Below, one piece after another: positions 1 to 10,679 of a stretch of DNA of 10,679 nt; positions within the stretch are counted from its first letter, which is position 1; every line of letters begins with the position of its first letter. Source of the stretch: a virus (lineage: Duplodnaviria > Heunggongvirae > Uroviricota > Caudoviricetes). The translations under genes were made by a program, and so were the position numbers. The stretch covers positions 1 to 10,679 of the IMG/VR virus record IMGVR_UViG_2609459795_000010; one strand, 5' to 3'. Below the pieces are notes generated by a model, which saw only the letters and a list, made by a program, of their open reading frames with translations, searched no databases and was not told where the DNA came from.

Positions 1-276
1 TTACCGACTGCGGCCTGAGTTTTTTAAGTGACGTAAAATCGTGTTGAGGCCAACGCCCATAATGCGGGCGGTTGCCCGGCATCCAACGCCATTCATGGCC
101 ATATCAATGATTTTCTGGTGCGTACCGGGTTGAGAAGCGGTGTAAGTGAACTGCAGTTGCCATGTTTTACGGCAGTGAGAGCAGAGATAGCGCTGATGTC
201 CGGCGGTGCTTTTGCCGTTACGCACCACCCCGTCAGTAGCTGAACAGGAGGGACAGCTGATAGAAACAGAAGCCAC
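1..276 (-). CDS. insA: IS1 InsA transposition regulator, 91 aa, GTG start
   Basis: Translation [43 protein letters not shown]...LKNSGRSR is recognisable as canonical IS1 InsA (CxxC...CxxC zinc finger). Stop codon sits at 1-3. Confidence 0.92.
19..25 (-). promoter_or_regulatory. IS1 AAAAAAC programmed -1 frameshift motif (InsAB' fusion site)
   Basis: Minus strand reads AAAAAAC just before the insA stop. This is the established IS1 slippery site; insB lies outside the window. Confidence 0.6.
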
Positions 277-304
277 TGGAGCACCTCAAAAACACCATCA
301 TACA

Positions 305-751
305 CTAAATCAGTAAGTTGGCAGCATTACCCAAAGATATACCTATAACAAAATGAGCGATAATTAACTCATAGTCATCTATTCTATATTGTTTAAGCTT
401 CAACATGCAGGTATCAATCATACGACCTTCATCGTTGCCACACTGACGGCGTAATTTCTTACCATGAGGTACTACATCTTTATATTTATCAGCTACTTGC
501 TGCCAGTTGATAGAACTATTTCCAGCTGCAGCCCAAGCCCCCCAACTGTCCAAAATATCATATATATTAGCATTGCTATCCACCTTTTTTTTATATTCTT
601 TTTTGAGGCGACCAAGAAGCATCCTGGCCATCATCATTATTTCTATACTTTTAACTGATTCATAAGCATCAGGAGAAATAATTCTCCCATCACTTAATGC
701 CCTATCACTAAGATTTGCTATTTCCAATAATCGTTCTTTAGTTATTTCCAT
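305..751 (-). CDS. AT-rich hypothetical accessory protein, 3' end interrupted by IS1 (last 8 codons GNAANLLI and the stop are read from the IS1 inverted repeat)
   Basis: ATG at 751..749 preceded by GGAG (761..758) with 6-nt spacing. The open frame runs into the IS1 end at 331. Markedly AT-rich (by eye about 35% GC) compared with neighbours. No family recognised. Confidence 0.6.
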   Translation of the reverse strand: MEITKERLLEIANLSDRALSDGRIISPDAYESVKSIEIMMMARMLLGRLKKEYKKKVDSNANIYDILDSWGAWAAAGNSSINWQQVADKYKDVVPHGKKLRRQCGNDEGRMIDTCMLKLKQYRIDDYELIIAHFVIGISLGNAANLLI

Positions 752-909
752 TATTATCTCCACCGCCCTTTCGGGCGGCCTCCTGATGTTCTGAGGGTGC
801 GGAAATCCCTCCGGTTAAGGATTAAATTTTTAACAGTGCTGAATTTAATTATTCAGATTTGGATTATGCTTTCTCTTTCACTTCACCAAGTTCCGATTGT
901 TAATTTGGC

Positions 910-1326
910 TCACAACAGCACCTCCTGTAAGTTTCCCCGATAAAACGCCAGTACGCGCTGCATAACTTCGCTCTTCCGGCACTCGCTACAGATTATGTTC
1001 TGACGCCTGTCGTAGTGGCGTATCTCTCCATCTGGTAATGAATAAATCAGGCCAGGGTCGCTCTTCTTTTTCGCTGCACCTTTAGACATCTCTTTATGGG
1101 CTTTTATCCAATCTTTACGTACCTGCTCAGAAGGGAATATTCCATGCCCTGAACCATATACAACACCACTGTCTACCAGTTCTTTCGCCAGAACTTCAAT
1201 CAGATGTCTCGTCGCCCCTGTTTCATTTTCCAGTTGTTTACGCGTTTTCCTACCATATCTGCGTACCAGTTCCACAATACGCGCCTTTACTTCTTCCCGT
1301 TGTTCGGGAGTAAAAACTTTTACCAT
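910..1326 (-). CDS. Hypothetical phage protein downstream of the helicase loader (ren/YdaW position), 138 aa
   Basis: ATG at 1326..1324 with strong AGGAGG Shine-Dalgarno just upstream, 14 bp after the stop of the preceding gene. No family recognised. Confidence 0.75.
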   Translation of the reverse strand: MVKVFTPEQREEVKARIVELVRRYGRKTRKQLENETGATRHLIEVLAKELVDSGVVYGSGHGIFPSEQVRKDWIKAHKEMSKGAAKKKSDPGLIYSLPDGEIRHYDRRQNIICSECRKSEVMQRVLAFYRGNLQEVLL

Positions 1327-1340
1327 AAGTCCTCCTGAAA

Positions 1341-2087
1341 TTACTTCACAACCCTCAGGTGTCTGACATTCGAACGCCAGCTCTCCCAGTTAAAATTCAC
1401 CCAGCGACCACCGTTCATGACCATGCGATCCATCACACGCTCGCCAAGAAGCGTACTCATCGCTACGTGGTTCAGGTTCGTCAGCATTCCGACACTACGC
1501 ATCGAAGCCGTTCTGCGGTCGACTATCTGGTTCAGCGTGACCTGCTCGTTGCGCATATCCCGCTGCATTCCGATTTCATCCAGGACAAGCAGGTCAACAT
1601 CACACAACCCCTGTAAAAATTTTTCGCCTGAGTTTTTGTTGTCGTAGCTGTTGTGTAACGCCAGCATCACATCAGCCACCGTTATCACAATCACGCTGCG
1701 ACCTTTCGCCAGAAGATGATTGCCAATGGCGGCTGCAAGGTGGTTCTTTCCGGTACCCGGCTTACCGCTGAACACAAAATTCGTGCACCCTGTCATCAGT
1801 TCGTCAGCGATGGATTTTGCCTGGCTCAGCGCGTGTTTTTGCCCGTCGTTCTGCACCTGATAATTCGCAAACGAGCATTTGCTGTGCAGAGGCTGGATGC
1901 CCGAACGATTCAGGATTTTTTCCACCCGCAACTGGCGATTCTGGCGGTTGATCTCCTCGCTACGTTTTCGCCCTTCTGCCAGTTGCCACTCGCGCCACTC
2001 GTCCACTGTCCGGTACGGCGCGATTACATGCTGCGGAGTCAGCTTACGGATACGCTCAAGAACACCACCTGCCGCGATATTTTTCAT
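1341..2087 (-). CDS. ydaV: DnaC-like AAA+ replicative helicase loader, 248 aa (Rac YdaV-like, lambda P functional analogue)
   Basis: Walker A FSGKPGTGKNHLAAAIG and Walker B DLLVLDEIG seen in the translation. Length matches my recollection of K-12 YdaV (248 aa). Sits immediately downstream of the initiator gene. Confidence 0.88.
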   Translation of the reverse strand: MKNIAAGGVLERIRKLTPQHVIAPYRTVDEWREWQLAEGRKRSEEINRQNRQLRVEKILNRSGIQPLHSKCSFANYQVQNDGQKHALSQAKSIADELMTGCTNFVFSGKPGTGKNHLAAAIGNHLLAKGRSVIVITVADVMLALHNSYDNKNSGEKFLQGLCDVDLLVLDEIGMQRDMRNEQVTLNQIVDRRTASMRSVGMLTNLNHVAMSTLLGERVMDRMVMNGGRWVNFNWESWRSNVRHLRVVK

Positions 2088-2093
2088 GGCCCG

Positions 2094-3059
2094 TTACCCC
2101 CTGAACCCCGGCGGAATTTCGGTATCCGGCTCAGAAATATGATTCACACAACGCTGTACAGACGAACGCCCCAGGCGGATAACCAGTTCATCCCATTTTT
2201 CGCGAAGCTTTGACGGACTCATGATATTTTTTACCCAGAATGGATCCCGCTGCACCCGACCAAACATTTCACAAATTTGTCTGTGAGTTCTGCCATCCAG
2301 CATCCGCATTGTGCGCACGTCGTTGGCCCATGCGGTCCAGTTGGGTTCTTTCGGTCGCGAAATCTCGCCATCATCGCTGGCGGCCTGCTCGTAAAGACTC
2401 ACGATTCGCCCCCAGATCCACTGCGCACACGCCAAATCTTCCTGGTTGCCCCACTGGCGTTTTTTTGCACTGAACACAACCGCGTCAGGGTGTCGGGTTA
2501 AAAAATCCTGTTCAACCGTCTGCGGGTCCGGTTGCGAAGCTTCCGGACGAGAAGTGTTTTTATTCTCTGTAGTAATCTCTGTTGTATTCTCTGTAAGATC
2601 ATCAGGCCATTTTGACCCGATGACATTGAGTCGTTTTGAACCAATGGAACGTGCCATTTTGGCCTCTTCCATCGTGTCATTCTGATCTGATGGAGCAGCG
2701 CATTTTGACCTGATGGATTCGCTCACTTTGCCACCATCTAAAAGCTCGCTCTCGTAATTAATCGTGTAAAAATTAGTCATATCACGCTTTGATTTATTGA
2801 GCTTTTCGCAACGCAAAAGCCCCAGCGTTTTCAGACTTGCAAATGCGCGTTTTAACGTTGACTCTGACCAGAACGGGAACTGCTCCAGCCATTGTTCTGT
2901 TGTGTTATAAATCCAGCGAACACCATCACATTCCATGCCGGAACTGGTATCTCTCAACCAGTAATGCAACTGCTGCAACACGATGGCTTCGTTCAGACCA
3001 ATTTTCATCGCCAGCTGCGTGTTTATAACCAGCGGACGTTCAGCAAAAAGGAGCTTCAT
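2094..3059 (-). CDS. Phage replication initiator, O-like (YdaU-like), about 321 aa; ORF track extends to a TTG at 3083
   Basis: ATG at 3059..3057 lies 21 bp after the upstream stop and follows a G-rich SD. N-terminal winged-helix-like region, low-complexity linker (TENTTEITTENKNTS), conserved C-terminal region. Position between the regulator and the helicase loader. Confidence 0.8.
   Translation of the reverse strand: MKLLFAERPLVINTQLAMKIGLNEAIVLQQLHYWLRDTSSGMECDGVRWIYNTTEQWLEQFPFWSESTLKRAFASLKTLGLLRCEKLNKSKRDMTNFYTINYESELLDGGKVSESIRSKCAAPSDQNDTMEEAKMARSIGSKRLNVIGSKWPDDLTENTTEITTENKNTSRPEASQPDPQTVEQDFLTRHPDAVVFSAKKRQWGNQEDLACAQWIWGRIVSLYEQAASDDGEISRPKEPNWTAWANDVRTMRMLDGRTHRQICEMFGRVQRDPFWVKNIMSPSKLREKWDELVIRLGRSSVQRCVNHISEPDTEIPPGFRG
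2561..2716. repeat. Iteron-like direct repeats inside the initiator gene: three tandem 12-bp units (2561-2596) plus CATTTTGACCYGATGR copies at 2608-2623, 2678-2693 and 2701-2716, with a partial copy at 2655-2664; putative prophage ori
   Basis: Repeats read directly from the sequence. By analogy with lambda ori lying inside gene O in the inter-domain linker. Confidence 0.45.
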
Positions 3060-3079
3060 CCTCCCCCCAGAACACGTTA

Positions 3080-3505
3080 TCAATGCGCCACCACGGCATT
3101 TCCCGCCGGACCACCACGATTCATCTGATCGAACAACACGATCGCTGCCGCAACAAACTCATCGATATCTTTCACCAGGCGCTCCCGTCGCTCGACAAGC
3201 TCCCGGTGATATTCCGAACTGTGGCTGCGCATTCGGGCCACCAGCGGAGGCGGCATTGCTTTTTCGATCGCCGGTAACAACGCCTGAATTTTTTTAACCG
3301 CATCAGGGGTGTCTTTTTCTACCCAGCGGAAAATTTTCTGGGTATTACGAGACAGGGCTTCCGGATGGCTGTCGTCGTACAATTCAGGAAACGTCATACC
3401 CAACTCAAAATAAGACTGGGTTATTTCAGCTGCCGGAACTTTTTCACCGTCCGAATGAGCCCAGGCATTCATCGCCATGCGGATGTGTTCATGCTTGATT
3501 TTCAT
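3080..3505 (-). CDS. ydaT: YdaT-family regulator (CII functional analogue), 141 aa
   Basis: ATG at 3505..3503 overlaps the upstream stop as ATGA (translational coupling); GGAG lies 8 nt upstream. Size and position after the Cro-like gene match Rac YdaT as I recall it. Confidence 0.78.
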   Translation of the reverse strand: MKIKHEHIRMAMNAWAHSDGEKVPAAEITQSYFELGMTFPELYDDSHPEALSRNTQKIFRWVEKDTPDAVKKIQALLPAIEKAMPPPLVARMRSHSSEYHRELVERRERLVKDIDEFVAAAIVLFDQMNRGGPAGNAVVAH

Positions 3506-3804
3506 GAATCAACTCCATCAGATAAGCATGCACTACAATCACCTTCAGCATGAACAACATGTGTTTGCCCCAAACGAATGCCGCTCGCATACTCAGGCCA
3601 AATAAGCTCCCAATCATGGGGTCGTAGCTCCGCCCTACTTACTTGGCCTTCCGTCGCAGATTCGATCATAAGGGCGCGGGTTGGAGATATAGCTGTTCGT
3701 CCAGACGCCATTTGCGATAAGTAAGATGGCGATACACCAAGTCTGGCCGCGAATTTCTTAGCATCACCAACCCTTAATGATTTAATAAACTCTTTTAATG
3801 TCAT
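3502..3804 (-). CDS. ydaS: Cro-like HTH regulator, YdaS family, 100 aa
   Basis: HTH segment AARLGVSPSYLSQMASGRTAISPTRALMIE. AGGAAGG Shine-Dalgarno before ATG at 3804..3802. Divergent from the repressor gene. Confidence 0.82.
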   Translation of the reverse strand: MTLKEFIKSLRVGDAKKFAARLGVSPSYLSQMASGRTAISPTRALMIESATEGQVSRAELRPHDWELIWPEYASGIRLGQTHVVHAEGDCSACLSDGVDS

Positions 3805-4274
3805 ACCTTCCTCGGTTTAGTGTTTTTTTTGCGAGTTTAGTGTTTAATAAACCATTAAGTCAAGTATTTGCTTGTTTAGTGATTACTAAAGATAATTACC
3901 ACATGCAAAAAAAAGAAATTCGCCGTTTACGTCTCAAGGAGTGGTTTAAAGATAAAACTCTGCCACCCAAAGAGAAGAGCTACCTATCTCAATTAATGAG
4001 TGGGAGAGCCTCGTTTGGAGAAAAGGCTGCCAGAAGAATAGAGCAAACATACGGGATGCCGGAAGGGTATCTGGATGCGGAATACGCAGAACAACCGGGG
4101 GTTTCTCCACCACATACAGGGTTAACGTCTAATCAACTGGAATTATTGCAGATTTTTTCAGCCTTCCCTGAGGATGAGCAACGCCAGATAATCAGCGAGT
4201 TAAAGCAGAAAAAAGAATCAATGGAAGATCTCATAGCGAGATGGATTGCGGCGCAAAAATGCCGCCGCGCCTGA
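3798..4274 (+). CDS. racR: Prophage repressor, RacR-like HTH_XRE protein (158 aa from ATG 3798; ATG at 3903 giving 123 aa is the more plausible start)
   Basis: HTH motif SYLSQLMSGRASFGEKAARRIEQTYG. Divergent from the Cro-like gene across an operator-repeat region. The 158-aa length matches my recollection of K-12 RacR. The first 35 codons overlap the operator region and the ydaS start. Confidence 0.82.
   Translation: MSYLPRFSVFFASLVFNKPLSQVFACLVITKDNYHMQKKEIRRLRLKEWFKDKTLPPKEKSYLSQLMSGRASFGEKAARRIEQTYGMPEGYLDAEYAEQPGVSPPHTGLTSNQLELLQIFSAFPEDEQRQIISELKQKKESMEDLIARWIAAQKCRRA
3805..3902. promoter_or_regulatory. Divergent operator/promoter region (OR analogue): three GTTTAGTG repeats plus candidate divergent promoters
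   Basis: GTTTAGTG at 3815-3822, 3835-3842 and 3874-3881. Minus-strand TTGACT (3863..3858) with TAAACT (3839..3834) at 18-nt spacing, reading toward ydaS. Plus-strand GATAAT (3891-3896) 6 nt before the ATG at 3903, suggesting a leaderless repressor mRNA. Confidence 0.5.
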
Positions 4275-4294
4275 GTTATAAAACCGGAGGAAAC

Positions 4295-4486
4295 ATGAAT
4301 AGAGCCCTTTCACCAATGGTTTCTGAATTTGAAACCATTGAACAAGAAAACAGTTACAACGAATGGCTGCGTGCGAAAGTAGCAACGAGCCTTGCAGATC
4401 CGCGCCCAGCAATTCCCCATGACGAAGTTGAGCGCAGAATGGCAGAACGCTTTGCTAAGATGCGCAAGGAACGGAGCAAGCAGTAA
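4295..4486 (+). CDS. Putative type II antitoxin (ParD/RelB-like), 63 aa
   Basis: GGAGG Shine-Dalgarno 4 nt upstream of the ATG. Stop TAA is 1 nt before the ParE-like start. Small acidic protein with a basic C-terminus. Assignment rests mainly on its position upstream of the toxin. Confidence 0.6.
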   Translation: MNRALSPMVSEFETIEQENSYNEWLRAKVATSLADPRPAIPHDEVERRMAERFAKMRKERSKQ

Positions 4487-4487
4487 A

Positions 4488-4766
4488 ATGTTACCCGTGT
4501 TATGGCTTGAAAGCGCAGATACCGACCTAGATGATATAACTAGTTATATTGCTCGTTTCGACATAGATGCGGCTGAACGCTTATGGCAGCGATTAAGGGG
4601 TTGTGTGCTGCCGTTATCCGAACATCCGTATTTATACCCACCAAGCGACAGAGTACCTGGCTTGCGTGAGATTGTAGCCCACCCTAACTATATAATTCTA
4701 TACCGCGTAACAACATCAAGCGTTGAAGTAGTAAACGTGATCCACGCAAGACGCCAGTTTCCCTAA
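4488..4766 (+). CDS. ParE/RelE-superfamily toxin, 92 aa
   Basis: C-terminal signature PGLREIVAHPNYIILYRVTTSSVEVVNVIHARRQFP fits the ParE consensus (GLRE...Y.I.YRV....V.I.RV.H.R). Start is tightly coupled to the upstream small ORF. Confidence 0.78.
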   Translation: MLPVLWLESADTDLDDITSYIARFDIDAAERLWQRLRGCVLPLSEHPYLYPPSDRVPGLREIVAHPNYIILYRVTTSSVEVVNVIHARRQFP

Positions 4767-4789
4767 CTTTCACTACCAATAGAAACATA

Positions 4790-4826
4790 ACAACCGCAAC
4801 GACTTTATCAAAAGCGTTGTGTTTGT
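4790..4826 (+). terminator. Imperfect hairpin after the toxin gene; weak terminator candidate
   Basis: ACAACCGCAACG (4790-4801) pairs with CGTTGTGTTTGT (4815-4826) with one mismatch and one G-U. The T-rich tract downstream is not immediately adjacent. Confidence 0.25.
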
Positions 4827-4835
4827 TATGTTTCG

Positions 4836-4880
4836 CGGTTTAGTTTTTACTTGACTTAAGTTTAATGTTTATTAAACTAA
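4836..4880 (+). promoter_or_regulatory. OL/pL-like promoter-operator: TTGACT (4851-4856), 16-nt spacer, TAAACT (4873-4878), flanked by two degenerate GTTTAGTGTTT copies
   Basis: GTTTAGTtTTT at 4838-4848 and GTTTAaTGTTT at 4860-4870. The core TTGACTTAA...TTTATTAAAC is nearly identical to the minus-strand promoter core in the 3805-3902 region. Confidence 0.45.
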
Positions 4881-5063
4881 AATACCAACCCACCCCGCCC
4901 CACAGAACGCAGGGAAATACTTCGAGTTACCCGGCAGTGGTCAGGGGTTAAGTAGCCAGCCCGAGGCGTAAGAACATGACGGCAGGGTTCAACTTTAACT
5001 ATGCAGCAGGTTTTTGTTCCGCTACCCCGGCGTTAAGGGGAAACAGCACCGCGAGGAATCAGT

Positions 5064-5282
5064 ATGCAGAAACGAGAACCCGTCATCATCGCGCCAGACT
5101 ATACCGATGATGAACTTTATGAGTGGATGCGCCAGAAAATTAATGCAGCGCAGGATCTGAAATGGGCCAATGAAGCCAAGGCTAAGCAGGCTGAAAATCT
5201 GTCCGCTCTGGAGCAGGATATCACCAGGCTGGAAAAAGCAGCGGCATTAAGCATTGCCAGAATGATTACATGCCCGCGTTAA
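5064..5282 (+). CDS. Hypothetical small protein, 72 aa, predicted helical; first ORF after the OL-like promoter
   Basis: GAGGA Shine-Dalgarno 6 nt upstream of the ATG; double stop TAA TAG. No family recognised; not arginine-rich, so not N-like. Confidence 0.65.
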   Translation: MQKREPVIIAPDYTDDELYEWMRQKINAAQDLKWANEAKAKQAENLSALEQDITRLEKAAALSIARMITCPR

Positions 5283-5304
5283 TAGCTAACCAACGAGGCT
5301 AATA

Positions 5305-5634
5305 ATGGAATTTAAAGATTTACCAATGCAATTCCAGGAAATGGCAGCGAATATAGTTCGTTCCCAACTGGCGACTCTTGACCTGAGTACCGTAGAAAAA
5401 GAAACCATCGATACTATATCCGGTAACGTGCGTCGTGCCTTTATCGGTCTGTACGAAGAGAAGCAGCTCTCTGATAACCTGGATTTACATGAAAAATACT
5501 TCCTGGATCTAATGGACATCATTGATAAGGGGTTTGGCTTGTTAATGAAAAAGAAAGGGATTCGAATAGAACCCCTTGAAAATTACCTTGCAACAAAAAG
5601 CATTAATTCTTTTGATTCAAAACAAGAGAATTAA
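5305..5634 (+). CDS. Hypothetical protein, 109 aa
   Basis: GAGG Shine-Dalgarno 6 nt upstream of the ATG, 22 bp after the previous stop. AT-rich. No family recognised. Confidence 0.65.
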   Translation: MEFKDLPMQFQEMAANIVRSQLATLDLSTVEKETIDTISGNVRRAFIGLYEEKQLSDNLDLHEKYFLDLMDIIDKGFGLLMKKKGIRIEPLENYLATKSINSFDSKQEN

Positions 5635-5877
5635 TTACAGATTTAACATGCTCTTTCTCATGATTGAAGCTCTCATGATTGAAAGTGCCTGGTTGAAGCG
5701 AGTCGATATAATCAACAAGACTCTGTCGTACGACTTCATTTTTATCCATTACAGATGCAAGAAATGAAATTGCTAAAAGAGTTATATCACTACGCGCCGC
5801 AGCATGCTGCAATGCTTTATCAAAATTATTAATCTGGCGTATCAGGGAGTTAATGATTTCATCATTTTCAGTCGACA
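5603..5877 (-). CDS. Hypothetical protein, 91 aa, convergent with and overlapping the 3' end of the 109-aa ORF by 32 bp
   Basis: ATG at 5877..5875 with strong GGAGGG Shine-Dalgarno upstream on the minus strand. Very AT-rich. The ORF track extends it to 202 aa, but that N-terminal extension is GC-rich, Arg-rich and looks non-coding. Confidence 0.6.
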
Positions 5878-6432
5878 TTTCACCCTCCTGAGGGTTGGTG
5901 ATTAAGGAGTTCTCCACGGGTGAGGTGGAGTGCGTGCGCCGGACACGGGTGAGCATCCGGCACTGACAGTTTACTGAAAGGATATTTCCCTGAAAAGTCA
6001 GACCATAACGCGAAAGCGCACGGCGAGGTAGCTGGTTCATAGATAGCCTGTCGTTAAATTTTCGTCGACCGTGCGCTTCCGGTTGTGGCACTCCGCGAAA
6101 TGGCGCGGCGGTAAGTATGGCGGGGGTATTCCTTCCCCGTTGAGGACACCGGGTTGTCAGGTTGACCATACGCTTAAGTGACAACCCCGCTGCAACGCCC
6201 TCTGTTATCAATTTTCTGGTGACGTTTGGCGGTATCAGTTTTACTCCGTGACTGGTCTGCCGCCCTTTTTAAAGTGAGTTTTGTGATGCGGTGAATGCGG
6301 CTGAGCGCACGCGGAACAGTTAAAACCAAAAACAGTGTTATGGGTGGGTTCTCTGTATCCGGCGTTAATTGTTAACTGGTTAACGTCACCTGGAGGCACC
6401 AGGCACCGCATCAACAAAGTTCATTTGTAAAA
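5878..6432. other. 555-bp GC-rich, hairpin-dense non-coding tract between divergent genes; candidate structured RNA, long leader or gene remnant
   Basis: No convincing ORF on either strand. Hairpins read directly include GGTTGTCA...TGACAACC (8-bp stem), CCGCG-AAATGG-CGCGG and CCGGA...TCCGG. Composition contrasts with the AT-rich flanks. Confidence 0.3.
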
Positions 6433-6444
6433 ATGGAGATAATT

Positions 6445-6666
6445 ATGATTGCTCATCACTTCGGAACTGATGAGATTCCTCGTCAGTGCGTGACTCCCGG
6501 TGATTATGTTATTCATAAAGGAAGAACATATATTGCTTCGGTAAACAACATTAAAAAACAACGGCTCTATATTCGTGATTTTTCCACACAACACTGTATT
6601 AAGGAAACCATGATTAAAGTCTTCCTTGGTCGTGATGGTTTACCTGTAAAAGCAGAGTCATGGTGA
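6445..6666 (+). CDS. Small prophage protein, 73 aa (77 aa if started at ATG 6433); possibly YdaC-like, unverified
   Basis: GGAG Shine-Dalgarno 6 nt before the ATG at 6445. Location two genes upstream of xis/int resembles the Rac ydaC position. The family name is recollection only. Confidence 0.65.
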
Positions 6667-6789
6667 GCAGTAATAAAATAACTGCCACAATACGACATTC
6701 AGCTTAATGAATACATCAGATTTGATTCTTATATGCCAGCAATGGCAGGGATTTGTTCATCCTTAAATCTGTCATGAGGTTAAAACAAA

Positions 6790-7710
6790 ATGAGTAAAGT
6801 CTTTATTTGCGCCGCCATTCCGGACGAACAGGCAATAAAGGAAGAAGGTGCAGTTGCTGTAGCCACTGCCATTGAAGCCGGTGACGAACGCCGCGCCCGT
6901 GCCAAATTTACCTGGCAATTCCTGGAGCAATATCCGGCTGCTCAGGACTGCGCTTATAAATTTCTTGTCTGCGAGGATAAACCCGGTATACCCCGCCCTG
7001 CCCTCGATTCCTGGGATGCTGAATATATGCGGGAAAACCGCTGGGATGAGGAGTCAGCTTCCTTTGTCCCGGTTGAGACTGAATCAAATCCGATGAACGT
7101 CACTTTTGACAAGCTGGCCCCTGAAGTACAGAACGCTGTCATGGTTAAGTTCGACACATGTGAAAACATCACCGTTGATATGGTGATTAGTGCACAGGAA
7201 CTGTTGCAGGAAGACATGGCAACATTCGACGGACATATCGTTGAAGCGTTGATGAAAATGCCAGAAGTTAACGCCATGTATCCGGAACTTAAGTTGCATG
7301 CCATCGGGTGGGTTAAGCATAAATGTAAGCCTGGAGCTAAATGGCCCGAAATTCAGGCAGAGATGCGCATCTGGAAAAAACGTCGCGAAGGTGAACGCAA
7401 GGGAACCGGAAAATACACGTCTGTTGTTGATCTCGCCCGCGCCAGAGCCAATCAACAGAACACTGAAAGTTCAACAGGAAAAATCAGCCCGGTCATTGCT
7501 GCCACTCATCGCGAATACAAGCAGACATGGAAAACACTGGATGACGAACTGGCCTACGCTCTCTGGCCTGGTGATGTGGATGCCGGAAACATTGACGGCA
7601 GCATTCATCGCTGGGCAAAAAATGAAGTTATCGACAACGACCGCGAAGACTGGAAGCGTATCTCGGCATCAATGCGCAAACAGCCTGATGCCCTTCGCTA
7701 CGACCGCTAG
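6790..7710 (+). CDS. Hypothetical protein, 306 aa, acidic; ends at a TAG that is in frame with the next ORF
   Basis: ATG with GAGG about 10 nt upstream. Long open frame. No family recognised. Confidence 0.72.
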   Translation: MSKVFICAAIPDEQAIKEEGAVAVATAIEAGDERRARAKFTWQFLEQYPAAQDCAYKFLVCEDKPGIPRPALDSWDAEYMRENRWDEESASFVPVETESNPMNVTFDKLAPEVQNAVMVKFDTCENITVDMVISAQELLQEDMATFDGHIVEALMKMPEVNAMYPELKLHAIGWVKHKCKPGAKWPEIQAEMRIWKKRREGERKGTGKYTSVVDLARARANQQNTESSTGKISPVIAATHREYKQTWKTLDDELAYALWPGDVDAGNIDGSIHRWAKNEVIDNDREDWKRISASMRKQPDALRYDR

Positions 7711-7761
7711 ACTATTTTTGGCCTTGTCCGTGAACGTCCGATCGACATTCACAAAGACCCT

Positions 7762-9261
7762 GTGGCACTGAACAAATACATTACTGAATACCTGACTACA
7801 AAGGGCGTGTTTGAAGATGAAGGAACAAATCAGAGCGCAACTGATACTCTCTCGTCGCCAGTACCAGAAACTGATGCAGTGGAAACGGCAATTCCGGACA
7901 ACGAAAAAACCGAATGCAAAGTGGAAGTCGAACCATCTGTAGAGCGTGAGGGGCCGTTCTACTTCCTCTTCACCGACAAGGATGGCGAAAAATACGGTCG
8001 CGCAAACAAACTTTCTGGTCTGGATAAGGCGCTGGCTGCCGGGGCTACTGAAATCACGAAAGAAGAATATTTCGCCCGCAAAAACAGTACATACTCAGGT
8101 TCACAACAAAATACTGGTGCATCTGACACGACCGCACAGCCAGAACCGGTAAAAGTTACCGCTGACGAAGTAAACAAAATTATGCAGGCAGCCAATATCA
8201 GCCAGCCTGACGCCGATAAGTTGCTTGCTGCATCACGTGGTGAATTTATTGAAGGGATTAGCGACCCGAATGATCCGAAATGGGTTAAGGGGATCCAGAC
8301 CCGCGATACTGTGAACCAGAACCAGCAAGAAACGGAACAGAACGACCAGAAAGCGGAACAAAACAGCCCAAATACGCAACAAAACGAGCCAGAAACGAAA
8401 CAACCTGAACCAGTAGTGCAACAGGAACCGGAAAAAATCTGCACCGCCTGCGGTCAGAGCGGTGGTGGCAACTGCCCTGATTGTGGTGCGGTGATGGGCG
8501 ACGCAACATACCAGGAAACATTCGATGACAAGAACCAGGTTGAAGTTCAGGAAGACGATTCGGAGAAAATGGAAGGCGCTGAACACCCACACAAGGAGAA
8601 TGCTGGCAGCGCTCAGGATCACGCCAGCGATAGTGAAACTGGCGAGACGGCAGATCCCTTAATTACGGTGAACGGTCATCGCGTTATCACATCCACCAGC
8701 AGGACGTGTGACCATCTAATGATCGACCTTGAAACCATGGGAAAAAATCCTGATGCCCCGATTATCTCAATAGGTGCAATATTTTTCGATCCGCAAACCG
8801 GAGATATGGGACCGGAATTTAGTAAGACTATCGATCTGGAAACTGCTGGCGGAGTCATTGATCGTGACACCATTAAATGGTGGCTTAAGCAATCACGCGA
8901 GGCGCAATCTGCCATTATGACCGATGAAATCCCGTTAGATGATGCACTGTTACAATTGCGGGAATTTATCGACGAAAACTCCGGTGAATTTTTTGTTCAG
9001 GTCTGGGGAAATGGAGCCAACTTCGACAACACGATTTTGCGCCGTTCATACGAGCGGCAGGGGATCCCCTACCCGTGGCGTTACTACAACGATCGCGATG
9101 TACGCACAATCGTTGAGCTGGGGAAAGCCATAGACTTCGATGCCAGAACTGCTATCCCATTCGAAGGTGAGCGCCATAATGCACTTGATGACGCTCGTTA
9201 CCAGGCAAAATACGTTTCAGCTATCTGGCAAAAACTGATCCCGAGTCAGGCTGATTTTTAA
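7762..9261 (+). CDS. Multidomain protein, 499 aa: acidic low-complexity N-terminal region, CxxC-x8-CxxC zinc ribbon, C-terminal DEDDh 3'-5' exonuclease domain (Rv2179c/RNase T-like)
   Basis: Exo motifs seen in the translation: IDLETMG (Exo I), [12 protein letters not shown] (Exo II), [10 protein letters not shown] (Exo III). Zinc ribbon [16 protein letters not shown]. Start is GTG with no clear SD. An internal start at the ATG near 8719 would give a domain-only exonuclease. Confidence 0.75.
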
Positions 9262-9272
9262 TGTTCAACCGT

Positions 9273-9304
9273 CGCCAGTTGTCGTTGGTATTCTGCAACT
9301 GGCG
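9273..9304 (+). promoter_or_regulatory. Perfect 9-bp inverted repeat CGCCAGTTG / CAACTGGCG with a 14-nt loop, between the exonuclease gene and xis
   Basis: Read directly from the sequence. Followed by TGTT and then the xis SD (GGAG at 9311-9314). Could be a terminator, attenuator or processing site. Confidence 0.35.
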
Positions 9305-9322
9305 TGTTCCGGAGTGATAGCC

Positions 9323-9592
9323 ATGAGCGAACAGTACCTGATAACGCTTGACGAGTGGAAACCAAAACGGTTCAGTCTCCCAATAACAAACACTACCCTG
9401 GTGAAATACGGAAAACTAGGATACATCGTTCCAAGACCACAAAAAATTCGTGGGCGTTGGCTGATAGATCGCCGGGCAGTATTTGTTGGACCTGGTGAAA
9501 CGGGAATTGCGCCGGAAATTCATACTGGCGATGATGATGCACTGAAGGAGATTTTAACTCATGTCACCGAGGCCACGAAAAAACAGCACTGA
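9323..9592 (+). CDS. xis: Excisionase (lambda Xis-like), 89 aa
   Basis: N-terminus MSEQYLITLDEW resembles lambda Xis MYLTLQEW. GGAG Shine-Dalgarno 8 nt upstream. The 3' end overlaps the int start by 32 bp, as in lambda. Confidence 0.75.
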   Translation: MSEQYLITLDEWKPKRFSLPITNTTLVKYGKLGYIVPRPQKIRGRWLIDRRAVFVGPGETGIAPEIHTGDDDALKEILTHVTEATKKQH

Positions 9593-10679
9593 CGTAACCG
9601 GTCTTTACGAAAAGTTTGATCGCAGAACTGGCAGGGTTTACTACCAGTATAAAAACCCTGTGACTGGAAAATTTCACGGTCTCGGAACAGACAAAGGCAA
9701 AGCAGAAAAAATCGCTTCCACAGCCAATCAGCGAATAGCTGCAGCAGAAGCTGAATATTTCATGCGCAAAATTGATGAAAGTCCGTCAGCAACAAAACGT
9801 CGGGGCATCAGATTAAAGGCATGGGTTGATCGATATCTGAAAATACAGGACGCGCGACTGAAAAATGGAGATATTGCAGCTACAACTCACAAAGAAAAAA
9901 CTCGAATGGCTGCATACCTGGTTTCCCGTCTGGGAAACCACCCATTGAAAGAACTGGAAGTAAGAGACTTTGCATTAATACTGGATGAGTGGCTGGATAA
10001 AGACATGGTCAGCACAGCGAGAGTAAATCGTGGATTATGGGTTGATATTTATAAAGAAGCACAGCATGCAGGGGAAGTTCCTCCTGGATGGAATCCTCCG
10101 GAGGCTACCCGTAAACCGATCCCTAAAGTAACCAGAGCCAGGCTCACCATGGAAGACTGGCAAAAAATTTACAATGCAACGCCTGAAAAACACTTTATCC
10201 GTAACGCAATGCTTCTTGCGATTGTTACTGGTCAGCGCCGTGATGACATTTGCCACATGCGTTTTTCAGATGTGTGGAACGAACACTTGCATATCACCCA
10301 GGGAAAAACCGGAATGCGTCTGGCGTTACCGCTTACACTACGCTGTGATGCCATTGGGATAACGTTAAAAGAAGTTATTGATGGGTGCCGAGACAGAATA
10401 TTAAGTCCATATCTAATCCATAGTCGGCACCAGAAACAACCGAAGCCGATGAGTAAAGACAACCTGAGCGACTACTTTGCCAAAGCACGGGATCTGGCTG
10501 GGATAATTCCACCAGCAGGAAAAACTCCGCCAACATTTCATGAACAACGCTCTCTATCAGAACGGTTGTACCGTGCACAGGGTATCGATACAAAAACATT
10601 ACTAGGACATAAAGTCCAGGCAACCACCGATCGCTATAACGATACTCGAGGTCAGGAATGGGTTAAGTTGGTTATTTGA
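9561..10679 (+). CDS. int: Lambda-family tyrosine integrase, 372 aa, complete (TGA at window end)
   Basis: AAGGAG Shine-Dalgarno. Catalytic signatures TGQRRDDI (Arg), HEQRSLSERL (His-x-x-Arg), LLGHK and TDRYND (Tyr). C-terminus GQEWVKLVI parallels lambda Int GREWDKIEIK. Confidence 0.92.
   Translation: MSPRPRKNSTDVTGLYEKFDRRTGRVYYQYKNPVTGKFHGLGTDKGKAEKIASTANQRIAAAEAEYFMRKIDESPSATKRRGIRLKAWVDRYLKIQDARLKNGDIAATTHKEKTRMAAYLVSRLGNHPLKELEVRDFALILDEWLDKDMVSTARVNRGLWVDIYKEAQHAGEVPPGWNPPEATRKPIPKVTRARLTMEDWQKIYNATPEKHFIRNAMLLAIVTGQRRDDICHMRFSDVWNEHLHITQGKTGMRLALPLTLRCDAIGITLKEVIDGCRDRILSPYLIHSRHQKQPKPMSKDNLSDYFAKARDLAGIIPPAGKTPPTFHEQRSLSERLYRAQGIDTKTLLGHKVQATTDRYNDTRGQEWVKLVI

Follow-up and report, generated by a model that had tools for sequence, protein, structure and literature searches.

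Does the repeat-rich middle of a phage initiator gene also serve as the origin from which the prophage replicates? This question was raised by a window of 10,679 nucleotides ("the window" here means the whole stretch of DNA analyzed), which corresponds to the region for immunity and replication in a lambdoid prophage of E. coli that resembles Rac and Qin. Origins located inside initiator genes are textbook knowledge for λ and are established for pSK41. This layout, known from λ and from staphylococcal plasmids, is found here in an initiator family that is both common and unstudied. At least 80% of the gene is present in 1,799 of 5,426 complete E. coli genomes, where the usual annotation is "hypothetical protein." In a 2025 study, mEp460_4F5 and 34 "O-only" lambdoid phages were called unstudied and their replication was described as not understood (PMC12315714). 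Our literature search, which did not extend to the older subscription literature, returned no prior description of the origin of this initiator family or of the 12-mer motif described below. We consider it quite likely that positions 2547–2741, in the linker-encoding part of the initiator gene, constitute the cis-acting replication origin of this prophage. A first-pass annotation of the sequence had proposed an intragenic origin, and the computational results support that reading in several ways: the phasing of the repeats is independent of the reading frame, synonymous divergence is suppressed across them, they are conserved together with the N-domain of the initiator, other iterons appear when this domain is swapped, and an array of low stability lies downstream of them, as in oriλ and pSK41. 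The features of the locus are summarized in Table 1.

Table 1. Features of the replication region and of the proposed origin within the initiator gene.
Feature	Position	Strand	Remarks
DUF977 gene	910–1326	minus	
DnaC-type helicase loader gene	1341–2087	minus	directly downstream of the initiator gene
Initiator gene, 321 aa	2094–3059	minus	ATG at 3059, stop 2094–2096; from the ORF list
C-terminal domain, aa 176–321	2097–2534	minus	exchangeable module
DnaT-like C-terminal tail, VNHISEPDTEIPPGFRG	2097–2147	minus	NCBIfam DnaT positions 158–179
Conserved tail of the 12-mer array	2547–2560	minus	gene sense AAAACACTTCTCGT
Three tandem 12-bp units	2561–2572, 2573–2584, 2585–2596	minus	gene sense TTACAGAGAATA CAACAGAGATTA CTACAGAGAATA
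Iteron 5, GTCATCGGGTCAAAATGGCCTGATGAT	2598–2624	minus	
Iteron 4, TCCATTGGTTCAAAACGACTCAATGTC	2622–2648	minus	
Iteron 3, TGGAAGAGGCCAAAATGGCACGTTCCA	2645–2671	minus	third codon phase
Iteron 2, TCCATCAGATCAGAATGACACGATGGA	2668–2694	minus	different codon phase
Iteron 1, TCCATCAGGTCAAAATGCGCTGCTCCA	2691–2717	minus	
Iteron 0 (weak), TTAGATGGTGGCAAAGTGAGCGAATCC	2715–2741	minus	in register, 24 bp before iteron 1
N-terminal winged-helix domain, aa 1–105	2745–3059	minus	presumed iteron-binding domain
YdaT-like gene	3080–3505	minus	
cro/YdaS-like gene	3502–3804	minus	
pR-like promoter candidate	3834–3863	minus	consensus scan; gene order, overlapping stops/starts

The genes surrounding the initiator are those of a replication operon. 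The loader gene matched the NCBIfam models NF009043 (E = 1.4e-149) and DnaC NF005931 (E = 2.7e-94), its product is 50% identical to E. coli DnaC, and the order of the initiator and the DnaC-like gene mirrors that of the host dnaT-dnaC pair. The pR-like candidate would transcribe the cro-like gene, the ydaT-like gene, the initiator gene with its repeat element, and the loader gene; a scan for promoters and terminators returned none within the initiator gene. The DicF antisense sRNA (6214–6265, plus strand; Rfam RF00039, 74.2 bits) marks a Qin/dicB-type prophage region. Two small ORFs at 4241–4766 (plus strand), adjoining a repressor-like gene, match in position the RelB antitoxin and the RelE/ParE toxin annotated in the near-identical locus L001. 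A further repeat, an imperfect 21-bp tandem repeat at 8313–8403 (plus strand; 4.3 copies, 74% matches), lies in the 499-aa ORF at 7762–9261 and encodes a Q/E/N/P-rich low-complexity stretch. At the other end, the gene at 305–763 is probably antiterminator-Q-like, judging from synteny with L001, and the minus-strand ORF at 1–276, which runs to the left edge of the window, is one that we take to be IS1 InsA. In that case, the gene at 305–763 is bordered or truncated by a copy of IS1, and the prophage is probably defective on its left, IS1 side; because of this disruption, the copy of the origin present here may never fire.

The first-pass annotation had called the gene product an O-like initiator, and this name holds for the architecture and for the PHROG label but not for the DNA-binding domain. 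The protein matched phrog_391, "replication initiation O-like," with an E value of 1.8e-95 (residues 18–321 on profile positions 13–298 of 298). In the Pfam scan it had no family: Phage_rep_O (PF04492) was unmatched even at E ≤ 10, a scan in which λ O itself scored 5.7e-36, and RepA_N (PF06970) gave no match either. Searches of the N-domain against Pfam, NCBIfam, and PDB sequences yielded nothing usable, the only matches being the DnaT tail and a spurious one to Slx4. The closest fold of the N-domain is the RepA_N/DnaD-NTD winged helix, of which the RepA_N prototype is the pSK41 Rep structure 4PTA; profile comparison with pSK41 Rep (hhalign) gave a probability of 0.1, which is not significant. 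In E. coli TD225-C4, a 99.8% identical gene is a RefSeq CDS of the same length, annotated "hypothetical protein." The last 17 residues of the initiator, VNHISEPDTEIPPGFRG, align with the C-terminus of host DnaT and with Rac YdaU and the initiators of loci L003 and L010. Nearly the same tail is encoded at L096 1979–2089 (minus strand; host primosomal DnaT) and at L002 5870–5977 (plus strand; K-12 Rac YdaU), and it also ends initiators with other C-domains (L003 and L010). DnaT is an adaptor in the PriA-PriB-DnaT pathway, which leads to the loading of DnaB-DnaC (PMC13220808), and on sequence likeness the tail is a possible docking peptide for DnaC or DnaB-DnaC.

The repeats occupy codons 106–167 of 321, i.e., the gap between the N-domain (aa 1–105) and the C-domain (aa 176–321), which agrees with their earlier placement in the inter-domain linker part of the gene. 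The 16-mer CATTTTGACCYGATGR occurs at 2608 and 2701 without mismatches, at 2678 with two, and at 2632 with three; these four matches in the window compare with 0.45 expected. A further copy at 2655 has the core GGCCAAAATG with one mismatch, and a sixth, weak copy lies at about 2725, where relatives have a better conserved iteron 0 (GAGGTCAAAGTGA). The copies at 2608, 2678, 2701, and 2655 had already been noted, and these positions stand; the one at 2632 had been missed, and with the copies at 2632 and about 2725 added, the earlier count of three to four becomes five to six. The start-to-start spacing is 24, 23, 23, 23, and 24 bp. Five same-strand matches to the core fall within 110 bp, and the maximum in 1000 Markov-1 simulated sequences was three. 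The 10-mer core alone is not enriched across the window (13 matches vs. 14.3 expected), and for this core only the clustering and the phasing are significant. There is no second array of the iteron core motif elsewhere in the window, and a scan for DnaA boxes gave eight matches vs. 9.9 expected, with none in the origin.

Within the gene, the iterons lie at nt 319–462 and are followed by three tandem 12-bp units at nt 464–499, the whole element spanning about 2547–2741. The coordinates earlier given for the three units (2561–2596) matched exactly. The motif ACAGAGAWTAC, with at most one mismatch, occurs three times in the window, always in this array (0.27 expected; none of 200 shuffles reached three). 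The array has a GC content of 0.31, compared with 0.49 for the gene, and its bottom strand is T-rich. It is the least stable 36–50 bp in the gene (z of about 2.2) and, at the 97–98th percentile of instability in the window, is not the extreme there; unwinding is predicted from this low stability, and we regard the array as a candidate unwinding or loading element. In the family loci, the density of CAGAGA is 7.8 per kb within the 300 nt that follow the N-domain and 0.20 per kb elsewhere, a 38-fold enrichment. The array and its tail were recovered by blastn at 88–90% identity in Bacillus phage BtCS33, Staphylococcus phage SpaA1, and Klebsiella phage Kp4882-1, and the N-domains and iterons of Kp4882-1 and BtCS33 differ from those of the window (GGGGAAAGTCCATTCCG, about 23 bp, and GGCTCCCACAYTRAAAC, respectively). 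In these two phages (L097 and L098, 1250–1400, minus strand), the same ACAGAGAWTACT array of three units is followed by AAAAACACTTGTC, and a similar tail, AAARACNCTTGTC, comes after the array in L007, L097, L098, and L099. Viral contigs scanned for the exact pattern yielded at least 120 stretches of the array. Among these matches, the array started in the ACA GAG frame of the longest ORF in 78 of 80 loci, and in these 80 loci it lay mid-ORF wherever the contig allowed; the N-domains upstream of it, among the matches listed, were of three recognised types (46, 14, and 11 loci), with three unassigned.

We also analyzed the conservation of the element in loci with homologous N-domains. In all listed phage homologues, which came from phages of Escherichia, Klebsiella, Erwinia, Providencia, Pantoea, Staphylococcus, and Bacillus, the order was N-domain, three to six iterons (22–24 bp), CAGAGAnTAC units, and a variable C-domain. 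Pseudomonas phage AF had CAGAGA units and no detectable repeated iteron. Scanning a single genome for each species added 80 more loci from several phyla. Across 90 homologous loci, the autocorrelation at lag 23 was 0.383, compared with 0.235 in the N-domain control, and at least three copies of an 11-mer were found in 73 of the 90, with spacings of 23 (139 times), 24 (38 times), 22 (17 times), and 46 bp (25 times); a clear array was missing in the other 17. The iteron cores vary by lineage (GGTCAAAATGACC, GGGCAAATTGCCC, GGACAATTTGTCC, and GTGCAAAATGCAC) and in every case form a palindrome with an A/T centre, in line with what a dimer would bind. In L092 (a Thermomicrobiales MAG), at about 1800–2100, an apparent second tandem N-domain motif (IGFDEALVLQQVRYWL) replaces the iteron array.

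The C-domain is an exchangeable module, connected at a mosaic joint at 2560/2561, and E. coli matches break at query position 467/468. Many E. coli prophages have no more than 2094–2560 (the C-domain) in common with the window and carry a different N-domain, and in others the shared part is limited to 2561–2996. L003 keeps the N-domain, iterons, and 12-mers with a replaced C-domain, and the C-domain is also replaced in L007. The converse swap is seen in E. coli locus L005, in which the same C-domain is joined to an HTH_36-type N-domain and at least five different 15-bp repeats (TCAAnnnTTGAnGGG) stand at the same place. Relatives in which the initiator is encoded on its own also retain the element. 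A lack of conserved repeats in related prophages that share the DNA-binding domain had been named as an observation that would speak against an origin; the array is conserved in relatives with this N-domain, and in view of this conservation and of the swap in L005, that test fails to refute the origin.

Could the repeats be a by-product of a low-complexity linker, in which SK/GSK and TExTTE peptide repeats were kept without any role at the DNA level? A single frame does accommodate the three best iterons, which translate as I(R/G)SK(C/R/W); the 12-mers, also in frame, give TENT/TEIT/TENK, and of 211 occurrences of CAGAGA in the family, 198 have the ACA GAG frame. However, a period of 23 bp is not a multiple of three and cannot follow codons; the six copies are in phases 0, 0, 2, 1, 0, and 0, so that the 23-bp period places other copies in two other frames, and their translations differ. 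We compared the gene codon by codon with relatives of about 75% amino-acid identity in the N-domain. Identity at synonymous codons was 0.34–0.53 in the N-domain (amino-acid identity, about 0.75), 0.79–0.90 in the iteron stretch (about 0.63), and 1.00 in the 12-mers, and for L003 the difference in synonymous identity between the N-domain and the iteron stretch gave a Fisher p of 9e-6. Compared with the N-domain, this part of the gene thus combines much stronger conservation of synonymous sites with weaker conservation of the peptide, the signature of a nucleic-acid element superimposed on a linker that tolerates change. Furthermore, Thr is always ACA/ACT and Glu always GAG, and in seven loci (L014, L058, L069, L070, L073, L082, and L089) the CAGAGAnTAC units are 10, 11, 13, or 14 bp apart and translate as DRDY, PETT, or TQRI, which indicates that the DNA and not the TExTTE peptide was kept. 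The by-product explanation is already largely refuted, and we give it hardly any credence. We regard as equally improbable the proposal that the palindromic repeats act as mRNA hairpins in translational pausing or in controlling the stability of the initiator message. The gene-sense RNA of 2555–2745 folds with z = −2.23, and one of 200 shuffles folded as well; this signal is modest, and what folds into hairpins is nothing other than the dyad symmetry of the iterons. According to published work, the initiator that comes closest in structure to the N-domain recognizes sites of this kind in double-stranded DNA (PMC5703833). An RNA element was rejected as a candidate, there being no Rfam match in the gene and the fold z of −2.2 being explained by the palindromic iterons.

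Two other explanations accept a role for the DNA itself. The iterons may be a region where the initiator binds for control (autoregulation, handcuffing/incompatibility, or cis-inhibition) while initiation occurs elsewhere; iterons of plasmids also act in copy control. Nevertheless, the window holds no second array of the core motif, a tandem element of low stability adjoins the iterons with the polarity mapped in λ and pSK41, and relatives that encode the initiator alone keep the element, so we assign this explanation a low probability. The 12-mers, in turn (2547–2596 only), might be kept mainly as a recombination "linker" between heterologous replication modules, an idea that is compatible with the iterons being the origin. 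The E. coli mosaic breakpoint falls exactly at 2560/2561, and the same array follows at least three unrelated types of N-domain and iteron and precedes several types of C-domain. On the other hand, an identity of 88–90% over about 50 bp between E. coli and the Bacillus/Staphylococcus phages would be hard to maintain in this way, both the low stability and the location directly behind the last iteron are in keeping with an origin element, and the corresponding place in pSK41 is occupied by a tandem AT-rich array of unrelated sequence. We consider such a linker function unlikely.

Under the origin reading, which we prefer, initiation could proceed as follows, by analogy with known origins. Dimers of the winged-helix N-domain would bind the five or six semi-palindromic iterons, which are centred on an A-tract (GGTCA-AAA-TGrCC). 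As the iterons are phased at 23–24 bp, the bound proteins would line up and bend the DNA into a complex resembling the O-some. The resulting strain may open the adjacent 36-bp array, with its three 12-mers, low stability, and strand-asymmetric composition. The C-domain and the DnaT-like tail would then recruit host DnaB together with the DnaC-type loader, whose gene lies downstream, a recruitment step that the likeness of the tail to DnaT would support, and transcription of the rightward operon through the gene may assist, as at oriλ.

A more tentative proposal concerns the 12-mers themselves. It is possible, though rather doubtful, that the tandem (A/C)CAGAGAWTAC array is a sequence-specific core element of the origin, apparently undescribed, and not a mere AT-rich spacer. 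Such an element would be common to at least three types of N-domain and iteron and to several types of C-domain, and its hosts would include Proteobacteria, Bacillota, Campylobacterota, Bacteroidota, and others. Since the array is common to so many types of initiator, its partner would be something common to all of them; candidates are a conserved single-strand-binding mode of the winged-helix superfamily and a universal host replisome component, e.g., primase or the DnaB-family helicase. A speculative point is that CTA can be read on one strand of the unit and CTG on the other. Full-text searching of the literature, with either the 12-mer sequence or its peptide, gave nothing but noise. The analysis of the origin flags a 12-mer array conserved across phyla, and the definition of the origin provides a concrete cis element with which replication of these prophages, including the "O-only" lambdoid phages, can be tested.

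Comparison with λ bears out the earlier claim of the same arrangement as the λ origin inside gene O, in both position and polarity. oriλ, which lies centrally in gene O, is made up of iterons and an AT-rich tract (PMC7466680); its annotated iterons lie at nt 349–433 of 900, spaced 20, 24, and 23 bp, and the AT-rich tract follows. In both systems the origin, mapped or proposed, is mid-gene in the inter-domain linker region, dyad-symmetric iterons (four to six at 20–24 bp; five to six at 23/24 bp in the window) are followed in the direction of the gene by an AT-rich tract that would melt easily, the gene belongs to a rightward early operon, and the N-domain and iterons behave as one specificity module. 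In contrast, the N-domain of the window is not Phage_rep_O (PF04492), its iteron sequence is unrelated (λ TCCCTCAAAACGAGGGA vs. GGTCAAAATGrCC), its partner is a DnaC paralogue and not λ P, and its putative melting region is a set of sequence-conserved tandem 12-mers whereas that of λ is a plain AT tract.

Rac shares with the window the operon (ydaS-like, ydaT-like, initiator, DnaC-like ydaV, and DUF977) and the C-terminal tail of the initiator. YdaU differs in being a DUF1376 protein whose N-domain and linker have no similarity to the initiator: BLASTP against K-12 YdaU aligned only the last 22 residues. The mapped Rac oriJ was therefore rejected as an uninformative comparator, which cannot validate the origin of the window. 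Rac ydaU has intragenic repeats of its own, AAGCAGATGTTCAA (L002 5472–5563; spacing 33, 33, and 12 bp), which are unrelated to those of the window and are candidate oriJ iterons.

The closest likeness in construction is to the RepA_N plasmids. In pSK41 (NC_005024), rep contains four Rep boxes at exactly 23 bp, with the core TGTCAAAAGGACA, followed by three 15-bp AT-rich tandem repeats. pSK41 Rep is a three-part protein with an exchangeable C-terminal domain; its N-terminal domain binds the Rep boxes in the central part of rep, and the protein can do without its origin-encoded linker (PMC5703833). In RepA_N replicons the iterons are semi-palindromic and converge on a poly-A tract (PMC7145576). 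The two initiators have similar lengths (321 vs. 319 aa) and share a winged-helix N-domain, an origin-encoded linker, and an exchangeable C-domain, the linker in the family studied here being low in amino-acid and high in nucleotide conservation; the pSK41 origin and the proposed one share an identical 23-bp period, semi-palindromes around an A-tract, a near-identical core (GTCAAAAGGAC vs. GGTCAAAATGrC), and three tandem AT-rich repeats after the iterons. In the natural chimera pPR9, the N-terminal domain and the origin have been swapped for an HTH_36 type (PMC5703833), which parallels L005 relative to the window. The differences are the lack of detectable sequence similarity, the phage or prophage context in Gram-negative hosts, a C-domain with a DnaT-like tail next to a DnaC-like gene in place of a DnaG-binding domain, and antisense RNA control, which is not evident in the window. 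The fold, the 23-bp iteron period, and the near-identical core nevertheless link the replication modules of Gram-negative lambdoid phages to the RepA_N paradigm, and the anatomy shared with both systems suggests an element that would work like oriλ and be built like a RepA_N origin.

Follow-up and report, generated by a model that had tools for sequence, protein, structure and literature searches.

A toxin-antitoxin pair in the rexAB slot of a lambdoid prophage very probably belongs to the known three-component system paaR2-paaA2-parE2

What do two short genes do that lie between the repressor gene of a lambdoid prophage and its leftward operator, where lambda carries rexA and rexB? The question is raised by a stretch of viral DNA from the Caudoviricetes (IMG/VR record IMGVR_UViG_2609459795_000010, positions 1 to 10,679; this whole stretch of 10,679 nucleotides is called the window below), for which an earlier note, made from the letters alone, had proposed a ParD/ParE-like toxin-antitoxin (TA) pair that is transcribed together with the repressor and acts in abortive infection or as an addiction module. 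[quoted passage not shown] The pair is already known: it is a rediscovery of a well-studied published system (Hallez 2010; Sterckx 2012-2016; Jurenas 2021, mBio; PMC8630535) and not a new one.

The antitoxin gene paaA2 (4295-4486, plus strand, 63 aa) starts with the ATG at 4295, is preceded by GGAGG at 4286-4290 and ends with the TAA at 4484-4486. The toxin gene parE2 (4488-4766, plus strand, 92 aa) follows with an ATG at 4488, 1 base past the paaA2 stop, and its frame closes at 4766. Upstream, 20 nt separate the stop codon of the repressor gene (TGA, 4272-4274) from the ATG of paaA2, and the order regulator, antitoxin, toxin is thus co-oriented throughout (3903-4274, 4295-4486 and 4488-4766; the two gaps measure 20 nt and 1 nt); the reading frames and spacings given earlier were reproduced to the base. 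ParE2 is 100% identical along its entire length (residues 1-92, 92/92; E 7e-60) to PDB 5cw7_B, deposited as ‘Plasmid stabilization protein ParE’, and a sequence identical to it has been crystallised (5cw7, 5cze, 5czf), which places it in the ParE fold; at the sequence level it also matches, distantly, the Caulobacter ParE1 protein (3kxe; E 3.6e-5). In Pfam, it is recognised by ParE_toxin (PF05016) with 60.9 bits (gathering threshold 23 bits; E 1.9e-16) over profile positions 1-89 of 89, and the proposal that the 92-aa frame encodes a ParE-like protein is therefore borne out by both Pfam and PDB 5cw7_B. The antitoxin, over residues 2-63 (62/62 aligned), is 100% identical to PDB 3zbe_A (‘PAAA2’, E. 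coli O157:H7; E 5.5e-37) and likewise, over the same residues, to the antitoxin in 5cw7 and 5cze. Its residues 16-45 match PF21217 with 70.7 bits (gathering threshold 27 bits; E 1e-19), and this PaaA2 family is its sole Pfam match at E<=0.1, with no ParD, RHH or Phd profile among the hits. Hence, of the two profile matches that the earlier note had expected, the one to ParE was found for 4488-4766, whereas the ParD/RHH/Phd assignment of the 63-aa protein has to be given up. Judged by these identities, 4295-4486 and 4488-4766 are real open reading frames for a PaaA2 antitoxin and a ParE2 toxin, and chance is ruled out. Members of the PaaA2 family, to which the antitoxin is assigned, are short, largely disordered and without a DNA-binding domain; PaaA2 itself has been reported to lack any DNA-binding motif (PMC8630535).

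The gene in front of the pair is paaR2 (3903-4274, plus strand), which encodes a CI-like repressor of 123 aa from a leaderless mRNA. Read from the ATG at 3903, PaaR2 is identical over residues 1-66 to PDB 7nkv_A (‘Phage repressor protein CI’); the N-terminus MQKKE has been found experimentally by sequencing of the protein, and the ATG is also where 5' RACE located the start of transcription (PMC8630535). Compared to the gene of O157:H7 TT12B there are 3 substitutions, one of them synonymous and the others G67V and A72T, such that the linker between the two domains carries V67 and T72 here and G and A in TT12B. A longer frame of 158 aa that starts at ATG 3798 was rejected as the repressor gene, as 3805-3902 is an operator/promoter region and as the 3798 start contradicts both the experimental MQKKE N-terminus and the leaderless ATG at 3903; its length in the program-made list of reading frames is, by coincidence, the annotated length of K-12 RacR. 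The name racR, under which the upstream repressor had first been described, was also rejected: BLASTP against K-12 RacR returned E 0.051 with 15/57 identities in one short segment, that is, no significant similarity, and the protein is PaaR2 instead. The annotation of the window is thereby fixed in two places, with the repressor as PaaR2 from a leaderless start at 3903 and the antitoxin as a member of the PaaA2 family.

Between paaR2 and the divergent gene ydaS lies an OR-like region (3805-3902) with the divergent promoters PR and PRM, recognised by promoter scan, by its repeats and from the literature. The scan placed PR on the minus strand, with TTGACT at 3863-3858 and TAAACT at 3839-3834. 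PRM, as we infer it, would consist of TTGCTT (3868-3873) and GATAAT (3891-3896) at a distance of 17 nt, with the +1 position at A3903. Half-sites of the GTTTAGT type are found at 3815, 3835 and 3874 (repeat families D1 and D2) in this intergenic region, which differs from that of O157:H7 TT12B by a single base within a run of T and is otherwise the same; PaaR2 and YdaS are known to footprint on the 97-bp intergenic region, at repeats of consensus GTTTAGTAA (PMC8630535). The gene ydaS (3502-3804, minus strand) encodes a Cro-like repressor with Pfam matches to YdaS_toxin and HTH_3 and weak ones to Cro, its protein accession WP_000172738.1 is common to the annotations of O157:H7 TT12B and strain 10035776-3, and its function has been described as Cro-like (PMC8630535). 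The next gene, ydaT (3080-3505, minus strand), is assigned from Pfam, PDB and the literature to a CII-like activator of PRE, the alternative promoter of the paaR2 operon: its product matches YdaT_toxin (PF06254) and the crystal structure of the CP-933P YdaT (PDB 8bt1_A; E 6.5e-82), and a CII-like activation of the PRE analogue by YdaT has been reported (PMC8630535, PMC9986795). The YdaT operator OM (3495-3512), TTGATTTTCATGAATCAA, spans the stop codon of ydaS and the start codon of ydaT; it is an exact fit to the published TTGATTN6AATCAA and the single match in the window, compared to 0.09 expected by chance; the literature places this box at the ydaS/ydaT junction (PMC9986795). In the annotation, YdaS and YdaT are to be entered as regulators and not as a toxin pair.

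On the other side of the pair, an inverted repeat (I1, 4782-4834, plus strand) with arms of 25 nt lies between the parE2 stop and the OL/PL analogue and is followed on its 3' side by a U-rich stretch, GCGGUUUAGUUUUUAC. The predicted hairpin has a folding energy of -29.6 kcal/mol (z -7.2), with 0/200 shuffled sequences as stable, and is kept in O157:H7 with two changes at the base of the stem. Its folding, which is the basis of the assignment, suggests that it is probably the terminator that ends the paaR2-paaA2-parE2 operon before PL, akin to tImm of lambda; PMC8630535 makes no use of the word ‘terminator’. The OL/PL analogue itself (4838-4881, plus strand), found by promoter scan and by its repeats, reads into ydfC. 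Its half-sites are GTTTAGTTTTT at 4838 and GTTTAATGTTT at 4860, and its promoter, TTGACT-16-TAAACT at 4851-4878, has the same hexamers as PR (3863-3834, minus strand). A second operator/promoter past the pair, as had been noticed before, is hence present, and the earlier reading that no terminator parts the repressor gene from the pair agrees with a consensus scan in which the plus strand of 3903-4766 contained no terminator-like site. The same type of scan found no promoter-like site in the 20-nt gap between paaR2 and paaA2. A promoter-like site inside parE2 (4507-4535) was taken as a chance occurrence because the scan returned 5 sites compared to 2.9 expected.

How closely does this arrangement follow the published one? 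The immunity region (3780-5040) has ~99% DNA identity to that of prophage CP-933P/Sp12, including the operators between ydaS and paaR2, the PL/OL copy and the YdaT box, and its alignment with O157:H7 TT12B and strain 10035776-3 revealed few substitutions. The paaA2-parE2 segment is base-identical in the window and in both of these strains, and O157:H7 Sakai, too, carries the TA pair at 100% identity, inside an annotated ‘prophage Sp12, lambda-like phage’. The setting of a lambdoid immunity region is present as well, with ydaS-ydaT, repeats of the GTTTAGT type at OR and OL, and PL. [quoted passage not shown] ClpAP and ClpXP break down PaaA2, and ParE2 is found at the nucleoid and triggers the SOS response (PMC8630535). 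The ydaST-RAE2 region equals ccdAB in its ability to stabilise an unstable mini-F plasmid, which it does through post-segregational killing (PMC8630535). In the steady state, activity of ParE2 was undetected in either transcriptional state, and the authors only propose that the pair stabilises the immunity region (PMC8630535). Co-transcription with the repressor, a place in the rexAB slot and a role in addiction, all put forward in the earlier note, are accordingly in print, as they have been published for this system: the first for the PRM933P operon of the identical locus and the last through mini-F stabilisation and post-segregational killing (PMC8630535). Nothing that the note had listed as refuting its reading was observed.

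The mechanism that we propose for the window has been demonstrated in E. coli O157:H7, where the proteins are identical and the DNA nearly so, and we infer the same circuit here because conservation extends to the promoters, the operators and the three coding sequences. PaaR2, in the repressed (‘lysogenic’) state, would be made from the leaderless PRM mRNA and would repress PR (ydaS-ydaT) and PL, while the transcript would run on into paaA2-parE2 and, as suggested by the fold of 4782-4834, would be stopped by that hairpin ahead of PL. The Cro-like YdaS together with the CII-like YdaT, acting via PRE, would complete a bistable switch. PaaA2 is expected to wrap around ParE2 and neutralise it; should the DNA be lost, PaaA2 would decay through ClpAP and ClpXP and ParE2 would be freed, associate with the nucleoid and induce the SOS response with DNA damage, so that loss of the locus would kill or arrest the cell and render the immunity region addictive.

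The surrounding prophage is not CP-933P itself, and any one complete E. coli genome covers at most 76% of the window. The window starts within an IS1 element (insA at 1-276, minus strand; the terminal repeat GGTAATGCTGCCAACTTACTGAT ends near 332) that splits the gene for the antiterminator Q; of the 118 positions of the Q profile, the frame at 305-763 matches 3-83 only. Since IS1 interrupts Q, the prophage is probably defective. At ~5040-5063, between PL and ydfC, ~305 bp are absent compared to the closest relative, strain 10035776-3, which has ydfA (DUF1391) and a small hypothetical gene there, and O157:H7 carries the zinc-binding gene ECs_2282 on the opposite strand at this spot instead; as a consequence of the missing ~305 bp, PL reads almost directly into ydfC (5064-5282). 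Farther downstream, a full-length DicF small RNA (6214-6265, plus strand) was identified by Rfam (RF00039, 74.2 bits; gathering score 48). Pfam recognises nothing in the next frame (6433-6666, 77 aa), and we take it not to be DicB, the gene that follows dicF in Qin and in prophages like CP-933P. Where CP-933P has its 823-aa ‘exonuclease’, the window encodes a protein of 499 aa (7762-9261, plus strand); its N-terminal half is long, acidic and rich in Q, E and P, and its C-terminal part bears an Rv2179c-like 3'-5' exoribonuclease domain (PF16473; E 1e-67).

Mosaic prophages often carry this immunity cassette, which is mobile among them; it is found in ~11-12% of complete E. coli genomes. In a set of 5,426 such genomes, the TA pair was matched in 633 (in 594 of these at >=95% identity, that is, at least 95%), paaR2 in 593 and the whole 3400-5100 region in 591; as the last three counts are nearly equal, repressor and pair are almost always together. 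Among deposited phage genomes, one, Escherichia phage Evi, has the module at 98.7% identity. In IMG/VR, a PaaR2 homologue was present on the same strand and upstream of the pair in 80/80 loci retrieved with ParE2, with identities from ~40% to >90% for PaaR and of 60-100% for the TA pair. Some of these loci couple a TA pair that is ~90% identical to a PaaR variant only 40-70% identical to PaaR2, and in ~11 loci the repressor aligns in part only and the gap amounts to ~460 nt. These identities suggest that several immunity specificities may share one TA cassette. Outside the enterobacteria the picture differs. The species-representative genomes contained no identical ParE2 (the best reached 74%), and in 76/80 of those from Proteobacteria with a ParE2 homologue (47-74% identity) a PaaA2-like frame lies directly upstream, the neighbours are unrelated, and PaaR2, YdaS and YdaT are all absent to a distance of 3 kb. 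Such stand-alone pairs occur in Komagataeibacter, Acidithiobacillus, the Pseudomonas syringae group, Bartonella and others. No conserved third gene or PaaR-like regulator was seen upstream of the non-enteric pairs, a result weakened by spurious frames in GC-rich DNA; the upstream frames were of mixed kinds, and ten candidates searched against Pfam matched families with no relation to one another (HU, RadC, a YafQ fragment) or none. The stand-alone pairs fit the published suggestion of a two-gene cassette that was captured by a prophage immunity region.

This distribution bears on the alternative that survives best, namely that the pair is a selfish hitch-hiker, a mobile two-gene cassette that settled behind the repressor gene and is kept since its loss is lethal, with no benefit to prophage or host. 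Homologous pairs next to unrelated genes in Alpha-, Beta- and Gammaproteobacteria are what it would predict, and an insertion into the immunity region has been suggested by the published authors themselves (PMC8630535). However, the sequence data cannot separate it from the addiction reading, and the fact that the arrangement is always the same with several diverged PaaR variants suggests that the linkage itself is maintained. We therefore regard the hitch-hiker as possible but doubtful, and retain as the preferred reading an addictive paaR2-paaA2-parE2 module that belongs to the immunity region.

Does the position of the pair also imply a function akin to that of lambda rexAB? The position as such had been recognised in the earlier note, and the literature describes it in the same terms: the pair lies upstream of the OL/PL analogue in the rexAB slot (PMC8630535, PMC9986795) and "replaces rexA and rexB" (PMC9986795). 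In lambda, rexA-rexB fill the same interval from the repressor gene to OL/PL and, in lysogens, are read from PRM on the transcript of the repressor. Yet the two modules have no sequence relationship; Pfam gives PaaA2 and ParE_toxin only, there is no Rex family among the matches of the pair, and position is what it has in common with RexA and RexB. PaaA2 and ParE2 are soluble proteins, whereas lambda Rex consists of a sensor plus a membrane protein. That the pair, poised for action in lysogens, serves mainly in RexAB-like exclusion, with superinfection depleting the labile PaaA2 (for example by shut-off of host transcription) and the freed ParE2 aborting the infection, strikes us as unlikely, even if position and co-transcription with the repressor are those of lambda rexAB, degradation of the antitoxin by Clp proteases is a property used by other abortive-infection TA systems, and phage Evi has the pair as well. 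A PADLOC scan of PaaR2, PaaA2 and ParE2 matched no defence model and hence lends no support to a catalogued defence system; the words ‘abortive’ and ‘exclusion’ are absent from PMC8630535; no test of phage defence was found in the searchable literature; and the addiction phenotype, already demonstrated, suffices for the retention of the pair. Improbable, too, in our analysis, is a double role in which PaaA2-ParE2 would be addictive and would in addition act in RexAB-style abortive infection or exclusion upon depletion of Clp-labile PaaA2, as the positive support for abortive infection goes no further than the gene position.

Least tenable, and in our judgement virtually dismissed, is a conventional self-regulated ParD-ParE operon beside the repressor gene, with an RHH antitoxin that binds its own promoter: the toxin is genuinely of the ParE family and the related pairs of the 76/80 non-enterobacterial genomes do stand alone, but the antitoxin, at 63 aa, has PF21217 for its one family, paaR2 is just 20 nt away across a gap devoid of a promoter-like site, control has been published as exerted by PaaR2, YdaS and YdaT and not by the TA complex (PMC8630535), and the reading has already been refuted for the identical O157:H7 proteins.

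With the classical ParD-ParE pairs (RK2; Caulobacter ParDE1, 3kxe; Vibrio cholerae ParDE2), the locus shares the toxin family PF05016, an upstream and translationally coupled antitoxin gene, and post-segregational killing. It departs from them in that PaaA2 has no RHH DNA-binding domain and a separate phage repressor controls transcription, and in that ParE2 of O157, according to a review, neither bound GyrA59 nor, as reported, inhibited gyrase. A separate regulator gene that precedes an antitoxin unable to bind DNA is found in omega-epsilon-zeta of Streptococcus pyogenes pSM19035, although the protein families are unrelated and omega acts as a simple repressor, unlike PaaR2 with its role in a bistable switch of the CI/Cro/CII type. 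The Rac prophage of K-12 has in common with the window a repressor gene divergent from ydaS-ydaT and, thereafter, O- and P-like replication genes, but YdaS and YdaT of CP-933P share only 26% and 31% identity with their Rac counterparts (PMC8630535), and in Rac a non-coding stretch of ~308 bp, and no gene, separates racR from the leftward early genes ydaG and ydaF; the earlier statement that K-12 Rac differs at this position was thus accurate. With ydfC and DicF RNA, the backbone of the window resembles Qin/CP-933P more than Rac. Closest of all is the cryptic prophage CP-933P (EDL933) / Sp12 (Sakai) of E. coli O157:H7, which shares with the window the PaaA2 and ParE2 proteins and their DNA, the gene order, the spacings of 20 nt and 1 nt, the OR/OL operators, PR, PRM, PL, the YdaT box and ydaS/ydaT. 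Beyond the immunity cassette the backbones differ: the window has IS1 in Q, a different integrase arm, the 499-aa Rv2179c-like protein in place of the 823-aa exonuclease, and, after PL, neither ydfA/ydfB nor the ECs_2282 gene.

Follow-up and report, generated by a model that had tools for sequence, protein, structure and literature searches.

The dicBF operon of prophage Qin in Escherichia coli K-12, which is repressed by DicA and has the order ydfA-ydfB-ydfC-dicF-dicB-ydfD, is a classic and much-studied locus, and DicF, Kil and DicB control cell division and phage receptors. The published descriptions consulted treat the interval between ydfC and dicB as a long untranslated region. Other described systems bear on what may be found in such an interval. 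Morons are reportedly defined by Hendrix and colleagues as independently expressed extra genes lying between conserved genes of lambdoid phages, and SieB is a membrane protein acting in superinfection exclusion. The moron concept is also used in PMC7067206, where genes antisense to lytic genes appear as typical of prophage accessory loci. Conflict genes concentrate in variable accessory regions (bioRxiv 10.1101/2023.04.06.535777), the hotspots of P2 and P4 being known variable hotspots of this kind (PMC9122126). Despite the long study of dicBF, a gene pair present in roughly a fifth of its E. coli copies has remained unrecognised, and the literature searched on ydfC and dicBF makes no mention of the cassette that carries it. 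This pair, ORF109 and ORF91, is a real and exchangeable pair of facing genes between ydfC and DicF.

The window, by which we mean the whole stretch of 10,679 nucleotides analysed, is a Qin/Rac-type lambdoid prophage, and the region under study is an early-left operon of the dicBF type, formed by an operator-overlapped promoter, ydfC, ORF109, ORF91 on the opposite strand, a structured leader, DicF and kil. The original prediction described an uncharacterised accessory cassette and missed that this is the well-known dicBF operon, an identity that rests on DicF, ydfC, kil and the annotated relatives. The DicF small RNA (6214-6265) was recognised over its full length by Rfam RF00039 (74.2 bits against a gathering score of 48, E 2.8e-15) and lies on the plus strand, as do the operon genes ydfC (5064-5282) and ORF109 (5305-5634). 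Downstream of it, where dicB-ydfD would be, stands the gene of the FtsZ inhibitor Kil (6433-6666, plus strand; NCBIfam NF008465, E 2.3e-41; phrog_294). ydfC encodes 72 amino acids, 69 of them identical in K-12 YdfC (96%), matches phrog_1744 (E 1.4e-38) and carries the same name in the annotation of relatives; it is a prophage gene already named but unstudied.

The locus shares with K-12 Qin this ydfC, a leader of about 320 nt, DicF, and the placing of the operon, which has the immunity region on one side and the genes for exonuclease, xis and int on the other. Unlike Qin, it has lost ydfA and ydfB, as seen by BLAST against L001 and relative to both L001 and K-12, so that ydfC is the first operon gene in the window; it has kil in place of dicB-ydfD, a different immunity region with a PaaA2/ParE pair, and a 590-bp two-gene cassette where K-12 has none. 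Relatives with the same cassette carry dicB, and the downstream part of the operon is therefore also mosaic. Debris is visible in the window, namely an IS1 gene, the ydfA/ydfB deletion and an exonuclease gene broken by a nonsense codon. Downstream of the repressor gene and of PaaA2/ParE (4241-4766), which is the real toxin-antitoxin pair of the window, promoter scanning and reading of the sequence revealed a candidate early promoter of the PL-like, dicB-operon type (TTGACT-16-TAAACT, 4851-4878, plus strand), whose sequence is also found in phage Evi. It is overlapped by an inverted repeat with 8-bp arms, AGTTTAAT-GTTT-ATTAAACT (4859-4878), which looks like an operator. The ORFs do lie directly downstream of this candidate and its operator-like palindrome, as had been proposed, and the minus-strand gene does break an otherwise one-directional operon reaching xis and int.

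The three ORFs of the original prediction are real and each has a Shine-Dalgarno sequence (GAGGAA at -5 nt for the start at 5064, GAGG at -7 nt for 5305 and AGGAGGG at -4 nt for 5878); the minus-strand gene, however, starts at 5878 and not at 5877, since 5603-5877 is out of frame. The convergent overlap of 32 bp between the 3' ends of ORF109 and ORF91 (5603-5634) was given exactly. ydfC lies outside the cassette, which consists of ORF109 and ORF91 only, and the failure of the original prediction to recognise a family for any ORF holds for ORF91 but not for ydfC (YdfC/phrog_1744) or for ORF109, a member of phrog_6937 (E 1.4e-67). When 5283-5892 was shuffled, an ATG-initiated ORF of 109 aa or more arose by chance in 0.6% of cases; for 91 aa or more in shuffled 5590-5890 the figure was 0.12%. 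Because their lengths exceed those in shuffles, their dN/dS is low (0.41 for ORF109; 0.31 for ORF91, the lowest among the six frames) and they are intact in many genomes, ORF109 and ORF91 are taken as real genes. Codon comparison indicates that ORF91 is under purifying selection. A survey of related prophages found the ORFs conserved, which removes the lack of conservation that the original prediction had named as evidence against itself.

ORF109 (plus strand, 109 aa) is modular: residues 1 to about 55, beginning MEFKDLP, are conserved, and behind them follows any of four or more alternative bodies. Its N-terminal 55-64 aa also match phrog_1363, phrog_2151 and phrog_9419, and no helix-turn-helix match was obtained in this part with Pfam or NCBIfam. 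The 234 homologues are all annotated as hypothetical, those with a named source coming from Escherichia and Salmonella, and the plus-gene family is intact in about 1,500 genomes. ORF91 (5603-5878, minus strand, 91 aa) is an orphan, present and intact in 198 of 5,426 complete genomes, all of them E. coli. Apart from ORF91 itself and its fragments, nothing came from a word-indexed search of 5.8e9 proteins or from an exhaustive HMMER search of 1.84e9 representatives, except a match to a repeat protein (E 5e-5) that was regarded as compositional; the relatives in both sets were solely from E. coli. CFSAN018748, 100% identical over ORF91, annotates the gene as a hypothetical protein of 91 aa (WP_000102679.1). 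A minus-strand ORF of 202 aa (5603-6211), as well as the 145-aa annotation of the minus gene in some RefSeq records, were discarded as the upstream frame is not conserved: in most of the approximately 115 related loci whose sequence is long enough, the frame upstream of the ATG of ORF91 is open for just 0 or 14 codons, and leader lengths differ by 1-4 nt.

The protein encoded by ORF91 is predicted to be soluble and mildly acidic (pI 5.4), without transmembrane segment. AlphaFold2 predicted four helices for it (pLDDT 67.7) and an all-helical fold for ORF109 (pLDDT 67). The remote-homology and structure checks proposed with the original prediction gave the following: scans of the three ORFs against Pfam, NCBIfam and PHROGs found nothing beyond PHROG families without known function, sequence-profile searches of the PDB gave no match, and Foldseek comparison of both models with the PDB and BFVD gave nothing below E 0.6, a weak negative because both models have a pLDDT of about 67. 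PADLOC returned nothing for ydfC or ORF109, and for ORF91 a single non-significant match to BrxA (E 0.014, 12.8 bits); no known defence system was recognised. The defence or anti-defence role envisaged in the original prediction is not directly supported.

The cassette (5303-5892, 590 bp) is located between ydfC and the conserved DicF leader. It is AT-rich, with a GC fraction of 0.348 in ORF91 and 0.356 in the distal half of ORF109, against 0.489 in ydfC and 0.552 in the flanking leader. This agrees with the earlier description of an AT-rich, horizontally acquired moron, in so far as the cassette is an accessory insertion whose site is precisely empty in K-12 Qin and occupied by other cassettes elsewhere. 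The empty junction, found in K-12 and in many viral contigs, reads GCTAA directly followed by GGTT(A/G)GTAA, as against CATTTCACCCTCCTGAG followed by GGTTGGT at the filled one. The ends of filled sites, left as well as right, are the same throughout, and empty sites are uniform. The GC-rich DicF-precursor leader (5893-6213, plus strand) lies outside the cassette and is near-identical in K-12; many of its matches begin at query position 15, which is position 5893 of the window. It was found at 9,634 places in 4,429 of the 5,426 complete genomes, compared with 1,765 places for the plus gene. The cassette thus occurs in about a fifth of E. coli dicBF copies, O157:H7 strains included, and because the other 80% or so lack it, it is dispensable. 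It is also present in sequenced phage genome records, besides cryptic prophages.

The right end of the cassette (5879-5892), which reads TTCACCCTCCTGAG on the plus strand and holds the Shine-Dalgarno sequence of the minus gene, is conserved among filled sites and absent from empty ones. In all of the 120 viral contigs retrieved by a 19-mer spanning this end, a minus-strand ATG lies directly beside it. These contigs contain five cassette types, with more found elsewhere, and every minus gene starts from the same Shine-Dalgarno sequence and ATG. Between identical flanks the slot accommodates at least four plus-gene bodies and at least six minus-gene families, a detectable relationship among the latter existing between types B and C alone; in phage Evi it is filled by another cassette. 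CFSAN018748 carries type C and an O157:H7 strain type A, and about 680 copies of the plus gene fall outside types A to D. The other cassette types examined likewise all have plus and minus genes overlapping at their 3' ends, over 11 to 77 bp. The minus proteins are all small and soluble, with an acidic pI in six of the seven types, and the 19-residue hydropathy maximum does not exceed 1.43 in any slot protein, none of which has a hydrophobic segment. Scans of the alternative slot proteins against Pfam, NCBIfam, PHROGs and PADLOC gave solely PHROG families of unknown function, and no known defence or anti-defence gene was seen among the occupants scanned. We consider it very probable that the locus is a dicBF-type operon with the anatomy given above, containing a hotspot of exchangeable cassettes.

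The ORF91 strand has its own intrinsic-terminator-like signal (5545-5577), AAGGGGTTC-TATTC-GAATCCCTT followed by TCTTTTTCAT, whose hairpin (5577-5555) begins 25 nt past the ORF91 stop, within the coding sequence of ORF109. It is common to types C and D and less clear in A, B and E. There is no T-run after the hairpin on the plus strand, so that no stop is predicted at this point for plus-strand transcription reading through to DicF. Neither a consensus scan of 5879-6700 nor manual reading found a minus-strand sigma-70 consensus upstream of ORF91, the best manual candidate (TTTTCA-17-TAAACT, near 5997-5969) agreeing at only 8 of 12 positions; any promoter of ORF91 must sit within the leader at 5893-6213 or beyond. 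Either strand of this leader has strong predicted structure (z -3.7 and -3.9), and a search for published transcription-start data for its K-12 counterpart returned no relevant entry. From their arrangement, the ORF109 and ORF91 transcripts should overlap, and the overlap of the two genes looks more like the outcome of tight packing than like a purpose-built antisense device.

The cassette is like the morons in being either present or precisely absent at an identical site, in its deviant base composition, in having its own terminator and in its orientation against the lytic operon. It differs from them in that no minus-strand promoter was found, in the conservation of the Shine-Dalgarno sequence and start while the coding sequence is swapped, and in the company of a second, operon-oriented plus-strand gene which is itself mosaic. 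As in the accessory hotspots, conserved flanks surround variable, small, uncharacterised genes exchanged among related phages, although this slot is very small, having room for what is in effect a single exchangeable gene, and is enclosed in an operon of cell-division inhibitors. In its position ORF91 recalls sieB of the Rac-type phage vB_EcoS-666R9, located on the opposite strand between a DUF1391 gene and kil. However, the two are unrelated in sequence, the flanking leader is not shared, and the sieB ORF of that phage has about 200 aa. Unlike the membrane protein SieB, the proteins of ORF91 and of the alternative slot genes lack hydrophobic segments; a SieB-type exclusion protein was rejected on this hydropathy and on the absence of sequence similarity.

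We tentatively propose, for both function and timing, that ORF91 may encode a moron-type, lysogen-expressed inhibitor which binds a protein in phage conflict, a reading that is plausible but that we would not expect to be borne out in most such cases. Taking anatomy and function together, our best explanation of the locus has a probability somewhat short of even, a compromise between its two parts. In the proposed mechanism ORF91 would be transcribed independently of the repressed early operon and, being apart from it, would probably be expressed in the lysogen. The gene starts at the ribosome-binding site common to all cassette types and ends at its own terminator inside ORF109. The strong Shine-Dalgarno sequence, the terminator and the deviant GC content argue for such an independent minus-strand unit; the search for a sigma-70-like promoter was negative, so that expression in the lysogen apart from the operon is assumed. 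Also in favour of the proposal are the opposite-strand placing of sieB in the Rac-type phage, the antisense orientation typical of prophage accessory genes (PMC7067206) and the concentration of conflict genes in variable accessory regions (bioRxiv 10.1101/2023.04.06.535777). Against it, a segment of 35% GC may be silenced by H-NS in E. coli, most dicBF loci do without the cassette, the terminator is clear in types C and D only, and the defence, family, PDB and fold searches gave no match. The product, small, mildly acidic, presumably helical and devoid of enzymatic motifs, would act stoichiometrically by binding and blocking a host protein or one belonging to an incoming phage, and the outcome may be superinfection control or host modulation, as is known for further small soluble proteins of prophages. 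ORF109 would be an early protein that appears only once the operon is derepressed, and the 3' overlap would result mainly from the packing of two convergent modules without spacer, leaving about 90 nt of complementary RNA (5545-5634). The literature searched reports no expression or phenotype data for the locus.

At this fixed start signal six or more gene families replace one another; such turnover is usually a mark of genes of phage-phage or phage-host conflict, and we propose arms-race pressure as its cause in this one slot. The slot may therefore be a compact and easily cloned source of candidate exclusion or counter-defence proteins of about 60-100 residues. A more general formulation, which we judge rather unlikely in its full extent, is that the slot works as a dedicated expression socket on the strand opposite the early operon, where ribosome-binding site and start codon stay fixed while unrelated small, soluble, prophage-expressed inhibitors of several new families, with anti-phage or anti-defence action, are exchanged, and maybe serving self/non-self discrimination together with the MEFKDLP protein.

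The alternative that survives best places the minus-strand proteins at the other end of the phage cycle, as anti-defence or host-takeover inhibitors (anti-restriction or anti-CRISPR-like) that a constitutive or early promoter would supply as soon as infection or induction begins. The small, soluble and mostly acidic slot proteins are consistent with it, as is the presence of many unrelated families in one slot beside a conserved neighbour, a pattern that is a signature of accessory regions rich in counter-defence genes (bioRxiv 10.1101/2023.04.06.535777). However, the minus gene is oriented against the early operon and its strand has no promoter that we could find. Known counter-defence genes generally ride early transcripts. 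Neither sequence nor fold matched known inhibitors, and the conserved neighbour, unlike Aca proteins, has no detectable helix-turn-helix; an anti-CRISPR-type locus in particular was rejected on this last point (Pfam, NCBIfam) and on the convergence of the genes. We regard this alternative as unlikely.

The pairing of the genes could also suggest a cognate toxin-immunity or toxin-antitoxin couple, in which the ORF109 protein would be harmful and that of ORF91 would neutralise it. In loci with both ends readable the plus and minus genes do co-occur with overlapping 3' ends, and the plus gene joins a conserved N-terminus to a variable C-terminal part, as polymorphic toxins do. Against a cognate relation, one plus-gene body is common to types A and E and another to types C and D, so that the same body partners different minus genes, and alignments show the N-terminal alleles of the plus gene assorting freely. 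The plus protein varies with the minus module in no more than a few terminal residues, and type C itself has two versions of this tail, a changed stop codon giving 106 or 109 aa. Furthermore, the genes are convergent and not co-transcribed, and no toxin, antitoxin or DNA-binding domain was matched. A type II toxin-antitoxin pair was rejected on these grounds, namely convergence, lack of toxin, antitoxin or helix-turn-helix domains and partners that are not strictly cognate, and we consider any cognate pair quite improbable.

In another reading the product would be the RNA, or transcription itself, with minus-strand transcription colliding with the early transcript, or its RNA pairing with it, and so dampening the leaky expression of the toxic DicF and kil/dicB, and with the ORFs being secondary. 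The cassette is indeed placed between the early promoter and the toxic genes, the minus-strand terminator inside ORF109 would make the transcripts complementary over about 90 nt, and prophage antisense RNAs with exclusion functions exist (PMC7067206). Opposite-strand transcription, if it occurs, could affect the output of DicF, Kil and DicB. Yet every variant has an intact ORF behind the strong conserved Shine-Dalgarno sequence, dN/dS is lowest in the frame of ORF91, some 80% of dicBF loci do without the cassette and no promoter was found, which makes this reading very improbable.

Equally improbable is that the cassette is neutral passenger DNA with no present function for phage or host, since its being dispensable, with common empty sites, orphan and limited to Escherichia and Salmonella prophages, and its lying in a cryptic prophage of the kind that gathers debris (here the IS1 gene, the deletion and the nonsense codon), must be set against the hundreds of genomes in which the ORFs are intact, their dN/dS of 0.3-0.4, several alternative genes kept at exactly one start signal, and the occurrence of the cassette in phage genome records. 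Even if the genes were inert, the locus would still be a clean example of modular exchange at lambdoid gene boundaries. As to how this exchange came about, an integron-like site-specific insertion was rejected, no target duplication and no convincing similarity between cassette junction and empty site being found; it is simpler to assume one ancestral insertion or deletion, with internal replacement thereafter.

The window is an E. coli lambdoid prophage of the Qin/Rac type, and the region under study is its dicBF early-left operon, which is already known. The full-length DicF small RNA is located at 6214-6265 (Rfam, 74 bits) with kil downstream of it. The gene order starts with the repressor, a PaaA2/ParE toxin-antitoxin pair, a promoter-like site, ydfC and ORF109 (the plus-strand 109-aa gene) with ORF91 (the 91-aa gene facing it) on the opposite strand, and continues through a 320-nt conserved leader, DicF, kil, an exonuclease gene, xis and int. 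The promoter-like site, TTGACT-16-TAAACT, lies at 4851-4878 and is overlapped by the palindrome AGTTTAAT-GTTT-ATTAAACT. Compared with the K-12 dicBF operon, ydfA and ydfB are deleted in the window and dicB-ydfD is replaced by kil. The original prediction recognised no family for any of three ORFs; this does not hold for the 72-aa ORF (5064-5282, plus strand), which is the already known YdfC (69/72 residues identical to K-12 YdfC, a match to phrog_1744 and the annotation ydfC in relatives). The proteins of ORF109 and ORF91 match no family in Pfam, NCBIfam or PADLOC.

The three ORFs (72, 109 and 91 aa) are all present as predicted, each preceded by a properly spaced Shine-Dalgarno, the strongest being the AGGAGGG ahead of ORF91. 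ORF109 extends over 5305-5634 on the plus strand and ORF91 runs on the minus strand from the ATG at 5878, one base beyond the proposed start at 5877, to the stop at 5603; the 32-bp overlap claimed between them (5603-5634) is exact. The AT-rich composition attributed to ORF91 is likewise seen, with 35-36% GC in ORF91 and the distal half of ORF109 versus 49% in ydfC and 55% in the segment after the cassette. ORF109 and ORF91 are real genes, judging from their length, the conservation of their start signals, their intactness and their dN/dS. In shuffles of the same sequence the chance of such an ORF is 0.12% (91 aa) and 0.6% (109 aa), the Shine-Dalgarno and start codon are kept across cassette types, and the ORFs are uninterrupted in hundreds of genomes. 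Against a diverged allele (L124, 85% nucleotide identity) the dN/dS is 0.41 for ORF109 and 0.31 for ORF91, the lowest value among the six frames. The mechanically longest minus-strand ORF (202 aa, 5603-6211) was rejected because, among the ~115 related loci with enough sequence, most have a frame upstream of the ATG that is open over just 0 or 14 codons, and the 145-aa version found in some RefSeq records was rejected on the same evidence. The segment upstream of the minus ATG differs in length by 1-4 nt among related loci.

Both genes very probably form one exchangeable cassette, which sits in the dicBF operon at a fixed slot. In K-12 Qin the leader starts directly 20 nt after the ydfC stop codon (...GCTAA|GGTTAGTAATTAAGGAG), and the window carries 590 bp (5303-5892) between the same two points. 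Phage Evi has a different insert at exactly the same junctions, in which the plus gene opens with the same MEFKDLP and a different minus gene occupies the same Shine-Dalgarno and ATG. Scanning viral contigs for the right-junction 19-mer yielded 120 loci; the minus-strand ATG directly adjoins the 19-mer in 120/120, with a full-length minus ORF beside it in all except a few copies that are truncated or cut. A further scan, based on a leader motif, showed the right junction either empty or occupied by this cassette family, and in no third state. The minus genes of the 19-mer loci are of types A (77 aa), B (92 aa), C (ORF91, 91 aa), D (73 aa) and E (63 aa); type F, which is D-like, and type G (100 aa, with a match to phrog_8894) come from outside this set. 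Only types B and C are detectably related by profile comparison (31% identity over 77 columns). Unrelated small proteins, predicted to be soluble, turn over at one start signal. The leader occurs at 9,634 places in a set of 5,426 complete E. coli genomes and the plus-gene N-terminus at 1,765, indicating that about one fifth of dicBF-type loci are filled. Type A is found at 664 places, type B at 129, type C at 201 (198 genomes) and type D at 91, and in several hundred filled copies the minus gene falls outside the catalogued types. The slot is filled in many E. coli, O157:H7 included.

The plus protein starts with a conserved part of ~55 residues, which has two allelic forms; the body behind it comes in alternative versions, types A and E having one in common and types C and D another. 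With the minus module, only the extreme C-terminus of the plus protein changes. In type C the plus protein has 106 or 109 aa between copies via a stop-codon change. A 3' overlap exists in every type, of 11, 23, 29, 32, 41 or 77 bp, and from these sequences we read the cassette as two convergent modules with no spacer, each ORF apparently running into the other until a stop. On this reading a selected antisense design is not favoured, and neither is a strictly cognate protein pair, the same plus body occurring with different minus genes. In one viral contig (L177, 8264-8674) a YdfC-like N-terminus is fused to a type-B-like plus body (136 aa in all) and faces a D-like minus gene with a GTG start, which shows additional recombination across the slot. 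In another (L068, type D) a mobile element, whose minus-strand ORF resembles the IS1 transposase by eye, lies inside the plus gene; the cassette reaches 1,366 bp and the minus gene is intact.

The minus gene has its own predicted ribosome-binding site and terminator, the latter a minus-strand hairpin with a T-run (5577-5545) inside ORF109, 25 nt past the ORF91 stop. In the plus orientation the hairpin lacks a T-run, and the operon transcript is therefore not predicted to stop there. No good sigma-70 site for ORF91 emerged from either the scan or manual reading of the upstream minus strand. Only 14 nt of the cassette precede the ATG, so any ORF91 promoter must be in the conserved leader or beyond. 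The leader (5893-6213) is GC-rich and, on either strand, much more strongly folded than its shuffled versions (z -3.7 and -3.9).

ORF91 has no relatives beyond E. coli in searches of 5.8e9 proteins and 1.84e9 representatives; those of ORF109 are confined to Escherichia and Salmonella, all 'hypothetical', and the PHROG families involved are all of unknown function. AlphaFold2 models both as helical proteins at moderate confidence (pLDDT 67-68); the models returned no fold neighbours, and PDB sequence searches were empty. Hydrophobic segments are absent from all slot proteins; six of the seven have a pI of 5.1-5.7, type A being basic.

The moron origin proposed for the minus-strand gene agrees with four features, namely presence or absence at a single site, base composition, the terminator and the orientation. 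The cassette as a whole can be placed in two known kinds, morons and phage accessory-region hotspots. Genes that run antisense to lytic operons are typical of accessory loci (PMC7067206), and conflict genes are concentrated in variable accessory regions (bioRxiv 10.1101/2023.04.06.535777). In a Rac-type phage the exclusion gene sieB takes the equivalent opposite-strand position before kil, with no sequence or flank homology to the cassette. By the features tested the cassette belongs to no known defence, toxin-antitoxin, SieB or Aca-linked family, and no description of it was found in the literature searched, in which the dicBF papers take the ydfC-dicB interval to be untranslated. Within a classic locus it forms an undescribed slot, compact and variable, that many E. 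coli carry. From this context we tentatively propose, as a possibility falling short of probable, that ORF91 would be expressed independently of the repressed early operon, its product acting as a stoichiometric binder and inhibitor of a host or phage protein with a role in superinfection or host modulation, and that ORF109 would be an early protein made after derepression. One rival is an anti-defence inhibitor that would be produced upon infection. The idea of a toxin-immunity pair is weakened by the non-cognate assortment of plus and minus genes, and that of a brake on DicF and kil, acting through RNA or transcriptional interference, by the conservation of the coding signals. Neutral passenger DNA is weakened by the purifying selection.

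Several minor features were noted along the operon. The PaaA2-type antitoxin (81-aa ORF; PF21217, E 1.7e-19) and the ParE toxin (PF05016, E 4.8e-16), within 4241-4766, lie directly 3' of the repressor gene, where rexAB sits in lambda; from this location the pair is probably expressed in the lysogen. A long, near-perfect inverted repeat at 4782-4834 (GAAACATAACAACCGCAACG...CGTTGTGTTTGTTATGTTTC), separates parE from the early promoter and may act as a regulatory site or terminate the repressor/toxin-antitoxin transcript; a mir-4703 match there was dismissed as spurious. The deletion of ydfA and ydfB is precise (306-bp gap vs K-12 and the related locus L001, at about 5040-5045), fusing the promoter-proximal leader to the ydfC Shine-Dalgarno at a short GAAA(C/T) microhomology. 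Evi has unrelated DNA at this position (Evi coordinates 3431-3637), with a minus-strand zinc-ribbon-like ORF (MNTIKFSCPECGG...KNCGH) antisense to an annotated plus-strand ORF, and the position before ydfC may hence be a second variable slot. Between DicF and kil, the plus-strand segment 6281-6418 matches the Salmonella small RNA STnc100 below threshold (37.7 bits vs a gathering score of 47, E 2e-5); conservation of this segment extends to K-12, Evi and a Rac-type phage. The RecE-like exonuclease, one ~823-aa protein in relatives, is split into ORFs of 306 aa (6790-7710) and 499 aa (7762-9261) by a single in-frame nonsense codon, TAG at 7708-7710 vs CAG in L001 (C to T at 7708). At the left window edge a complete IS1 insA ORF (91 aa, 1-276) adjoins the prophage replication region, which suggests that IS1 inserted into the prophage.

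Follow-up and report, generated by a model that had tools for sequence, protein, structure and literature searches.

The window analysed here, a stretch of 10,679 nucleotides corresponding to the IMG/VR virus record IMGVR_UViG_2609459795_000010, covers the immunity and early-left region of a lambdoid element. Its minus strand harbors an O-like replication gene, a CII-like gene and a Cro-like gene, and a DicA/CI-like repressor is also encoded in the window. The tract under study, located at positions 5878-6432, is followed on its 3' side by kil, a recE-like exonuclease gene and an integrase gene. The initial annotation had described this tract as a GC-rich and hairpin-dense non-coding region between AT-rich genes, and its composition agrees with that description, since the GC content of 0.521 is flanked by values of 0.374 (5301-5877) and 0.366 (6433-6790), that is, 52% against 37% on both sides. 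The true non-coding stretch extends to 6444, as the start codon of kil is the ATG at 6445, and the open reading frames inside the tract are either short or without family support. The features of the locus are listed below.

5064-5282, ydfC (phrog_1744; annotated by PGAP as 'YdfC' in a related genome)
5301-5890, insertion of 590 bp separating ydfC from the spacer, absent in K-12 Qin and phage Tritos according to the alignment
5305-5634, plus strand, ORF of 109 aa inside the insertion (phrog_6937, function unknown)
5603-5878, minus strand, convergent ORF of 91 aa inside the insertion, with the Shine-Dalgarno sequence AGGAGG and no PHROG, Pfam or NCBIfam family
5891-6002, plus strand, 5' part of the spacer with three hairpins (5912-5930, 5939-5960 and 5963-6001)
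6003-6088, plus strand, long imperfect stem (6003-6023 pairs with 6069-6088), from an inverted repeat and MFE folds
6082-6196, plus strand, four-way-junction domain of 115 nt, the 5' part of the 190-nt DicF species
6213-6265, plus strand, DicF sRNA of 53 nt (6213-6270 with its terminator), from Rfam RF00039 and the mapping of K-12 b1574
6272-6425, plus strand, STnc100-like structured module forming the 5' leader of kil, from the RF02076 match and RNAalifold
6435-6438, plus strand, Shine-Dalgarno sequence GGAG ahead of kil
6445-6666, plus strand, kil, 73 aa (NCBIfam NF008465, 140 bits against a cut-off of 92, aligned over 1-73 of 73)

A four-way alignment gave an identity of about 97% between the segment from 5891 to approximately 6425 and two known sequences, namely the ydfC-dicF-dicB spacer of Escherichia coli K-12 MG1655 (Qin cryptic prophage) and the corresponding spacer of phage Tritos, the record of which annotates a DicF RNA at the homologous position. 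Matches to the tract were present in 4730 of the 5426 complete E. coli genomes, with a median of two places and a maximum of ten places per genome, and in 77 phage records, where a listing spread over the matches revealed a modular make-up. The intergenic region had been regarded as unusual on account of its length; its occurrence in so many genomes and phage records identifies it instead as a standard prophage feature rather than an oddity.

The order of elements in the K-12 Qin dicF locus is the same as that in the window, comprising leader hairpins, an RNase III stem, a 5' domain, DicF with its terminator and a structured leader, and the operon setting is shared as well, with a repressor, ydf genes, a cell-division inhibitor, recE and int. 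Three differences were recognized. The 590-bp insertion with its two ORFs between ydfC and the spacer is lacking in K-12 Qin, the dicB-ydfD pair of K-12 is replaced in the window by a Rac-type kil with the breakpoint just 5' of the Shine-Dalgarno sequence, and the two DicF sequences are distinguished by one substitution, C43G. The kil gene, which also belongs to phrog_294 (Kil) and is named 'kil' by PGAP in a related genome, encodes a Rac-type FtsZ inhibitor and occupies the slot held by dicB in K-12, the breakpoint lying at approximately 6415-6432.

The hairpin density of the tract is borne out by the sequence, in which all four of the inverted repeats named in the initial annotation are present with slightly corrected coordinates.

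5881-5900, CACC...GGTG
5939-5960, CCGGA-N12-TCCGG
6093-6108, CCGCG-AAATGG-CGCGG
6152-6159 with 6179-6186, GGTTGTCA/TGACAACC, extended to a 9-bp arm, GGGTTGTCA, at 6151-6159 and 6179-6187

The CCGGA/TCCGG repeat does exist, but its spacer comprises 12 nt instead of the 11 nt that had been claimed. The plus strand of the tract folds with a free energy of -219.4 kcal/mol (z -4.69) and the minus strand with a z-score of -4.53, and for neither strand was an equally stable fold obtained among 100 dinucleotide shuffles.

The DicF sRNA, an inhibitor of cell division, was recognized by the Rfam model RF00039 at 6214-6265 with 74.2 bits (gathering score 48, E 2.8e-15, model positions 1-52 of 52), which is the sole Rfam family reaching its gathering score in the whole window. 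The covariance-model scan proposed earlier as a check thus returned a known RNA, and the suggestion that the tract could encode a structured ncRNA has proved correct in the form of DicF, embedded in a processed and highly structured untranslated spacer. The 5' seed of the sRNA, UUUCUGGUGACGUUU, is unpaired, and the terminator hairpin (6228-6239/6251-6264) is followed by a U5 run at 6266-6270; a simple terminator scan missed this terminator, the loop and bulge of which lie outside the scan rules. The genomic setting is that of DicF, namely an untranslated spacer 3' of ydfC and 5' of a cell-division inhibitor, here kil in place of dicB. The C43G substitution corresponds to window position 6255, was found in no other of the 81 DicF-bearing loci compared, and falls in the 3' region which K-12 DicF pairs with ftsZ and pykA.

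The 5' part of the spacer consists of leader hairpins, to which the CCGGA/TCCGG and CACC/GGTG repeats belong, and two of them (5912-5930 and 5939-5960) both bear CACGGGTGAG in or at their loops (5915-5924 and 5944-5953). This part, about 97% identical to K-12 and Tritos, is more weakly conserved in more distant phages. The long stem that follows contains an inverted repeat (6011-6023/6069-6081) with 92% complementarity, and its 3' arm shares nucleotides with the 5' strand of the helix that closes the four-way-junction domain.

The 3' third of the tract, 6272-6425, is occupied by a module closed by a helix of about 20 bp, in which 6272-6293 pairs with 6404-6425. Inner hairpins are located at 6296-6309, 6364-6384 and 6389-6403, the last of which reads CCUGG-AGGCA-CCAGG, while the centre of the module is hypervariable. 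Analysis of 21 module variants by RNAalifold yielded 42 pairs, nine of which show compensatory changes. The Rfam family RF02076 (STnc100), a prophage sRNA family related to PasD (Zhu, Shabalina & Storz 2026 preprint), matches 6281-6418 with 37.7 bits (E 4.4e-7, model positions 26-154), which is below the gathering score of 47, and the module copies of P7 and P1 also remain under it with 43.0 and 33.4 bits, respectively. STnc100 and the module have in common a long closing helix, GUGAUGCGGUG/CACCGCAUCA, a GUUAA/UUAAC hairpin and a CCNGG-AGGCA-CCNGG hairpin, whereas the STnc100 model spans 206 nt and is matched by the module only in its core. A further difference is that STnc100 is a stand-alone sRNA gene, while the module is the 5' leader of kil in the window, of dicB in K-12 and of terB/tciA in P7 and P1. 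Given the score under the gathering threshold, the module is a relative of STnc100 serving as a structured 5' leader and not a member of the family. The initial annotation had also considered a long regulatory leader for two divergent genes; the structured leader of kil upholds one half of this proposal, but the tract is very probably no control region shared by divergent genes.

Immediately 5' of DicF, a domain of 115 nt is folded into a four-way junction with the following helices.

6082-6089 with 6189-6196, helix P1
6093-6097 with 6104-6108, helix H1, identical to the CCGCG/CGCGG repeat
6109-6112 with 6148-6151, helix P2
6121-6125 with 6135-6139, helix H2
6152-6159 with 6179-6186, helix H3, identical to the GGTTGTCA/TGACAACC repeat

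The same four-way junction emerges from the single-sequence MFE fold of the 190-nt RNA. In an alignment of 46 distinct sequences, 95.0% of the domain alignment cells are paired, a figure to be read in the light of the fitting of this alignment to the covariance model and of the gathering of the copies via one invariant loop motif, which masks variation in that loop. Changes on both sides were observed for 14 of 36 domain pairs, compared with 5.4 ± 1.6 in shuffled alignments (0 of 500) and one to five with slid partners, and the covariation score of the domain was 0.154 versus 0.094. The compensatory base changes sought in homologues are accordingly present in the RNA stems. The frequent G-U pairs of the domain imply selection on the plus-strand RNA. 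A tentative pseudoknot would join 6115-6120 to the H3 loop (6166-6171), with one compensatory lineage (GCAUGG/CCAUGC in P1) and one wobble in its favor.

The domain has no family in Rfam 15 and no annotation in the records inspected. The only Rfam hint within it, mascRNA with E=5.2, was taken as noise; ARAGORN finds no tRNA- or tmRNA-like element, and a likeness of the H3 loop to loop C of 5S rRNA, a by-eye impression without Rfam support, was dropped. No description of the domain was found in the literature searched, which cannot prove the absence of one. It occurs in 4417 of the 5426 E. coli genomes, and no annotated feature lies beneath it among the matches listed. A covariance model of the domain, R1, retrieved 53 copies with scores of 93-167 bits, and a scan with the H3 loop motif collected 102 copies representing 76 unique sequences in 34 clusters, after about 20 chance matches in unrelated phyla had been removed from the genome scan. 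The sources comprise genomes of E. coli, E. albertii, E. ruysiae, Shigella, Citrobacter, Trabulsiella, Erwinia tracheiphila and Izhakiella together with IMG/VR contigs. A metagenome scan with a degenerate anchor gave 120 loci, of which three were true domain copies, all of common types.

The approximately 120 nt located 5' of DicF are also found with no DicF behind them, namely in cdtI, Ayreon, 2H10, Stx2c phages and Salmonella phage F1055 and, with an identity of 77%, in the P1 family. In P1, the so-called dicF-like region of the ban-operon leader (AF234172, 68791-68892) harbors the same four-way-junction domain (covariance-model score 92.7 bits) ahead of an intrinsic terminator, and its helices P2, H2 and H3 as well as the putative pseudoknot show compensatory changes. 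Unlike the copy of the window, that of P1 opens a primary transcript made under C1 control, starting about 20-25 nt after Pban. Moreover, the cassette behind the P1 domain (GCCCAUCUUCGGGUGGGC-U6) is unrelated to the DicF seed, and the genes downstream are those for tRNAs, tciABC and ban. Behind the domain as a whole, the seed and terminator cassette exists in at least 12 unrelated versions, among them that of DicF, each ending in a hairpin and a U-run.

The processing of DicF has been studied in K-12, where the 5' end is made by RNase E and the 3' end arises either at the intrinsic terminator, giving 53 nt, or by an RNase III cut in read-through RNA, giving 72 nt (PMC5069750, PMC9438474). In addition, Ragunathan et al. 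reported in 2023 a 190-nt species with an RNase III-dependent 5' end and a 53-nt species dependent on RNase E (PMC10448788). These published species were mapped onto the window via the K-12 dicF annotation (1649382-1649434) and the covariance-model register, in which position 3241 of locus L003 equals window position 6071. By this mapping, DicF would correspond to 6213-6265, the 190-nt species would begin at about 6076, and the 72-nt form would extend to about 6284. Position 6076 falls in the 3' arm of the stem 6003-6023/6069-6088 and position 6284 in the 5' arm of the helix 6272-6293/6404-6425, so that the stems required for the proposed cleavages exist at the mapped positions. By analogy with K-12, the stem 6003-6088 is probably the RNase III substrate whose cleavage near 6076 yields the 5' end of the 190-nt DicF species, and the closing helix of the STnc100-like module is probably the RNase III site that gives the 3' end of the 72-nt form near 6284.

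The following course of events can be envisaged from the experiments on the 97%-identical K-12 locus, from which the processing steps and the function of DicF are adopted, while the cleavage coordinates in the window are those obtained by mapping. A polycistronic RNA of the plus strand would begin upstream at a repressor-controlled promoter and pass through ydfC, then the inserted two-gene cassette and then the tract. RNase III would cleave the long stem 6003-6088 near 6076 to release an RNA of about 190 nt consisting of the four-way-junction domain and DicF, and RNase E would cut at about 6212/6213 to liberate the 53-nt DicF, whose 3' end would be set by its own intrinsic terminator. In read-through RNA, an RNase III cut in the helix 6272-6293/6404-6425 would produce the 72-nt DicF and separate it from the kil message. 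DicF together with Hfq would then repress ftsZ and other mRNAs in trans.

With a probability of roughly 93%, the tract is the dicF locus of a Qin/Rac-like lambdoid prophage, in which it forms a long, structured and untranslated spacer within an early-left operon of the dicBF type. The identity, anatomy and RNA-structure conservation of the tract are demonstrated in this analysis, and the dicF locus itself is already known and not novel. A striking 555-bp 'non-coding' tract has thereby turned out to be a textbook DicF locus, in which the hairpins can be assigned to published processing steps.

The tract could alternatively be read as a divergent promoter/operator region serving kil and the 91-aa minus-strand gene. 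In favor of this reading, the two nearest ORFs face away from the tract, and the 91-aa ORF, which has a strong Shine-Dalgarno sequence and stays open in a diverged homologue, requires a promoter at some place on its right. That ORF is probably a real gene, judging from the Shine-Dalgarno sequence and from a frame that stays open against a homologue with about 15% nucleotide divergence. However, it belongs to the insertion, and neither the insertion nor the gene is part of the RNA element; it is the insertion with this gene that makes the tract merely look like a divergent intergenic region, and K-12 and Tritos possess the spacer but not the minus-strand gene. A consensus scan detected no sigma-70-like site in 5878-6444 on either strand; three such sites lie elsewhere within 5200-6800, where 3.2 would be expected by chance. 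In K-12, primer extension revealed no promoter inside the spacer (PMC10448788). Since conservation furthermore tracks the pairing of the plus-strand RNA, a divergent control region is considered very unlikely.

Even less credence, to the point of near dismissal, is given to a decayed or unrecognised coding gene, represented by the 202-aa, 145-aa or 111-codon minus-strand frames, or to a remnant of dicB. The minus-strand frame 5879-6211 is indeed open, and the PGAP annotation of a related genome includes a 145-aa 'hypothetical protein' that extends into the spacer as well as a partial 'DicB' pseudogene within 6335-6418. Nevertheless, the 202-aa minus-strand ORF has no Pfam match, and the Pfam, PHROG and NCBIfam scans of the minus-strand ORFs were all empty. 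The 111-codon frame (5879-6211), an in-frame upstream extension of the 91-aa ORF, is just as open in K-12 and Tritos, where it leads into no gene and carries no annotation, which supports the earlier remark that it might be open by chance. The translated product is Arg/Pro-rich and of low plausibility. The notion of a remnant of a deleted gene block likewise fails, as no family matches were obtained and the homologues keep the RNA structure, their substitutions being compensatory in the RNA stems and their indels, located in the H2 loop and the centre of the STnc100-like module, being non-triplet. The 145-aa ORF and the partial 'DicB' pseudogene are probably artefacts over RNA structure, and the assignment of the tract to the dicF locus would thus correct likely annotation artefacts in related genomes.

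Within the dicF locus, the less explored part is the conserved 5' domain with its exchangeable cassettes, which goes beyond the literature searched. The domain is a conserved RNA structure, constitutes the 5' part of the stable 190-nt species and always stands ahead of a terminator. Repressor-controlled early operons with this domain at their head occur among lambdoid prophages, P1-family phage-plasmids and prophages of Citrobacter, Trabulsiella, Erwinia and Izhakiella. In cdtI, for example, it resides in an ORF-less leader, 285 nt 3' of a strong PL-like promoter, and is followed by a terminator and all the early-left genes. The most economical interpretation would be that of a precursor scaffold, which would set the processing and stability of the sRNA cassette that follows. 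It is conceivable, albeit doubtful, that the domain is a separate and mobile structured RNA module that has its own function, either as a general 'launch pad' of phage sRNAs, which would control how these mature or how stable they are, or as a cis element governing terminator read-through into the early genes.

The last of these functions would make 6082-6196 a cis-acting transcription element of a put-like or riboswitch-like kind, which would control read-through of the following terminator and thereby gate kil or dicB, the recombination genes and int or, in P1, the ban operon. Such a role is compatible with the dicF-locus account and adds a function to one part of it. It finds support in the complex fold with highly conserved loops and junctions and with covariation, which in 12 of 12 variant classes is located directly 5' of an intrinsic terminator, the arrangement expected of a riboswitch-type element, with the hairpin and U-run about 10-60 nt 3' of the domain while the cassette itself is exchanged. 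A conserved aptamer joined to a variable platform is the layout typical of transcriptional riboswitches and of HK022 put (PMC9378689). In cdtI, no other promoter is predicted and no N-like ORF lies between the PL-like promoter and the early genes, and in P1 the domain, just after the C1-controlled Pban, precedes a terminator, three tRNA genes and ban. On the other hand, inspection of the variants by eye disclosed no conserved antiterminator structure in which the domain would pair alternatively with the arms of the terminator, only one copy of the domain is present per phage and none was seen in a rightward operon. In the Qin type, moreover, the domain lies far from the promoter, behind three genes, and in some prophages (four loci) a truncated domain stands beside an intact sRNA cassette. 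As the K-12 data are also explained without a cis-element function, such an element is judged to be rather unlikely.

The put RNAs of HK022 are processive antiterminators that act in cis, binding the zinc-binding domain of RNAP beta' and suppressing the terminators downstream. The position of the domain resembles that of HK022 put in some phages, being 3' of a repressor-controlled early promoter and 5' of terminators with no N-like gene, whereas put is an element of about 70 nt with two stems and the domain comprises about 115 nt with four helices. Kinship of the two was rejected on account of this difference in architecture and of the covariance model of the domain, which gave no match with E<=1 in the PL-putL-nun region of HK022, where the 9-mer GCGCGGCGG alone is in common; this result also speaks against the cis-acting role. 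In the non-Qin variants, the domain is directly preceded by a boxA-like motif (GUGCUCUUUC or GUGCUCUCUU), which was also discarded, being a weak match that is absent in P1 and degenerate in the Qin type.

If the domain does act as a shared module, DicF would belong to a broader system of phage sRNAs characterized by a common folded 5' domain and exchangeable seeds, with implications for the evolution of new host-gene regulators in phages. Likewise, the constant placement of the domain ahead of a terminator at the start of early operons would make RNA-based control of early transcription without N protein directly testable in P1 and cdtI-like phages.

Some observations count against the dicF-locus account. 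The source prophage may be defective, its recE being split in the window. In addition, the insertion upstream of the spacer, with its convergent gene and a terminator-like hairpin on the minus strand, could reduce read-through from the upstream promoter.

In the window, the dicB-ydfD pair of K-12 is replaced by a Rac-type kil gene (~6415-6666), which encodes an FtsZ inhibitor. The exchange point sits just ahead (upstream) of the SD, and thus one STnc100-like leader, the structured module ahead of kil, is common to two different cell-division inhibitors. In the DicF RNA upstream of this leader, the 3' hairpin arm carries the substitution C43G (window 6255). The change makes the stem stronger and was found to be unique to the window among the 81 DicF-bearing loci compared. 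The substitution falls in the 3' region, which in K-12 DicF is the part pairing with ftsZ and pykA. The 10-mer CACGGGTGAG is present twice in the 5' leader of the dicF spacer (window 5915-5924 and 5944-5953), with both copies lying in or at hairpin loops, and this repeat could serve as a protein or RNA recognition motif.

The dicF spacer is separated from ydfC by a 590-bp insertion (window 5301-5890), which neither K-12 Qin nor phage Tritos has and which harbors the following features:

Within 5301-5890, plus strand: 109-aa ORF, phrog_6937
Within 5301-5890, minus strand: 91-aa ORF, no family match
5577-5555, minus strand: terminator-like hairpin

The two ORFs are convergent and overlapping, and no promoter was predicted to the right of the 91-aa minus-strand gene. 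In the related genome L001 (NZ_AP017610), PGAP placed a 145-aa hypothetical protein at 5726-6163, continuing beyond the inserted gene and into the conserved RNA spacer, and a partial 'DicB' pseudogene at 6458-6541 within the STnc100-like leader, both of which are probably annotation artefacts.

Directly 5' of the four-way-junction domain (window 6071-6081 and its homologues, columns 1-12 of A4, the alignment of domain copies), the non-Qin variants read GUGCUCUUUC, GUGCUCUCUU or GUGCUCUCAG, which bear a loose likeness to boxA (UGCUCUUUA), and the Qin type displays GUGCGCUUCC at the same site (window 6071-6081). For phage P1, nothing similar to the boxA-like sequence was found just 5' of the domain (A4 columns 1-12). 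As a weak lead, these sequences might point to the involvement of Nus factors.

Behind the 5' domain, an SD and a start codon are present in the loop of the terminator hairpin (for example, GGAGGAGAAGAUAAUG) in Salmonella phage F1055 (L008), Trabulsiella (L023/L039), Erwinia tracheiphila (L043) and Izhakiella (L046), the stretch concerned being the 60-110 nt that follow the domain. A small ORF beginning at this start codon would cross the 3' arm and the U-run, and the arrangement hints at a translation-coupled control of the terminator in these loci. Truncated 5' domains were observed in Shigella phage 75/02 Stx (L009, ~2500-2600) and in three other loci (L029, L054 and L099); a recombination breakpoint lies inside the H3 loop in one of the four, and the 5' strand of the P1 helix is missing in the others. 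Despite the truncation, the sRNA-like cassette is intact in each of them, and L009 contains a DicF-like RNA whose seed differs and which was not matched by the Rfam DicF model.

Elsewhere in the window, three further ORFs are of note:

6790-7710: recE-like exonuclease, part 1, 306 aa
7762-9261: recE-like exonuclease, part 2, 499 aa
Within 4241-4766: ParE-family toxin ORF (Pfam PF05016, E 4.8e-16)

The recE-like exonuclease is a single 2472-nt gene in a related genome, whereas it is divided into two ORFs in the window (6790-9261), which suggests that a frameshift or a nonsense mutation has occurred and that the prophage is defective. The ParE-family ORF is preceded by a small ORF, and both are flanked by the repressor gene on one side and the ydf genes on the other (window 4241-4766). 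The two may constitute a toxin-antitoxin pair that the prophage gained as a moron.

In phage cdtI and an Stx2c phage (L006 and L007), the C4 antisense RNA (RF01695) adjoins isrK (RF01394) at positions 39-228 on the minus strand, near the rightward-operon side.

Follow-up and report, generated by a model that had tools for sequence, protein, structure and literature searches.

A probable recent amber mutation interrupts an 823-codon YdfE-family exonuclease gene in the decaying prophage of one E. coli strain

The two open reading frames (ORFs) found between positions 6790 and 9261 of the window, the 10,679-nucleotide stretch of DNA analysed here, are very probably the two parts of a single 823-codon gene of a decaying prophage, interrupted by a recent nonsense mutation (Q307amber) that has been seen in one E. 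coli strain only. By descent the region is a member of the YdfE family, in the form of a nonsense allele or pseudogene: it lies in the early-left operon between kil/dicB and xis-int, as do its relatives, and it carries a TAG at codon 307 where the family has an uninterrupted reading frame. It is an ordinary nonsense allele.

An earlier note, made from the sequence alone, had described ORFs 6790-7710 and 7762-9261 as lying in the same frame, and their starts are indeed 972 nt, or 324 codons, apart (7762-6790 = 972 = 324x3). Translation of 6790-9261 likewise bore out that the TAG at 7708-7710 is the sole internal stop across 824 codons, that 17 sense codons (7711-7761) separate it from the GTG at 7762, and that the first in-frame ATG after the stop, at 8182, comes 158 codons after the TAG and 140 codons after that GTG. 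The GTG was said to be without a Shine-Dalgarno (SD) sequence, and the predicted pairing with the anti-SD upstream of it is just -0.9 kcal/mol, compared with -6.3 kcal/mol at ATG 6790 and -8.8 kcal/mol at the start of int. In random sequence, a stop-free in-frame continuation of 516 codons has a probability of (61/64)^516, roughly 1e-11. Among the explanations offered in the note was a nonsense mutation that divided one ancestral gene of about 820 aa, and this is the one that the homologues favour, as they encode a fused 823-aa protein with CAG at the position of the TAG. In the alignment of homologous prophage regions, the codon at this position is a sense codon (CAG, Gln) within a single gene. 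On two E. coli chromosomes and in phage mEp460_ev081 (together L001-L003) the homologous region carries one annotated 2472-nt coding sequence (CDS) with identical start and stop. The features of the locus are collected in Table 1.

Table 1. Features of the interrupted gene and its neighbours (positions in the window)
Feature	Position	Strand	Evidence
Disrupted YdfE-family prophage 3'-5' exonuclease gene, 823 codons plus stop	6790..9261	+	Homologous 2472-nt CDS; PHROG 2082
Truncated frame, predicted to be translated, 306 aa, YdfE_N and YdfE_C region, without nuclease domain (GenBank KDW96659.1)	6790..7710	+	SD-like GAGG upstream of ATG
Premature amber codon Q307*	7708..7710	+	CAG in L001-L003 and L007; TAG 33-mer with 0 matches
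Remaining 516 codons, intact, no frameshift or further stop, no credible start	7711..9261	+	
499-aa GTG ORF, probable gene-calling artefact	7762..9261	+	No SD; no + strand promoter-like site
Rv2179c-like DEDDh 3'-5' exonuclease domain	8713..9228	+	PF16473; PDB 8kel match
Second private substitution C761Y (TGC to TAC), within nuclease domain	9070..9072	+	33-mer counts
Possible weak internal start ATG (speculative)	8569..8571	+	dG -5.4 for AGGAAGACGAUUCGGAG
CxxC-N8-CxxC motif, possible zinc ribbon, in the linker/nuclease-domain interval	8440..8487	+	Read from translation; conserved in homologues
kil (KilR), directly upstream, same operon	6445..6666	+	PF27398 on L004 product; annotated kil in L001 and L002
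Excisionase, directly downstream	9323..9592	+	
Integrase	9561..10679 (window end)	+	

Profile comparisons join the two ORFs in the same way. The 823 positions of PHROG 2082 are tiled by both of them, positions 1-306 by the first ORF (778 bits) and 308-823 by the downstream frame (1050 bits), and the RecE profile PRK09709 runs colinearly across the stop (positions 260-332, then 335-603). The earlier note had also allowed for two genes that share a frame by chance. Two genuinely separate genes, the second beginning at GTG 7762, would agree with the gene callers of the source assembly, which annotate two genes, and a shared frame would arise by chance in 1 of 3 cases. However, there is next to no chance that this reading is correct, since the two ORFs together match a single profile in full apart from one position. 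Moreover, no homologue has a stop at codon 307, and in none does the downstream part form a gene with a start of its own. Between the TAG and the GTG, the 17 codons are conserved as coding sequence, with a peptide identical in the homologues, and the GTG has no SD. Translational coupling finds no support either, as this GTG, with its -0.9 kcal/mol, is the only start-like codon within 50 codons. The exact 499-aa product is found on this contig only, and its 90% cluster holds 823-aa proteins. A scan of 6200-9700 gave no + strand promoter-like site and terminator-like sites only at the frequency expected by chance, thereby lending no support to separate transcription of the downstream part.

The C-terminal part of the gene encodes an Rv2179c-like nuclease domain (227.3 bits against a gathering cut-off of 27 for PF16473), with the DEDDh motifs MIDLET (8719-8736), GANFD (within 9004-9030) and HNALDD (9175-9192) readable in the translation. 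PDB entry 8kel, named 'Exodeoxyribonuclease', aligns to this domain with E=6e-7, including the DxE motif. On the 306-aa product there are precomputed matches to YdfE_N and YdfE_C (PF27430 and PF27432); these N-terminal residues matched no family in a local Pfam copy that predates the two models and had no match in a PDB sequence search. For the nearest read-through relative (P0001), AlphaFold2 with an alignment of 20 sequences gave a mean pLDDT of 44, and near residue 307 a value of about 40, too low to tell whether the stop lies within a folded domain. Many E. coli genomes carry several copies of this gene family, in up to 10 places each. In many phage records this gene is labelled 'exodeoxyribonuclease VIII'. 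A literature search found no published work linking ydfE to a prophage exonuclease.

The interrupting codon differs from its ancestral form by a single C-to-T transition, CAG (Gln) to TAG, the mutated base being T7708, which corresponds to position 7744 of JNPX01000055.1. Codon 307 is CAG in all homologous regions read (L001-L003 and L007), and Q307 is kept in every protein read that extends beyond residue 306, including that of E. albertii (71% identity). With the ancestral C at its centre, a 33-mer occurs at 3,643 sites across 2,369 complete E. coli genomes; the corresponding 33-mer with the T allele has no match among 5,426 complete E. coli genomes, and exact-pattern scans for the TAG allele found none in GTDB species representatives or in JGI metagenomes. 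With an 81-mer as query, the best matches all stood at 98.8%, equivalent to a single mismatch. In a set of about 15 billion proteins, the exact 306-aa product comes from a single contig, JNPX01000055 of E. coli 2-210-07_S3_C2. The nearest relative, L007 (BDRD01000059.1), has one mismatch across the 1,600 nt upstream of the gene and is identical over gene nucleotides 1-1226 except for the base at codon 307. The part after the TAG departs from L001 and L002 in only 4 codons and has no indels. Given that the downstream part has acquired no further stop or frameshift, the mutation is likely very recent. A Dcm (CCWGG) deamination hotspot was considered as the origin of the C-to-T change and rejected, the ancestral context being GCCAGA. 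The gene has a second private change, at window position 9071 (position 9107 of JNPX01000055.1): residue 761 is Cys in all homologues read, and the TGC 33-mer occurs at 6,505 places in 3,664 genomes while the TAC 33-mer of the window has no matches.

An allele this rare could be an error of base calling or consensus building in the draft assembly, with the strain carrying an intact 823-codon gene. The T is found on one draft contig alone, the closest relative differs over 1.2 kb only at the base that creates the TAG, and short-read assembly is complicated by a family with so many copies. Such an error is nonetheless improbable. Collapse of paralogues cannot yield a base that is absent from thousands of copies, and consensus substitution errors are rare in Illumina-era assemblies. 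A look-up further reported the contig in three samples of unspecified nature. The second private G:C-to-A:T change in the gene (C761Y) and the IS1 in Q fit real decay.

A genuine TAG may still be read through, as the earlier note had considered. If amber readthrough reached a useful level, by a suppressor tRNA or through a context-dependent basal rate, a functional full-length exonuclease would be made. The ancestral residue is Gln, which is inserted both by supE-type suppression and by basal UAG readthrough in suppressor-free E. coli, and the frame downstream of the TAG is still fully open. An open frame, however, is equally expected for a very recent mutation, and basal readthrough amounts to about a percent or less. 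Amber suppressors are typical of laboratory strains and would not be expected in a clinical stool isolate. The stop is conserved in no relative (0 TAG versus 3,643 CAG places in complete E. coli genomes), which argues against a programmed recoding site. Overall, functional readthrough is very unlikely here.

Alternatively, the nuclease domain could be made alone by reinitiation or internal initiation, leaving two functional cistrons. A possible start is ATG 8569, the only in-frame ATG between the stop and the nuclease domain with some SD-like sequence; it precedes the Rv2179c-like domain by 144 nt and has SD-like AGGA/GGAG upstream (dG -5.4). PHROG families that cover only the C-terminal part also exist (phrog_14078, 264 positions; phrog_20376, 530 positions), so that such ORFs have been called in other phage genomes. 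Against this, ATG 8569 sits 860 nt past the stop, a distance too great for reinitiation to be coupled to termination. Only 3 nt separate the GGAG from the ATG, and the same sequence is present in the intact homologues, where it is simply coding. The C-terminal PHROG families are best explained by gene calls on other broken copies, and phrog_20376 corresponds to a start at M294, upstream of this TAG. In addition, the nuclease domain carries the private C761Y. Separate production of the domain is therefore unlikely.

Under the preferred reading, that of one gene with a recent nonsense mutation, the locus appears to be the 823-aa exonuclease gene of lambdoid, Rac/Qin-like prophages, which lies between kil (or dicB-ydfD) and xis-int, and that exonuclease gene would be the intact counterpart of the K-12 pseudogene ydfE. 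In E. coli 2-210-07_S3_C2, the C-to-T change at 7708 would have turned the Gln codon into an amber codon. Ribosomes starting at ATG 6790 would terminate there via RF1 and release a 306-aa N-terminal fragment without the linker, the CxxC motif and the C-terminal DEDDh domain. Because there is no ATG or SD near the stop, the remaining 516 codons would be essentially untranslated and the GTG ORF would be an artefact. Little or no nuclease function would remain. Readthrough would involve a small fraction of ribosomes at most, and its product would be wild type because basal UAG readthrough inserts Gln. The 1.5 kb of untranslated mRNA may also reduce transcription of xis-int through Rho-dependent polarity. 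Past the stop, the base composition reveals no marked rut-like tract rich in C and poor in G; therefore Rho polarity is a general expectation and not a prediction supported by the sequence. From standard E. coli translation we infer that ribosomes terminate at the TAG, that they do not reinitiate and that xis-int may be subject to polarity. The mutation sits in a prophage already in decay, whose Q antiterminator gene is truncated by IS1.

The gene is broken in other E. coli prophages as well, and Q307* is a further example of its frequent breakage. Lesions of independent origin that leave at least about 205 to 410 residues of the N-terminus in place are found in K-12 (IS2 at aa 255), in BDRD01000059 (IS1 at codon ~410), in P0034 and P0067 (frameshifts in both) and in the Q307* allele. 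It is possible, though improbable, that selection has repeatedly removed the C-terminal nuclease domain while the N-terminal YdfE module was kept, and that the amber allele is one such case and not simply neutral decay. If so, the nuclease may be costly to the host, or the N-terminal fragment may have a domesticated function of its own. A further possibility, likewise improbable, is that the premature stop lowers xis-int expression by polarity and thereby helps to lock the prophage in place. Loss of the nuclease under selection would, if real, be mildly interesting for prophage domestication. For annotation, the 306-aa and 499-aa entries of this assembly should become a single pseudogene or nonsense allele of the prophage exonuclease, and the 499-aa GTG ORF should not be carried forward as a protein. 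Likewise, K-12 "YdfE" and the Pfam models YdfE_N and YdfE_C describe what remains of the N-terminus of a much larger nuclease. Beyond annotation, the significance of the allele is small.

The closest known counterparts of the window gene are intact 823-aa prophage exonucleases such as those of E. coli 700481 (WP_074530352.1) and phage mEp460_ev081 (VUF53467.1), which are the same gene with the same start and stop, at 95.6-98.9% DNA identity. Their loci share its neighbours, with kil upstream and xis-int downstream. Compared with them, the window gene has TAG for CAG at codon 307 and Tyr for Cys at 761, and is otherwise structurally the same. The K-12 gene ydfE (b1577, Qin cryptic prophage) is an orthologue at the same operon position, after dicF-dicB-ydfD, with ~94% DNA identity over the first 765 nt, and it has been counted as a pseudogene within the dicB operon (bioRxiv 10.1101/2024.09.21.614188). 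It is likewise a truncated N-terminal remnant, and its ORF is likewise 306 aa long. That the shared length marks the same allele was considered and rejected: K-12 diverges at aa 256, at its IS2E junction, and the last 51 aa of K-12 YdfE are unrelated to those of the 306-aa product. The equal length is therefore a coincidence. While K-12 ydfE has the IS2E junction at aa 255 and the remainder deleted, the window gene has a point mutation and retains the downstream sequence.

RecE (exodeoxyribonuclease VIII) of the Rac prophage occupies the same map position in a lambdoid prophage, and its middle region (profile positions 260-603) is homologous to and colinear with the window gene; recE of Rac-SA53 has ~85% DNA identity to it over query nt 1453-1834. 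Membership of the RecE family itself (NCBIfam PRK09709 / NF007259) was rejected, as the score is 245.4 bits against an equivalog cut-off of 1269 and the C-terminal nuclease domain of RecE (profile ~604-877) is unmatched, with the PF16473 Rv2179c-like domain in its place. A relative in a Stenotrophomonas phage (28% identity) is a single 710-aa gene at the same map position. The 227-aa protein of PDB 8kel/8ken, which we take to be probably phage T4 DexA, is a stand-alone nuclease domain without the ~640-aa N-terminal extension of the window gene. Finally, Q307* shares its mutation type, CAG to TAG, with the classical amber mutants, but it is a spontaneous allele in a natural isolate, a strain for which no suppressor is known. 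At an amber codon derived from CAG, a Gln-inserting suppressor (supE/glnV) would restore the exact wild-type protein.

The segment from 6790 to 9261 is one gene, in which a single private C-to-T change made an amber codon. The two ORFs described in the earlier note lie in the same frame as they are offset by 972 nt, or 324 codons, and the TAG at 7708-7710 is the lone internal stop on translation of the 824 codons. By megablast, 3,533 complete E. coli genomes out of 5,426 contain a match over at least 80% of the segment, with identities up to 98.9%, as do 30 phage records; matches of any length are found in 4,800 of the genomes. Among the full-length matches listed, nearly all carry one 'exonuclease' CDS, the exceptions being copies interrupted by IS elements. 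All three homologous regions read (E. coli 700481, E. coli ST866 and phage mEp460_ev081) have one CDS of 2472 nt here, whose start and stop coincide with those of 6790-9261 and which is placed between kil (or dicB-ydfD) and xis-int.

Aligned with these prophage regions, the TAG corresponds to a sense codon of a fused gene: all three have CAG as codon 307, where the window carries T instead of C at base 7708. Gln307 is present in every protein read that reaches past residue 306, inside a conserved 22-residue block, and is kept even in a sequence from E. albertii that is 71% identical. Similarly, the first ORF covers positions 1-306 of PHROG 2082 ('exonuclease', 823 positions) and the downstream frame (7711-9261) covers 308-823, leaving only position 307 uncovered. 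The proposal of an ancestral single gene split by a nonsense mutation is thus borne out. That two true genes share a frame by chance, also raised earlier, is refuted given the uninterrupted Gln307 and the single CDS in homologues, down to a Stenotrophomonas phage gene of 710 aa at the same map position with 28% identity.

The earlier description of the downstream ORF was accurate. Its GTG follows the TAG after 17 sense codons and has no Shine-Dalgarno sequence, as pairing of the 17 nt upstream with the 16S anti-SD is worth only -0.9 kcal/mol, whereas the ATG at 6790 reaches -6.3 and the integrase start -8.8. The earliest in-frame ATG past the TAG, at 8182, is 140 codons beyond the GTG, and anti-SD pairing of the downstream starts gave no credible restart signal near the amber codon. 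Translation from the ATG at 6790 would stop at the UAG to give a 306-aa fragment lacking the nuclease domain, the other 516 codons would be essentially untranslated, and the 499-aa GTG ORF is probably a gene-caller artefact. An ATG at 8569, 144 nt ahead of the nuclease domain, is preceded by weakly SD-like sequence (-5.4 kcal/mol) and, speculatively, could yield a little stand-alone nuclease domain. A functional C-terminal product of this kind, though compatible with the nonsense mutation, is unsupported and unlikely.

In suppressor-free E. coli, Gln is the residue put in by basal UAG readthrough (Nilsson and Ryden-Aulin 2003, cited in PMC8954436). The product of such rare readthrough would therefore be wild type except for C761Y, and its level is likely low. 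Useful readthrough dependent on a suppressor, another of the earlier suggestions, would restore the whole protein but is very improbable in a natural isolate. As a general expectation, the long untranslated stretch could lower transcription into xis-int via Rho. By base composition the stretch has no obvious C-rich, G-poor tract, and a terminator scan of 6200-9700 found no terminator excess, so a Rho effect stays at the level of that expectation.

The amber allele is exceedingly rare. An 81-nt query around the stop matched complete E. coli genomes at 5,472 places, with the top matches all at 98.8%, or one mismatch. For a cleaner test, the megablast query was cut to 33 nt with base 7708 at its centre, so that every 28-nt seed necessarily contains that base: with the T of the window there was no match in complete E. 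coli genomes, and with C there were 3,643 places in 2,369 genomes. Exact-pattern scans of GTDB species representatives and JGI metagenome contigs did not find the TAG allele. Among about 15 billion proteins, the exact 306-aa protein (KDW96659.1) is on one contig only, JNPX01000055.1 of E. coli 2-210-07_S3_C2 (assembly GCA_000703945.1), bases 37-10715 of which are identical to the window. The only serious alternative is a consensus base error in this draft assembly, which is quite unlikely. In the nearest relative found (protein P0001 on BDRD01000059.1, region L007), gene nt 1-1226 match the window exactly save for the C/T at 7708, and the 1,600 nt upstream contain one mismatch; that copy is itself interrupted, by IS1 around codon 410.

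Downstream of the TAG there is neither a frameshift nor a second stop, and four codons only differ from the closest complete-genome copies. One of them, C761Y, is also private, as the TAC 33-mer has 0 matches versus 6,505 places for TGC in complete E. coli genomes. Both changes are G:C-to-A:T transitions and, judged from sequence, both are outside Dcm CCWGG sites. Relative to L001, the closest complete-genome copy and one of the three single-CDS regions, 23 of 27 differences are within the first 968 nt of the gene (6790-7760 versus 7761-9261). In this 5' third the draft relative L007, unlike L001, is identical to the window, suggesting that recombination among prophages has made the gene mosaic. 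The feature is real: a prophage exonuclease gene that is well known and widely distributed has recently acquired a strain-specific nonsense mutation, Q307amber. The TAG is not a recoding site and the ORFs are not a gene pair.

The downstream frame matches PF16473 at 227 bits (cut-off 27) and its translation shows the DEDDh-type motifs MIDLET, GANFD and HNALDD. By sequence, the sole solved relative of the nuclease part is PDB 8kel, a 227-aa 'Exodeoxyribonuclease' (E=6e-7). Precomputed hits place the 306-aa N-terminal product in the recent Pfam families YdfE_N and YdfE_C; the N-terminal part had no match in the local Pfam copy or in PDB, and the 437 N-terminal residues modelled by AlphaFold2 reached a mean pLDDT of only 44, too low for use. 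A literature search on the function of this exonuclease protein found nothing. Within 8314-8487, DNA very rich in A and poor in T (50 A and 3 T in 8311-8410) encodes a Q/E/N-rich low-complexity linker. The linker is followed, just ahead of the nuclease domain, by a CxxC-N8-CxxC motif, possibly a zinc ribbon.

Features of the gene and its prophage surroundings
Feature	Position	Strand	Remarks
IS1 end	1 to about 331	-	InsA ORF 1-276
Truncated antiterminator Q gene	305-763	-	adjoins IS1 end
Prophage repressor gene	3798-4274		
PaaA2-type antitoxin / ParE-type toxin pair	4259-4766	+	between repressor gene and ydfC-like gene
ydfC-like gene	5064-5282		
DicF sRNA gene, full-length	6214-6265	+	Rfam RF00039, 74 bits
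kil (KilR)	6445-6666		occupies place of dicB and ydfD of K-12
First ORF	6790-7710	+	ATG start, 306 aa
Downstream ORF	7762-9261	+	GTG start, 499 aa
Rv2179c-like 3'-5' exonuclease domain	8713-9228	+	PF16473; residues 335-506 of downstream frame
C761Y	9070-9072	+	TGC to TAC, exonuclease domain

This early-left operon gene belongs to a lambdoid, Qin/Rac-like prophage integrated beside potC; the repressor, toxin-antitoxin pair, ydfC-like genes, DicF and kil lie upstream of it, and xis and int downstream. Past the window end, in the source contig (L004 10882-12719), potC-potD come immediately after the integrase, which places the prophage at the potC attachment site. The prophage of AST262, the most similar one over the rest of the window, has a different integrase and adjoins yccA. 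The DicF flank (6131-6425) shares 97.6% identity with K-12 Qin. The contig end falls within the IS1, which truncates Q, replacing the last 35 aa of the 174-aa protein of relatives with 9 IS1-derived residues. This insertion is a second inactivating lesion, and the prophage carrying Q307amber is already degraded.

Q307amber has a mundane explanation and is an event of a known kind. The gene was broken independently in many strains (L007 9230-9376; megablast matches H6, H105 and H113; proteins P0034, P0067, P0004 and P0009), elsewhere by insertion of IS1 (L007), ISVsa5, IS679 or IS600, by frameshifts near residues 207 and 259 (P0034, P0067), or by internal deletions fusing the N-terminal part to the nuclease domain (P0004, P0009). 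In K-12, the dicB operon includes the pseudogene ydfE (bioRxiv 10.1101/2024.09.21.614188). This pseudogene (b1577 of Qin; 5079-5999 of the MG1655 region L005) is the same gene, cut at residue 255 by an IS2E junction, and its ORF reads on into IS sequence. It too is exactly 306 aa, a coincidence as its last 51 residues are unrelated. Since K-12 ydfE is a truncated remnant, Pfam YdfE_N and YdfE_C are named after the leftover of an 823-aa nuclease.

The RecE profile (NCBIfam PRK09709) is colinear across the stop of the window gene, at positions 260-332 and then 335-603, but its score of 245 bits is far below the cut-off of 1269, and the match stops short of the RecE nuclease domain. The colinear middle region is window 7500-8670, about residues 237-626, and recE of Rac-SA53 has ~85% DNA identity to gene nt 1453-1834. 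By these comparisons the product is a mosaic, its middle region shared with RecE and its nuclease different (DEDDh Rv2179c-like, not RecE-type); 'exodeoxyribonuclease VIII', as many phage records label it, is therefore a loose and misleading name.
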